A stretch of 64,000 bases of DNA from Rhizodiscina lignyota. Its lineage: Eukaryota. Made by a program: the position numbers and the translations under genes. Of the stretch, positions 1 to 64,000 are shown one piece after another (the stretch's first letter is position 1; each line of letters opens with the position of its first letter). The stretch covers positions 1,240,001 through 1,304,000 of the forward strand of contig ML978126.1 of assembly GCA_010015805.1 (NCBI GenBank). The letters are read 5' to 3'. The notes under the pieces are model-generated. The model did not search any database, was not told the origin of the DNA, and was given only the letters and a program-made list of their open reading frames with translations.

Positions 1-2757
1 TGGGCATATGCAAAACTGAGACCGAAGCTCTCGGGCGTAGCAGCTCCACTGTTCGCACTGTTCGCGATGCTGATTGTTGCCGTCTCAGGGGTGCTGCCTC
101 CACTGACTGAATTGTGGCGTCCGGTGAGGGTGTGTAGAGTGCTGCCCTGGGAACTCCGCCGTTGGATGACCCAGAGGATGGAATGAAGTGCGTGAATTAG
201 GATGAACTTGCTATACGCGTTTGTATCCCTCGTCTTGGCAGGGGTTGACAGGTCAAACAGTGAACGCAGCGCAGCTTGAAATTCCGGTTGCCTTGCTGAA
301 AGACTGCCGCTGGTGTTTTGAGTAGATTGAGCGTCAGGCCCATAAAGGCCAAGCATCCTTGCACAGTCCTCAGATGATGTCGCCTCCCAGGCCGCGTCGT
401 CGGAGGGTAGCCGGAGCTGAATTTCTGCAGGATCGAAGTGAGGAGGTGAATTAAAGTAGAGCGTGAGGGCCATGTCTAGGAGATAAAAGATGTATAATGC
501 TCGAGAGCGCTTCTCTTGCTCAATCCAGGAGAACCAGTCCCAGCTAGTATCGGGCAGTTGCGGAGCGGAATCCAGTTGATGAAGAACGCTGGGCTTAACG
601 GTGTGCGATAATCCTGTATGCTGAAGAAGGCCACAATAACGGCCAACTGCTGCAATGAGATGGAATTCCTCGCGAGCCTGGGCCCTTTGTGCTTGGTTGC
701 CATGCCAGAGAAACAGGCAGATGAGAAGGCCCAAAGCTTGTACCTCTTCGATTTCATAGTGACAGTTCATATCGGCAGAAGGCTTAGTTGAATTTTTGAC
801 TGCCGCAATTAAAGGTGAGGCTCGATAAACAGCAGTCTTGACGAGTTCCATCAACCACCGAACTTGGGGGACGTCCAATTTGTCAGAGTATACGGCACCG
901 ATGCAAATCATTCCTAGTACGAGAGCATCGCTTGCCGTACAAGGGTTGAAAGTTGGCATATGCAGCATCGGCCAGTGGCCTTGGTAGTTTTTGAATTCTT
1001 CGAGGAAATCGCGCACGTTTTCGGAAGTTAAAAGCTGTCGTAACCGAGCTTCGTTTTGGTGATCGTGAAGCTGCACGCCGGAATTCGAATATGTAATACA
1101 GAAAGAGATGAGTTGCGCAATCTTGTTCTCTACAGGGTCGTTCATATCCCACGCGCCAAAGTTCTGACGGGTGTTGAAGCCAGAGGGATCTGTGTAGAGG
1201 CCGCTGAAAGCATCGTCGTTGGTCGAGAAATCGTTATTGAGCAGCTGGCCGCCCGGCTCGACCTTGACTTTCGTCCAGTCAAGCGTGGCGTTGGGATGGA
1301 GCTGAGATGGATACTCGTTGTGGTTCCAACCCATGTCGTTGTGCAGCTGCTGCCCATTCTGTGCACTCTCAACATCAGCCTTTTGGAACGAAGATGCCAT
1401 CGGACCCCCTCGATCCTGCTGATGGTGATGAGTATGCTGACCTTCCTGTTGTAACATATTCTGGGCAGCCTCTTGAGCTCCATAGCCACCATAAGCATGC
1501 CCGTTTTGCAGTCCATTTTGAACAGTGTGGACTGGTGACTGGTTCGTCGACATAGTACCAGACTGTGTGCCATTAGGCATCATCGATGGGAGAGCGCCGG
1601 GAGTCGAAAAGGCGCTGTAGTTCTCGTAGCCACCGCGCGAAGTTGAGATTTGCTCAAGCGCGGACATGCTCCTACGATTCTCTAAAAAAGAGTTCGCTGG
1701 GCGTGCGACGCTGTTCGAACGCGAGTTTCTGGCTGAACTCGGATGCATGCCATCAGGATAAGATTGTTGAGGCATCATTGATGGCATTTGGCCCATCTGG
1801 TTGACAGATCCATCGTAGACTGGCGAAGGATTGACGGGGTTCAGAAAATGAATATTCTGCGTAGTGTCGATTGACTGGCGGTTCTTTTGAAGATGCGCTC
1901 GCGATCCCTCCAGATGATCCATGTCTCCAACAACGCCTCGGCGAACAGAGCATTTCTGGAAATGTCTCTTGAGGATGTCACTGCGTGAGAATGTATCCTT
2001 GCACAGTTTACACATGTACGGTCTGTCGCCAGTGTCTGTGATGCGTTAGAAATAATCAGTAACAGGAGAAAGGAGATGTCCACGTACGTCTTAACAAGTG
2101 GCGTTTTAGATGCTTTGCATGCTGGTAGGTCTTGGTACAATGAGGGCATGGATATTTGCCGTCCTGATCTTTTTGTGGTACAGTAGACTTCACATTGCCC
2201 GGAGCACGGCCAGGAGCACTTGGCAAGATACCTCGTCTACCTTGCTGTCCAACTACGTGTGTTGGTTCTGGGTCACCAGGATTTCCTGGGACAAGCATCT
2301 GGTTCGGCATTTGCTGTTGCTGAAGTTGAGCTAATAACGTCGAGCCATCTTGTGGACGAGGATGGATTGCTGGCAGTCCTGCAGAGCTACTTGCCGGAAG
2401 GCCTGAAGCCATTGCTGTGGATGCTGGTGGCATCATGGACTGCGACATGTTCATGTACGGGCCAGCTTGACTGTACGCGCTCATCTGTTGAGGTGCCCTT
2501 TGAGCTTGTGGCGCCAACTGCGGCAGGCTGGAAGGCTGGTGGCCTTGCGGTGTTGATGCGTATGAGGCTGTTGTTGTGGCAGGATGCTGTGACATGCCGA
2601 CGCTGTAAGAGGGGTACTGAGGGACTGCCCCGTTAAGAGGGGGAAGCGTGTGGGCATCGCCCTGGTTGTCGGGCATACGCTGTTGCATGCTGCTAAGGTG
2701 CGCACTAGGAAGGCTGTGGTGTGTGGGAATACCGCCTATCTGGTACGAGTTGTCCAT
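1..2757 (-). CDS. C2H2 zinc-finger transcription factor with C-terminal fungal-specific TF domain (RfeC-like); 3' end runs off window
   Basis: ATG at 2757. YPCPHCTKTYQHAKHLKRHLLR is joined across intron 2036-2087 (GTACGT..CTAAC..CAG, phase 1 in the His codon) to HTGDRPYMCKLCKDTFSRSDILKRHFQKC. The frame stays open to position 1 with HWPMLHMPTF and WIEQEKRSRALY..LRLPSDDAAWEA. Confidence 0.9.
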
Positions 2758-5700
2758 AACGATGAGCTAGGGTGTCGACAACGACGAGACGCAACACACA
2801 ATCGCGAGGATGTAACAGCCCATTCGACTTTCAAAATATGTGCGAGAGAAAAAGTTGACGGTCAATGGCAGAGGCCGACGTCTCGCTTAGTAGTAGGCTG
2901 CGGAATATCGAGGCAGATTAGTCGCGGTCGCGTAAGGCTCGTTCGAGGAAAACGTGGTCGGGCGTCGATGACAGTACAGTGGAATCTGAGATGCAGGATG
3001 GCGGCCAGCGCAAATCAGGAAAGCTCCACACGGTAAGGTTCGCACTGAGGCCGCAGGATTCTGACAAAGGTCGATGATGCTCCACGCTCGATGGAATTGA
3101 GGGTCCTTGCAGGGCGATCGTGTGGACCCACTTGAGGCGCGGTTCCTGAGCGTTGGATGTGGGGAAGTCGCAATTAAGGCCCAGTCGAGTCGCACCGTGA
3201 ATGCAAAGTAGATGGCGCTTTTGCAGGCGAGCTGGCGAGGGCGGCGCAGATAATAGCAAATGGAATTGGCGAAATGGTGGTGCGGCGGGATGACGCGGAA
3301 TCGGACGGTCTATCAGGGTTGGAGGGCCAGAAAGGAGGTGCTGTGGTAGTGGTACAGTGTATGGGATCGCGAGCAACGGTGGCGCAGGCAGCAAAATGGC
3401 CGACAGGCTGGAGAGATGGTGATAACGGGCGAGGTGGATCGGAAGGGACTGGGGGCGGTCGCGCGGTGTGAGTGGTGCTGCTTGCGGGAATGGAGTTGAG
3501 CGTGAGGAAGAGCGTTGGCGTCGAGCTGCGAAAAGTCTACGTGCAGAGGCAGTTGCGTGTCTTGGCATCTAAAATCCGACAATGGGCCGGTGCTGCGCCG
3601 CTTCCGGCTAGCGCGCCATTGCCTGGTGGGAGGCTACCCTACCGCAGCAGCCTCGCAGGCCTCAGCGCTCCCCGTCTCACACGCCCGTTCCTTGCTCGCT
3701 GCACGCCTTCCGCTCTATCCACTACTGCTGATGGCGCACACTGAAGACGTGAATGCGCAAAGCGATGCTGCACTCCGTCTGCAGCGAACTGCTCTCCCGG
3801 CCTTGTAGCGGGCGTCGCGGAGCGAAAAACCTGCCTGCCCTCCCAGCGCGCTAGCGACATGCCCGCCAGGTAGGGGAGCCACGCCACGCACGCAACGGCC
3901 GTCCCTGCCAATGCTGCCCTGCCCACCACCATGCACCGCGCAGAGCTCAACACCACCGTCACCACTCCGTCCAGAGTGACTCCTCTGCCCTCGCTCCGCG
4001 CTGCAGCACTAGGGACAGGCGAGCCACGCGCCATTCCCGTCCCTCGGCCGGCGCTCAGCCCGCCACGGCCGACGCAGGCCGGAGAGAAAATTTCTTGCGT
4101 CCCAACAGTGACGGTGCGTGGTTACGGTGCTTCACGAGCGTGCAATCGTGCAGCACGCCTTGATCGCTGGGCTTGCGCAACCAGAACGCCACCCCGCGAG
4201 CCATTCCCGACTCAGCCTGCCCAACTAGCTGCCGTTCTGCCGATCGCTGTGATCGCTTGCCTAACTTTTAACGCCGGCCATCCGACGTGCTCTTACTCGC
4301 TGCGACCCTCGCACGCTCGCCGTAATCATCTCCCTCACCACACTGGAATGCTCAATCCTCTCGTCCCCCTCCAGTCAATTGGCACAACCGTGATGTCCGG
4401 CGCCCCCTCAGATCATGTATAGAAGCTCGAGAGAAGCAGACGCGCCTGACTCGCTTCTGAAACGCTCTCCGCACCCGAACGCGTGGACAAACCAAGCGTG
4501 ATTCGTTTGCAAGCTGTGCCAGTTCGAAACGTGCCAATGGCCGTCCGCCGCTCTGTGGGTATGGATATTGCTGGCACATGGCTCAATCTAGGTCGAGCGT
4601 ATTATGAAAGCAGGAACCTGGCTCGGTCGAATGTCGAGCGCTCCTCATCCGGGACACTAATCACCAAAATAGATGATTCGACGGTGTGTCTGATGTGTGA
4701 ATCGTATCTTCGCAATAGAAGGGCTTGCGCGAATATTGGTAGAGCTCAGTACGGAGTACGTAGTCAGCATTGGATCGTCGCGCCGTGCGTGAGCACTGGC
4801 CGCTGCTCGTGGCACGGTGGCCCGGGACAGACATCATCGCTTCGCAAAATACCCTGTGGCAGGATAGGGCGTCATGAGTGTGTAACAGAGAGCCTATTAA
4901 CCTGCAATCAGCAGCCACCGTGGCCTGTAAAGTAGCATTGATCCTGCTTTAGCCCAGGCATGATTCGGCATTCTGAGGCCAAAGAGAACATTCCTACATC
5001 CTTAGCCCTGCAACGGTGCAGCAATAGTCACGCCAACGCCAAAGATGATATGCAGCTCATTAGCCGGTACCTAAGTACCTTTCTGCTCAACAGCTGATCA
5101 GCGATGCCTTGCTGCGGCTCGGATTACCTTCCACAAATCCTTCTCGGCCCGAGCTGATAAGATTTTCCAGCGTAAGGGAGCTGATGGCGAGCTCGAGATA
5201 ACCGAGCCTGAACTGTTTTAGCATCCGAGCAATACCTAATAAAGTGTCCGAAGCTGAGACGATCTTATACAGTCCAACATGGCCGGAGCCGATATAGAAA
5301 CAGTCAGGATGCTTCCGTCTTGAGCTGGATTTTATTTCAACCTCTCACTATTTGTGGCATGGAGCGCGTCATGAATCCGAATGAAGCATCGTGCATTCCT
5401 CGTTCGCATTCGCATACCGGACGAAATGGCTCGCCACGTTCCGGATCATCACCTGAGGCTGAGCGGCATCTTTCCGCGGCCTGTCTCGTCCTTTTCAGCC
5501 GCCTTCGCTATCCTATTCCAGAAGTGGTCGAGTCAGGGAGCTCGCCTCCCTTGCGGCACAGAACAGCTTTTTCTCGACGGTCAACATCGGCCTCGGATTC
5601 CTAGCCATGCTTTTCGCCGAAAAGATGCATCCGAAACGAAGAGCGCAGTACTAATCCATCTACGGAGTAGTGATCAGAAATATACTTCTTACCATAAGTA

Positions 5701-6940
5701 GTACGGCCCCTGAGCTGATTTTGTCGTTCACGTCGTGTCAACTCATAGCTCTCTTGCCGGAGAACGTGCGTTTACTCAACTCCGTAATCGTCTGCCATCT
5801 CGTACTCTATGCAGCAGTCTGTTCGATTTTGGCCGTCTGATGCCGAATAGGTATGGTCCAAGGCACATGCAGAGACGAAAGCTCTCCTTGAGCTGAACTG
5901 ACGCGATCCTGCGATTCCAAAGACCTTCTGCGAGCGATCGTAAGGAACCGAGTTTCACTTCTCTCAAAAGGTCCTTCTGAATTCAAATTGGCTGATCTGC
6001 AGCTTACAAGCGGCAGCCGAGGGTGCCGATGCACAGCAATATCGAATATTCTAATTTCGACACCATTGACAGTTCAAAAAGCACTACTAATCGAAATATC
6101 AGTGTCTCTCTTTGTGCGCAAGAGCTCGCGTGAGCCAATATACACCATGCTTCCCCCAGCTGGAAGCTAACTTCCAAACGTGCTGGCACGAGCCGACACG
6201 ATCCGCTACACATGTTTCCTCGCCATCTCCGGCCTTCCAATTGGGACTCCACGCGAGCGAGCCGACATGGCATAGACTCCGCGTCCGCGTACCGATCCCA
6301 GGACATGCCTTTCGGACCGGAGGCCCGTTGCTGTGTCACCACAACCAGCCTTTGTTTCCCGAAAACCCGGTCTACGGCCTTGCTCACTCCCGCCGCCACT
6401 CAGCATATCGCCGCCACGGTGTTTTCGTATCGCAGGAAGTTGTCGTCGAGCTGACCGAAACGATTCAGTGGCGGAGTCACATCTTGGCTATCCGTGACCA
6501 GTACGCATCGTAACTTGCTACCAATTACAGTGCTGCTTTGCGTAGATCGAAATTCCCTGGGAAAACTCGAACCAGTCTGTACTAAGCAGTGTCAGCGGAT
6601 ACGGAGAATTTTTCTCGGCTTCAAGGGCTCGTCATAAGCGCCAAGCATTAGGCGAAGCCTGGGGAAGATATTCATGCAGTGCGGATCCGCAGAGACTACT
6701 TCGACTTCGATTCCCATTCGCCTCCATGGCTTTGGGTGTTGGAATCAATTTAGGCTTGAAATACCGGATATATGCACAGACTTCCAAACATGCACGGTTT
6801 AGGCCAATGAAAAATATCACGCCACAGACGGAGCCGGAGCCGCGAAACTTCTCAAGGTTCGTATCTGTATCAGCTGAAGATACTGCCAAACCTAGCCACG
6901 GGTCGTCATTAGGTACTATACGTACTGAGGATATTCAACC

Positions 6941-7696
6941 TCAAACCCATATACCATCGATCCAAGATTCCCTCCACGCCTCCATACCCTGCCCCGGATA
7001 TCCCTCAGGGATAGCCCAAGGCCTCTTATTGAACGCTTCAACGACCTTCACGATATTTGGATAGCCCTTCGCCAGATCAACGCCATACGTCGAAATGCAG
7101 AACTGCCACGTCGCGAACAGAGCGCAATCCGCCATCGTCGCCACGCCTTCTCTCCCGCTGCTCAGGGCCCCGACATCAGAGATGGAAGGGAGAATGTTGT
7201 CCAGCTTAGCCGTTACTGGCTCTGTTCGCGCTTTCATCTCCTTTGCTGATTGCGGCGCGGCCGATGACCTCTTCAGCTTATCAATGTATTCCTGATTCCC
7301 GAACATAACCGTCACCCCGAAGGCCTCGAAGATTTCCGATACCCAGTACGTCGCTCCGCGAATCTGGGCGCGTTGAAGCTGTCTACCTCTCATCGACGGC
7401 ATCGAGGTTACTTCGGGGTGGGCGTCGCAGTAGTCTTCGAGGTACTCGATGATCGCGACCGACTGCCAGAGCCACTCATACTCTCCTGGCTTGTCGTCCT
7501 TCGGGATCGCCAAGATAGGCACCTGGCCTTCTGGCACCGGTGGGTAATTGTTCTTCTTCGCGTGCTCGTCAGACGTCACGATCGTAACGACGGACGAGGG
7601 TATCTTCTTCTCCTGGAGGTAAACGATGACGCGCCGAGGGCAAGGGGCGAAGATGTTGGTTCCCCAGAGGAAGGCGTAAAGGAGCATAGGAGCCAT
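6941..7696 (-). CDS. Glutathione S-transferase family protein (251 aa, intronless)
   Basis: APCPRRV N-terminal motif, GQVPIL cis-Pro loop, WQSVAIIEYLE, TMADCALF N-capping box. Confidence 0.85.
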   Translation of the reverse strand: MAPMLLYAFLWGTNIFAPCPRRVIVYLQEKKIPSSVVTIVTSDEHAKKNNYPPVPEGQVPILAIPKDDKPGEYEWLWQSVAIIEYLEDYCDAHPEVTSMPSMRGRQLQRAQIRGATYWVSEIFEAFGVTVMFGNQEYIDKLKRSSAAPQSAKEMKARTEPVTAKLDNILPSISDVGALSSGREGVATMADCALFATWQFCISTYGVDLAKGYPNIVKVVEAFNKRPWAIPEGYPGQGMEAWRESWIDGIWV

Positions 7697-8751
7697 GCCG
7701 TGAGTTTTTCAAAGAATGATGCTGTCTTGATTTACTATATTGCATACTTGACGTTTCACAAACTTATATGGCCCTGCTCGGAGACTTTTTGGAAACATAT
7801 TCAGGTACCCATGAAGATACCTCCGGTAAACGAACTATCATATGTGATAGGTGTGTTCGACACATGCGGTCTTGCGACGAAACTACGGGGATTCGGCTAG
7901 TAACAGCTAAGGTTGTCAACCTGAGCAGTGTAGTTTGAGGGGAGATTAGAGTACTGTGATGACGGCGAAGAGGCCGACTCTTTCAATCCGGATCAGTGGA
8001 TTGGCCTTTTCGTTGATCTATTATTCAATCTGAATTCAATCTGAGACCAATCAATGTCGAATACCCGGCTTCTGACGTTAGCCGTGTATGAACCTGAGAC
8101 TTTTAAATTTTTCTTTTTTGTCGCTCTAAATTACCCTCTTTAAATTCGTACATCGTTCAGAGGAATTGCTTTGTCGTTCACTATTATTGTGGAGCCTCGG
8201 CATGGCCACAGCATTTGCGGGATGAACTCCTCAAACTTTTGTGGAGAACTAGAACAAGTTTAATTGGGGAGATGAGTATTGCCATGACATCAACTTCATC
8301 AGTGAAATTTTGAGGCTCAGAGACTTTTTAATTTTTAATTATTTGCCAATGGCGGAGGAGGCCTCGTGCTTTGAAATCAGCTGCATACCTTGGGTATTGA
8401 AATAGAAGCCATAATTCTCTACGACGTCGTGCAAACAACCACACCAACAGTCGAATGCGCCTCTTCCGAATAAGAACAGACTTCTAGTCGTCCTGTCGCC
8501 AGTGCTAACCCCGAAATTATGTGGATGTGCGCCTGGCGTTCGAGGGTCCATGGGAAAGTCTTGTTTGTCATAAGCTTCGTTGATCCGAATCCTTCATATG
8601 CAAGCCAACTACGTATGACTTCACTTCCAAGTTCTTCATCCATTCAGCAGTCGACGCCCAACTCGGAAGTACTAAACGTGCCCATCGGTCCCCTACTCCC
8701 ACTCATGATGTTCTATCATCGATATCCCTCTGCTCGTAGCAGCGAGTCAGG

Positions 8752-10177
8752 ATGGACCACATCATCCACGCTGGCGTGAAAGGTATCACCAAAAGCATTG
8801 CAGTCACCTCAGAAGCCATTGCAGGTCGTAAGAAGAATGGCTCGGACAGTTCGAACGGCCATGCCAATGGCACGGAACGCCATCACGATGAGGATCTAAA
8901 TCGGACGGAGCTGGAGTGGGAACTGGACGAAATCGCCGCCGAGCAAGATCCGCCCAGTTATGAAGCGGCGCTCAATGGAGGCCCAGTGACTGCGACGACT
9001 GCGGAACAAGTCTCTCAGAGGTCCTTGAACACGCATCAGAATGCTACCGCACCGCCTAAATACACTCCGTGTCCTATCACACAGGTCATTTTGCTCCCTC
9101 AACGTCGACCCAAAGACCGCAATCGTGGCTTCGTGAGAGCGTATCCCCCAATTCTGGGCGAGGTAAACGGGATTTATCAAGACATGTTTCTGGACTTCAT
9201 CACTGAATTTGACAAAGCCTTGCAAGCGTCTCCAAAGTTTGATGTTATCAACATTGCGTCCTTTGGGGTCGGCCATGTACCCACTGCGGTATGAAGCCTT
9301 CCGTTCAGCGTGGTTGGAGAATGCGAAAGTACTTATCTGATCATAGATTTGTCTCCTAGCCAATCCTAGAGAGGGTACTGCTAATGGCGGTGCGGTACAG
9401 GACGTGCAAGTCCACTACAGATCGAACGAATATCTCGACCGCATTAACGACACGCTCTTCAAACCCCGCGGTCTCTTCGCAATGGTCACGACGTACAAGC
9501 CCGAGCTGGCGGACGACTTAATCCTACAAGCCAACACAACGAAACCGACCGTCTCGATAACGAAGCCTCCGGAAGACCAGTCGAGGACAAGGCAGACGCT
9601 CAAGCGTCTCCGCCACTCGTTCGGCGAAGCAGGCAGCGACGTCCAGCTCCCCGAATTCGCGCCGCTCGTCTACCCGTCGCTTGATCATGCACTGACGTCG
9701 CAAGCGCTGCCGCAGAACACGATACAGCGCAATTACGCGGCGGTGAACGACTACCTGGACCGGCGTGCGCAAGTCGACTTCGTGATGTCGAATCGGGACT
9801 TGGAATTCGCAAAAGCCCTTCCGCCGCAGAAGAAGTTCGTCAATCGCTTTTGCGATCCGAACCATCCTGTGAACAGCGGCTCCCTCTTCGGACTCATCAC
9901 CGGTGGCACGTTTGATCCCATCGCCATGGGGCGGGTGAGAAGAGCAGAGTCAAAAGCCAAGAGAAATGGTGAAGCGCCGCTGACGGAGCAAGAAAAGCAT
10001 GATGCCTACATGGGCAGACAGGTCAGAGGGAGAGTGACTGGGACGCCGTCGAAGAAGGTCCCGATTTTGTCGAAGATGCTGAAGCATGATGTTTTGTATT
10101 TGATTATAGTCAATATGCCGACGGAAGCAGAAATGGAAGAGGTGAGGCAGGCGCTAAGGAGCGCGCAAACAGGTTAG
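8752..10177 (+). CDS. Conserved fungal hypothetical protein (2 exons)
   Basis: ORFs 8752-9294 and 9404-10177 are joined by a phase-0 intron from GTATGA at 9289 to an acceptor at 9346 or 9400. Blocks LLPQRRP..RGFVRAYPPIL and FCDPNHPVNSGSL look like a recurrent fungal family. Confidence 0.7.
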
Positions 10178-10344
10178 TTGGCAATGTACACGTCATTATT
10201 CTAAGTTGGCCGAATCTGAGAAGCCTATACACTGACTTTAGCACCTCTTTCATCGTGATGTATTCGCTCGTACACCGCCTGTGCTTTCATGCTCGAGCAC
10301 CTGTACAACTCCTTGTTGAGCCACTGCCCCGGCTTGGTTCGGCA

Positions 10345-11394
10345 CTAATAAGCAGCTTCTTCATCTTTGCGCATCTGACGGCAAGCCTCTTCCTCTTCTT
10401 CACCAACGTGTTCATGGAAGCGACACCAGTCTAGTGTCTCAGTTGAGCGCGTTGCGCTATCCTTGTTTGCTGGGTCTAAGCGCCTCTGCCCAATCTCCCA
10501 GAACACTTCCGTCAAGAACGGACGCGGAAGATCATCGCGCTTCTCCCTCGCTACTTCGCCCGTAATCGGTTTCGAGCTCCAAATAGCCGCGTAAGCACTG
10601 ATGATTAATCTTGCGAGCATCGTAGTAGGGGGAAGGTTGATGAAGACCTTTGTAATGAGATCGAAGTTCGGCAAGAGCTCGTATGCGCCGCCACCAAGAC
10701 AGCATTGTGAGATTAGTGCATCAATAAGGTCATTGCGGAGCTGGCGAGTATCGTAGCGTCGGGCAAATATGTAGAAGTCCACTAGGGCAGAAGCTGCTTC
10801 ATCGAAATTCTGTTGGGTAGCTGTCCAGAAATCGACAACGAGCGGAGTGTCGTTGGGAGTCTCTTGCTCCTCGTGGTTTGTCTCATTGTCAATCTCGCTG
10901 TCAGTTGCTTCTTCCCTATTGTCGTTGTCCAACCAGCTGAAGTCCTCGTCCTCACCATCGGAAACCTCCACATCACTTAGTGAAATGTTGGAATCATAAG
11001 ACCCGTCTGCGCTATCGCGTTCGATATCCTGCCAGGCCCAGCCGGGCTTCGGCGCTCGAAGGTTGACGTGCTCCATCCCAGGAAGTCGCAGCTCCCTAGT
11101 ATGAAGCCAGTGAATGTAGGCTCGAAACGTCGCAACATCCTCGTTCAGATCAAGTACCCTGTCCATTCCTTCCTCGGACTTGATGTTGAACGCATCGCGA
11201 AAATAATCCGAGAAACGGAAGAGCAAATCTTCGTAGAGCTGAAAGGTCTCTCGTCCAGGGCCCACTTTTATAGTGACGACGCGGTAGTTGAGATTCCTGG
11301 CGAACCCGTGTTAGAAATGATTGTGAAATCGCAACATTATACAACGTCGAGCTCAGAAAACCCAGAAGACTGACTGGAAGAAAGACTGATCCAT
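10345..11394 (-). CDS. BTB/POZ domain protein
   Basis: Exon 1 MDQSFF(Q), phase-2 intron 11297-11374, then VVTIKVG..EDLLFRFSDYFRDAF..FRAYIHWLHT, an acidic insert, LVDFYIFARRYD and C-terminal WCRFHEH. Confidence 0.85.
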
Positions 11395-12082
11395 GATGAC
11401 GCTGCTCTGTCAAACGAGCGCAGAACGTTTAATTGCCTTGTTGGCTCAAGGCCCGGCATCAGGCATGGAGGGAGATGCTTGGAGGTACGTAGTCATTGAT
11501 AGGCACGCGTCTGCCTACCCAGCCTCCAGGTAGGCTTGGCGGTGGCGCCGTCAGTGCCCGTCCATCCATCGACACCACAAAACCAGAAGCGAAATGAAAC
11601 TCTGATTCCACGGCGCTCAGCTAGAAGCCTTGCATGTTGGAGTGATGGAATAAGTCTGCCAATCCCATGCAGTGCGACTCGAATGAGATTCGTATATAAT
11701 CTTCTTCATAACATAGACATTCCCAAACCTTGAAAGTTTTCGGAGGTGGTAGTCCGCAACTTCGTCTCGAACTCCTTCACATGGCAGGATGGAGATGGAT
11801 CAGGAAGGCTGAACCAATCCTAATAAGGCTAGACCTCCCGTCTCTGCATCACACGCGATCGCGTTCCCGTATCTACAGGGGTTAAGGAGGTGCTCCCATC
11901 GGTATGTACTTCTGTCCTTACCATAAAAGCTCCATAATTCGCTTTACTGTGTAATTGCCCCGCCTATCTAGTCATCATAGTCTTTGCTTCGTACAATTTA
12001 ACTCCACGTTTAGCTGCCATTCACCTAAGGTGACAAAAGTTTTCCATCGAGCACGTCGAAATTGCATCCGAACATCCTCGCA

Positions 12083-13115
12083 ATGACCGTTCCGGAACAC
12101 ACGAGAAAGCGGAAGCGGCAGACCTTATTGTAAGAGATTCCTAGGCTGCTCATCTTCGCAAAGCTAATTCAACTAGCTAACTACATCCAGAGACCTCACA
12201 GATCACACAATCGTCTGCGTGAAAGTCGGCTTAGACGCACATCCCATTTACGTCCACCGCGAGATCATCTGTAGCGTCAGCCAATACTTCGAAAACGCTT
12301 TCAAGCATGGCTTCCACGAATCGAAAACAAATGAGCCCCTTCTAGAGGACACAAGACTGCAGACCTTCCAGCAGTTCCTGCATTGGCTTTACACAGGACA
12401 AGTCAGTCTCAAACGTTCCGCTGACGAAATCCCGGGAGTTATCGTCGATGACAGGGAAGAATATGAAAGTGGAGATGATAGAAGTGAGGACTCCGAGACG
12501 CAAGTCGACGATGAAACGGATGAGCCCAAGTCACAACTTCCCGTTTCCGAGGACGGGGACGTCAGAGCGGAGATCGATCATTTCCTCTCAGGACCTACTG
12601 AGAGTGTTTTCGCAGGCATAACTCCTACTCGCTTCGCCGAAATCTCCATTGCGCTGCTGGACCTCTACATTTTTGCCCATAGATATGACGTGAAATTATT
12701 GAGACGGGCAGTCATCTCTGCCTTGCAAGCTGAGCAGACTTACGGAGATGAGAATCTGCACTGGCCCGTCGTGTTCAAGGCATTTCACTACCTGCCTGAA
12801 ACATCGCCTATGTGTCAATATATCATCGAGGATGTTGCACACGGTACGGATTTCGATACACAGGGTAAATGTTTTCGAAGATATCACCCATTTATCCCTC
12901 ATGAGCTCCTCCTTCAGGTAGTGATGCGACGCGGTAGAAAGCCAAAGGTGTTCAGACTCTATGTATGCCAGTTCCATGAGCACGAGGGGGACGAGTCTGA
13001 CATGGCATGTTCACCGGATAAAAAGCAACTAGGCTTGCCGGAGATGGAGGCTTTGAGGAACGCTAAAAAAAAGGAAGCTCGAGATCGCAAAGGTCTAGAT
13101 ATAGACTTAGAATAG
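12083..13115 (+). CDS. BTB/POZ domain protein
   Basis: ATG 12083, phase-2 intron 12130-12190 (GTAAGA..CTAAC..CAG), IVCVKVG..VHREIICSVSQYFENAF..FLHWLYTG, an acidic insert, LLDLYIFAHRYD and VCQFHEH. Confidence 0.88.
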
Positions 13116-13540
13116 CCAGTAACATAGCTCAGTATCGCCTAACGCCGCTTGCATGTATCATACGTCGAGAGTGATAACAAAGCTAGCCTCAACTTTGAAG
13201 GCACTGAACAGCTGAGGTGTAAAAATCCTAAAGAATATAGAACTGAACTTTCAGAGATGGGCTTGCTTATCTTAAAGAATAAGAGCTACTCGGCCTTAGA
13301 TGCTACAGTTTTGCTCGGCGACTTGGGTATATACCCTCTATGATAATATAGCATTCAAAGTTTCTAAGGGCCATTGCGATTGAATTGAAATTCCGACATA
13401 TGCGAATATCGTACTCATTCGTCGTTTCCGAGAGAGAGAAGCGGAAATACAAATCTTCGGAGGTCCAAAATATGAATTTATACTCCGTACTCCGTACGAA
13501 TCAGCCACATTTGTGGCATTAGTCATCGGATATATATATA

Positions 13541-13773
13541 CCGTAGCTTCCGGCTCAATAAGCACTGCGCTAGGAGCGCTACAGCACCGGGGGTATGAGC
13601 GCTCAACTTGATTTAGCTATTGGCACTGTTTAGATCTACATATCTTCGACACCCCTTTTCAAACTCTAGACCGTTAGACTATAACGTTAATACTAACTAA
13701 ACATAGATGAGCGCTTACATCCCCTACGCCGTGGCACTTTCTAGCGCAGTGCCTGTTGAGCCGGAAGTTACGG
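13541..13773. mobile_element. MITE-like foldback element (233 bp), TA-flanked, Tc1/mariner-type
   Basis: Left arm CCGTAGCTTCCGGCTCAATAAGCACTGCGCTAG.. versus the reverse complement of the right arm CCGTAACTTCCGGCTCAACAGGCACTGCGCTAG... The imperfect inverted repeat extends about 75-80 bp, with TA on both sides (13539-13540, 13774-13775). Confidence 0.8.
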
Positions 13774-14086
13774 TATGAACATTAAGGATGCCTTAACTCT
13801 TACCCCTGTAACTGCAGAGTACCACATACACCGGACGAATATGTTTCCAGATTGATTCAAAGTGCGAAAGATCGGGGAGTTGAGAAAGATAATACTGTCC
13901 GAAAGCCGAAAATGCCGTATTTAGCTGTACTCCAGCCACCTTCTTCAACTTAAAAGGTAAAACAAGCTCACTGCTATCCAGCCAGGCATGCCTCAAGCTT
14001 CATAACCAGACAGAACCGAAGAAAACAGTTTGTGTCTCCTTTCGGCGAGCAGTAATCACTGAGGACTCTCGAACAACGAAGAAGCA

Positions 14087-14713
14087 ATGGATGTCACAAA
14101 CTTGGATCATGAGAAGATCCTCGAGGAGGCATTCTCCAATTCGAAGAACACCGCCGTTGAATTTCCCCCGGCTGATGTAAACGACATCATCTTACGAAAA
14201 TACAATGTCGACAAACCATTCACTTACACCCGGACCCAGTTGTGGGATATGGAACTCCGCAAAGCTTCCCGCCCCGATATATTCTTGGGTCCCTTGGTCA
14301 AGCCTGGTAGTTTGGAAGTATTTCCATCAACCCGCCGAGGGAACCTCGAGGACTTCACACGCATTACGCAGCAACGCCGCTGGAAGGATCCTTCCAGGTT
14401 CACGACGGTCATTGAGCATGTCCGGATTGATCATGATGCACATCGGATATTCTTCATCGGAGACAAAGAGTTCGTGGCTCCTGATGGGAGGAAATTCACT
14501 GCTGGACCAGATCAAGCGCTCTTTCACGTGGAACATTCGACCACTGGGCCTGAAGAAAAGCCTTTGAATCTCTGGCGGATTGTCAATTTGACAGGTGGTA
14601 GGGACGAGGAGTTGCTCAAGGTGTTGGATGGTATGTCGAAAGATCCATATCTTCCCCCTTTTAACGAAGTGTACATTCGTGAGGTCATGGGCTTGAAGTT
14701 GGAACGGAAATGA
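14087..14713 (+). CDS. Hypothetical protein, possibly START/SRPBCC-fold (DUF1857/AtaL-like)
   Basis: Intronless 208-aa ORF with protein-like composition. TRTQLWDMELRKASRPDIFL resembles the N-terminal motif of DUF1857 proteins (recalled similarity). Confidence 0.65.
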   Translation: MDVTNLDHEKILEEAFSNSKNTAVEFPPADVNDIILRKYNVDKPFTYTRTQLWDMELRKASRPDIFLGPLVKPGSLEVFPSTRRGNLEDFTRITQQRRWKDPSRFTTVIEHVRIDHDAHRIFFIGDKEFVAPDGRKFTAGPDQALFHVEHSTTGPEEKPLNLWRIVNLTGGRDEELLKVLDGMSKDPYLPPFNEVYIREVMGLKLERK

Positions 14714-15056
14714 ATGGTAATTGATCAAACTGAAGTTATGTTCGTATCTTGGGTTCGGGATGATTTTGCAAGGTTTGATACATACCTTGCAAAGGACGTC
14801 TAAGGGTCGTTCTTTATACATGGCAAAATAGCATCGCTGGAAATGTCTGGCTCGACTAAGATGATCCATATTGTCGATAAATTAGAAGATTCTTTCAGAT
14901 GATGAATGATTTCCCCTAAGGAGTATTTTCTCACAAATGTTAAATGGAGACGCTGACGGGTGCGCCAAGCCTGCGATCCATAACTCACATTACGATGCAT
15001 TTTCGCATTGAACTCCACATATACCTTGAAGATTGCGATCTATCCATTCGACCGAT

Positions 15057-15563
15057 ATGTCATCAATAACAATAGCGTCTCTGCCTCGCCTCTCCCGCGA
15101 ATCTCTTGCATCTCGTCTCCTCTCCTCTCCCGAAGCGTCCTCGTCCGTCGCAATAATCGATGTCCGTGGCAGCGACTACATTGGCGGCCACATTCGTGGC
15201 TGCGTCAATGTCCCCTCCTCAGACCTCGATTGGCGGACCCCAGAGCTCGTGCGGACGTTGAAGGATAAAGACATGGTCGTCTTTCACTGCGCTTTGTCAC
15301 AGCAACGCGGTCCGGCGGCCGCGCTGAGATACTTGAGGGAGAGGGAGCGATTGCTAGGCGCGAGCGGTGCCGGAGTGGATACGAAACAGACATCTGGCCT
15401 TGAGAAAGAAGAACAAGACGGTGCAAAGGAGGGAGTGGGTAAGAGTAAGGGACAGGAGGTATATATATTGGATGGCGGCTTCGTCAAATGGCAGGAGAAG
15501 TACGGCGAGGATGAGAAGCTTACGGAGAATTACAAAAAAGATATTTGGGAGTTCGGATACTGA
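15057..15563 (+). CDS. ibp1: Cdc25-like phosphatase / arsenate reductase (rhodanese fold, Ibp1/Ych1/Acr2 family)
   Basis: IIDVRGSDYIGGHIRG, active-site loop VFHCALSQQRGP (HCX5R), VYILDGGFVKWQEKYGED. Confidence 0.88.
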   Translation: MSSITIASLPRLSRESLASRLLSSPEASSSVAIIDVRGSDYIGGHIRGCVNVPSSDLDWRTPELVRTLKDKDMVVFHCALSQQRGPAAALRYLRERERLLGASGAGVDTKQTSGLEKEEQDGAKEGVGKSKGQEVYILDGGFVKWQEKYGEDEKLTENYKKDIWEFGY

Positions 15564-15984
15564 AAAACGCCTTGCCACGGACGGACAACACTTGTCCTAA
15601 AATCCACTCCTACAAAAGCCTGTGAACTACTTCGGATGTCTTCAGTCCATGTTGCTCGTCGCTTCAGTATTCGGCTTCGAAGGATCTTTTTGCCCTTCCG
15701 GATCCATCACATGCGACAGCGGCGATCTTTATTGCCCTCGAGCTTGAATCACGCATAGAAGGACTGAGCACACTGGAGGAGCACCCATACCAAGGATCAT
15801 GTGAGTGCATGGGCGAAGGATGAAGGGTATACGACGAAGAACGAGGAAAGCAGGACGCTTATCACGCTTGATATGATAATTGATACCCTTTAACTAATCG
15901 ATTTTACTGTATACCCGTCCGCCATTCGTCTCTTTCCCATATAGCGATAGGCCCTGCAAGAAATGCCTCCCGGCGCACAGCAAG

Positions 15985-16861
15985 TCATCCGTATCTGTTT
16001 GGAAGCTCTCGCGCAGAAATATTTTCATGTGCTCCTTTGCCTTCTTCTGGTTGCGCTCCCTCTGACTGTTCTACTTGTTGTGTCTTTCTGCCTCTGAAAA
16101 TTGAAAGAGCGATGGCAGCAAACCAGAAGAGATAGAAGCAACCCGCGACTACACTGTACACGATGACCCAGGTTTTGTCTGAACCGGCCAACTGAAGGCC
16201 AAGACCACCATTGATGACTCCGAGGATGATGAAGGTCCGGCCCCACCAACGATGTCCGATGCCGAAGGGGGTCGGCTGCTGCCTCTTCGTCCAGATTAAG
16301 TGGTGAGTAAATCCAACGAGCGGTTGTAGGAAGAGCGCTCCAATGACAATGATACCAATAATCGGGTGGCCATTGCTCGTTACTAGCTGATATCGCGGTC
16401 AGTCACGTTTGCTACTCGCACTTGAAGAATGGGTCCTCACGCTGCCAAAGGTGCCCACGACGTAGAAAGCGATGCCAAATGCTGCAAGAGCAACCACGTA
16501 TGACAATACTTGCCACCCGGCATGGAACCAGACCACGCCTCGAAAGCGGAAAATCTTCATGATCGTTGCTCCAAATGGAAAGAGTATTGTGAACGCAATG
16601 CCCATCATGAGGCCATGTGCCCATATGAGTTGTTGTGTGAGAGATGGACCGCTTGTCTGAACTGGTGCTGCTGCCGCGGACGAAGAGGATGAACTCTCGG
16701 TCGAGTTTCCTCCTCCTCTGGGCGAACCATCGTTGTGGCCGTGAATGCCTTGCGCTGTTGATGTCAGCAGCTACGATCACATTGGGGATACCAGCTGAAA
16801 TACCTAATGCGAGCAGAAGCCCAGCCGACAACACTAGATCAAGCTTATGCACTATTGTCAT
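15985..16861 (-). CDS. Cytochrome b561/ferric-reductase-like integral membrane protein with signal peptide
   Basis: Three exons (introns about 16752-16803 and 16386-16440). Four heme-ligand His motifs in TM helices: WAHGLMM, WFHAGWQ, GHPIIG, GHRWWGR. Confidence 0.82.
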
Positions 16862-18922
16862 ATTGGCTGAGCTTTGCCAACTTCACGATAGGAGTGGTGA
16901 TAAGTGATGAATAACGAATCAATGTGGGTAAGGGATTGAGAAAGTGGAGAAGAGCAAGTGCTCCAAAATGGCTGACAGAAAAGATATAGAGACACAATAA
17001 AGTAAGCTTAAGTTGGAAGTACTTATAGCCAAATGGTACAAATAACGAATGCCGGTCAACGCAGCGGAAGTCCAACTCAAGACTTTCGTCTCTTGCAGTG
17101 CCATTGAATTACTGCATGCCAAGTGTGATGAGGATTCCATGCTGGCGTGGAACAAGCCGCGGTCATCGATACCCTGGGCCAGAGTTTACTAGGTGTTGTG
17201 AAGGTCATGTTGTTTAGCCCTACTGGAACTTTTGCGGAGCCCCGCCAAAGCCCGATGTGTTTGACGTAGTCGTCCTTAAGCCTTGATAGAAGGGAAGCAG
17301 CTGGACGCGCAAGTCCTATCGACGCTCATGGTATCATAGCAGTGTCTTAACTTGACAATCGACCAATTAAGAGACAACTAGTGGTAGATTCTTGCTCTTT
17401 TTGGGTATGGCCCCCCTGCAGTTTGACTTGCAATTGGTACCACTTTCCAGTTGATGTACAGAAGCTTGTTTCAACATTCCCAAAGAAGTTTACTGGGGAG
17501 CCAAGGGACTTAGAATGGGGCGAAGCATCAATCGGAGATGTTAGAGCTGTCTCCGGGTAGTAAGCGTACTTCAGTATTTTTCTTGGCACATTTGATAAAC
17601 CTCAGAAGCTGGGGTGACCGTCGCAGAAGATGAAGATGAAGATTACTATGATTGGGCATTCAAGCGGAAAACATTGGGGGCCAAGGATGGGGATAGGGAG
17701 TTAGGAAATATGAGACACCTATTTCATGCTATGGCAGACAACTGTGAGTTCCAGCATCGGGACGGTACTTCAAGTCGGTATGCCGGCTAACGATTGCGGG
17801 ATTACGCCATTCTCCACGGCGGACGTCTTCCGCAAAGGTGGATGACGTGTTCTATCGCTCAGTAATCGTACATCGTACGTCAAAGTTTCTTGGTAGTCTC
17901 CCATTTTGCTGTCCATCGGCCCGTACACTTTATCGGGATCCCAAGCCTCTGGGCGTCTGGGCCGCGTGGAAGCTGTTGAGGCATGCGAAATGCAAAGTCG
18001 ATCTGTCTTCGATTCGAAACAGAGCAAACTTTGCATACAAGAGTGCAAGGGCCTAATACTGAGACTGCGATACTATCGAGTCCATCTCTCGTCGGGAAGA
18101 TGACGCGGCAAATGTCTCGGAGTCTTGGTTCTCGTGGCTGTGTTGGTGAGCCGGCCTTCCTCTTCACATCGACATCATTTCGCTTCGAAAATGTCGGCCC
18201 TATTCTTCAGCATCTGAGTCGATGATGGCGCCGCTCGCCAATTTTATGTTGGCTTCCAGCTCGAGCACGGCGATTGGAGCCAAGTTGAAGTGACAAGAAT
18301 GGCTGCTAACCATAATTCGGAACTTGCCGTTTGTCACACAGAAACAACCAAAAGCAAAACCTCATAGCAGCTTTGTCATCAAAAGGAATTAAATTTTGAC
18401 ACCGACATGAAAAACTAGACCCTCACAAACAGCTTTAGACATGTATTCTAGCACCCCTTAAGTGTTGCTGGCGATATTCAAAGTGGAGCCAATTTGCTGG
18501 TTCGGAGAGGTCATGTTTGAACAAACATGAGATGCGTCTTGGCGCCTATCCTTGAAACATTACAGTAGGAATGGACTAGCGCATATTAGGCTTCATTTAC
18601 GTCTGTCCACCGCGTCGCGTCTTCTTCGCAACCTCTCAATCAAGTCTGTGCAACATGTCGACGCCAGAACTCAACAACCAGAGAGGCCTGCGGCTACTCT
18701 GTCTCTTGGCGTCCCCGTCATGCGTCAAACCGAGTCAAAAATGACAACATTAGCTCTAACCTATGACGGCGCCGTCCATGGTGCTTCTCTGTGTAGTACC
18801 GACTGGGACAAATTGCCGTCTAAGCTGAGTCAATATCATTGACAGAAGTTCACACTTTCGGTCCTATCGATGTTCTTCGGTGAGCGTGCTGAAGAAGGCA
18901 GATTTCCAAATCCTTTCCATTT

Positions 18923-18955
18923 CGGCAGCACTTTGCCGACAGCTAGCGGTATAAA
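18923..18955 (+). promoter_or_regulatory. Putative Zn2Cys6 site (CGG-N10-CCG) followed by TATAAA
   Basis: CGGCAGCACTTTGCCG at 18923-18938 and TATAAA at 18950-18955, about 120 bp upstream of ATG 19070. Related motifs lie at 21195 and 25991. Confidence 0.45.
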
Positions 18956-19069
18956 CATCTGTTCTATCTAATCGTGTTTTGCCAGTCATAATATAGTCCT
19001 TAGCTACAAATGTAGCAATCTATCGCCGCGCTTCCTTCTGTACCACGCTATTCTCAAACTGCAAGAAAG

Positions 19070-19816
19070 ATGGTCAACGCTATCACTGCCCCTCGCTGCG
19101 AGTTCGGCGTCATCCAGCCGTCGACAAACACCTCGGTCGAAGCTGAGTTCAATTGGATGCTAGTACCAGGGGTATCATGGCATTCCGCGCGGATCTGGAT
19201 ACCAGAGCCGAAGATGGACAGCGATAAGGCATTTGAATCAGTACTGGAAGATGTACGGGCTTCGATTGAAGACGCGGTCAAGAGTGTCATGAGTTGTCAG
19301 CCCGACTACCTCGTCATGGGCATGTCTGTTGAGTCCTTCTGGGGTGGTAAGGATGGGGCGGAGAAATTCACGGCCTGGATGAAGGAACTCTCTGGTCTCG
19401 ATGTTACTACGGGAGCGGCAGCTTGCGAAGCGGCTTTGGACGCTTATAAAGCAAAGAAGATTGGAGTCATAACGCCATATCAGCCAGTTGGCGACAAGCA
19501 AGTGTTCGACTTTTTCACCCAGATGGACTACGAAGTCAAAGCGATACACGGCCTAAAGTGCACAACGATGACGAACATTGCAGATGTGACCGAAGATCAG
19601 ATGAGGGATGCATTTCGAAAAGTCAACGTGCCTGGGACTGACGCACTTATTCAAGCAGGTACTAATCTAGCGTGCGCCAAAGTTGCTGCAGAAATGGAAA
19701 AGGAGCTTGGGAAGCCCGTAATTGCGATCAATACTGCAACTGTATGGCATAGTTACCGGACTAATGGAATCATGGACCAGATCTCAGGATTTGGCTCCCT
19801 GCTGGAGGAACACTGA
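19070..19816 (+). CDS. Asp/Glu/hydantoin racemase superfamily protein (maleate isomerase / arylmalonate decarboxylase-like)
   Basis: GVIQPSTNTSVEAEF, KKIGVITPY, QAGTNL, AEMEKELGKPVIAINTAT, GFGSLL; intronless 248 aa. Confidence 0.88.
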   Translation: MVNAITAPRCEFGVIQPSTNTSVEAEFNWMLVPGVSWHSARIWIPEPKMDSDKAFESVLEDVRASIEDAVKSVMSCQPDYLVMGMSVESFWGGKDGAEKFTAWMKELSGLDVTTGAAACEAALDAYKAKKIGVITPYQPVGDKQVFDFFTQMDYEVKAIHGLKCTTMTNIADVTEDQMRDAFRKVNVPGTDALIQAGTNLACAKVAAEMEKELGKPVIAINTATVWHSYRTNGIMDQISGFGSLLEEH

Positions 19817-19895
19817 TTGAGGAGTCGATATTGACTCTGTCGTCGGCGGCGATGTTGAGGCTGCAGCAACTCAGGATGTCGAATAGTCTCTGCTT

Positions 19896-20984
19896 TCAAT
19901 GGCATCCACAACCTCCGATATCCAACAGTTTGATTGCGTTCTCGCCCATTATTTGTTGATATTCTTTACTCTCTTTTCCGAATCCTTCTCTGACCGCACG
20001 CTCATTGCTCCACATACTGGGAATTTCATCACCACCATCTACCGGCAGGAAAAACGGGTGGTCGGTCCCGAACATGACTCGATCAGATCCTGCCGCTTCG
20101 ACTGCCATCTTTAACGGAATCTTGTCATATACGATACCGTCCATATATACATTCTTCTTCAAAACGTCCCAGATAGTCCGTCGATCAGCTTTAGCTTTCC
20201 CTTGGGAATGCCACAGCCTATCGTGATCGATGGCATTTTCAACGCGTCCAGCCAGGAATGGGAGCGTCCCACCTGCGTGCGAGACAATGAACCGCAACTC
20301 TGGCACTTCTTGAAACGCCCCAGAGAGGATGAGCCGAGTCATGGCAATGGTTGTCTCCAGCGGAAAGCCCATGGATATGGGCAAGATCTGTCCGTATTCC
20401 TTCGCTCGCTTTCCCCACACTTCCTCCGGTAACCCATAATTAGGGTGAAGAAAGATTGGAAGGTTATTCTCCGCAAGAGTACGATACACCTGTATCAGAG
20501 ATGGATCGTCAAGGCCCTCACCCATACCGTTGCATCCCATCACAATCCCACGCACGTGTGATAATGAGGATACGCGTTTGATCTCTGCAAGAATAACATC
20601 GTGGGAACCGCTCAACGGCAGGCACGCAAAGAAGAAAAGTCGATTTGGAACGGCCGCGCATAGTTCGTTGAACTTATCGTTCACCTCCTTGGCAACTTCG
20701 CCAGCGCCCTCGGGCTCGAGGAAGTCCAACCATGGATTCCCGATCGACAATATCGAGATATCGATTTTGTGCAAATCCATGAACTTAATCTTTGTTTGTA
20801 CATCGTAAAGGACTGGTATTATTGGCTTGCCTGCTCCAGCTGCAGAGGCTCGATTGATGAACTTGTTGTCTTTGACGTAAGGCGCAACGGTCCGGGATTT
20901 CAGCAGGTCGAAATAGAATGTCGGGTAGAGATGACTGTGTACATCTACTACGGTGATTTTCTTCGCTGGAGTGGACTCGGCCAT
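19896..20984 (-). CDS. Amidohydrolase-2 family decarboxylase, uracil-5-carboxylate (iso-orotate) decarboxylase-like paralog
   Basis: Metal ligands VDVHSH, FLHP and GTDHPFF. Also SIGNPWLDFL, GFPLETTIA, SHAGGTLPFLAGR and RRTIWDVLK, as in fungal IDCases. Confidence 0.88.
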   Translation of the reverse strand: MAESTPAKKITVVDVHSHLYPTFYFDLLKSRTVAPYVKDNKFINRASAAGAGKPIIPVLYDVQTKIKFMDLHKIDISILSIGNPWLDFLEPEGAGEVAKEVNDKFNELCAAVPNRLFFFACLPLSGSHDVILAEIKRVSSLSHVRGIVMGCNGMGEGLDDPSLIQVYRTLAENNLPIFLHPNYGLPEEVWGKRAKEYGQILPISMGFPLETTIAMTRLILSGAFQEVPELRFIVSHAGGTLPFLAGRVENAIDHDRLWHSQGKAKADRRTIWDVLKKNVYMDGIVYDKIPLKMAVEAAGSDRVMFGTDHPFFLPVDGGDEIPSMWSNERAVREGFGKESKEYQQIMGENAIKLLDIGGCGCH

Positions 20985-21194
20985 GGTAGAATACGAAATG
21001 TTCGCGTGATCACGTGCAGTCCCTGGATTTGCGCGCGATCTTCGTTCGGCTCGCGACGTGGAATGCGGAAACGATTTTGAACTTCCCTCCTCCCGACAGC
21101 CACCATTCTCAACACATCTTTCTACAGAGGCATTAAAAGCTCGTGACGACTTACCGGAAGCACGTCAAAGCCATCGGAAGGTGGTTCGATCCCA

Positions 21195-21210
21195 CGGCAG
21201 CCGGCAGCCG
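21195..21210. promoter_or_regulatory. Putative Zn2Cys6 site (CGG-N10-CCG) in divergent promoter
   Basis: CGGCAGCCGGCAGCCG between the divergent decarboxylase and monooxygenase genes. Confidence 0.45.
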
Positions 21211-21743
21211 TCAATTCTGCACGCACTGACTGCGTGCGGTTGCAAGCATGCGCCCCAGTCAGAGGCAACGAACGCGTCTCACACCTCTCGAAAGCGATCA
21301 TCACTGCACCGACTACAGGATGATAAGCCTTTCAATAGGCTACTGGATCAGATTCTCCTTACTCAAGAGACGGTAGGCTTGCATACTCGAATTCTCTAAC
21401 GCCATAATATTTCCAATATGCCGAACGTTGGCCCGCATGCTGGGTTCCGGTACATCTTCCTCAACTCAAGGAGCAGACTTCTCTGCAAAAGGTCAGGTGT
21501 CTTAACGGGTAGCTACGGTACTCGTTAATTGTCCATAAAGCTATGTCCTTCGTATTCTGCGGTCTCGTTTAATGTGTTATGTCTGATTTAAGGGCCCGGG
21601 CCTGTCAACCTTGCCAAGTCGTTAAAGGATACGCATACCCTTCCCTTTCTGTCGTTTGCTAGATAATAGTCTATGTATCTTTAGATTCATTGCTCTCTCT
21701 TCTGCCCGTCATATATTACTATCATCACGTGCTGAATAAGGCC

Positions 21744-23129
21744 ATGGGGGCCGTTTTCAACGGTCAGGAACCTCTTCACATTGCCATCATTGGCGCGGGG
21801 ATTGGAGGTCTCTCGCTTGCAAATGGCCTCCTCAGACAAGGAGTCTCGTACACACTCTACGAGGCAGCGAAATGCTACAGCGCCGTCGGCGCCGGTGTTG
21901 GTTTGGGCCCAAATGCCATACACGCGCTAGACGCCATCGATCATCGACTAAGTGCGCTGTACAACGACATTTCTTCTGGAAATGTTACGCCCGGTAAAGA
22001 TCATGTAATGATGGACGGGATGTTGCTGGAAGAAGGCTTCGGCGAGAAACGAGGGTTGAAGCCGATTCCATATGGAGCGCAGTGCTACAACCGAACATCA
22101 GCACATCGGAAAGCATTACTGGATATCCTCACAAGTGGAATACCTATCAATACCGTCAAGTTCAATTATCGAGTCAAGAGCATCGACCAAAAGAGCGACA
22201 GAGTGGTTATTGCTTTTGATAATGGAGAAGTCGTTGAAGCAAGCTGCGTGATCGGATGCGACGGAGTAAAGGGTGTTACCCGACCTCTCGTTCTCGGACA
22301 GAAGTGGCCGGACCTAGTCAAGGCAAAATACACTGGTAGATACGTTTACCGCGCGGTCGTGCCGATGGAGAAGGCTATGGAGGTCCTGGGAAAAGATTGT
22401 CTCGGGAACGAGATTGCAGGCGACGCACGGATGATGATGCATGAGGGCGCAATCATTACCACCTTTCCAATATCGAGGGGTAAAGAGTGCAATATGGTTG
22501 CGTTCAAATTCGATGGCCGCAGCGAGTGGCCATATGAAGAGTGGACTCACCCTGTCAGCAAGGAGACCATGGTGAAAGACTTCGAGGAGCTTGGTGTCGA
22601 TCAGCGTATGATTCGATTCTTGGATTGGGCTACACCGCTGCAGTGGTCTGTCCATGATCATCCAGAGACCCCAATATACTACAACCACCTCATCTGCCTC
22701 CTCGGGGATTCAGCGCACGCAACGACACCTCATCAAGCTTCCGGTGCGGGTCAATGCATCGAAGACGCTTTCGTACTTTCACGGTTGCTCGGACTCGTCG
22801 CCGCACCCACTCAACTTGACGCCGCCTTCCGAGCGTACGACAGTATTCGCCGCCCGAGAGCTCAGAAAGTCGTCCAGACAAGCAGAGAGGCCGCAGACAT
22901 CTTCACACTGAAGGCGCCAGGCATTGGAGCCGACATGAACAAAATTGTGGCGAACATGAATGAAAGATTCTTGTGGATATGGGATCATGATCTGCTTGCG
23001 GATGCTGAGAAGGCAAAGAGTGAATTCTACAAGTTGACAGAGACGGGTAAGCAAAGGAACGGATCGGTCGAGCTCAAGTCAGCCCCAATGGCTAATGTGG
23101 AGGAGGTACAAATCCTCCTAGCAGCGTGA
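21744..23129 (+). CDS. Group A FAD-dependent monooxygenase (salicylate hydroxylase-like)
   Basis: GAGIGG dinucleotide motif, DG motif GCDGVKG, GD motif LLGDSAHATTPHQASGAGQCIEDA, YDSIRRPRAQKV; intronless. Confidence 0.92.
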   Translation: MGAVFNGQEPLHIAIIGAGIGGLSLANGLLRQGVSYTLYEAAKCYSAVGAGVGLGPNAIHALDAIDHRLSALYNDISSGNVTPGKDHVMMDGMLLEEGFGEKRGLKPIPYGAQCYNRTSAHRKALLDILTSGIPINTVKFNYRVKSIDQKSDRVVIAFDNGEVVEASCVIGCDGVKGVTRPLVLGQKWPDLVKAKYTGRYVYRAVVPMEKAMEVLGKDCLGNEIAGDARMMMHEGAIITTFPISRGKECNMVAFKFDGRSEWPYEEWTHPVSKETMVKDFEELGVDQRMIRFLDWATPLQWSVHDHPETPIYYNHLICLLGDSAHATTPHQASGAGQCIEDAFVLSRLLGLVAAPTQLDAAFRAYDSIRRPRAQKVVQTSREAADIFTLKAPGIGADMNKIVANMNERFLWIWDHDLLADAEKAKSEFYKLTETGKQRNGSVELKSAPMANVEEVQILLAA

Positions 23130-23598
23130 AAGCCACCTAACTAAGAGCGTTACTCTTCCCGTGTTCTGATATTTTGTGTAAAGAGGGGCTTACTGGTGTA
23201 TGTCTGCATTTGCATATATTTCGGATAGGACATCTCAAGAGCATCAGCATTGCAACAGCTGTCTGGGTATCCGAATAGATTCTGAATTAGAATTGAGCAA
23301 AATACGAGAACATGTAATGACAAGTTAATATGTGGACCTAGGGATGCAAAAACAGCCAAGTTTGGAGCAGCTAGAAATTCCCACAACGAGCGTGCTGTTC
23401 CAATTCTAAAGGGAAATTAAGAGCATTTCTGAAAATGTAATCATATCGTCGAAATCATGTTCAACGAGATTGCGCATCTACGATATTCATTCTAAAAATC
23501 GGGCGAAAATTATATCAGCACGAGCAGTTCAATATCTTGAAGCGGTGGCATAACTAATTTATCACCTTCACGGCAAAGTACTCTACAATTTAATGAAA

Positions 23599-25413
23599 CT
23601 ATAATGTAAACCATGGACCTTTGGCTCTAACCTTTTCGCCTTTCCACATGAACAGGAGCCAGCCGATGGGCGCTGTGACAATTGGCAGAAGCGCGAACAC
23701 GATATACGGTACCTTGGCCCCTGCAGGGCCCGCAATCCATTGAGGGACGTAGAATGGAGGACAGTAGGCCATAATGTTGATGCAGCATTGGAACACAATC
23801 GACACCTCGGGAGCCTTGTCTGGATAGCAGTCGCATGTGTATGTCATCAACACTGTGAGCAAGATTTCTTGTCCCGCAGTGAAGATACCAATGCCCGTAA
23901 GAGTCGCAGCCCAACCAGTTGGATAATTGAGCTCAAGTCCATAGAGCAGCAGCCCAGCCGACGTTAGAACAAGCCCGGTAGCAGCAACAGGGAGAATTTG
24001 TTCTGGCTTCCAATCCCCTCCCTTTTTCAGGTGCCGTTTGGCGACAAAGTCGCACACTGGACCGGCTACCAGCTCTCCACAGACAGCGCCAATTAGACCG
24101 GAGAATGAACAGAATCCAATTTGTCGCGCGTTGAAATGATAGCGGCTCGGCTCACCAAAGTTAAGAGCAAAACCTGCCGTATTGGCGACTTCAGTCATCT
24201 GCGCAATGGAGAACCACAAGGCGGGAAAGAATACAGCCGGATACGCGAACATGGCAAAAGGACGTAGGTACGTGTACAGCCAGGAGTCGTTCTTGGTCGC
24301 TGTCGGCTTCTTAAACCCGAGACTGTAGGCGAACGTAGGCTTGGGGTTTTCAGCTGCGGCTCGGGCTTCCTTGCGATTGAATATCGTCTCGGGAACTACG
24401 ACGCTAATCAGTACGGTGCTCTTGAAATCATTCTACGTTACTAGAGTGATGAATTGGAAAATTGCTCAGTTGTATTGATGTTGTCGTCTTGTAAATGGAA
24501 TTACAGATCGGATTTTGTGGGTGAATTATCGTCACAGTTCGGACGCCCTCGAAAGACGCCAGGGATAGAGTAAAACACGGGAAAGCTTACCGAACAGGAA
24601 TTGGCAGACTAACTGCAATCCAAGTAAGATTGCAGATATGTACATTGACCAGCGCCAGCCGAGATGCGTGTTGAATGCTACTGCTCCGCCTGCTATTCCT
24701 CCAATATATGGTGCGCAGACGAGCAAGAAGGTATTAATTCCCATCCGGGATCCTTTCTCGTGCTGGAAAAACATATCGCTGATAGCAGCGGGACCAATGC
24801 AAATGGCAGCAGAGTCTGAGAGCGCCATCATGACGCGAGTTGCGACAGCCTGTCCGTACGTATCCGATGTTGCGACTGTAATTGAGAAAACAATGGCCAA
24901 TGTAGTCCCAGCCAAAAGGACTGGCCGTCGTCCAAACTTTCGTGACAGCGGAATCCAGACGAAAGGCGCAACAGCCGGTACTATCGATGCACTCGACGCA
25001 ATATAAGTGGCCTTCCGGGGTGTAGTATGAAACTGATGCGCAAGGATATTGGAAGCAGATGCAAGAATTGTCGCCGTAAATTTGACGAAAAATGATCCAA
25101 ACGCCAGCACGATCAAGGCTGCGTGCTTTTTCCAAAAAGGCCAGTTCTGCGAAATGAATCAGCGAGTGTCAATGTTATATCAAGAAAAATACGAGTCAAG
25201 CGATGCACGCACGAGTGGTTCATCGGGATCATCTGTTGGCTGAGGAATAAGGACAATTCCATCTTTGGTTGTCTTGAGGTTGCTGTCTCGCTTTTCCAAG
25301 TCGCGGTACGACGCGCCTGGAGACACCTCTTGTACGTCGGCATCTCCATCAAAGGCTTTCGCGGGAACAGTCTCGGTGACAGTGTCCTTCTCGGGCTCGT
25401 GTACTGATGACAT
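23599..25413 (-). CDS. MFS transporter (3 exons)
   Basis: PQPTDDPDEPL|NWPFWKK, motif A LSRKFGRRPVLL, GWRW, VPET. Introns 25147-25212 and 24396-24590. Confidence 0.9.
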
Positions 25414-25990
25414 GATGATTGCAGTCTTAACTGACTTCAAGCCACACTTGAGGAGTAAGAACTGTAACGGGACAGCCGCGGACACAGGTAACTGGAGCAG
25501 TACCAGAATGATGGGACCCAAGTACGCAGGACCGTTCTCAAAATGTACTTGCTCGCAGACCGATTGGAAATATCAAATGCCGATCACGTCCATGCATATT
25601 TACAAAGCATTCCCTCTCTATCGCGCCTGTAGAAACGTGGTGAAGGTTATCAGACACGTTGCGGATGCTAGGCGTGCGCGCCCAGACTTCCGGATATTTG
25701 CCATCTTTAGATAGCTCCAGGTGGCTGTCTAGCCTGCGAGTGGCCAGAGCTTCAGAATATACAGCTCAATGTGTGGCGCTGGGAATCAGGCTGGTCGGTT
25801 GCTTGCTTGCGTGGGGGATGAAGGAGTGAATGTTCAAGGTTGGTGCAAGGAGTCTTATCAAAATTTTGCTCGGGCCGACATCGGACTCTTCAGGGGCTGA
25901 GACTCCTTAGACCTAGTCTGCGGCTCTTTACAAGCGAGCCATCACCAAATTTTTATATTCTCCTGTATAAGCGACTTGAGGGCTCCCAGG

Positions 25991-26006
25991 CGCAAGCCGG
26001 CTGCCG
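25991..26006 (-). promoter_or_regulatory. Putative Zn2Cys6 site variant in MFS/oxoprolinase divergent promoter
   Basis: Minus strand CGGCAGCCGGCTTGCG; the first 11 nt are identical to the 21195 site. Confidence 0.4.
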
Positions 26007-26276
26007 AATCTTCTGCAATGTGAACTGTCACATCGCTTGCCGGCTTGCGCGGGTGCCGAATACCCCGTCCTCTCATCAGCATCATCCACGTCTTTGACTC
26101 GACTATGGCGTGTCGGGCGAGAATGTAGGAAACCATTATGTACCTCAAAATGTTCCTCAACAGAAGGTGGCATTTGAGCCATCACTCTATATCCGCTACC
26201 TCATCATCATACCTGCAGTTTTCCAACTCCACTGAAGGCGATACTGCATCTCGTCGCGAGAAACGCGTAACTTGGG

Positions 26277-29200
26277 ATGCCAGGAATACCTGAACAGGAT
26301 GGTATTAACATCGCCATTGATCGTGGCGGGACATTTACAGATGTCTGGGCCTCGATACCGGGCCGTGAAGATGACTTGATTATCAAGCTACTTTCGCATG
26401 ATCCTGCGAACTACTCAGATGCCCCTACTGAAGGGATCAGGAGGGTCCTTGAGATAGCTGGGAACGAAAAGATACCGAGAGGCGATCCTCTCGATCTCTC
26501 CTCCGTGTCAAATATTCGTATGGGAACGACTGTGGCGACGAACTCTCTTCTCGAAAGGAATGGAGAGAGATCGGCACTTCTCATCACGAAGGGGTTTCGT
26601 GACCTTTTGCTCATCGGAAACCAAGCTCGTCCAGATATCTTCGATCTCACTGTGGCCAAACCGGATGTCTTGTACGAAACGGTAGTCGAGGTCGATGAAC
26701 GTGTCACGCTCGAAGCCTTCACAGAAGATCCGGATAAAGCACAGGTTGACGTCAGTTCAGATCCAGCACTGGTTCATGGCGTTTCTGGTGAGGTCGTCCG
26801 CATCCTGAAGAAGCCTGATCTTGGCTCTGTCAGAAAAGAAATTGAACAATTGCACCGAGATGGCTTCCGGAGTTTAAGCATCTGCTTCCTTCACAGTTAC
26901 ACTTACCCAGAGCACGAACTTCAGGTCGCGGAAATAGCGAAGGCGTATGGTATGAGTGTCTCCGTAAGCTCGGTACTGCAACCCATGGTAAGTGCTTTCG
27001 CATCTCCTGAATGGAAAGTTGAATACTGATGTGATAGACAGATCAAGACGGTTCCCAGAGGTCAGTCTGCGACCGCAGATGCATATCTAACACCAATCAC
27101 CCAGAGATACATTCAAGGTTTCTCTAAGGGCTTCCGTGGCGGTCTAGAAGGATCAACAACCACGAGGTGTGATTTTATGCAGAGCGATGGCGGTCTTGTT
27201 GATTTCCGCAAGGTATCAGGATTGAAGGCGATACTATCAGGACCCGCCGGTGGCGTTGTGGGATTTGCAAGAACGTCTTACGACTCCGAAACAGGCAGAC
27301 CGATCATTGGACTCGACATGGGCGGTACAAGCACCGATGTGAGCAGATATGCAGGATCTTACGAGCATATTTTCGAGACCACCACAGCTGGAGTGTCTCT
27401 CCAGACTCCCCAACTCGATATCAACACAGTTGCAGCAGGAGGCGGGTCCAAGCTCGCTTGGGAGAATGGGCTCTTCAAGGCTGGACCAGCGAGTGCTGGA
27501 GCCCACCCTGGGCCCGCTTGCTATAGAAAGGGAGGGCCTTTGACCGTTACGGATGCCAACCTATGTTTGGGCCGACTTATCCCGGACTACTTTCCAAAGA
27601 TATTTGGAAAGAACGAGGATCAAGAGCTCGATTCTGAAGCGACCCGCCGTTTGTTTGACCACATTACTACGGAGGTGAATGCGGATCTGCCAGTAGAGGC
27701 AACCAAGCTTTCCACTGAGGAAGTTGCTGCAGGGTTCCTTAGAGTTGCAAATGAAAGTATGTGCAGAGCTATCCGAACCTTGACAGAAGCCCGTGGTCAT
27801 GATGCAGCACGTCATGACTTGGCTGTCTTTGGCGGTGCAGGTGGCCAACATGCTTGCGACATCGCGTCAAACCTTGGAATTGAACGAATCATTATCCACA
27901 AGTACAGCTCAATCCTCTCGGCTTACGGTCTTGCGCTTGCAGATCTGGTCTGCGATGTGCAAGATCCTCTGTCGTGTCCGTTCAGCGACGCCAATGTGCC
28001 ACAGATCAAGCGTAAAGCAGAGGATCTGCTATCCCGCGCAATGGCAGACTTGAAAAGCCAGGGTCTGACCGACGAAGGCCTTATTGAGTTTGAGACATAC
28101 CTCAACATGCGCTACGACGGCTCCGATACCAATATCATGATATTGAAATCTGGCGAAGACTGGGATCTAGGAAATGCTTTCATTAATCGTCATCGCGAGG
28201 AATTTGGCTTTACAATGCCGAGAGAGGTGTATGTGGAAGATGTAAGAGTTCGTGCGGTTGGCAAGAGTACGACCCATTCGTCAGCTATATCTCCAGCCAA
28301 AGAATTCAGCAAGCTGCAAAAAGGAGCTGTTTCGGACAGCTCTTCAGCGGGCCGAAGATCGGTGTACTTTGAAACCACCGGTTGGAGAGATTCGCCTGTT
28401 TACCTTCTTAGCTCTCTGAAACCCGGCGATCAGGTATCGGGCCCAGCAATCATTATTGATAATACGCAAACCATCTTGGTCACTCCCGGTGCGACTGCAA
28501 CGGCACTAAACAACCACATCGTCATTGATCTTCAAAAGAAAGCATCTCAGTCAGTTCCAGGGTTGCCGACCGTCGTCGATCCCGTCCAGCTTTCTGTCTT
28601 TGGCCACCGTTTTATGGGAATCGCAGAGCAAATGGGTCGCACGCTGCAAAAAACCAGCGTAAGCACGAACATCAAGGAGCGTCTAGATTTCTCCTGCGCT
28701 CTGTTTTCTGCAGATGGCAAGCTAGTTGCCAATGCTCCCCATGTGCCTGTCCATCTTGGTAGCATGCAATACGCGGTCCTGTGGCAGCACGAGCATTGGA
28801 AAGGACGATTGAAAGAGGGCGATGTTTTAGTCTCCAATCATCCAGTTTGTGGGGGGACTCATCTCCCTGACATCACAGTGATAACGCCATACTTTGAAAA
28901 TGGGCAAATCATGTTCTATGTTGCTTCCCGCGGCCACCATGCGGATATTGGAGGTATCCAAGCTGGTTCACTACCGCCAAATTCGACCGAACTGTGGCAA
29001 GAGGGCGCCGCTATCATGTCTGTCAAGCTGGTTGAGAATGGTGTCTTTGATGAAGAGGCCATGGAAGAGCATCTTTTACGTCGTCCAGCTCAGTATCCTG
29101 GGTGCAGTGGAGCACGCAATCTTTCCGATAATCTTGCGGATCTCAGGGCATCCGTAGGAGCGAATCAGAAAGGAATCAATCTAATCCGACAGTTGAGCAA

Positions 29201-30421
29201 GGAATACAGTCTTGATACACTTTTAGTAAGTAAACAGCGATTTTCTCCTGTTGCGTCTACTGACCAGAAATTTCAGTTCTATATGAAAGCCATTCAAGAA
29301 AACGCTGAGGTCTCTGTGCGGGCTCTCATGAAGTCGACATATGACAGGTTCGGGGGCAGACCTTTGGAGGCAATCGATTACATGGACGATGGCAGCCCAA
29401 TCAAGTTGACGATTACCATCAATCGAGATGATGGCTCTGCGGACTTCGATTTCACTGGCACTGGACCAGAGGTATATGGTTCTACGAACGCACCTCCATC
29501 CGTTTCATACAGCGCAATCATCTATGTCCTACGCGCCCTGATCGCAACCGATATACCCATGAATCAAGGGTGCCTCACGCCAATCAATGTCATTCTCCCA
29601 CCTCGCACCATTCTTTCACCATCTCCAGAGGCCGCTGTAGTAGGCGGTAACTGCGTTACCTCGCAGCGCGTGGTCGATGTCATTCTCCGCGCGTTTGATG
29701 CGTGCGCTGCCAGTCAGGGTGACTTGAACAACTTGACCTTTGGGGTGAGCAGCCGCATTGAAGACGGAAAGTACAAACCTGGCTACGGCTATTATGAGAC
29801 GTTGGCAGGAGGTGCCGGAGCGGGAAATGGATGGAACGGCACCTCTGGAGTCCATGTTCACATGACGAACACGCGCATCACCGACCCTGAGATCTTCGAG
29901 AGGAGATATCCTTGCATCTTGAGGGAGTTTGGTTTGAGGAAAGGTATGTACCACCTTTGCAGAACCACAGTTATTGGGAAAGAGACTATTCTGATTCCTT
30001 GATAGGAAGTGGTGGCAGAGGACAATACCCCGGCGGTGAAGGCTGTATTAGAGACATCGAGTTTCGCCGACCAGTGGCCGCTGCAATCTTGTCAGACCGT
30101 CGAGTGAATCATCCATATGGCCTCCATGGTGGTGAGGACGGGGCAAAGGGGCTCAACCTCTTTATCAAGAAGACTCCTGAAGGGGCAGAGAGAGTTATCA
30201 ACCTAGGTCCAAAGAACGCCATCCAGGCGGCGGTCGGAGATCGAATGGTTATCATGACTCCCGGAGGCGGAGGATATGGCGCGGTCTTGGATGATTCTCA
30301 AAAGAATGGAGACGTGATCGTCAATGGAGTGCACAGACTGGACCTTTCTGGCACGAAAGCGGCCCCATTCCGAGCAAGTGGCAGCCTGTCTGGGAGAGCA
30401 GCTATGCAAAACAGCAATTGA
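26277..30421 (+). CDS. OXP1: 5-oxoprolinase (ATP-hydrolysing; hydantoinase A+B fusion), OXP1-like
   Basis: IDRGGTFTD, DMGGTSTDV, HRFMGIAEQMG, NIKERLDFSCA, GGTHLPDIT, HMTNTRITDPE, TPGGGGYG. Introns 26988-27041, 29226-29276 and 29944-30005. Confidence 0.95.
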
Positions 30422-31096
30422 GGACCCAGATCTAGAAGCAAACCAATGTTGAATACTTTGCTATGAGAGATCAACCCAAGCTCTGGGCAAGTCTCTCTAC
30501 ACCGTGCTTATCCACCAAAGTTTTACCCCACCAGACATGGGATGGGACGGCTCGAGACTTAGTCATCACTTAGTCAGCGACTAGACGGACGTCAGATCGT
30601 TGCAAATGGACTTCAATTGTAGAGAAAACATCAGATACCTTTCGGATTAAGATTCTCAGTGTCTCCAAATGTCTTATACACCTTTCGAGACTGGAAATGA
30701 CTCCACTTGTTCTTATTACATAACGCATGATACTGTGTGACAAACTGCCGCATGGGCCGCAAGGCCGCACCAAGGAGACCCCGATTAAGCCTTGACCAGG
30801 CTTGTATCTTCAGCCATGCAAACACTCACAAGCCAAGATCACTGCCACCCAATATAGTAATCTCCAGAGCCAATTCTAACGGGATCCTATTGCGCCGGAA
30901 TTTCGTACGCCCGGCACCGCTTATCATTCCGGGAGTCAAGGCGGAGGAGGGCGATCGACTAGACGTTTCCTACATTAAGCATCTAGCCTCTATACTCATC
31001 CTCTTCCTCAAACTTTAACTTATCCCCCAAGCTCTCATTGTTTGCGTTCTGTTCTTCGCGCCATTTTGACACCTTTGTAGAGCATCCGCTCTTGAG

Positions 31097-33358
31097 ATGC
31101 CTTCACGGCGCGTACCTCCTGAGCGTCGTAAGCGGACTGAGATAAGCTGTGACCGGTGTAAATCCCGAAAGCAGAAATGTCACAAACCTTTGGATCAGCA
31201 AGCTTGTCGATACTGCCAGACCCATGGTTTCGACTGTGTTACGACACAGCCGCGCAAGAAGCGCATATTTGCTTCGGTGGAGGGTCTTGGCGCGCGGCTT
31301 ACTCTACTGGAATGCCTGGTCAAAGGTCTGGTTCCAGAAGTCGATACATCAAGCCTGGAAGAGATGCGTAATTTGGGCCAGTCTCTTGGTATTCCGCTTC
31401 CACCAACGGAGCCCCCGCCTCGGGAACGAGAGGAGAGCCCAAGTCCTGATCATCAGAGTCAGCAGGACGACGCGCCGGTTCTTCGCGATCAACAAGGCCA
31501 AACACAATACATTGGACCCGCCAGCAGTTATCTGTTCCAGATCAAGGTTCGGACTCTTTTCAATCAAGGCCAACAATTACCCAAGCCGAATCAATTCCTT
31601 CTCTTTGGCCAGAATCCAACAGAACGAGTCAGCATGAGTGATGTATCACTACTTGGAAGAGAACGAAGTACAAGCAAAAGCGTGGCACCTGAATTGTCAG
31701 AAGCTTCACCACAAACTCGAAGGCATTCAACACCCCAGGCCTCTAACGCTTCAATGCCACCTCCATCCACAGGGGCAGCGGCACCAGAGGGCTCGGATAC
31801 ACCCCCAATGTCAGACGCGTTGATAGCAGCATATTTCGAATCCGTGCAGCCTGATTTCCCACTTCTTCATGAGGCAACATTTCGAGAGGAATATGAACGA
31901 TTCTGCATTTCGCCCGAAACGTCGAGCATGGATCCTACTTGGCTTTGCATTCTGCTGTGCGTCCTGATACTTGCTCGCCGGGTTGCAAATCCAGAGACTC
32001 TCCAACTGCAAAATGCTCAAGAGATGGAGGAGAAGTGGTGGCGCGAGGTGCAAACATTGTTGCCAGGAGTCCTATTCACCTCTAGTATTTCCGCTGTTCA
32101 GGCGTTGATGCTCGCCGGACTCCATCTGCACAACACTAACCATCGAGATGCCTGTTGGACATTGACAGCTGCCGCTGTACGAATTGCGATGGCAATTGGG
32201 CTGCATCGAGAGACCAACAAGTCACTATACACGCCACTGATGCGTGAAATGCGCAAGCGCCTCTGGTGGACGTTGTACGAATTTGAGCAGATGCAAGCAT
32301 CCTCGCACGATCGGCCTAGTGCCATTGATGATTCCATCTGCTCAACTGGGACGCCGCGCGAGGCTATATTGGGAATGAGAGGAGACTTCATGCAGTACTC
32401 GAATCGTTTGGCTGTCATGCTTGGACAGGCTTGCAAAATAATACGAAATGCTGTATCATCGGATCCTCACGATGTGTACCGTGGTCCTCTCTCGCCGGCA
32501 GCCGCACTACTCAGAGACCTCATGAGATGGAAAGAGACTCTTCCGCCTCAGTTACGCCTTGAACATGCAGACGGAAAGTCACCATCTTTTCGACGGTCTG
32601 TTCTGCTTCTGCATATTCAACATCATCACGTCGTCACTGTTCTGTCGCGAAATGCTTTACTCTACATGGCAGCCAAAGTTAACGACAGCGAAATAGCCAC
32701 GTCGAAAGATACACTCTCAATGGCAGAAGTCTGCATCGATGCTGGTCGACAAGCGTGCCTCTTGCTCCTGAAACTGGATTCAATGGCTCAGTTCAACGCC
32801 GTCACGTGGTGGGACGTTTATCATCTTTACAGCTCCGCGATGATACTAGTATTAGCGATTATATACGATGTACGACAACATGGCTATAGTGATGCCGATG
32901 AGCTACCCGAATCATTAGTGGAGTCACGGTCACTGCTTCACCAGTGTGCGCAGCTTGCAATGAAGCACCTTCAGAACCCCCGAGTGCCAGGCACGATGAA
33001 TCGCTGGGCGACTGTGGTTTCGGAGATCACCACCATGACGGACGAATTTGTGCGCAGATCAACTTCTCAGGTTGACGAACAGAATGAGAATGGGACGGAG
33101 AGGGGTCTAATACTAGGGAGCGGAGCAACAGAGAACTTCTCGGGTCCTTCAATGTATGGCTTCGACCAACAACCCCATCCATATTCAAGACAGGCGATGT
33201 TTGGCGACTTCCACATCGACAATGAAGGCGCAATCCTAGCTCCTAGCAATACTATGGTCGGTTCGTCGTACTTGATTCCGAATTCTACTTTACCGTGGCA
33301 TGAGGAGCATTGGAGAGATATCGCGGGTATGTTACTTGGAGGTGATTTTGGGGTTTAA
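31097..33358 (+). CDS. Zn2Cys6 transcription factor with fungal-specific TF domain
   Basis: CDRCKSRKQKC..CRYCQTHGFDC; AVRIAMAIGLHR..RKRLWWTLY; intronless 753 aa. Confidence 0.95.
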   Translation: MPSRRVPPERRKRTEISCDRCKSRKQKCHKPLDQQACRYCQTHGFDCVTTQPRKKRIFASVEGLGARLTLLECLVKGLVPEVDTSSLEEMRNLGQSLGIPLPPTEPPPREREESPSPDHQSQQDDAPVLRDQQGQTQYIGPASSYLFQIKVRTLFNQGQQLPKPNQFLLFGQNPTERVSMSDVSLLGRERSTSKSVAPELSEASPQTRRHSTPQASNASMPPPSTGAAAPEGSDTPPMSDALIAAYFESVQPDFPLLHEATFREEYERFCISPETSSMDPTWLCILLCVLILARRVANPETLQLQNAQEMEEKWWREVQTLLPGVLFTSSISAVQALMLAGLHLHNTNHRDACWTLTAAAVRIAMAIGLHRETNKSLYTPLMREMRKRLWWTLYEFEQMQASSHDRPSAIDDSICSTGTPREAILGMRGDFMQYSNRLAVMLGQACKIIRNAVSSDPHDVYRGPLSPAAALLRDLMRWKETLPPQLRLEHADGKSPSFRRSVLLLHIQHHHVVTVLSRNALLYMAAKVNDSEIATSKDTLSMAEVCIDAGRQACLLLLKLDSMAQFNAVTWWDVYHLYSSAMILVLAIIYDVRQHGYSDADELPESLVESRSLLHQCAQLAMKHLQNPRVPGTMNRWATVVSEITTMTDEFVRRSTSQVDEQNENGTERGLILGSGATENFSGPSMYGFDQQPHPYSRQAMFGDFHIDNEGAILAPSNTMVGSSYLIPNSTLPWHEEHWRDIAGMLLGGDFGV

Positions 33359-34182
33359 TTTTGGTATCCAGGGATTCAATATCAAGGTTCCGGGGAGTTA
33401 AGGACGGACAATGGGCCGGGTTTGTCGGTACATCGGCTTTTTGTGGGAATCTTTTTGGGCGATGACTCTCTTTCCACATTGGAGCAGTATACCAAGCCTG
33501 TCTAGGGTTAGTACGAAATTTTGTCGTGATTCGTGAAGCTATGCATTACTCGCCAATACGGTTTGGACGTGGGCCATGACTTCTTATCTTGAAGTTGGTG
33601 GCACCACAAAACTGCTCCTTGAGATGTGGTTTCGAATCTATTATTGTACTTTTAACGCCTTGCCTTCACGGCATTCTCACATTTCAGACTTTTTACTGTA
33701 CCTCAAGCTTCGATCGTGTAAGTGACGTCATTCCGGTCGGAACGGTTGAGCTTGCCCGAACTTCTTCGTTTTCGCGAGACATCTCTACCTGCCACCCCGC
33801 TTCTCCTTTCATTGCTTCATAGACCAATCGACCAACGTATCTCGGGAGTTTCCCCGTTTCATCGATTCCCGCTTAAGCTTATTTAGCCGTTCTTGAGCAT
33901 GGCTTCAAGATCCGGACTGCGGGGGAGCAGCGGGGCCTGCAGCACAAATTGCCAACTGACGTGAATCAGGAGAACATTCAGCGAAAATCTTCACCCAAGC
34001 GAAGTACGGCGGTAACTCTACAATACTACATAGGTTTGAATGATATATCAGCACATCTTGTCCGCATTTCCGTGCGGCACAAAATGCTAGGTATAAGTAT
34101 GACTTTGCGGCCGCTACCTAACTTTCCGTCTCTTGGTCTCCCTCTATAAGTCTCGTGTTTCTGTCTCTTGTTACCTACTGTC

Positions 34183-36076
34183 ATGATGCGGTTTCATATC
34201 GTATTAGCAGCTCTCTTTGCCCGCGTCTCATTATGCTACCCTCCATCGAAATACGGTTCCGGTGCTCCAACTGCAAAAGTCAAGAATGGAACTTACCAAG
34301 GTTATTACGCCCCAGCCTACGACACTGACAACTTCTTGGGAATACCGTATGCGAAACCTCCTACTGAGAATCGGCGCTTCCGGGTTCCGCAATCACTTGA
34401 CAGCAGTTGGGAAGGTATTCGCGATGCCACTAAGTATGGCCCATTGTGTTATGGATATGGCTTCGATACTGTTAGTCAAGTAGGACAAGGTGGGTTTTCA
34501 GCTCGCCAGTAAGTTTAATCGAAGCTTACTCCTGCAGGCTCTACTGTCTCTGATGATTGTCTGACAATCAATGTCGTTCGTCCTGCAAATGCCAAGGGCA
34601 AGCTTCCGGTGGGCTTCTGGATGCACGGAGGTGGTCTTGTGATGGGCGGTTCGGCCGACAATCGATACAATTTGAGTTTCATCGTGGAAGAGTCTGCGAA
34701 AGCAGGAAGTCCCATCATTGGTGTCAGCATTAATTATCGTCTTTCTGCATGGGGGTTTTTGTATGGGAAGGAGGTGCAAAAATCAGGACAAACCAATCTC
34801 GGGTTCCGTGATCAACGGCTCGCGTTGCACTGGGTCCAAGAGAATATTGAAGCGTTTGGAGGTGACCCGTCCAAGGTATTCTTCTCCATATTTCTTCTCC
34901 GCGAATGGAACGGCAATGTCATTGACCGCTCTGAAGGTTACCATCTGGGGCGAGAGCAGTGGCGCAAATTCCGTTGGTGCACAACTACTTGCCTACGACG
35001 GCCGCGATGACAAGATCTTCTCCGGGGCCATTGCGGAGAGTGGTGCTCCTGCTCGTGTTAACCCCTATCCGACTCCGCAGTCATGGGAGCCCGTGTATCA
35101 GAGTTTGGCCGAAGCCGTTGGATGCAAAGGTGCTTCCGACACCCTTCAATGTCTACGCATTGTATCAGCAGAGGACTTGAACAACGCAATTAATTCGAGT
35201 GCGACAACGGGGGCGAGTTACGGGCCAGTCATCGATGGCGATTTTGTGCAAAAGGCGGCTAGCGTGCAGCTACAGAAGGGCGAATTTGTCAAAGTGCCGT
35301 ACATCATTGTACAGAATGCGGATGAGGGAACGATGTTCGGTCCTCATGGCGTCAATACGACCGAGGAGTTCTTGGCTTACCTCAAGGCGCAAGCCTTTGA
35401 TGATGAAACTTCCCAAACTCTGTCATACCTCTATCCGGACATTCCTGCAATTGGCATTCCCGGGACTTGGAAGGGGCGAGCGAATGCCAGCGCAACATAT
35501 GGCGTGCAGTACAAACGCTCTTCATCAGTCGGAGGCGACCTCTCGCAGCACGCTCCACGCCGTCTCACAACCCTGAGCTGGGCTGCGCAAAAGGTTCCAG
35601 TGTACAGCGGATACTTCGACGTGCTCGTTAATGGACAGCCGTACACTGCGGGTGCCACTCACTTCCAGGAAGTAGCATTCGTTTTCTACAACACAATGGG
35701 CTATGGCTATCCGCAGAACCTGCGTCCAAACCCTCTCGGTGGCATCCTTCGACCCCGATATCTTGCATTGGCCAAGATTATGACTAGGATGTGGATTGGA
35801 TTCATTAGCACCGGAAACCCGAACTCGGCGCTCGATGGTGTTGAAGCGGAGCACTGGCCGGCGTATACCCTTGAAGAACCTATGAATTATATGTTCGACG
35901 CAAACATGACGAGCCATCCGTTTGTGGATACGTACAGGGCCGAGGCGATAAACTATCTGATTGATATCATTATTGCGCGGGAGGGACGCAACTGTACCGG
36001 ATTGGCAGCCTGCAAAGCACCGTATGGTGTGAAGTACGGTAATACGGATGGACCGCCACCGCTTTTGCATTACTGA
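34183..36076 (+). CDS. Secreted type-B carboxylesterase/lipase
   Basis: Signal peptide, [25 protein letters not shown] oxyanion hole, GESSG nucleophile elbow, THFQEV. Introns 34490-34537 and 34876-34936. Confidence 0.93.
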
Positions 36077-37300
36077 ATAGATAGTCTATGTAGGTATGCA
36101 TCATCAGCTTCTCCTTTACAAAGATAGAATATGCTCGAGCCTTGCCCGTGATCTCCGCAGGAGAGACTCACAGGAGACTCCTTCGCAATATCGCAGGGCA
36201 CTTGCAACGTAGGGTTTATGTTCAGAGTTGATGGCAAGACTTTGAATCAAATTGCCAACTGGGCCGATATGTCCTTTACTAGATTTTCGATGAATCTCCA
36301 AAATCTTATGATAATACACATGCGATGGGTGGAAAGTGTCAAATGTTAGAGAATCATGCACTTATCAACTGGGAGAGCTGAGTGCTGAGCGCTGAGTGCC
36401 GGCTGGCCGTTGAGGGGTTGGAACATGTGTCATTTGCGAGTTCTCTTGCACAGACCAGAGTAGACGCCGCAATAACGTGATGTTCAAATCCAGAGGTAAA
36501 AGCTTAGAGTAGAATAATTTCTTTGGAGCTCATCAGCCTTTCGTGCACATAAACAGTTCCAAGGGCAATTATGAGGTGCTTGAGCGGAACCATCAACTTC
36601 GCAATTCTACAAAGCGCTGGTGAAAAAACAGTCATCGTAAACTATATTGCCAAACTTTGATAGATTACCATTGTACTTGCCAGAAGAATAGCTTCAAAGC
36701 GTTTGTCGTTCGTGTGCTTCAAAAGCTCGGCCGACGAGCAGGCTTCGAATGAGATGGTCAATCTTCATAATGCAACCACTCTAAAAGAATAAACTTAAGC
36801 CGGTAGTCTGAAAAGACGCTTACAGAGAACCTTAAATGATGTTTTATTTGCACTAATAATGTCTCGTTGACAGATTTGTTGTTGTTGCGCAAGATCTGGG
36901 AGGAGATGTTAACGGTGAATTGAACGAAGCCCATATCCCACCACATCCTCCATTCTTTCCAATACCTCTTCAAATCAAAATAGAAGCTTACTAAGCACTA
37001 GTACGGCGGTGAATTTATAGAGAGTGCAAATGTATTGCGGTTATCAATCGTGCATTGGTCTAAGAGGCAAACGTGAGTTGTAGCGATTAAGTGGTGTGGT
37101 TCAACCGAGCATCTGAGTACCATTCCTATCGACTGTACGCCCCACAGCAGGAACGAATTTGATTAGGAAAAAAAAAAGGCAAGCTCGTACTCTTATATCC
37201 CACTTAAGAGAGTATGGCCGTACTCTAAGCCAATACGTGTAAAATGATAAACCGGATACCAAAAAGAAACCCTTTCTCACGCCAGTGCTGGGAAAAGAGC

Positions 37301-37306
37301 AAAAAA
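37301..37306 (-). terminator. RNA polymerase III terminator (T6) of the tRNA-Glu gene
   Basis: TTTTTT on the minus strand, 8 nt after the discriminator base. Confidence 0.75.
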
Positions 37307-37314
37307 GATGATTA

Positions 37315-37501
37315 TTCCGACGCCGGGAATCGAACTGAATTGCTGTTAGATGATGTTGAGAGCGGGTGAGTTGGGTTAGCTTACCCCGGGCCTAGTGAAC
37401 TGTTAGTGATTGGGTGGTATTGGCGGTGAAGAAGGACCTTACCTTTCCGGTACATGCTCTGCTATGAGAGCGGAAGATCCTAGCCCCTAGACCACGTCGG
37501 A
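37315..37501 (-). tRNA. tRNA-Glu(CUC) interrupted by one canonical tRNA intron and two spliceosomal-type introns
   Basis: Exons 37465-37501, 37443-37450, 37385-37391 and 37315-37334 join to TCCGACG TG GTCT AGGGGCTA GGAT C TTCCG CT-CTC-AC CGGAA AGGC CCGGG TTCGATT CCCGG CGTCGGA A (72 nt, all stems paired). Intron 37451-37464 follows position 37. The GT-AG introns are 37392-37442 and 37335-37384. Confidence 0.9.
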
Positions 37502-38269
37502 TTGATGGGAGGGAAGCTAAGTGTGATTATAAAGTAAGCTACCAGAGTTGTAAAAGCGGCGCGGCGGGGTCTTAATCCCGAGGCCTGAGGAATCAAAATT
37601 CTAGATTTTTCACTGTCATACCTCAACAAAGTTTTACGTGATTTCTAAGCCTTATGCCGTCGCGGCTTACGCTAAGCGTAGTCAATCTAAATTATTCGGG
37701 TCTTTACCAGACAACCTTATGTCATGTACATATAGCGGTACAACGTCAACTCATCCAACATCTCACAAACATTGTACTACCAAAAAAGGATACATCAACA
37801 CACATCACAGGCTTCAGCTACCATTTTGATATGGGCCCAATAATACTTTTAAACCACATAATCCATACCTTAACGTCTTTCCGCTATCCTACAATGTTGC
37901 CCACAGATGATGTCAGTTGGGTTGTAGCGCCATCCAGAGTGCCGCAAAGGCCTGAGCGAGCTATCAAATAGCTTACTAGGCACGAACTCTACCACATATA
38001 ACAGCACAATTCCAAAGGAACTTGGGACGTGCAAAGCTCTTAAGTAGCAACCCTCTATTCCGTATATTATTCATTCGATGATACAGCTCATGTTGCACGG
38101 TATCCGAAATCAAGCCCAATCATTTGCCCTTCAAGTCATCAATTTTCATTCCGCAGCAGCTTCTTTCTATACGTAAATTTTAGAAAAGTTCTTTGAGTCT
38201 TGCACGTTTAGTCTCTATTACACGAACTGTACTTTAGATGTTGACTGTCCATTCGGAGCGTCGAGGATG

Positions 38270-38703
38270 GCAGAGATTTCGTCGCAACTTTCGAGACCCA
38301 ACAGCGATAATGCATAGACTCTATAATCAATGGAGTATACAAGTGTTTCAACGGTACGCCATTGTCATATACACGACAGAGAACGTAGAGCTAAATAGTA
38401 TCGCTCACCTCGAAGCACAAGAACTGCTCGCATTTAGGCGTTACAGTGTGCCGAGCGGCCAACTAGTTCGTCACTCTCGAGGGAGCCGACAGGCCTTACA
38501 GATTCAAGTGGGTGACGAAAAGGTTGAGTCATAGCTGCAATGTATTGAACCGTAAGGAGTATACCCTCACCAGTTGATACAGATTATGTATGCTAAAGCT
38601 GCACGTTTTAGATAAACACACTCTGGTATATATTCAATCGAGCTTTTAGAGGTGTGCTCACTCCTACTAAAGAACAAATCTTGTTCTTACTACAGCCGTT
38701 CAG
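38270..38703. repeat. Two tandem degenerate copies of a ~200-245 bp dispersed repeat (MITE-like family 2)
   Basis: CAAGTGGGTGACGAAAAGGTTGAGTC matches the reverse complements at about 51940-51963 and 62429-62454. CGCTCACCTCGAAG..TTAGGCGTTACAG matches 57981-58025. Confidence 0.7.
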
Positions 38704-40623
38704 TTATAGTTTAGAAGAGGGAGCTCTGGGCCGCCCCTCAGCTGAACTCGTCAAGATCGTGGATGGGCCTTGGACAAGGGGAGCGGTGTGCTGAGATCGG
38801 CAAGGACCTGTGGCAAAGAATGCAACCATCTCCAGACCAGGAGTGCGTGAAATCTCTACCGTTGCAACTCTGTTGCACTGTCCTGATTTGCCGTCCAAAC
38901 ATGTCCTCCATCTTGTATGAGGAATTGATCGGCCCCCAGGCCAGCAGTTCAAACACGAACATGAATTTCTCAAAGCGAACAGTCCAAGCTTCCCAACTAA
39001 AAGCTCTCTGGTGCTTACAAATGATATCAAAGACAGTATATACGGCGTCTCCGCAAAACCAAGCAATCATCTCTTCACAGCCTCAGCAGTTCGACGACCA
39101 GGCCCCAGCAGCACACGCACTACCCCGAACCTCTGAGTCCCAATCATCGGGGGGACGCTCAGCGAGTGGGAGCTCGCTGCCTGGACTTCGTCCGAGCCAA
39201 TACATTCATCTGCACGGCCGAAGCTTCAATCACATACCGAACTGCACGGGAGGAGGATACTGAGGATTGGGAGAGTGACACCCCGACACGTCGCGTTCTC
39301 ACAGAGTATCTTTCTAAGCCGTTCCCGAGACAAGGCTGGTATGCTGGGTGTGGTACGGGGCGAGACGGGCCCGAGAGGGAGAATACCCTAAACGATATCC
39401 GTGCCGTCGTAGGGTTTGGGGATGACGTACGGCGGTGCATGTGTGCGAGAGAGGGCTTTTGCACGCAGCTGCACGGCAAAGAAAGAAAATTTCGACAGTT
39501 CGAATATGGGGTTGCGGCTATGCCTGGAGCGGAAATGCAGTCGGCTCTCGGCGTCTCAGGCGTTCGAAACCCGCCGAGCCACTCACGGTGTGCAGAGCGG
39601 CATAAGTGGGAGCTGCACGAGCCTTTGCGCGTTTTAATGACAGCATCTGTTCTATTTTATGTGGAATGACTGAAAGGACTTCTCGCATGTGCAGAGGCTG
39701 TATTCGTAAAGTCAGACTAAGAATTTCCATTTCTTCCTTGGCTCTCGAGCTTCGGTTCGAGCATATGCGGGCTTTTAACGTGTAGTTTGTGTATGTAGAT
39801 TGAGCTCCGATTCAATTACATCTGGGCGCTCAACTAGCAGTTTGCACGTAGAGATCGAGCATCGCCTCAGTCAAACGCACCCACTCAGCTCCCAACTCGT
39901 GTACGAAGTTTAAGCTTCCGTGCGAGTAATCGTGAGGGCTACACGAGACTCATTATCTCACGCCCTGAGTGGCTGCGCCCCCAGCAATCCACAGAAACCG
40001 TTAGACTAGTGGGCGTCAGGAGCCTTCGGAAATAATGACCACCAGCGGCGAGGCCGACGAGTGGAGTCTGGTTGCCTGACATCCCTCAACGCCTCCCCAG
40101 GCCACTTCCCCACGCAGGATTGTATGATCAGACAGATTCAGCGGGGGTAGAGATCCCCTTCATGCTTGTGCGGGAGCTAAAAATCAAGATCGTTTTTGGA
40201 TAACAAATGCGCAGAAACGGGACAGTCGTATGATAGGTACAATAAGAATATTGTGAAACAACAAATGCATGCAGTATGTACGCGTTACGACTACGACTTG
40301 GGGGGTATACCGGAAACGACCGACTGATAAGGAAAGATATGACAATAAAGAGTGCCAAAACACACTCAAAACAAATAAGAATGATGGGGGGAGGGCCGCC
40401 CAATGCGAAGCGAAAAACTTTGAGAGAAAAGATGCCGTTCCGTTGGATCAAAAATGAAGCTCGCCCAGAACAATGCGCCAGAGATCCTCCATAATGTTCC
40501 TGTTGCAAGCAGAAAATCCATACCCAATATTCGTAACATTTCCGACACCAAAATTTTGAGCAGTCCATCCCACAATAATGCTTTGCAAATCCGTCAAAGT
40601 GTTGAAAAAGTCCCATCCCTCAG

Positions 40624-43600
40624 TCAATGCACCGCCGCGCTGCCCAGCCGCTCTCCCAATCCCACGATCGTGCTCTCCCTGTGCCCATGCGAGCTCTCCC
40701 TGCCCTGGTGCACACCCGTAAGCATATCCACACAGTCGCCCAGCCGGCTCGCCGCCTCATGCAGGAGTTCCCATCTCGTATTCAAGAACATGTCCCTCAG
40801 GAGGACCAACAGGCCCAGACACGCATTTCGATGCGGCGTGCGACTCAGATCCTCCGGGCTCTTGACTCCGCCCACGCGCTGGAGGAAGAGCTGCATATCC
40901 CGCACCCTTTCTTCGTCGCTGTTGAGCGTGTAGACGGGGGAGAGCGGGCCATCGAGCGCGAAACCGTAGGACCAGACGATCAGGGTGGCAAAGTACAGGA
41001 CCCAAGGCCGGTTGAGGAGGAAATCGTCCCGCGCCGAGTAAGTGAAGCCGTGCTGCTCGAGGCCTGTGGAGCTCTGCTGTTCAGGGCGCAATCCTGCCTC
41101 TCCGTCGGGGAGCAGGACTTGCGAGAGGAACCGCAGCGCGTAGAATGTGGCATCCCTCGCGCGAGCCGTTGGTGCCCAAACCTCTTTCATCCGCCGTTGC
41201 GCGCCCGCCGAGTCCTGCGATGTAATGCTGCGTCCAAGAAGTCTGTGCGCACCAGCGAAAATCTGGCAGTCCACAATGTCAACGTGCATCGCCATGTGAG
41301 CCAGATGGTGCAGAACCGTCCTTCCTTCGAAAATATTGTCAGGATCAAGGTCGGGGTGAGAGGTTCGGCCATGCGACGATGTCCGTTGTAGCGCGCTCGG
41401 GTTGTTCTTGAGACTGTCATCAAAATCAATCTTCCAAAAGTCAAACGCGCGAGTCAAACTTCCTCTCCACTTATCCCTTCCACCAAGCGCTTGAGTAACG
41501 CCGAGCGAAGAAACTTGCAAGTCTCTCTGGTTCATGTGCCAGCTCACGCTCAGTAACCCAGCCATTAGAATCGTACGACCGAAGGCGTTCGTGCGGACTG
41601 GTTGACCGTTGAGGGTCTTCTTCAGCCCATCAAGGAATGATGGTGACTTTACACCGTTCTGGTGATTCAGCTGTTCCGCACGTCCTACTTCTGCGCTCGA
41701 TGTCGCGGACCACATGGCTTCATCGCAGGGCAATGGCAGACGCATTTCATGAGCTACCATCACTGCTGAGTGTCCAAACATTGTCGCGTGGATCGAGTCC
41801 ATCACGAAAGCAGCAAACGCCACTCGTCGCGTCGCCTCATTCGAGATCCAATGATTCCACCAGTCGTCTGGAGTCGTAGCCCCCGAGCCGAGTGTACCGT
41901 TAATGCCAACGGAATTGTGACGCGAATCCTTTACACTTGGAGGCGAATCGATGCTCGAACGGCCGATAAGCGAAGAGCCTCTTCTCATCAGCGTCAACGT
42001 GGTCGCATGATGAATGTGTGCACGCTCGTGCAGTGGCCTTGTCGCATACATCTTCTCGAAAATCTCTAGTAAGATGAGTGACTGGAAGACCCAGAGTTTC
42101 GCAGGCGGCCTAAAGTCGGCATCTTGAAAAATCTCCCATCGAATGTTGCATGCAAAGAAATTCGCGAGTTCTGAGCACTGCTGCGTTGTTGAGAATCCGT
42201 GAGTCCTCTCCAGGCAAGACGCCCCAATTGCCATGACTGCGATCAGAAGTAGTTCAGGACAGTGGTTGGCAGAGAATGTAGGACGGTGAAGGATGGGCAT
42301 CTGCGGGTGGAAGTGAATCCAGTACGACGTAATATAATTTTGCATCATGCTGAGTCCAAGCAAATGGTGGTCATCGCGCTTCGCACCATCGAGAAGCTCG
42401 TCCTTCTTGATACTCGTCAGGTGTGTCACATCGTTGAAGCGCATTTCGAGATGTTCCAGGATATGCTGGCGTCTGTCTTCTGATAGCGACGATTCTGGAA
42501 GGTTAGCATCCAGAATACTGTTGACAGCCATTGGGTGTTGTGGAGGCATCGGTTGGGAAAAGTTACCCGAGACTTGAGGGTCGTAGTTGAAATATGGTGC
42601 CTGAAGCCCCATGTTCTGCGACTGTGCCATCATGTTATTCATGTGCGCTGAATAGGCCATGGGAGACGCTCCAGATCCAAACTGAGAATCGTTGAAAAGC
42701 CATGCCGTAAAGTCATCAGCCATTGCAAATGGCGATCGACTGATGCCCTCTCCGCCAAACATGGGCACAGAATACTGAGGCGTCATACTCTCTAGTATTT
42801 GAGCCTCTGTCGCAGCACTCATTCTCATGTCAGATTGGCCCTGATCTATTTGCACTCCGGCTGAAGGTGGATAGCTTGATTCAGTAGGGTGGGAGGTAGG
42901 TGCCATGGTCTGGAACGACGGCGGCGGCAGGGTTGAGAGAGGAGGAAAGTTTTGTTGCGACTGATACTGCGAAGGAGTCGATGTTGGATACTGCTGGTTG
43001 CCTTGTTGAGGCCCTCTTGGAAAAGGTTGCTGACTTCCAGCAGCAGTGTATGGTGACCCATTTATCGACAGCGACTGCATGTTGGAAGCCATCGTGTTCT
43101 GCCTTGTGAAAGAGCCATCAGGTCCGGGTCGACCACCCTGAGGCCCAAAGCTGCTTTGCCGTGCAAGGTTGGGATAATTTTGTTGTGGTCGGTTGCTCTC
43201 GCTCGTTCGATAGCTGTCGGTGCTAGCTGTTCGGTTCAGTGAGGTCCCCATCTGAACATCAGACCCCGGAGACTGAAGGGTTGGATCGAGAGGAGGTGAC
43301 GCTTCTGATCGGTTAGATGAGTTTGTGACACCTGACATGGGAGATTGGGTGGAGAAGGCCCGATCCGGTGGGGGTTGCTGTTGTTGCCCTGCATGAAAAG
43401 AAGCGCCTTGCCGCACGGTCGGCGAATTCGAGGGACCCATTCGCAGTGCATTTTGTTGATTGAGCGCTGCTGTAACAATAGGATTGGGGTTTTGCATAAA
43501 GTTGTCTTTGCGAAGCAGCTGAGATCCACGTGCGGTGTGTCGTTCCTTGTGCCGCGCACACAGGTCCTGACGAACAAACGACCGCTGGCAATCCGGGAAA

Positions 43601-44224
43601 TCGCATCTATAGATTTGTTTCGGATTGTCTGTTAGTTTATTAATTAGCTTCTGTTCGCGTTGTTCGTGATATTGTAGCACCATGTCAGCGGAACGGCCCC
43701 ACAGGGCCGTAGTTGCGGACGAGGCTGCACACGATTAAGTGAACCAGCAGTCGCCAACCACATGGCCGATGAGAGCTCAGAACGTCAAGCGCAATGCGCC
43801 ATTATCGATTCAAGGCTCAGTCGAGCTTTTGCGGGGTGCCTCTATGGTTGAGCGCACACAATCGCTATGAAATGGCAGGAGACTCACGATTCAACTGGTG
43901 TCGATAGAGATGTTCCGCCCTCGAATAGCTCTTCCCACATCCCTCGTGAGGACACTCAAACTTCTTGTCCAGGCCCTTCCTGCTCCTCCTCCTCTTCTTC
44001 GACGAGCCCATGCTCGTGCCCTCAGGACCACCCTGATCCATCTCCTCTTCCCCATCCTCATTCTCTCTCGTCCTCCTCCTTCCCCGCTGATCGTCTGGAG
44101 TTGAAGTCCCAGCAGCTTGGTCCATGGCTGAGGAAGCCGAGTCGAGCTTCATGTGGTGATCGTGTTGCGAGGAGCCAAAATCCGGCGCATGCGCAGAGTG
44201 CATGGTAAGAACCTGGGCGGTCAT
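40624..44224 (-). CDS. C2H2 zinc-finger transcription factor with fungal-specific TF domain (Zas1-like)
   Basis: FECPHEGCGKSYSRAEHLYRHQLN|H joined by intron 43629-43887 to NPKQIYRCDFPDCQRSFVRQDLCARHKERH. Also FHPQMPILHRPTF, EATRRVAFAAF and LPLPCDEAMW. Confidence 0.93.
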
Positions 44225-47200
44225 GGCCTTGGGCAAGGTCGTGGGGTTCTGGCGAAGGGGTGCATGCGTGGCTCCCTTTCTCTTGCTTGTGCCTTGCGCG
44301 CGCGCAAAATGTCTGGGAGCGACGGCGAGTGGTTGGCGGTACTTTCTTTATGGGTCGGCGAGCGTGCTTTTGTTCAGAATGATCGGTGTGTAGGAGGCGC
44401 TCGGGATGCGGCGGTCATAGCATAGGGCTCATGCGGGAGGCAGAAGACGGTCGGGTGCAGCTGCTCGGAATGGGAGTGCGGAATGGCGCAGAGCGGGAGA
44501 ATGAGGAAGGTGAGGGGAGCAGGGACAAAGTTTTGGTAAGAGAATGGTATCGCAGTGGTAGCAGATACTGGCGGGAGTCGTGTGGATGAGGGCCGTGGAC
44601 GCGGCGACGTCAATGCCTGTGCGTGATGGTGAAGCTGTATAGGGCTCGATGCGCTGAAATTGGTGGCTGCTGAGGCGCGTGCTGCAGGAGACGGCAAGCC
44701 TCTGCAAATCGGCACGAGGCTCTGGTTCGGTGGACTAAAAGCTTCGCGTGGAAACGTGGGGAAGGGCGATGGGAGTTGCGAGGGCAGAGGCTTGGAGTGC
44801 ACTCGACGACGAGAAGGCGGCTCGACGTGGGGAGGTGTCTCGTGACGCTTGGGACGCGGCGGGCACTCGACGTACCGCTTTGCAATGCTGACAGGCAGCG
44901 CGCACGTACAGAGTACCTACGGTACGGTTGTAGCACTCTGCGCCTGTGGTCGCAGCTGCAGCAGATGCGCGCCGGTCGAGCCGAATACGGCAATGCTACT
45001 CGACCGGCTCGGCCTCGAAAATTTTCTCTCGCGATCAGATGAGGGCGTGTGCGGTGCTGACGCAGAGCTGGACGAGTAGCAGTTGCGAGCGTCGAGTGTA
45101 CGTACGTTGCCGGTGCTGCAGGGCGTCGCCTTGGTGCATGCAATCGAGGGTTCGGAGGACGTGCAAATCTGCAAAAACTGCGGAGGCGTGGGATGTCGAG
45201 GCTTTGAGCTGCTCGCCCTGCTAACCACCTCAACACCACAGGCAGCGCGTGGGGGTGCATGCGACGCAGCAAAACGGCTATAGGCACGCGCGGGCGGCCG
45301 CGGCTCAGGCACACAGTTTACTTAATGCGCCATCCAGTGCGTAGATAATCACCACCACTGGGCCGCGCTTAGCACTGCTGTTGGCTCTAACGCCATCAAG
45401 TGCAATGCCTTCGGCTCGGGCCATCAGCGAGGACTGCCCACAGCGGACGCTATCACTAGTCGGCGGCCGGCCTGCCAAGCTGCTCTGGTGGGCCCTGCTC
45501 GCGATGGGTGCCCGGCTAGTCCAAGTGGGAATCAAGGTTGGCAGCTGGCAGCTGGATGTGACGAGCGAAATAAGAGTGAGAAGTCGAGCGCCGGCAGAAG
45601 AAGCATCGGCAGCGACCGCAGAGGCGCTGTATGCGCGCCACACCACCATCATTTAGCCTGCTCGACGCGCCCATTTCTCCCTATCTCTGCCAGATCCTTC
45701 GTCCGCATTGCTTCTGGCGCGATCATCAGCCACACCACCACGATCGAAGCATGAGGCGAAAATCAACACTTTCCCCCTGCCACATGCCCTCCTCGTGAGC
45801 AGTCTTTGCCACCCAATCGTCCTCCCACACGCTTCAGGCAAGCCCGGCCATCGCACGCAACCATGCACTCCCCGGATCCAGCTAAAGGGATAGAAAGGGA
45901 GCTTGCAGATCCTGCGTCGCGACGCCTGCCCATTGGCCTGCCCTGTGCCCGCGCCGTGGGTAGCTCCAGTCACGGCGAATGCTGTTATGTACTGCGCTTC
46001 CCGAAAAGATCGCCTCTGATATCTACATTATACATTCGCCTTAGTGAGATCAACTCACGCCCCTGCAGCCATCCCCGGAGCTGATCTTTTCCGCCTCATC
46101 CCTCTGCGTTGCTTCAGACTCTCTTACATAATGCGTTAGTCGTGTCCATCGCTGCTTGACTGAGCGAGACCCTCCTCCACAACTCTGTCACACTGTTACA
46201 CACACTCCCAGAGCACGCACGACCGTTTGTCACGCACATCGCTCACCTCCACTCAGCACCCCGTTGACCCTGAGCGAGCGAAATTTCGGAACTTTGTCCC
46301 AATCGTGTGGAGCCGCCGACTCTTCCTTGGTCCTTCTAGAAGCCTTCCACAATCCTTTTGCTGCGGCAGATCTCGGATGGTCCTTCCGCAAGTGTCCATG
46401 CCGAACTTGATTCGCACGTTCGCATTCGAAAAGATCTCTGAGCAGTCTTTGCGCTCGCTTCCTGCAACAGGAACGTGGCATCAACGTGCTGGAGTGCGAC
46501 ATTTACAGCTGAATTACCGCTGCTGTGGCGAAAAGGCGCGGCCGTAATGGAAGGACAGCACATGACCGCCTCAATCAGGCGATTTGGGGCTGTTCTCCGT
46601 GATCCCCTACCAGCATCGGGCAGCATCATCGAGCTTCGAAGATCGCACGCTGCTGTCTGGCTCTGTATAAGCTCTCGTATTCTTCCCTGCCGTGCATGAA
46701 TCAAAACTCTAATTCTCACGACTCCGCAGATTCCGCAGTCGATTCCGCAACTGGGACGGTCCGCTGCTTCATTCTTCTGCACGGATGACCATGCCCCTGG
46801 CGTTTCAGGGGGCCAAAGCAACGAGCGCCACCAGTTCGCGCCCGTGATCTCAGGAGAAAGAGCAGAATACTGCAGCTATGATTATCTTCATCAGATCTAG
46901 TATTATTATACCTTCACCTTCGCTTTCGCGTCTTCCAGCCAGCCAGTTGCGAGCTATCCTAATCATTAGGAAGCTTCTGATCGGCATTTGACGCTGCTGT
47001 AAGTCGTGAGCCGCTTAGAGTCGGCGATGTCGACATTATGATGTTGCTCACCAGCAATAACTTCAAAGCCTCTAGGGTAGGTCGTCTCGACCTTCCGGCA
47101 CTTGCCGGCTGATTTTCGGGGTCTCAAGCTGTACCACATCTCAAATTCTACATCAAACAATGCTCATAGACTGCAGTGACGCGTGAAATTGGCGCCTTCC

Positions 47201-48232
47201 AACTCTCGTACGTCTCAATTATCTTCTCTCTTGTTCGAACAAGGTTACCGCTCGCCCAATCCGTCGATTATATCCACGAGGGTCTCGAGACAAATGCCAT
47301 GGGCAGTGCAAGGCGCATGACGTGAGGCGCGCGGCTTGGAACCTCGCAATATGCCTATTCAACCATGGATCCATACATCCAGACTAGACTCCGTCGCTCC
47401 GGCACATCACTAAACTAGATAAACTTTCGCATGCCCCGGCAGCTTGCAAGAATAGCATCGGAGATCTCGGCCAGCCGTAGCAAGACAAGAGCTGTTCAGA
47501 TTACCAGTGCCTCGCAAGGGACTTGAATCATGAAACCGGCGCGTTCCGAATTCTAGACAGCGTATTGGCCGGATACAACAACAACATCCTACGGATTTAA
47601 ATCAGATCGCTGCCGACGGCGGACGCTACGTTACAGCTCCAGCTTACGTGGACATATGAAGAGGTCAGAGGCATAAGGATGTTGTGTGCATTGTGCAGAA
47701 GGACACAACGACGGAACCGGAAGTATCCATCGAAAGCAGAGGAGCAAGTGGGGATGGGTATAACCGTGTTTGCCGGCAGTCCCCCCTCTATTGCAAATCA
47801 TTAAAGTGAGGTCTTTGCAACGTGCATGCTTCTGATGCATGCTAGCTGCCATGACTCGATTGCGTTCAACGGCGCATCGAGATGGATCTCGGAAATACTG
47901 CACGGGCAAGGGCGAGTCATGCCTCTTTAAGTTACAATATTTCTCAATTTATTCTTGACTCGTTTCACAATACTCAGATTTGACATACCAGGCTATTTTC
48001 GCAGCAACTATACCCACTAACAGCTCTGGGGTCTCATCGAAGAATAGCCGGCAATGTATGTGGGATGAATGCGCTTTAGTCATGTGGCATTCGTTATGAG
48101 CACTGCGAACGCGGATTCGTCAAGAGCGAATTGGCCTTCACACGCCTAGTCCAACGTGTTGGAGGAGGGTGACACTTCGGTTGAACGAACCACCATCACG
48201 AGTTTGGCGATGATGGAAGAACATGTTTCTAT

Positions 48233-50130
48233 CTACAATTTAGCCCCAATCTCCTTTTGCGCCATCTCTCTCAGCTTGTTTTTGAGCAGCTTCTTATTCG
48301 CATTACGCGGCAACTCGTCGATGAACCGCACGCCGCCCACAAGATGCTTGTATCGAGCCAATCTCTTGCTCGCATACTCCTTCACCTCATCCTCGGTCAT
48401 CTGCGATCCTGGAGTCAACACAACATACGCCCTTGGCAGCTCAGTGTCATCCCGCGCGTACTTCACGCCGATGACTGCCGCGTCGTAAATTTTCGGATGC
48501 CCGACTAGCACGCCTTCGAGTTCTTTCGGCGCGACCTGGAACCCGCGGACTTTGATCAGCTCCTTCTTGCGGTCGACGACGTACCAGTACTTGTTTTCGC
48601 TGCTGCAGTACGCAATGTCGCCCGTCTTGAAGTAGCCTTCGCTGTCCCAGTCTCGCGCGTTCGCCTCAGGGTTCTCAAAGTATCCATTGATGATTGTGGG
48701 GCCGCGAACGCAGAGCTCTCCCCGAACGTCGTATGCGCTAATGTCGTTGCCGTCGTCGTCGATGAGCTTAGCATCGAGGTTGGGCATCATTTTGCCCACG
48801 CCGCCTGTCGGATCGTACTCTGGGTAGTAATACATCGTGCAGACACAGCTAGTCTCGCTCATCCCCCATCCTTGGTTGAAAGGCGTGTCTTTGTTGAAGA
48901 ATTCTTCCTTGAACCGGACCTGTGGCTCTCTGTCTAGCGGTGCGGATCCAGAATGCGCGTTTTTGATGCTTTTGAGCGAATACTTCTTGCTCGCCGGGGA
49001 ATTGAGGATCATGTAAACCATTTGTGGGACCTGTACAACTGTAAGTATGGCGTTCGCTCCTTCGTGTTCTAGCAATATTAATACCATGTTTATTTCGGTG
49101 ATGTTATACTTCTCAATATTCCGCAACCATGGTTCCAGCTCAAACCGCCGCATAACATACGTTGGATATCCACCGCGAATTGCACTCGTGTGTCCACGGG
49201 GAACCTGCGACGCGTGGAACATGGGATTGCACAGTATTCTCCGGATGTCATACGGACGCGGCCTGTACTCCATCACCATCGTATGCTGCGCTACGAAGTT
49301 CATGTGCGTCATATCCAGCGCCTTCGGCATCCCCGTGGTGCCGCTGGAGAAGAGTCTCGCTGCTGGCGTTTCCTCAGACCTTTTCTTGTCGTCGAATCTC
49401 TCCCAGTCACTCTCGCCCTGGTTGAGCAGCCAGTCCCAAGAACGCAGCTCGCGCGCCTCAGGAACAGCGGCGAGAGTCTCCTCTGACAGCTTCTGGCCGA
49501 GGACGTCGAAGAGGAAAAGACTGGATAATGGAAGACCAGTGTCCTTTGCCGCAGCGACCGCGTTCTTGAGCATGTTCGTGTCCGGCTCTACCAGCATAAA
49601 CCGAACCTTCGCCGTGCGCATGCCGTGCGCGAGCTCATATGGGGTATAAGACGGGTTCTGTCCTTCATTATCACGTCAATTGCGTGCTCGGTTTAGCGAA
49701 ACTCGGAGGGAAATACCTGCAAAGACACCGCCGGATGCAACAATGCCCATAAAGGCCATGGAATAGTAGATATCATTGAATGCAAGCATACACACGCAGT
49801 CGCCCTTCTTTACGCCCGCGGCTTTGAAGCCCGCAGCCAGCTTGCGGGTGATCGAGAACGCTTTTCGGTAGCATATTGTTCGAGACGTGTTAGCGGCGTC
49901 AATGTATATCTGCGCATTGTCTCAGAATCCCAATCTAAATTAAACAGCTGGGGAGAAAAGTACAGGTTTGTCTTTATCGTAGCTTGGGTCGTCGAACATC
50001 TGTGATCAAAATGTTAAAAAACTCCATGGACCACGGAACGGGACATTCCGCTCGCACTGAGCATCGCACTTGCCCATGACAGAAGGTCTTTGTTTGGAAT
50101 TGAAATGTGCGTTTCGGCGAGGAATGGCAT
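48233..50130 (-). CDS. Peroxisomal acyl/aryl-CoA ligase (4-coumarate/phenylacetate-CoA ligase-like)
   Basis: FSSGTTGMPK, QGWGMSET, FKTGD, DRKKELIKVRGFQVAP and C-terminal AKL (PTS1). Introns 50000-50073 (GC-AG), 49910-49963, 49663-49716 and 49031-49084. Confidence 0.93.
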
Positions 50131-50720
50131 TACGGGTGAATTTTTCGGCTTCTAATTGAGAGTCCAAACTATGTGAGAAATTCTAATGAAGCGAAAATGC
50201 AGAAAATTTGAGAAAGTGGAGTGGGTAGATCGGGGCGCCAGCAGAGATTGTGTATACCGAACGAAGCCGAGAGGGGCGACCTCAGGTACTTCTAATGGCC
50301 ATCTTAGTTACAATGCTGCATTGCTTTTCATGACCAATGGAGTTTCATAGTTAGCAACTCAAGTTTGGCTTTGGTATGATTGCTACTTCTATTATTCGTG
50401 CCACAGACACCCTACCCGTGGCACGACTCTCTTAGACCACTCTGCCAGCCGGAGATGAGAACGGCGAGCGCTAATGGGCATGTTGTTGGCCTTGTTGCCG
50501 AAAGAAAGAAAAATACATCTGAATGTCAAGCGGACCGAAAGTCATATGGTGCTACAGCCTGGGTCAAGGTGGCTTCCACCATTCTCGAACGCATGAATAC
50601 ACCACGGTCCGAGTAGAAGACGAGGCTCGTTATACTTGGCGAAAACACGGAACAAATCCTCGACTGCCTGCCCTTGAAGGACTGCCTCCGAATTGCGTCT
50701 TATGGTGAAGAGTCATGATT

Positions 50721-51270
50721 TTAACAGATACCGTATTTGCCACTACACTTTAGAATTGCAGATCCTTCATCCCAGCGGCAAGTCACATCACTCCTGAGGT
50801 AGAGATTGTTGTACCTGACCTTTCCAACGATATCTTTATGAACCACCTTCTCCTGGAAATCCTCAATTGTAAACCTCTTCATCTTGAAGGACTTGTCCGT
50901 CACCGACGTGAACAAAGCTTTGACGACCTCGTCCGAGCGCACCATGAATTCCTGAGCGAACATCGCGCCACCGGTCTTGCAGGACGGCTTCCATGTCATG
51001 GACTTTTTAATCTGCTTCTCCATCAAGTTGCGGATTTGAGTGACTTGTTTGGCGATATCGGCTTCACTGAGGGACTTCGATGCTGAGGCTGGCGCAGAAG
51101 CTTGCTTGGCTTGAAGCTCGAGGTACATCGAGACAAGATCATCGTGGCTGACCTTCTGAAGCTCCCTTTCGGTATGTCTTGGAGTTCGACAGACGCTTTC
51201 GCTTCGATGATGGGACGGGTGCGTTCTCTTTGTCGGGCGCGTCGGACGCGTCGAACACGTCTTCGGATTT
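50721..51270 (-). pseudogene. Small conserved-looking fungal protein gene with apparent lost start and frameshift (or a short CDS from an internal Met)
   Basis: Protein-like C-terminal frame ..ELQKVSHDDLVSMYLELQ..MTWKPSCKTG..CSGKYG. The upstream segment SEDVFDASDAPDKENAPVPSSKRKRLSNSKTY lies in another frame with no ATG. Confidence 0.5.
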
Positions 51271-51534
51271 GAGAGAACGGACAAAGAAAGAGAGGGAAAG
51301 GTTAAGAAAAGGCTGTGAGAAGACCTTCGATCGAGAGGCCGTGCTTTCCGGCTATGGAATTGCTAACGCCACAGAGTGTCTCACATGAGTCGCATGGGCA
51401 GCTACCTTATCTACAATTCAAACTGAAAACCTAGTGTGTAGAGTTGAAAATGGCCAAGTATGGTAGGACGACCCTGTATTTTGAAGGTGTGGCCTCTGAT
51501 GAGCTGCCATGCTGAATCAGTTTGTTGTAGGTCG

Positions 51535-52130
51535 CCAGCAGGGCTGTAACACTCAAGGGCTAATAGCTCTTCCACCTCACAGTAACCAAGACTATCGCTG
51601 AAAGTTTAGTTGTATATTCTCTGGAGTGTATGAAATAATAGCAGGTTGTTGGAAAACTTGTATCCTACGTTACCCATAGAGTCTGTACATAGATGCTGCC
51701 CAGTGGCTTGAAAGCTGCGGCCAACTTTTTTATCATCCTCTTGCCGAGTCAATCACGTAGGCCGAACGCTTGCAGTAAGGATATGAGTTTTGTTCTTCCA
51801 CATCGACGAGAACGCCTCTAAAAGCTTAGTTAGATATATACTAGAATGCATTTATCCAAAATTCGCGGCTTCGGTGTGTACAGTCTGCGTTAACTCACGG
51901 CGATATGTATCTTTGCGGCGAGCTAGATTAAAGCTACGACTCAGCTTTTTTGTCACCCACTTGCCGCATCAAAATTTAATGTACTGACATTATAACTTGT
52001 AAGGCCACGAGGCCAACAAAATAGTTGAGCCGTATTGGCCGAACGCTTGTAGTAGGAGCCAGTCTTTTTCTTCCATATGGACGAGAGTATCTCTAAAAGC
52101 TCGATTGAATATACACTAGATAATATTTCC
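51535..52130. repeat. Array of about 3 degenerate copies of dispersed repeat family 2
   Basis: GGCCGAACGCTTG..CTCTAAAAGCT..ACTAGA occurs twice (about 51760-51845 and 52037-52120). The 51535-51740 reverse complement matches 38270-38460, 57840-58040 and 13225-13325. Confidence 0.7.
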
Positions 52131-52146
52131 ATCCCTTAGACCCGCT

Positions 52147-54108
52147 TCAGCCTTTCTCACTATCATTGTCGTCCGAACCATAAGGCTTGCCATGCTGCTT
52201 GCCAGGGCCAGCTGCCTCATGAAAGCCTGAATCTTGATGATAAGGTACATGAAACTCGCCGGCGGCTCCTGGTGGCGGTTCGTGATAGATATCTTGTGTA
52301 TTAGTATGCGAATCTGCCACAGGTTGACTAGCTTCTGTCCCCGAAGCCGTTGCGCAACTTTCCGCTCGACAAGCCTCTTCCTTAAGAGCCGTGCTGAGTT
52401 GAGAAATCGCGGACCCTGATGGCGGGTTCGGTTCGGTGCGGCCACCAAATTCAAGGTCGTTCGGATCTGCTGCTGGTGCCTTCCCTTTGTCCATCTCAGC
52501 ATGCGTCTCCGCCTCCGCCTCCGCGGCTTGGAACATCTTTAAAATCTCCTTCGCACTCACCCTCTTCCCTGGATCGTCGTCGTAGCACAGCTCAAACGCA
52601 TTACGGTAATATGCCGGAATACCATTTGTGTCCCACTTCGCGCTGGTCTCCAGTGGCCGCTCCACTCTCTCCGGCTCGTCTTGTTCTTCCACCAAGGCCC
52701 ATAACACCATTCCCAATTGGAACAAATCTGTCTTGGTCCCAATGTACATGGAAATCTTCTGCCCGGCTTCAATCATCTTCGACATTTCCGGCGGCTCCCA
52801 TCCAACCGGACAACCGCGACGATTGATGTCGATGATTTGCGCGTTATCATTGCTGTCGATGACGATATTTGAGAGGGTAAAGTCGCCTTGCACGAAACCC
52901 GCCTCGTGAATATCTGACAAGCCCTGTACAATCTGCCGAGCCCAGCGTTCGCGACGTGACCAGGGAAGCGAGCTGGTGCCACGCAGGTCGTAGAGCAGGT
53001 CAACAAGCGCACCGCCTTCAGCATAGCTTATTACAAGTCCAGTGACTACCTCTTGCGCTTCGTCCACGACGATACCCTCAAAGGGGATGATGTGATCGGA
53101 GTGACTGAGGCCGCTAAGGGCATTAATCTCATAGAGAAACTCATCCACCGCTTCAGGACCCGGTATTTCCTTCTTGATGTAGCTCTTGCCGCGGATGCTG
53201 ACTTTGTAGACGAAGCCAGAAAGGTGTGACTCGAAGTTGACTTCGCTTTCCCTGTAGTGCGGGCAGTGTATGTATGGGAGGAACGAAACTGGTGGATACG
53301 GAATTATCTCGTTAACGTCTTCCGTCACGTGGACGTGCAACCGCCCGTCATCTGTCTTGAGTTTGAGATTTGTAACGGTCTCCAAGAACTGAATATCTGT
53401 TAATGAATCACGTATTGCCTCATAGATCTTCCCACTCTTGTCGCGTTGATAATAGAGCGTTTTGAGGTCGGCTTCTAATGAGTCTGACTGACAGTCCCGG
53501 TAGTCACAAGAGACGGTCACACGTCTCCACTTGTTAGGCTCATCGATAAAAGTGATGAAAAATTTCTCCCGATCTGACTTGTCCCGGAAATGCATGCTCA
53601 AATTGAGAATCCATTTTGTCTCCAGCTCCTCTTGTATCTGTAAGTCCTCGAGGGCATCGGAGACTGTCTCGGGATCCTGAACGTCCGAATCGTAAGCAGC
53701 AGGGAGTCCGAATACAGCTCTAGCATGTGATGTTTCCCCAGTATCAGCATCTTGTATTCGTTTGTCGGCAAGTGATAAATTTGTATTCGTCAATGATAAA
53801 GAGGCGAGATCTGAAGCGCCAATATTGGGGAGCGAGGAGGGTACAGAAGATGTGCCTCGTAACTTTGTACCGCCGTATGAGTGCAATCGTCGTTCCGCAG
53901 AGGTTGCTCTCCTCTCTTCCACATCAGGTTCGTATGGCTCCAGTCTGTCCCTCTTCTCAGAATTCTGCCTCGCAAATGTTATCGGCCGCGGCAGGCTGGG
54001 GACAACCGTTCTGAAAGGGCGCCTGTCATCGTCGGAGTGGTCGGGCGGTGGTTCGGCCTCGTCTTTTTTGAGCCATTCGCCAAATTTGGTGAATGTACGT
54101 TGCCACAT
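52147..54108 (-). CDS. Fungal protein-kinase-like protein (atypical motifs)
   Basis: HLSGFVYKV, YIKKEI, EFLYEI, VQGDFTLSNIV, IIDIN, GWEPPE, TDLFQLGMVLW; single 653-aa ORF. Confidence 0.88.
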   Translation of the reverse strand: MWQRTFTKFGEWLKKDEAEPPPDHSDDDRRPFRTVVPSLPRPITFARQNSEKRDRLEPYEPDVEERRATSAERRLHSYGGTKLRGTSSVPSSLPNIGASDLASLSLTNTNLSLADKRIQDADTGETSHARAVFGLPAAYDSDVQDPETVSDALEDLQIQEELETKWILNLSMHFRDKSDREKFFITFIDEPNKWRRVTVSCDYRDCQSDSLEADLKTLYYQRDKSGKIYEAIRDSLTDIQFLETVTNLKLKTDDGRLHVHVTEDVNEIIPYPPVSFLPYIHCPHYRESEVNFESHLSGFVYKVSIRGKSYIKKEIPGPEAVDEFLYEINALSGLSHSDHIIPFEGIVVDEAQEVVTGLVISYAEGGALVDLLYDLRGTSSLPWSRRERWARQIVQGLSDIHEAGFVQGDFTLSNIVIDSNDNAQIIDINRRGCPVGWEPPEMSKMIEAGQKISMYIGTKTDLFQLGMVLWALVEEQDEPERVERPLETSAKWDTNGIPAYYRNAFELCYDDDPGKRVSAKEILKMFQAAEAEAETHAEMDKGKAPAADPNDLEFGGRTEPNPPSGSAISQLSTALKEEACRAESCATASGTEASQPVADSHTNTQDIYHEPPPGAAGEFHVPYHQDSGFHEAAGPGKQHGKPYGSDDNDSEKG

Positions 54109-55396
54109 ATCAATGGCATTTGTACTTCATAAAATTGAATTGTTCATGACCTGTGTGAATTACTAAAATGAGTCAGCTTTGGTCAGGACATTGCAGCGAG
54201 AAGAAGGCAAGAAGAAGTAAAATAAGGGTGTGGTCGTGCATACGAAGACGATGATGGTACCACGATCCTTCCCTTCGGTGCCGACGTTGTACGGTTGTGA
54301 AAGGAGTCTTCCATTGCTCGACACGTAACAGGGCGGCAAAGTCAACGCCCGACTGTATTAAGGAGGGAGGCAATAGGCTTGTGACGAGCAAGGCATGCTA
54401 TCGGGAGACGTCGTCGCGAGGAGGCTGTGCGGTGCTACGTGAGACCCGCGCCAAGCCTCCACTGGTAGAGTAAGGCCAATTGCAAGGCGCATGAGACAAC
54501 AAAGAAATGTCGCCCTAAAGAAGCTCAGGACTAGGAGAGGATCAGCTACGTCTTTGCCAGCTGAAATTCCTAGATACGTGGTATTTTGCGAGACGAACCG
54601 AGTGAATTTCAATGTATGACCGCGTCCAGATTAGGTAGGAACTAGGAAGGCTTTTTGTGAACTGTGGCTGATTCGCTGCCCCGAGCTTTACTTAATTTAT
54701 CGACGTCGCGACGACGCCTGAGGCAATCTTTGATGTCCTGTGCTCCGACTCCCAACACAACTTCAATAATCACTTTCAAGTCATGGCATCGTCTTTTGGA
54801 TTTTATAACCACACTCATCCTTCGCAGAGTAAAATGCTTCTCTAATGGCTACCCATATGTAGGGATCATTTCGGACAAAAGGTGGTCTTAAAGCTACCTC
54901 AGCATAGAGTGGCACATCAAATATAGGCCTGAGAAGTACGATGATCACAATAAGCCAGCTGACAGGAATTCTCAGATTGAGGGGCTGTAAATGCTTTAGG
55001 ATAATATTGAAGGGTCTTCTGTGCGTTCCTCCTATTTAGAGCGCTCGAAGTCAAACGACGTAACACTCGCGATACGTCTCCCTACGCGGTGTGCCACGGT
55101 CGCAAGAGGCCGAGGAATTTGTACCTTGATCCCTCTATGGTAGCAAGACAGCAATTGCAAGAAGGCAAGCAAATAATCCTTCAAATTTTATCGATTTAGT
55201 GCAAATAGTGTGAGTGGATCCCGTAGTTAATCTAACTTCCCCTCGCTCAGCTGCGGCCGCCTACACTTCACATTGAAAGTCACATCCAACACTGCCTCGA
55301 TACTGAGTATAGCCCTAATTGGAGAAAGGTCGTTTAGAATTTAAGCAGTAGTGCTTACAGCGGCGAGTGGTGGGAAATGTGCGGCCGGGCCCAACA

Positions 55397-56053
55397 TCAC
55401 GATTCGACTGGACGGCCATCTTGACCTGATTGAAAGCGAAAGCCCGGCCTCTGGTAATACTGGTCCGCCTTTGGAGCCATAACCCTCACCATTTGAATCT
55501 CCGTCTCTTTGTCCTCATCCTCCTTCGATGTTGGCGGAATGTACGGCCTGATGTATTTCTCCACATAGTCTGGTGGAAGACCAAATCCCTTCGACTCTCT
55601 CACAGCTTTGTTGATCCATACAACATAGTCTGGCATGATCACTCCTTCATCAGGCCTCTTCACGTCGACATAAACGAGAGCCTTGACCTTCTGTCCCGTC
55701 TCGCTTCCATCTGCAGCAATGCGCATGACTTCGTGCCACCGTTTCTCATAGAGCCATGGTACACCTTCGCTCTCGTCAAGTCCGGCTTCATCACGAGGTG
55801 AAAGGAAGAATAGAGAGCCGTACACGATGTCGTCTGCTGAGGGAACGATGTTGGCGTATTGGGTGCTGTTGATGTTCCATTTCCAGCCATCTAAACGTGC
55901 CAGGCCACAAAAGAGACTGTCTGGACACCGTCCTTTCATAGCAGAAGGCGATAAGTTCGATGCATAGCCAAAGTATAACGCGCTGAAGCGGCGGGATGAG
56001 TCGACATTGTCGTTCCGGGATCTTGCCGGGCCTTGCATTGAAGGAGGATACAT
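55397..56053 (-). CDS. Gamma-glutamylcyclotransferase (GGCT/AIG2-like) family protein
   Basis: LYFGYASNL N-terminal motif, YANIVP, LDESEGVP with the catalytic Glu. Confidence 0.85.
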   Translation of the reverse strand: MYPPSMQGPARSRNDNVDSSRRFSALYFGYASNLSPSAMKGRCPDSLFCGLARLDGWKWNINSTQYANIVPSADDIVYGSLFFLSPRDEAGLDESEGVPWLYEKRWHEVMRIAADGSETGQKVKALVYVDVKRPDEGVIMPDYVVWINKAVRESKGFGLPPDYVEKYIRPYIPPTSKEDEDKETEIQMVRVMAPKADQYYQRPGFRFQSGQDGRPVES

Positions 56054-56525
56054 CTTGTAGAAGTTTACAAAATAGAACTGCCACAGGACGTTGAATGTAG
56101 GAAAGATAGGAAATATGAGAGGTACATCTAATATTCATTCAGCCCTTCTCTGTCGTAAGGAAACATTGTCAAGATCTTACGATCATTTCTAAAGACCCCG
56201 CTCGACCGCTTCCGATCGCCCATACGGAGTAATGCTGGTCAGATCCCAAGCTGTCCAGCTCGTCTATGGGTGGGCGGAATCCAGCAGATGCCCCTGTTTT
56301 CTGGTACCCTTAAGGCAGCTCAGGAGAGATACGCCGTAACGCCGGTTCAGCCGCAATTTTTGGAAGAAGGTATTTTGAGACTGGAAAGTCATGTCCAGGG
56401 TCAATACCGAATTGCGGAAGCCTCGGGGGCTTTAACCGGATCGGGTCAGCCCTCTGAGAATTTGGTGTTCGAACCGTATCTGTTGCAAATTGATTTGTGA
56501 AGATATAGTATCTATTGGCCAGAAG

Positions 56526-57519
56526 TTACACTTCCTGATGCTCCCTCAAAAATTCCACCAAGGAAGTTCTCTTCAACCAAGGATACAGTTTGAGGTCAAG
56601 CCGCTCCATATAGACGGTCCCATCAAGCTGAATCAGCTGGAAATAGTAGCCTCCCCATTCGAAAAACCTTCCAAGTCCCATCTCTCTCTTCGCTTTCTCC
56701 GCAGTAGCTCGTAGTTGCTCTATGCTCCCTTTGAAGTCCAAGTTTACTTGTACTCCCCGTTCCTGCGCGTAGATGTTCGCAATCTCCCTTGAACTATACT
56801 CACCGCTGCAAAACCTATAATATCCAGCTTTCTTGCTCAAATCGACCAGGAGCTCGGCGGTGAACTCGGCGCAGTCCTCTTCGGTAGTCAACTGCCACTT
56901 CTCGTCTCCTGTTCCCCAAACCTCTGCTCGTTTCACTGGGCCATTAGGATCCCATACGCCGTGGCTGTCTGGACCAAACCCGCCATGTCCGGGCTTTGAG
57001 AAGAACACTTCATGAAAGATCCCAACAAATATGTAGATCGGCTCGATTGTTGTTGACATGGCAATCTGGCGCTGGAGAGCTAGGAATAGATCGTAATATG
57101 GCACATCTCCCCAATGAAGAACTGACCAATCAGCATTCCATGTGGAAGGGATGAAGCGCTGTACACAAAGTCAATTGATTGATTGGAGTGCTGCAGAACT
57201 TCTGAGAGTGTGTTTGAGCACTCACGGTGACCCCTTCTTCTTCCATGATTCGAACGAGGAGCACCTGAGCGTCAAGAGCAAGCACAGGGACGGGGCTGTA
57301 GGCACAAACCACCGCGTCCACTCCTCGGAGAGACTTCCGAATAGCATCGACATCGTACCAGGAGCTCAATTCGTAAAAGCCTTCAAGGCTTTGCAGGTCC
57401 TTCTCCGAGAGTTTATCTTTAGACCTGGAGAGGCCTCGAACTGCATGGCCGCGTTGAGTGAGGGCCGAGAGGAGCTTCACTCCGATATTACCCGTAATAC
57501 CAGCGATAAGAATGAGCAT
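56526..57519 (-). CDS. NmrA-like / isoflavone-reductase-like NAD(P)-binding protein
   Basis: ILIAGITGNIG Rossmann motif, intron 57159-57225, RFIPSTW, WGTGDEKWQLTTEEDCAEFTA. Confidence 0.88.
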
Positions 57520-58086
57520 TTTCTGGGGAAATCGTACTAAATGTCAATAGCATGCAGCTGAGCGGACACTCCACACCGCTTTTAAAGCAGAAGATGTGGG
57601 GAGTTAACCATGGAGTCCCCACCATTTCCCCCCAGCCGGCCCATCTATTCAAAGGAGAACGCTGTATTTTCGGGCGGTTTCAGAAGCTATAGAATTCGTC
57701 TCCTGGAGTCGGATCTGGCCATTGAAGACCGCGTTGTGACCATAAAAGGGCCGCCGGAAGAATTTGCCGTAGTAGTCTACCGAACAAAGTGCACCATGTT
57801 CTGGCTGCTCGAGCGCGGCTCGATCTACCCTCGAGGTTCACAAGAAGTTAGCCGCAGCTTTCAACGCTCAATGGCTATGAGGTAAACCTCTATAACCAAC
57901 AAGGTGAGCAAGTTTTTCAACAGTCTGTTACTATTAAATAGACTCCAAAGATCTTGTAACTGAGCTTTCAGATATACTCTCGCTCACCTCGAAGTGCAAT
58001 ACCTGCTCGCTCTTAGGTGTTACAGCTTGCCCGGCCGCCACTCATTTTTTCATCCTTAAGGCACTCTCGTTTCGTTGCCTGCAGTG

Positions 58087-58979
58087 ATGGACTTCCAACA
58101 GGCCCGAGCATGCCCTCCTCGAGACTTTTTAACGGAGATTCGGGCCTGGAGAACCAATCGCGAACTCGGATTCGATGAGTCGTTTGACGAAACCCTCTTG
58201 ATGCCGATCCTCCGCACAACCCTGCTGCACGTGCCTTCCTTCTTCAACTCTCAGACCACACGCATTGTGGTGTTGCTCAGACTCGATAACAAGAGGCTCT
58301 GGGATCTTATCTCGAATTGCCTTGAAAGGACACGAGATCGAACGCTGGTTCCAAGCGAAACGTACGAAGGGCTTCGGAGGTTGGGTAATGCGAACGGTTC
58401 TGTGAGTTGCTCTTTGAATTCCCATTTCCCTAAGCACAGCCAGCAGGGTCTAATCGCATTCTGATCCATTTAATTGCCCAGGTTCTGTTCTACGAGGACA
58501 CAGCAGCGATCGGTGCGCTACTACAAAGCCCCAATAGTGCGAGGTACGTTGGGAAATTCCAGAGCTTGATCCAACAAACAAGCGCACAGCAGCAGTTTGT
58601 TGGTAGGTGAAACTATTCCCATCTCTCATCCTGAGTTCGATCAGAAGAAGCAGAACCCCAGATCCACGGTTGACTAATTGATACAGTTCAGACGGCGTTG
58701 TGCGTTGAAGGCCTTGGCGGAACCTTGCACTACTTCAACGGTGGTCTTATCGACGAAGCAATAAAGCAGGAGTGGGCCATAGAACCTGGCTGGAGGTTGG
58801 TAGCGCAGATAGTTTTCGGCAAAGTCCTGGAGCCGGTGGGAGTGAAGTTTCATTCGCCGCTTGATGGAAGACTAATTGTGAAAGGCGGTGATCTGTTGAG
58901 AAATCAAGACGATGGAGGACAGGACTCAAAGGCATGGGACTGGTTACAGAACGAAGTGAATCATGTTCTGACTGCTTGA
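58087..58979 (+). CDS. Nitroreductase family protein (Hbn1/Frm2-like)
   Basis: LHVPSFFNSQTTRIVVL, GS|VLFYED, ALCVEGLGGTLHYFN, WRLVAQIVFG. Introns 58402-58481 and 58603-58686 restore an intact frame. Confidence 0.85.
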
Positions 58980-59807
58980 GTTCGGTTTGATCCACATCCC
59001 TGCGGTATAGTGTTTTCGATGGTATAGAGGGAGTTTACCCAATGCTCCTTGAACGCGTACTTGATGATCATCCATAGAGTGGACCTTCATTAAGTTCTGG
59101 AATACGGTGTAAGCGCAGTAGAAGAGAATGAAAGGCGTGACGGCGCAGATCTCTATCTGGTGTGCGACCGGTTGAAGAGGCTGAATATGCAACGAAGAGT
59201 GATTCCGGATACAGTGTGAGCACTGTGGAAGAAGCTAAGCCACGCAACTTAGAAAAACTGCGTCTCTACTCTAAGCCCACGCCCGGGCGAGGAAAGCCAT
59301 TACATGGCACAACGTTCGAGGCAGGCGGAAGACGGTCGACATCACAACTTGGGCGCAATTGCTTGCCCTGACAATAAAAAATGCTTCTGAGCTGACTCAT
59401 ATTCGCGTCGAGACTCGAAGCAGTTGAAAGATTGTATTCAAGAAGGCAAAGTTTGAGGTGGGCCTGGTGGCCAGGAGTGAGGCGATTCAGGCGGCCCATT
59501 TTCGGCTCATTAACATGACTCGCGCAAAATTGAGCCGAACTCTTCTCAGCCATGGGGATCAGTTGCTGCTTTCTCGCCTTGATAGACCTGAGAAGGTCGC
59601 TCTTACAAAAGGGAGTATTCTAAGACCGAGTGCACTGCGGCGGATCTGCTCGGAGCTCTAAGTTTTATCCGGAACACCGAATGCCATACTAGCAGCAAGT
59701 TCTAGTTGTGCCGCGCTTCGTATGAAGCACATCTTCCCACGCAGCTTCGTCGAAGCTGCATTATGGGGTCTCCGCTCTCTTCCCCGCATTGTGGAGGTTG
59801 AATACCA

Positions 59808-62174
59808 ATGGAATCGATCATGGATATGAAAAAAGCTCAAATTTCTCAAAATCGCTCGGGTGTGTCTCCACACGATTTCTCAGGATCCACGAACACGCAT
59901 ACCGACGAGGACTCAGTAACGCGAGGAATCATCATGCTTCGATCCGGAGTGTCTCTCATGGCATGCTATCATTGCAAGAGAAGGAAAATCAAGTGCGATA
60001 AAACTGGACCGCCTTGTGGCACATGCCTTCGCAATGATCAAGATTGTCGATATCCATCGTCGCCATTGAAGCCAGGCCCCAAGCTAGGCAGCCATCGAAT
60101 ACCCAAGACAGACTATGAGAAACGACATCGTCGAGAAAAAGAACATGGCGCCCGGTATGAAAGGGCCCTCTCTGATAAGCCCAGATTTGCTCCACCTGGC
60201 GCGAAGACGAACACGGAACGCAATGAGAGATTGATCCATGTATCTTCTTGGATAATACACAACTTCCACGAGCATCAATGCTACGAAGGAGATCCTCTTA
60301 GTGGCCAGTGGCATCGTTTAGAGTCGACTCCCGATATCTCGATTCATCCAGATAGCCTTAAGGCTAACAATGTTGCGTACATCTGTCATTATCTTCGGAT
60401 AACGAAGAGTTCAGCATGTGAGCTGTAAGTAATGGGGCCTCGATATATCTACAGTGCCAATCCATAAATGACTAAATAATATAGGATCGAACTGTATTTC
60501 AACAACGTGACGAATGTCTCGCTCTTTCATCGACCAACGTTCGACTGTCTCATCTACTCTGGCCTCGCTCCCGATCAAGCCTGCTGCCTGGTCGCCGCTA
60601 TGTTCTCGCATTCTGCAAGATTCTCAGACGAGCATTCGGATACTACAAGACGTTTCTACGACATAGCCTGCGAATCAATAGACAGGCAGCTGCGGAAATG
60701 TGGAAACAAATGCCCACCATTATCCTTGCTCCAAGCGATGATTCTCACAACGTTCTACGAGCTCATAATCAAGGCTGGAGGCATAGCCTGGAGGTCTCTA
60801 GGCGCTTGCATTCGCATTGCCCATGAGATGAGCCTCCATCTCGTAGACGCGAAACAGGAGACAGAAGATGAGTCTTCTGCAACATGGTGCCTTAAAGAGG
60901 AACGTCGGAGAGCATGGTGGGCTGTATGGGAGCTGGAAGTATTCGCAAGCACCATCCGTAGGGCACCATCATCTCTGAACATAAGCGATAATGTTACACT
61001 ACTCCCGATCGATGACGAGTCCTGGTTCAATTCGCGACAACGTCAGTCTTCGTATCTGCTCGAGGACCCCACGAAGAGATGGAAAGCTTTGCAAAGTTCC
61101 GGCAATCCGAGTTCCAAGGCCTGGTATCTCTTGATCAACTCGTTGCTAAACGACGCTCATAATATTAATAATCCGATAGTACCGAAGAGCATGCGTGAAA
61201 GCAGAGCGCAAAAAATGGGAGACGACGAAGAGCTCGATAATGAAGCCAAGCTCAGCACTCTTGAGAACTGCGTTGTTTGCTTTGTCATGGCATTGCCGGG
61301 CCATCTCCGTTTGCGCAGTACTGGTCTGCACCGCGACAGTGATACAACCTATCCTGATTCCAAAGAAGGCTCGAGGAGAATCATCGAAATCATGATTCAG
61401 CTAGCCAGATTCATGATATTCCACCATGGCTGCTGGGACAATCAAACACCCGAGAACACCCCCGTGTGGGCGAAATTCACCTCAGCTGCAGATGCAATCG
61501 TGGGAACCATTAGAGAAGCGTCTCACACCCATATTCAGGCCGTAAATCCGCTTGTAATAAGCACATACTGGATGGTTGCGGCAACGCAGCTGGTCCAAAA
61601 GCAGTTTGCGAGTACGCCGCAAAAGAAGCAACTTGCGCAATCCAATTACGATCTTGTTCGTCTTACCATTGAACAGTGTTGCCAGTTTTGGAAGTCGGAT
61701 GCTATTCTCATATCGAATCTGGATCGACTTGAGCGTAAGCTTGAGGACCACTCCAAGATCATCGCTAGTAAATCGACCAAAGAGGGTGGCGGGGATGATC
61801 GAAAGCTTGCTCGTCTTGATATCGCCAACAAATTACCTGCCGGAAACGCTGTTTTATCTAATTCGCACCTCGTTAGAAGGAGGCTAGGGCATGATTCGAC
61901 AGAAGGCCAGCCAGAACAAGCAGGTGCCTGTGAATCGTCTAGGCCTCGAGATGACTCTCTCTTGGATTCGTTCGATGCTTTCCTCCAGATGGACACAGCC
62001 TTCACTGACGGCGGGTCCTCATTGATGGGCAACCCCAGCGTGTCAGATTTCGACGGTGCTCTGCTGAATCATGAATTTCCCATATCCATGACAGATATCT
62101 TCTCTGGTGCTTGGCAGGACTTTCAAGCAGATGTGGGAGGTTTCCCGGTAGGGGGAGACTTCTTACCAATATGA
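59808..62174 (+). CDS. Zn2Cys6 transcription factor with fungal-specific TF domain
   Basis: CYHCKRRKIKCDKTGPPCGTCLRNDQDC, intron 60425-60484, LFHRPTF, EERRRAWWAVWE. Confidence 0.93.
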
Positions 62175-62215
62175 AGCGTCACCTCCCTCGAGATCCACCT
62201 TGCCCAGTCCAGCTA

Positions 62216-62460
62216 GGGACCCACGCGGGTGACAAAATAGTTAAGCGCGATCAATTGAACGGTCGCAGCAAGGGCAAGTTTTGTTCTTCAGCGCAGGCGA
62301 GAGGATCTCTGAAAGCTCGATTTAATATATACTAGATAGTATGTATCTAGAGCACCCAGCTTTAGTGTGTATACTCTATATTAACGGAGGAGTATATACA
62401 TCTTCGCGTTGAGATATATTACAGCTACGACTCAACTTTTTTGTCACCCACTTGGGGCCC
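62216..62460. mobile_element. MITE-like element (245 bp) with 30-bp imperfect TIRs; best-preserved copy of repeat family 2
   Basis: Left GGGACCCACGCGGGTGACAAAATAGTTAAG versus right reverse complement GGGCCCCAAGTGGGTGACAAAAAAGTTGAG (25/30 identical). The interior is homologous to 51760-51963 and 38505-38703. Confidence 0.7.
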
Positions 62461-62835
62461 AATCAACATGTTCTTCAACTCGCGAAGTGTCAGTTTGGTA
62501 GAGGTCCGTGATACGGGTACTTCTATGCTAAGGCTGAACGAATGCCAGCCGTGTCAGCAAGGGGGATACTCCGTACATGGTGCGTTCTGGTAGCATAATT
62601 GCTGCCGCAAATCACTATTTTCTCACATTCTTTGACACTGAGTTCCTGACGACAACGATTTCCCTCCCCAGGATGCGGTCTTCGACATGCCTTCCCACAA
62701 TCAGCGCGTGCGTATCATTGGCTTCGAAGTTTACGTAGGAGCCATGAATCCTGTCATAACACAATAGTAGGTACAAAGTCCGGCCTTGCCCGGAGACTAT
62801 ATCATCTCAAACTAAATGTCTCAGCACGCATCTGT

Positions 62836-64000
62836 CTATGTCTCTGCACCTAGCCCAAAACTTGGCGTAGTTGGCCGGCTCCTCTCTACTTTCATCAGCG
62901 CAATATTCTCTCTCAGCGCCACGTACTCGCTATCTGCATAGCCTAGTACGCCACTAATCTCAGTGCTGCGCAGCCCTCGTATCCTCTTGATCTCAGCTGC
63001 GGAATAGTTTACAATCGCCCTTGCGACTTCCATCGGCGCTGGCGAGTGTCGCTCATATGCGAACCTTGGAGGCGAATCCGCGCCACTGCCACTCACGTAG
63101 GCAGTACCAATACCACTATTGGTTCGCGAATGTGTTCCTGGTCTCGGCGATGTCGTCCCATCGACTGTAGGACCCAGTGATGAAGAGCCGGGGAGACGCT
63201 TAACGGCGTAGACCCGGACGGCTTCTTGCTGCGCGAAGTTTCCTTCTACGCCGACGATACCAACAGGAAGCAGACCTGCTTTACGCTCCAAGGCGTTTGA
63301 AGCGCCTTCGTCAATGAAGATGCTGCCGTGCGGAGAGAGGCCGTTTAAGATCCAGAAGTTACGATCGCGGATCGGGTGAAGATCTGGGAGGAAGCGTGTG
63401 TGTAGCGGGGCGGAGATGTGGAGAGCCTCGTTTATTAGCGTAGGTGTTGAAGTACCAGATGATTTTACGGCAAGGATTTGTGAGGAGCTGAGAGATGCGG
63501 TCGAGTCCGCCAGAGGCTGAACGTCCCCGTTCCCGGGCTCGAAGGTAGTGGATTGACACGTGTCGGCGTTTAAGCGACTCTGACATTTCAATGTCTCTGC
63601 ATAGTTGATGATTTTCGCAACGTTTCCTGGCTCCGAAGATCGAGTAATGACCGTGGTGACTCCTGCTGCAGTTGCTAGTCTTGCTGCAACAATCTTCGTA
63701 CCCATTCCACCTGTGCCAAGTGCTGAACCAGCGCTCGATACATCGGCTTCTAAGTCAGCTATGTCCTCAACCACCTCAATAGGCTTTGCGTCCGGGTATT
63801 TGCGAGGATTCTTGTCGTACAAGCAGTCTACGTCCGTCATGAGGAACAGGTAGTCCGCCTGGACCATTCCAGCAGTAATGGCCGACAATGTGTCGTTATC
63901 TCCAAACTTGATTTCAGCGACGGAAAGAGTGTCGTTTTCATTCACGATCGGAATGACGCGCATATTGAACAGTTCATGCAGCGTATTCTGCGCATTCAAA
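62836..64000 (-). CDS. PRO1: Glutamate 5-kinase with PUA domain (5' part outside window)
   Basis: IPIVNENDTL, KFGDNDTLSA, LFLMTDVDCLY, LGTGGMGTKIVAA and PUA segment GLLPVGIVGVEGNF. Confidence 0.95.
   Translation of the reverse strand, partial: LNAQNTLHELFNMRVIPIVNENDTLSVAEIKFGDNDTLSAITAGMVQADYLFLMTDVDCLYDKNPRKYPDAKPIEVVEDIADLEADVSSAGSALGTGGMGTKIVAARLATAAGVTTVITRSSEPGNVAKIINYAETLKCQSRLNADTCQSTTFEPGNGDVQPLADSTASLSSSQILAVKSSGTSTPTLINEALHISAPLHTRFLPDLHPIRDRNFWILNGLSPHGSIFIDEGASNALERKAGLLPVGIVGVEGNFAQQEAVRVYAVKRLPGSSSLGPTVDGTTSPRPGTHSRTNSGIGTAYVSGSGADSPPRFAYERHSPAPMEVARAIVNYSAAEIKRIRGLRSTEISGVLGYADSEYVALRENIALMKVERSRPTTPSFGLGAET

Follow-up and report, generated by a model that had tools for sequence, protein, structure and literature searches.

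The locus described here is a tRNA-Glu(CUC) gene on the minus strand of a 64-kb fungal window, the window being the whole stretch of DNA that was analysed. Running from 37501 (tRNA position 1) to 37315 (the discriminator A73), this gene is 187 nt long unspliced and yields a mature tRNA of 72 nt after in-silico splicing, with three introns of 14, 51 and 50 nt making up the difference of 115 nt (Table 1). The first is a canonical tRNA intron in the anticodon loop, which ARAGORN puts 1 nt further 3' than the position given at 37/38; it carries an AGAG that is complementary to CTCT of the anticodon loop, as is usual for ordinary eukaryotic tRNA introns. The other two, introns A and B, are of spliceosomal type and leave between them a microexon that is required for the T stem, which forms its five of five Watson-Crick pairs in ARAGORN only when these nucleotides are included. 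The microexon was found 50 nt upstream of the T loop by a custom split-tRNA search. A DNA contig of the public run X1 (46.5 kb) is identical to the window over 36600-38400, which argues against a local assembly error, though X1 may be the window's own source data.

Table 1. Parts of the split tRNA-Glu(CUC) gene and its flanking signals, in window positions.
Feature	Position	Strand	Content or basis
TATA-like element TTTATAAT	37533-37526	minus	-32 to -25 from tRNA position 1
5' exon, tRNA positions 1-37	37465-37501	minus	acceptor 5' strand TCCGACG, D arm with A box, anticodon stem 5' strand, anticodon CTC; ARAGORN on in-silico spliced sequence and sequence reading
A box TGGTCTAGGGG	37494-37484	minus	uninterrupted
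canonical tRNA intron, 14 nt, at 37/38	37464-37451	minus	ARAGORN
tRNA positions 38-45	37450-37443	minus	anticodon stem 3' strand and start of the variable region; AAAG precedes the donor
intron A, 51 nt, spliceosomal type	37442-37392	minus	between positions 45 and 46
microexon GCCCGGG, 7 nt	37391-37385	minus	positions 46 and 48 and T-stem 5' strand 49-53
intron B, 50 nt, spliceosomal type	37384-37335	minus	between G53 and T54
B box AGTTCGATTCC at the 3' splice site of intron B	37336-37326	minus	10/11 match at DNA level
3' exon	37334-37315	minus	T loop, T-stem 3' strand, acceptor 3' strand CGTCGGA, discriminator A
8-nt trailer, then T6 run (37306-37301)	37301-37314	minus	Pol III terminator-like

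When introns A and B are cut out by coordinates with a script, ARAGORN reports a perfect 72-nt tRNA-Glu(ctc) with all stems paired and the 14-nt intron in place, and it is only after this removal that the cloverleaf, conserved positions and anticodon of a nuclear tRNA come together. The anatomy of the DNA and this perfect cloverleaf of the in-silico spliced sequence are direct observations. On unspliced DNA, ARAGORN reports zero genes, Rfam at gathering thresholds gives no match across the whole window, and Rfam at E<=10 over 35500-41000 returns no tRNA and three weak unrelated matches. Our custom search, which looks for acceptor-stem, A-box and T-loop anchors at most 600 nt apart, recovered the tRNA-Glu(CUC) gene from the 64-kb window and no second one of its kind. 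Standard tRNA finders miss genes of such build entirely, and because of this blindness the tRNA sets of fungal genomes may be incomplete. A metagenome scan for the combination of microexon, GT-intron and T loop matched a single locus, which we rejected as a high-GC, non-tRNA chance match.

Both spliceosomal-type introns carry a full set of splice signals, the quality of which can likewise be read directly from the DNA. Intron A begins with the donor GTAAGG, contains CACTAAC with its branch A at about 37403, 11 nt before the end of the intron, and finishes with CACTAG; intron B has the donor GTAAGC, TCTAAC with its branch A at about 37346, again 11 nt before the end, and a 3' end of TTCAG. With 51 and 50 nt, respectively, both therefore have every element by which we defined short fungal GT-AG introns of the U2 type (a GTRNG donor, a CTRAY branch site near the 3' end, YAG and a length of about 45-70 nt), and judged by these signals they are textbook examples of that class. 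Since the boundaries of A and B are dictated by the tRNA exons, the probability of finding splice signals there by chance can be estimated. With boundaries fixed, a loose definition comprising 5' splice site, branch site and YAG applies to 3 of the 127,899 segments of 51 nt on both strands of the window, one of which is intron A itself, and to 6 (A) and 5 (B) composition-preserving shuffles among 2,000,000 each; the expectation for such signals at fixed boundaries is about 2 in 100,000 segments. That two such insertions bracket exactly the 7 nt that complete the T stem is no coincidence.

Apart from these signals, neither of the two introns is a copy of the other, and a second copy of either was not found in the 64-kb window. 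Both contain CTAACAG (37392-37406 and 37335-37349, minus strand) and share the branch-to-acceptor distance of 11 nt, and in both the AG directly after the branch site would need to be skipped. A 9-mer, CCGCTCTCA, is present in intron B (37357-37365) and again in the anticodon stem-loop (37465-37473) on the minus strand. By a rough estimate, the chance expectation for this repeat within the gene is about 0.04; the repeat might hint at where the intron came from, or it might be meaningless.

The gene is accompanied by signals expected of RNA polymerase III (Pol III) transcription. A previous reading of this DNA from sequence only had listed an intact A box, a TATA-like element at about -32 to -25 and a T6 terminator after the gene, and we find all three as described. 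TATA-like sites occur at 0.41 per kb in the window (p of about 0.008 for a TATA-like hexamer in a given 20-nt span) and runs of at least six T at 0.14 per kb (p of about 0.003 for a start within 20 nt). The T6 run begins 8 nt past the discriminator, after the trailer, so that a terminator lies just downstream of a gene with no run of at least three T inside it. Because the TATA-like element and the T6 run are each unlikely to be there by chance, the locus is, or was, a genuine Pol III gene.

The internal promoter is less regular. The sequence-only reading had proposed that the third intron cuts the B box and that the G of its acceptor rebuilds it. We agree that a near-intact B box exists at the DNA level: it is made of the last two bases of intron B together with the 3' exon, the G of the acceptor AG occupies the place of G53, and position 52 is an A and not a G. 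However, such a rebuild is automatic, since a G will precede the following exon wherever a GT-AG intron has entered behind a G, and it is no evidence of design. Longer artificial spacings between A and B boxes than those seen in nature still function in vitro. The same reading was right that introns (14+51+50 nt) add 115 nt to the A-B spacing, but the resulting distance of 158 bp between the starts of the two boxes, which leaves about 146 bp between them, is outside the natural range of 32-93 bp in Saccharomyces cerevisiae, where DNA looping is invoked above 74 bp according to a 2025 review (PMC12409998). Contiguous A and B boxes at natural spacing, as judged by this yeast range, are thus not what we find here.

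Composition was the basis of a further proposal, namely that the introns look selected for Pol III read-through. The descriptive part of it is accurate: the 187-nt gene has no run of three or more T anywhere, so neither GT-AG intron has more than two consecutive T, and both are C/A-rich (C 0.35 and 0.36, A 0.29 and 0.34, T 0.24 and 0.20, G 0.12 and 0.10 for A and B, respectively). Yet among random 101-nt stretches, 74% of those from the window are free of T>=4 and 32% of T>=3, and the corresponding values for the surrounding 36.1-40.6 kb are 66% and 23%. Eight of the 11 candidate mRNA introns of the window also have no T>=4, with the caveat that these candidates, defined by flanks of at least 60 open codons, must include some false ones since a reversed-sequence control gave 4. 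The absence of T runs is therefore at chance level and lends no support to Pol III, leaving the sequence-only reading partly supported overall, with a plausible architecture and an unsupported claim of selection on T runs. Other reference sets were set aside: a codon-score filter gave 2 introns, joining of ORFs gave 12 rows with duplicates, and a loose consensus scan was uninformative since its 49 candidates compare to a mean of 61.5 in shuffles. In composition proper, the G content of introns A and B is below that of all 11 candidate mRNA introns (minimum 0.15), and their C content is above the 0.15-0.27 of the candidates judged most credible. This composition stands out, but the sample is too small to build on.

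We favour, at a probability of roughly 0.4, that the locus holds a functional nuclear tRNA-Glu(CUC) gene with a precursor that would need two different splicing machineries. This reading is preferred because none of the 72 exon positions and neither flank signal is damaged, and because it would be extraordinary for a dead target to receive two separate intron-type insertions within 30 nt. From these features we infer expression, spliceosomal splicing and the identity of the polymerase. Two independent introns in a single 72-nt gene with intact exons suggest a transcript that has long been exposed to splicing and rescued by it; a routinely spliced transcript could accumulate introns, as the genes of fungal U6 did. 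If the gene is functional, Pol III is somewhat likelier than Pol II as its polymerase, given a TATA-like element and a terminator at Pol III distances, the precedent of U6 that the spliceosome can act on Pol III transcripts, and a TATA-directed, TFIIIC-independent route that has been proposed for box-disrupted tRNA genes and demonstrated in vitro for yeast genes.

The precursor would most likely be made by Pol III from the gene's own signals, i.e., the TATA-like element at -32, the A box, the near-intact B box and the T6 run, with transcription extending from a few nucleotides upstream of 37501 to the T6 run. The long distance between A and B boxes might be bridged by DNA looping or bypassed by TATA-directed recruitment of TFIIIB. 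Fungal U6 genes with introns provide the analogy for this course. The spliceosome would then remove introns A and B and join exon 1, the 7-nt microexon and the 3' exon, and it would do so sequentially, since a microexon of this size has no room for both complexes at once. Folding and end processing would follow, and the 14-nt intron would leave the anticodon loop in the ordinary way, through the tRNA splicing endonuclease and ligase. We put forward only tentatively this full course of events, in which a Pol III pre-tRNA would have to undergo two rounds of spliceosomal splicing, across a microexon that provides one half of the T stem, and after that cleavage by the endonuclease, before it can fold. 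Several features count against the favoured reading, including the A-B distance beyond the yeast range, the A at B-box position 52 and the microexon itself, which puts the acceptor of intron A almost on top of the donor of intron B. The analogy to U6 is weakened in that U6 is special because it lies within the spliceosome's active site, a proximity that a tRNA does not have.

Comparison with known systems sets this gene apart while providing precedents for several of its parts. Full-text searches, in a collection that covers few subscription journals and in which absence is no proof, turned up no description of a tRNA gene with a spliceosomal intron. A 2025 paper on tRNA introns (PMC12530127) regards spliceosomal introns as a feature of mRNAs and further Pol II transcripts and treats them as unrelated to tRNA introns. 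The closest known systems are the mRNA-type introns in the fungal genes of U6 (and U1, U2 and U5) and in ascomycete rDNA, which are of the same type but reside in other hosts. Mentions of mRNA-type introns in U6 of Schizosaccharomyces pombe and many fungi (Tani & Ohshima 1989/1991 and Canzler et al. 2016, as cited in PMC5855946) come with the statement, in the same text, that fungal U6 genes as Pol III genes have up to four canonical spliceosomal introns. As in fungal U6, introns of about 50 nt with canonical donor, branch site and acceptor lie inside a gene with Pol III promoter elements, and more than one of them can occur per gene. A B-box-like sequence within the intron of Schizosaccharomyces U6, named in the title of Frendewey 1990 as cited in PMC5855946, may be read as an interplay between promoter boxes and introns. 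Unlike U6, the gene described here also has a protein-spliced intron, and one of its introns splits the T arm and leaves a 7-nt microexon. Moreover, its host is a tRNA and not a spliceosomal RNA, so that the origin of its introns is not accounted for by reverse splicing at the catalytic centre.

Ascomycete rDNA carries spliceosomal introns as well (Bhattacharya et al. 2000, as cited in PMC5855946), and judging from that citation it shares with our locus the presence of GT-AG introns in a non-Pol II gene of Ascomycota, but it is transcribed by Pol I into a long rRNA whereas the gene here is a Pol III-type gene for a 72-nt tRNA. In intron number and position, the locus resembles the multi-intron tRNA genes known from Cyanidioschyzon merolae (Soma et al. 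2013) and Crenarchaeota. As many as three introns can interrupt one such gene, the non-canonical sites they occupy include the variable and T arms, and A and B boxes are interrupted or pushed apart. For C. merolae, PMC3978253 proposes that an upstream TATA-like element and a downstream T stretch drive TFIIIC-independent transcription; it describes this TATA-dependent, TFIIIC-independent mode for tRNAs as proposed for the box-disrupted genes of this alga and as shown in vitro for yeast. The introns of C. merolae and Crenarchaeota are cut by the endonuclease at bulge-helix-bulge motifs, whereas introns A and B lack this motif and have spliceosomal signals instead.

That A and B are nevertheless ectopic protein-spliced introns, cut by the endonuclease at such motifs and with a coincidental GT-AG look, is highly improbable. 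The variable and T arms are indeed used by archaeal and C. merolae ectopic introns (PMC3978253), but chance would not be expected to equip both introns with a complete donor, branch site and acceptor, and the precursor does not fold more stably than its shuffles do (z = -0.87). The endonuclease route is unlikely since the motif calls for two 3-nt bulges at the exon-intron junctions and a central helix of 4 bp between them, of which 2 of 4 pairs can form at intron A and 0 of 4 at intron B; relaxing the bulges raises this to 3 of 4 at best. The strict form of the test has no positive control because the canonical intron also fails it (1 of 4 pairs).

Another potential source of short introns are introner-like elements, which have been described in Dothideomycetes. 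The window is fungal, with a fungal-specific transcription factor domain in 5 of the 8 large ORFs scanned, and the transcription factor whose gene neighbours the locus (40624-43683, minus strand) shares 88% identity with a protein named for Rhizodiscina lignyota and about 62-64% with its next matches in other Dothideomycetes. This closest relative belongs to the class known for introner-like elements, which are a lineage-specific source of new short spliceosomal introns. These elements differ in that they occur as many near-identical copies per genome, whereas introns A and B have no second copy in the 64-kb window. An introner-like element inserted into a tRNA gene is not described in the tRNA passages of two papers that name both "introner-like elements" and "tRNA".

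Such elements, or reverse splicing with recombination, could also have delivered the two insertions into a gene that no longer matters. In this alternative, an ordinary Pol III tRNA-Glu gene was hit by intron-type insertions that left it silent or with an unprocessable precursor, while other copies supply tRNA-Glu(CUC). We consider this rather unlikely, but it accounts for an A-B spacing outside the natural range, and it fits a neighbouring gene whose closest relative (88% identity) is from a class in which introner-like elements have been described. It also agrees with a location inside a 4.5-kb stretch that has no recognisable coding sequence. Since tRNA genes are usually multi-copy, the tRNA-Glu(CUC) copy at this locus could be dispensable. 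Against it stand the intact state of all 72 exon positions and of the two flank signals and the very low likelihood that a dead target would have received two separate insertions within 30 nt; furthermore, A and B are not mutual copies and no further copy of them is found in the 64-kb window.

A functional gene might alternatively be served by Pol II. The tRNA would then be part of a capped non-coding transcript, comparable to snoRNAs in their host genes, from which A and B are spliced co-transcriptionally and the tRNA is excised by RNase P and RNase Z, with the promoter boxes and the T6 run as leftovers. Recruitment of the spliceosome is normally coupled to Pol II, the gain of two introns is typical of Pol II genes, a TATA element about 30 nt upstream suits a Pol II promoter equally well, and the long A-B distance would be irrelevant. 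A further candidate intron reading GTAAGCTA...TAG lies upstream on the same strand (37976-37889). In spite of these points we judge this arrangement improbable. The flanks contain no recognisable upstream exon, coding frame or family match, though non-coding hosts leave no such trace; in addition, the T6 run and the TATA-like element are located exactly at Pol III distances, and fungal U6 demonstrates spliceosomal splicing without Pol II.

The observation of a split tRNA-Glu gene is confirmed as real and unusual. If the favoured reading of a working gene with two splicing machineries is true, the gene would provide the first case of a tRNA that cannot mature without the spliceosome, and it would mean that spliceosomal introns can colonise tRNA genes and persist there, at places that let the internal promoter boxes survive at the DNA level. 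A tRNA gene with both kinds of introns would extend the exceptions of U6 and rDNA to the most abundant class of Pol III genes. Such a gene would also be a small, naturally occurring substrate on which to study if uncapped Pol III transcripts are generally open to the spliceosome, in what way TFIIIC or TATA-directed TFIIIB deals with an internal promoter that has been stretched, and how non-coding genes gain introns.

Around the tRNA, about 4.5 kb (36100-40600) have no recognisable coding sequence, and six ORFs in the flanks have no Pfam match at E<=1. After in-silico splicing, a 94-codon stop-to-stop frame is open within 36500-37501 (minus strand); it starts inside tRNA exon 1, crosses the joined exons and continues into the sequence downstream of the gene. 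We rejected a coding gene across the spliced tRNA exons, as this frame is probably due to chance and its unspliced part has no Pfam match at E<=1. The upstream candidate intron at 37889-37976 is an 88-nt GT-AG unit about 390 nt from the tRNA, and its first 8-mer is the same as the start of intron B; coming from a scan that performed no better than shuffles, it may be a chance match, and it would matter if a Pol II host transcript exists. The 4-kb block 36001-40000, into which most of the 4.5-kb stretch falls, has the lowest GC content in the window (0.469). At larger scale, the fungal-specific transcription factor domain is the sole or main match in 4 of the 8 ORFs (3-2015, 31097-33358, 40624-43683 and 60507-62174), an unusual density for such regulators in 64 kb, and an oxoprolinase gene (26.3-30.5 kb) and a carboxylesterase fragment are located between the regulator ORFs.

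Follow-up and report, generated by a model that had tools for sequence, protein, structure and literature searches.

In Schizosaccharomyces pombe, U6 RNA is made by RNA polymerase III (Pol III) and spliced by the spliceosome, and a single fungal U6 gene can contain up to four canonical introns (PMC5855946). According to the title of a reference in the same paper, Schizosaccharomyces U6 introns contain a B-box match (PMC5855946). Spliceosomal introns also occur in fungal U3 snoRNA genes, in the U1, U2, and U5 snRNA genes of Rhodotorula, and in ascomycete rDNA, as described in the accessible parts of PMC5832005 and PMC5855946. When U3 genes have two introns, there is no homology between the two (accessible part of PMC5832005).

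We analyzed a 64-kb stretch of DNA (the window). On its minus strand, positions 37501-37315 (187 nt) consist of four tRNA pieces of 37, 8, 7, and 20 nt. They make a perfect 72-nt tRNA-Glu(CUC) once a 14-nt intron, a 51-nt insert (I2), and a 50-nt insert (I3) are taken out. This resembles fungal U6 in several ways. Both are small structured RNA genes of the Pol III type, with short introns that have a canonical donor, branch site, and acceptor. Several unrelated introns are possible in one gene, with reverse splicing proposed as their origin, and a Pol III promoter element is tied to an intron. However, the host RNA here is a tRNA and not a spliceosome component. Therefore, proximity to the catalytic center cannot account for the first gain. 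Unlike U6, the same precursor also has an endonuclease-type intron, so that two unrelated splicing machineries would share one RNA. Also, splicing of S. pombe U6 was established by experiment, whereas for tRNA-Glu(CUC) it is proposed from sequence. The U3, U1, U2, U5, and rDNA cases are alike in having canonical GT-AG introns in structured noncoding RNAs encoded by fungi, among them (for U3) Dothideomycetes, and those genes with two introns share with our locus a pair that is nonhomologous. However, most of these intron hosts are Pol II genes or rDNA, unlike tRNA-Glu(CUC).

Multiple introns of the endonuclease type interrupt tRNA genes in Thermoproteales, other archaea, Cyanidioschyzon merolae, and the nucleomorphs of cryptophytes and chlorarachniophytes (accessible parts of PMC4090602 and PMC3728597). 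As in our locus, there can be up to three introns per gene, with sites that include 45/46 and 53/54, and scanners miss the genes. However, those ectopic introns form a bulge-helix-bulge for the tRNA endonuclease, whereas I2 and I3 carry spliceosomal signals instead. Organellar tRNA genes can be interrupted by group II introns, for example, trnK, trnG, and trnV in chloroplasts, and some group II introns of algal mitochondria are in the T arm. Here too, relatives of spliceosomal introns that are of the lariat type interrupt tRNA genes. However, the organellar introns run to hundreds of nucleotides and fold into a six-domain ribozyme of their own, whereas I2 and I3 are nuclear and would rely on the spliceosome in trans. 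Their size alone (approximately 50 nt) rules out a group II reading. Two successive spliceosomal excisions at sites a few nucleotides apart also have precedents, in the stwintrons of Pezizomycotina (accessible part of PMC6616335) and around plant exons of 1 to 6 nt (accessible part of PMC4674806). Even so, one intron of a stwintron breaks a splice signal of the other, whereas I2 and I3 are distinct introns whose intervening 7 nt must be retained.

The locus has a carboxylesterase gene on one side and the gene for a C2H2-type factor on the other, and the product of the flanking gene is 100% identical to a protein listed at NCBI under Rhizodiscina lignyota. All features of the locus are on the minus strand. 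Exon 1 (E1; 37465..37501; 37 nt, from the ARAGORN cloverleaf) has the 5' strand of the acceptor stem (TCCGACG), the D arm including the A box (TGGTCTAGGGG), the 5' strand of the anticodon stem (TTCCG), and the loop nucleotides CTCTCA with anticodon CTC, and it ends at A37. The canonical tRNA intron (37451..37464; 14 nt, TAGCAGAGCATGTA) is at site 37/38. Exon 2 (E2; 37443..37450; 8 nt, CCGGAAAG) supplies C38, the 3' strand of the anticodon stem (CGGAA), and nucleotides 1 and 2 of the variable loop. I2 (37392..37442; 51 nt, GTAAGG...CACTAAC...CTAG) splits the variable loop at 45/46. It is followed by a 7-nt micro-exon, GCCCGGG (E3; 37385..37391), which holds the final two variable-loop nucleotides and the 5' strand of the T stem (CCGGG, 49 to 53). 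I3 (37335..37384; 50 nt, GTAAGC...TCTAAC...TCAG) is between G53 and T54. Exon 4 (E4; 37315..37334; 20 nt) completes the tRNA with the T loop (TTCGATT), the 3' strands of the T stem (CCCGG) and acceptor stem (CGTCGGA), and the discriminator A.

Excision exactly at GT/AG produced a 72-nt cloverleaf with stems of 7, 4, 5, and 5 bp that are all paired. By direct reading, the spliced tRNA keeps the conserved U8, A14, GG, U33, G53-T54-T55-C56, A58, and C61. As for the marks of a tRNA pseudogene or a tRNA-derived SINE, there was no stem mismatch, and the terminator comes straight after the discriminator. Rfam was used on the unspliced DNA, and sequence spliced in silico was scored by ARAGORN. In the raw 187-nt locus, ARAGORN found no genes, and Rfam returned nothing at its gathering thresholds and no tRNA match at E values up to 10. 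Once I2 and I3 were removed, ARAGORN reported tRNA-Glu(ctc) with a 14-nt intron, and with all three inserts removed it reported a 72-nt tRNA-Glu(ctc). (ARAGORN sets the small intron one base 3', at 38/39 with T38, and the canonical site 37/38 gives C38.) These results bear out much of a sequence-only reading of the locus made earlier. The coordinates, lengths, and motifs that it gave for the four pieces and three inserts are each present. It had claimed that exact GT/AG removal rebuilds the tRNA to the nucleotide, that the product should score as Glu-CTC, and that standard tRNA scanners would miss the raw locus, all of which we observed with ARAGORN and, for the raw locus, also with Rfam. It also knew of no described case in a tRNA, and there was none in the literature searched, most subscription journals being outside it. 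Judged by these features, the locus is most likely a genuine nuclear tRNA-Glu(CUC) gene that has gained two spliceosomal introns. GAG outnumbers GAA in nine long open reading frames (ORFs) (199 versus 143), and so the cognate codon of this tRNA is heavily used.

The 14-nt intron looks ordinary. In the fold, AGAGC within it pairs with GCTCT in the anticodon stem and loop, and the G three nucleotides before the intron's 3' end can join C32 in an anticodon-intron pair. Thus, both the site (37/38) and the pair (nucleotide 32 with intron nucleotide -3) are those of a TSEN-type intron. A 205-nt contig from an air metagenome (run X2) contains E1, the 14-nt intron, and the start of E2, with 1 mismatch in 63 nt. 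It comes from a second organism or locus, and therefore this type of gene, a tRNA with the small intron, is conserved. The contig stops inside exon 2, upstream of the I2 site, and so it says nothing about the presence of I2 there.

By sequence, I2 and I3 have all the hallmarks of U2-type spliceosomal introns. I2 has the donor AAG/GTAAGG, the branch site ACTAAC, and the acceptor CTAG, and I3 has GGG/GTAAGC, TCTAAC, and TCAG. In each, the branch-site A is at a distance of 11 nt from the 3' end. The donors match the consensus, CAG/GTAAGT, at 7 (I2) and 6 (I3) of 9 positions, and both acceptors are YAG (TAG in I2 and CAG in I3). C plus A makes up 64% of I2 and 70% of I3, G makes up 12% and 10%, and the longest T run is 2 in each. 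I3 also includes CCGCTCTCA, a 9-nt duplicate of the end of E1. For comparison, the window provided four mRNA introns verified by homology and five unverified ones. (A list of 34 candidate introns from ORF joining was set aside as too noisy.) The four verified introns are 48, 54, 61, and 62 nt long, with the branch site at 11 to 12 nt where a motif is visible. The sequence-only reading had I2 and I3 matching the mRNA introns of the window in signals and length. The length match stood (50 and 51 nt versus 48 to 62 nt), but the signals agree only roughly, since I2 and I3 are nearer to consensus than the two carboxylesterase introns verified by protein (GTGGGT..GCAG and GTATTC..GAAG). Regular fungal introns are 50 to 55 bp (accessible part of PMC4457414).

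The interiors of I2 and I3 showed no likeness to each other. Their alignment score was -4, compared with a shuffle mean of -1.35, and 1,696 of 2,000 shuffles scored at least as high. No additional copy of either was found within the 64-kb window, and no terminal inverted repeats were seen by eye at the inserts. The unrelated interiors point to two separate gains, without damage to any exon position. Introner-like elements exceed regular introns in length and recur in many nearly identical copies across a genome, whereas I2 and I3 are of regular intron size, mutually unlike, and single copy within the window. Within the 64 kb, the differing interiors and the lack of copies thus make an origin as introners or by duplication less likely.

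The strict pattern GTAAG-N20-50-CTAAC-N3-15-AG had six matches at five distinct places in the 64 kb, compared with 0.92 matches expected from shuffles, and the adjacent I2 and I3 are two of those five places. We also used 384 looser intron-like candidates from the window to build 444 in-silico deletion constructs, single or paired. Only one yielded a tRNA, and it was the 37315-37501 locus. A contig of run X1 (Logan assembly) spans 36900-37900 with 0 differences at a word depth of 152, which makes a misassembly unlikely here. X1 is near-identical to the window and may be the same sample as its source. Metagenomes were scanned for this T arm interrupted by a GT..AG insert of 34 to 64 nt, which gave two matches. 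Both were attributed to chance because they are in GC-rich, coding-like sequence without a tRNA 5' half upstream.

The locus has an A box, a B box, and an oligo-T terminator, as expected for Pol III. The A-box region is uninterrupted in E1. At the I3/E4 junction, AGTTCGATTCC (the I3 acceptor AG plus E4) has 10 of 11 positions of the B-box consensus. The acceptor G of I3 restores the B box, which has lost G52. The two boxes are approximately 115 nt farther apart than in an uninterrupted gene. Past the tRNA 3' end, a terminator-like TTTTTT (37301..37306, minus strand) starts after 9 nt, and an extra TTTT (37296-37293, minus strand) is beyond it. There are no T runs of at least 4 between 37551 and 37307. 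This is weak evidence because 7 of the 9 comparison introns also lack such a run. Upstream, direct reading of TTTATAAT (37526..37533, minus strand) places TATAA at -30 to -26 relative to the 5' end of the mature tRNA, and this may be an upstream promoter element. The fold of the whole precursor is not unusually structured (z = -0.87). None of eight ORFs in the gap at 36.1 to 40.6 kb matched any Pfam family, and a host protein gene around the locus was rejected on this basis.

What follows on transcription, splicing, step order, and origin is inferred from the anatomy and signals observed. We put the probability at roughly 55% that this is the tRNA-Glu(CUC) of a Dothideomycete-type ascomycete, with an ordinary 14-nt intron plus two independently acquired U2-type introns, that is processed by the spliceosome and then by TSEN. 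Pol III would read the entire 187-nt unit. The nuclear spliceosome would take out I2 and I3 successively by intron definition, and the intervening 7-nt exon would be retained. Until I2 and I3 are gone, neither the T arm nor the acceptor stem could form, and therefore cleavage by RNase P and RNase Z and the addition of CCA would come later. In the final step, the canonical intron would be removed by TSEN and tRNA ligase. As for origin, excised introns may have been reverse-spliced into a nuclear pre-tRNA that already had its small intron, with reverse transcription and recombination as the next steps. A pre-tRNA already at the spliceosome for its first intron might be a favored target for another, which would account for a second, unrelated intron just 7 nt away. 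We are more tentative about the claim that this fungus makes at least part, and possibly all, of its tRNA-Glu(CUC) through two spliceosomal excisions on either side of a 7-nt exon in a Pol III pre-tRNA, with TSEN removal of the third intron afterwards, which falls somewhat short of an even chance. A perfect 72-nt exon set is equally expected of a recently killed gene. Sterically, a 7-nt exon between two introns is difficult to accommodate, and its loss by skipping would leave a nonfunctional product. The spacing of the A and B boxes is stretched by 115 nt. Also, to our knowledge, thousands of fungal genomes have yielded no report of a spliceosomal intron in a tRNA, though scanners would miss one.

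A very young pseudogene is a serious rival, though we consider it the less probable reading. One member of a multicopy tRNA-Glu(CUC) family would have been hit by two intron-type insertions too recently to have decayed. It would be transcribed poorly or not at all and not spliced productively, and intact copies would supply the tRNA. Families of tRNA genes are usually redundant. In filamentous ascomycetes tRNA-Glu(CUC) is usually multicopy, and so a single disrupted copy could be tolerable without splicing. The missing G52 in the B box and the extra 115 nt between the boxes fit a dead copy, and 72 nt of exon can survive intact for a long time by chance. Even so, 0 of 72 exon positions are damaged and both inserts have near-consensus signals. 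In a genome of approximately 34 Mb (the size of the X1 contig set), random DNA insertion would be very unlikely to place two unrelated inserts only 7 nt from each other in the same 72-nt gene. Multiplying introner-like elements have been described in Dothideomycetes and could be a source of such insertions, but I2 and I3, at 50 to 51 nt, are below the length given for those elements (accessible part of PMC4457414), and the inserts have no copies in the 64-kb window. As a weak point against a dead copy, no further X1 contig was at least 80% identical to any part of 36900-37900, in a comparison whose filter omits some records and from which 37-nt matches may escape, although it did report the 63-nt partial match in X2.

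The TATAA at -30 to -26 raises a different, rather improbable explanation, that a capped noncoding Pol II transcript loses I2 and I3 cotranscriptionally, after which RNase P and RNase Z free the tRNA, leaving the small intron to TSEN. Spliceosomal introns are normally in Pol II transcripts (accessible part of PMC12530127), and the RNase P RNA of insects, formerly a Pol III product, is now in a Pol II unit (accessible part of PMC6797745). However, the locus retains all of its Pol III features, namely the A box, a B box that is nearly intact, and the T6 run 9 nt downstream. Of the gap ORFs, 0 of 8 matched Pfam, and further exons are not evident. An AT-rich, TATA-like element at approximately -30 is also upstream of the unrelated X2 copy, which suggests that it is a normal upstream element of tRNA genes. 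It is far less probable still that I2 and I3 are ectopic endonuclease-type introns, cut by TSEN at a bulge-helix-bulge, with GT..AG ends that are incidental. Some archaeal introns of this type occupy precisely sites 45/46 and 53/54, and ectopic or multiple tRNA introns are found in C. merolae and nucleomorphs (accessible part of PMC4090602). However, cutting at these sites does not fit the eukaryotic TSEN ruler, and we rejected a bulge-helix-bulge because no more than 2 of 4 central-helix pairs formed in nine registers per insert. Both inserts were also largely unpaired in the folds, and we estimate at about 1e-12 the chance of GTAAG, CTAAC at -11, and a terminal AG in two arbitrary 50-nt inserts. 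Equally far-fetched is an assembly artifact or chance resemblance. We found no point in its support, and the X1 contig (0 differences at depth 152, possibly from the source sample) and the single tRNA among 444 control constructs argue against it.

Reviews place spliceosomal introns in Pol II transcripts plus U6 and have tRNA introns cut by TSEN without the spliceosome (accessible parts of PMC12530127 and PMC13149111). If the spliced-gene reading is true, this separation breaks and pre-tRNA joins the substrates of the spliceosome. Spliced as proposed, tRNA-Glu(CUC) would be the first tRNA to need the spliceosome, with an unusual maturation order in which splicing is ahead of end processing. 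The locus would also offer a natural setting in which to test whether introns are gained by reverse splicing into abundant RNAs outside the spliceosome. It would mean that spliceosomal introns can colonize tRNA genes through reverse splicing into nuclear pre-tRNAs. Furthermore, tRNAscan-type gene counts could fall short in intron-rich fungi, and a hidden class of tRNA genes, invisible to scanners, may exist in fungi that gain introns.

The putative tRNA-Glu(CUC) gene lies on the minus strand, from 37501 to 37315, and consists of seven segments: E1 (37 nt, 37501-37465), a canonical-type insert (14 nt, 37464-37451), E2 (8 nt, 37450-37443), I2 (51 nt, 37442-37392), E3 (7 nt, 37391-37385), I3 (50 nt, 37384-37335), and E4 (20 nt, 37334-37315). 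An earlier sequence-only reading had claimed that the four exon pieces assemble into a 72-nt tRNA. When joined in silico by these coordinates, they did yield a 72-nt tRNA-Glu with anticodon CTC. It has no unpaired position in any of its four stems and carries the universally conserved nucleotides. ARAGORN called tRNA-Glu(ctc) with a 14-nt intron when I2 and I3 were deleted, and an uninterrupted 72-nt tRNA-Glu(ctc) when all three inserts were deleted. With I2 alone deleted, it called no tRNA at the locus, and with I3 alone deleted, its call was distorted (a 49-nt "intron" and mismatched stems). These results confirm the split tRNA-Glu(CUC) arrangement.

The same reading had expected standard tRNA scanners to miss the raw gene and to find it once spliced, which is what we saw with ARAGORN. 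ARAGORN found no tRNA in the raw 187-nt locus or across the entire window, and Rfam at gathering thresholds had no match anywhere in the window. At E values up to 10, Rfam found no tRNA in the 421 nt around the locus, where its single chance match was upstream and to an unrelated family. The intron option of ARAGORN proposed a tRNA-Trp(cca) at 16507-19503 (minus strand), interrupted by an intron of 2897 nt. This call is almost certainly spurious, since it pairs two half-matches that lie far apart.

Two controls addressed chance. The strict pattern GTAAG-N20-50-CTAAC-N3-15-AG was searched across the 64 kb, both strands included, with 100 shuffles as the null. There were 6 matches at 5 distinct places, versus 0.92 expected, and none of the 100 shuffles reached 6. 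I2 and I3 are two of the five places, adjacent and on the same strand. The others are 12130-12192 (plus strand) and 13664-13718 (minus strand), both candidates by pattern, and 34461-34529 (minus strand), which runs antisense to the first intron of the carboxylesterase gene and is probably a mirror coincidence with it. For the other control, 384 looser candidates (GT[AG]NG, with CTRAY 5-30 nt before AG, 35-120 nt) were deleted singly and in adjacent pairs, and ARAGORN was run on each of the 444 constructs. Only one gave a tRNA, and it was the tRNA-Glu(CUC) locus.

The boundaries and branch are AAG/GTAAGG...ACTAAC...CTAG/G in I2 and GGG/GTAAGC...TCTAAC...TCAG/T in I3, with the branch-motif A 11 nt from the 3' end in both. 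Their donors match the U1-complementary consensus at 7 of 9 (I2) and 6 of 9 (I3) positions. Our yardstick for mRNA introns was the four verified introns of the window, all on the plus strand. Two are in the carboxylesterase gene, at 34490-34537 (48 nt, GTGGGT..GCAG) and 34876-34936 (61 nt, GTATTC..GAAG), and their removal gives an exact match to the database protein P0121. Two are in the 5-oxoprolinase gene, at 26988-27041 (54 nt) and 29944-30005 (62 nt), and without them a single frame of 1,334 aa remains, whose alignment to the homologue P0001 runs from end to end. Five further introns, ORF supported but unverified, are 52-66 nt long, with branch distances of 6-12 nt (motif nearest the acceptor). 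Regular fungal introns are put at 50-55 bp in a paper on fungal introner-like elements (PMC4457414). The sequence-only reading held that I2 and I3 match the window's mRNA introns. This stood for length but only roughly for the signals, which are nearer consensus in I2 and I3 than in the two carboxylesterase introns. Indeed, the NCTRAY branch motif is absent from the last 40 nt of both carboxylesterase introns. Because the exact protein match verifies these two, real introns here can be far less consensus-like than I2 and I3. Judged by their sequence, I2 and I3 are spliceosomal in type.

The tRNA locus is within a ~4.5-kb gap between the carboxylesterase gene (plus strand, ending at 36076) and a long minus-strand ORF (40624-43734), which starts C2H2-like and has a body resembling fungal transcription factors. 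None of eight ORFs in the gap had a Pfam match. A piece of the carboxylesterase is 100% identical to a Rhizodiscina lignyota protein at NCBI, its next matches are from Dothideomycetes, and the family is assigned to Ascomycota in a protein atlas. These matches identify the window as nuclear DNA from an ascomycete of Dothideomycete type. The best database matches of the 5-oxoprolinase gene (26301-30421, plus strand) are only 73% identical and belong to Sordariomycetes (Pleurostoma, Sporothrix). A 5-oxoprolinase that is named for R. lignyota has just 60% identity to it, and the window's own protein was absent among the 120 matches listed. Possibly this gene is a second paralogue that lacks annotation or has an unusual ancestry.

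In nine long ORFs, GAG is the commoner Glu codon (199 versus 143 GAA), which shows demand for tRNA-Glu(CUC) but not for this copy specifically. The A-box region is intact within E1. The B box is split by I3, and the acceptor AG followed by TTCGATTCC gives AGTTCGATTCC, which retains G53 and 10 of the 11 positions of the B-box consensus. TATAA is found at -30 to -26 of the tRNA, and a T6 run, followed by a T4 run, begins 9 nt past the discriminator.

In their interiors, I2 and I3 resemble each other no more than shuffled sequence does (score -4 versus a shuffle mean of -1.35; 1696 of 2000 shuffles scored equal or higher), and no further copy of either was found within the window. On these grounds, they look like two separate gains, as opposed to one duplicated insert or a single element that recently multiplied. 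We infer that two arguments speak for real splicing. Random DNA insertion would hardly produce two rare, unrelated gains 7 nt apart, whereas they are expected if the first intron had already drawn the pre-tRNA to the spliceosome, so that another excised intron could reverse-splice nearby. Also, retention of the 14-nt intron 8 nt from I2 would fit invasion of an unspliced nuclear pre-tRNA.

Other explanations differ in plausibility. A contig of 46.5 kb (Logan assembly, word depth 152), from a sequencing run that is possibly the window's source, spans 36900-37900 with 0 differences. This argues against misassembly and makes an artefact highly improbable, although the run may be the window's own sample and hence not independent biology. 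Just as improbable is endonuclease-type removal of I2 and I3. Their sites, 45/46 and 53/54, are both among the archaeal non-canonical intron positions in PMC4090602. However, at most two of four central-helix pairs form in nine registers at each site, and both inserts are mostly unpaired in the free fold and in the cloverleaf-constrained fold. Nor is the entire precursor unusually stable (z = -0.87). Archaeal-type ectopic introns require a bulge-helix-bulge, and the tRNA endonuclease of eukaryotes reaches 37/38 by measuring from the mature domain. The 14-nt intron is at 37/38. Its AGAGC pairs with the anticodon stem-loop segment GCTCT, and a further pair is possible between C32 and the G three nt before the intron's 3' end. 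By position and predicted pairing, it behaves like a normal eukaryotic tRNA intron. Nucleotides 20-28 of I3 (37357-37365), CCGCTCTCA, exactly repeat the final 9 nt of E1 (37465-37473), comprising the end of the anticodon stem 5' strand and the loop to A37, the segment that pairs with the 14-nt intron. The chance of a 9-nt E1 copy within the 187-nt locus is ~0.03 (rough estimate). The copy could compete for pairing with the 14-nt intron or be a footprint of the origin of I3.

It is unlikely that a Pol II host transcript carries the tRNA. A 2025 paper (PMC12530127) treats spliceosomal introns as belonging to mRNAs and the other RNAs made by Pol II. No run of four or more T residues occurs between 37551 and 37307; their absence inside I2 and I3 fits Pol III read-through, but only weakly because seven of nine comparison introns also have none. 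Alternatively, the locus might be a young dead copy of a tRNA-Glu(CUC) gene, a less likely but serious possibility. Because tRNA-Glu(CUC) is typically multi-copy in such fungi, a disrupted copy could persist unspliced. A 205-nt contig from an air metagenome matches 37444-37506 with one mismatch in 63 nt, sharing E1 with its 5-nt leader, the 14-nt intron, and the next 7 nt, which belong to E2. It ends one base short of the I2 donor and is uninformative on the presence of I2 there. Its upstream flank, AT-rich with a TATA-like motif at about -30, is unrelated to the window's. Therefore, this tRNA type with its 14-nt intron exists elsewhere. In the run that supplied the 46.5-kb contig, no other contig had a match of at least 80% to even a part of 36900-37900, while the 63-nt partial match from the air metagenome was reported alongside. 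This hints that there is no twin copy with the same 14-nt intron, although gaps in the run's coverage prove nothing.

We favour a working gene that has gained two spliceosomal introns (probability about 0.55), and the spliceosomal interpretation is well supported at the sequence level. Pol III would transcribe through all three inserts, and the nuclear spliceosome would then take out I2 and I3 in succession. The T arm and acceptor stem would form only after this loss, followed by RNase P and RNase Z processing, and the 14-nt intron would be removed last, by TSEN and tRNA ligase.

The nearest precedent for spliceosomal introns in a small RNA made by Pol III is U6. The S. pombe U6 intron is removed from a Pol III transcript by the spliceosome, and fungal U6 genes have up to four canonical, unrelated introns, with reverse splicing as their thought source (PMC5855946). 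Where fungal U3 genes have two introns, the pair is not homologous (PMC5832005), and I2 and I3 are likewise unrelated in their interiors. Consecutive excisions at near-adjacent sites are documented for Pezizomycotina stwintrons (PMC6616335), a precedent for introns 7 nt apart, and plant exons of 1-6 nt have been reported (PMC4674806). Outside mRNA, PMC5855946 lists spliceosomal introns only in U6, U2, U5, and U1 snRNA genes and rDNA. The sequence-only reading knew of none in a tRNA gene, and we found none in the full-text literature searched, which takes in few subscription journals. The new element would be a tRNA gene among the small Pol III or structured RNA genes that host spliceosomal introns, together with the pairing of such introns with a TSEN intron.
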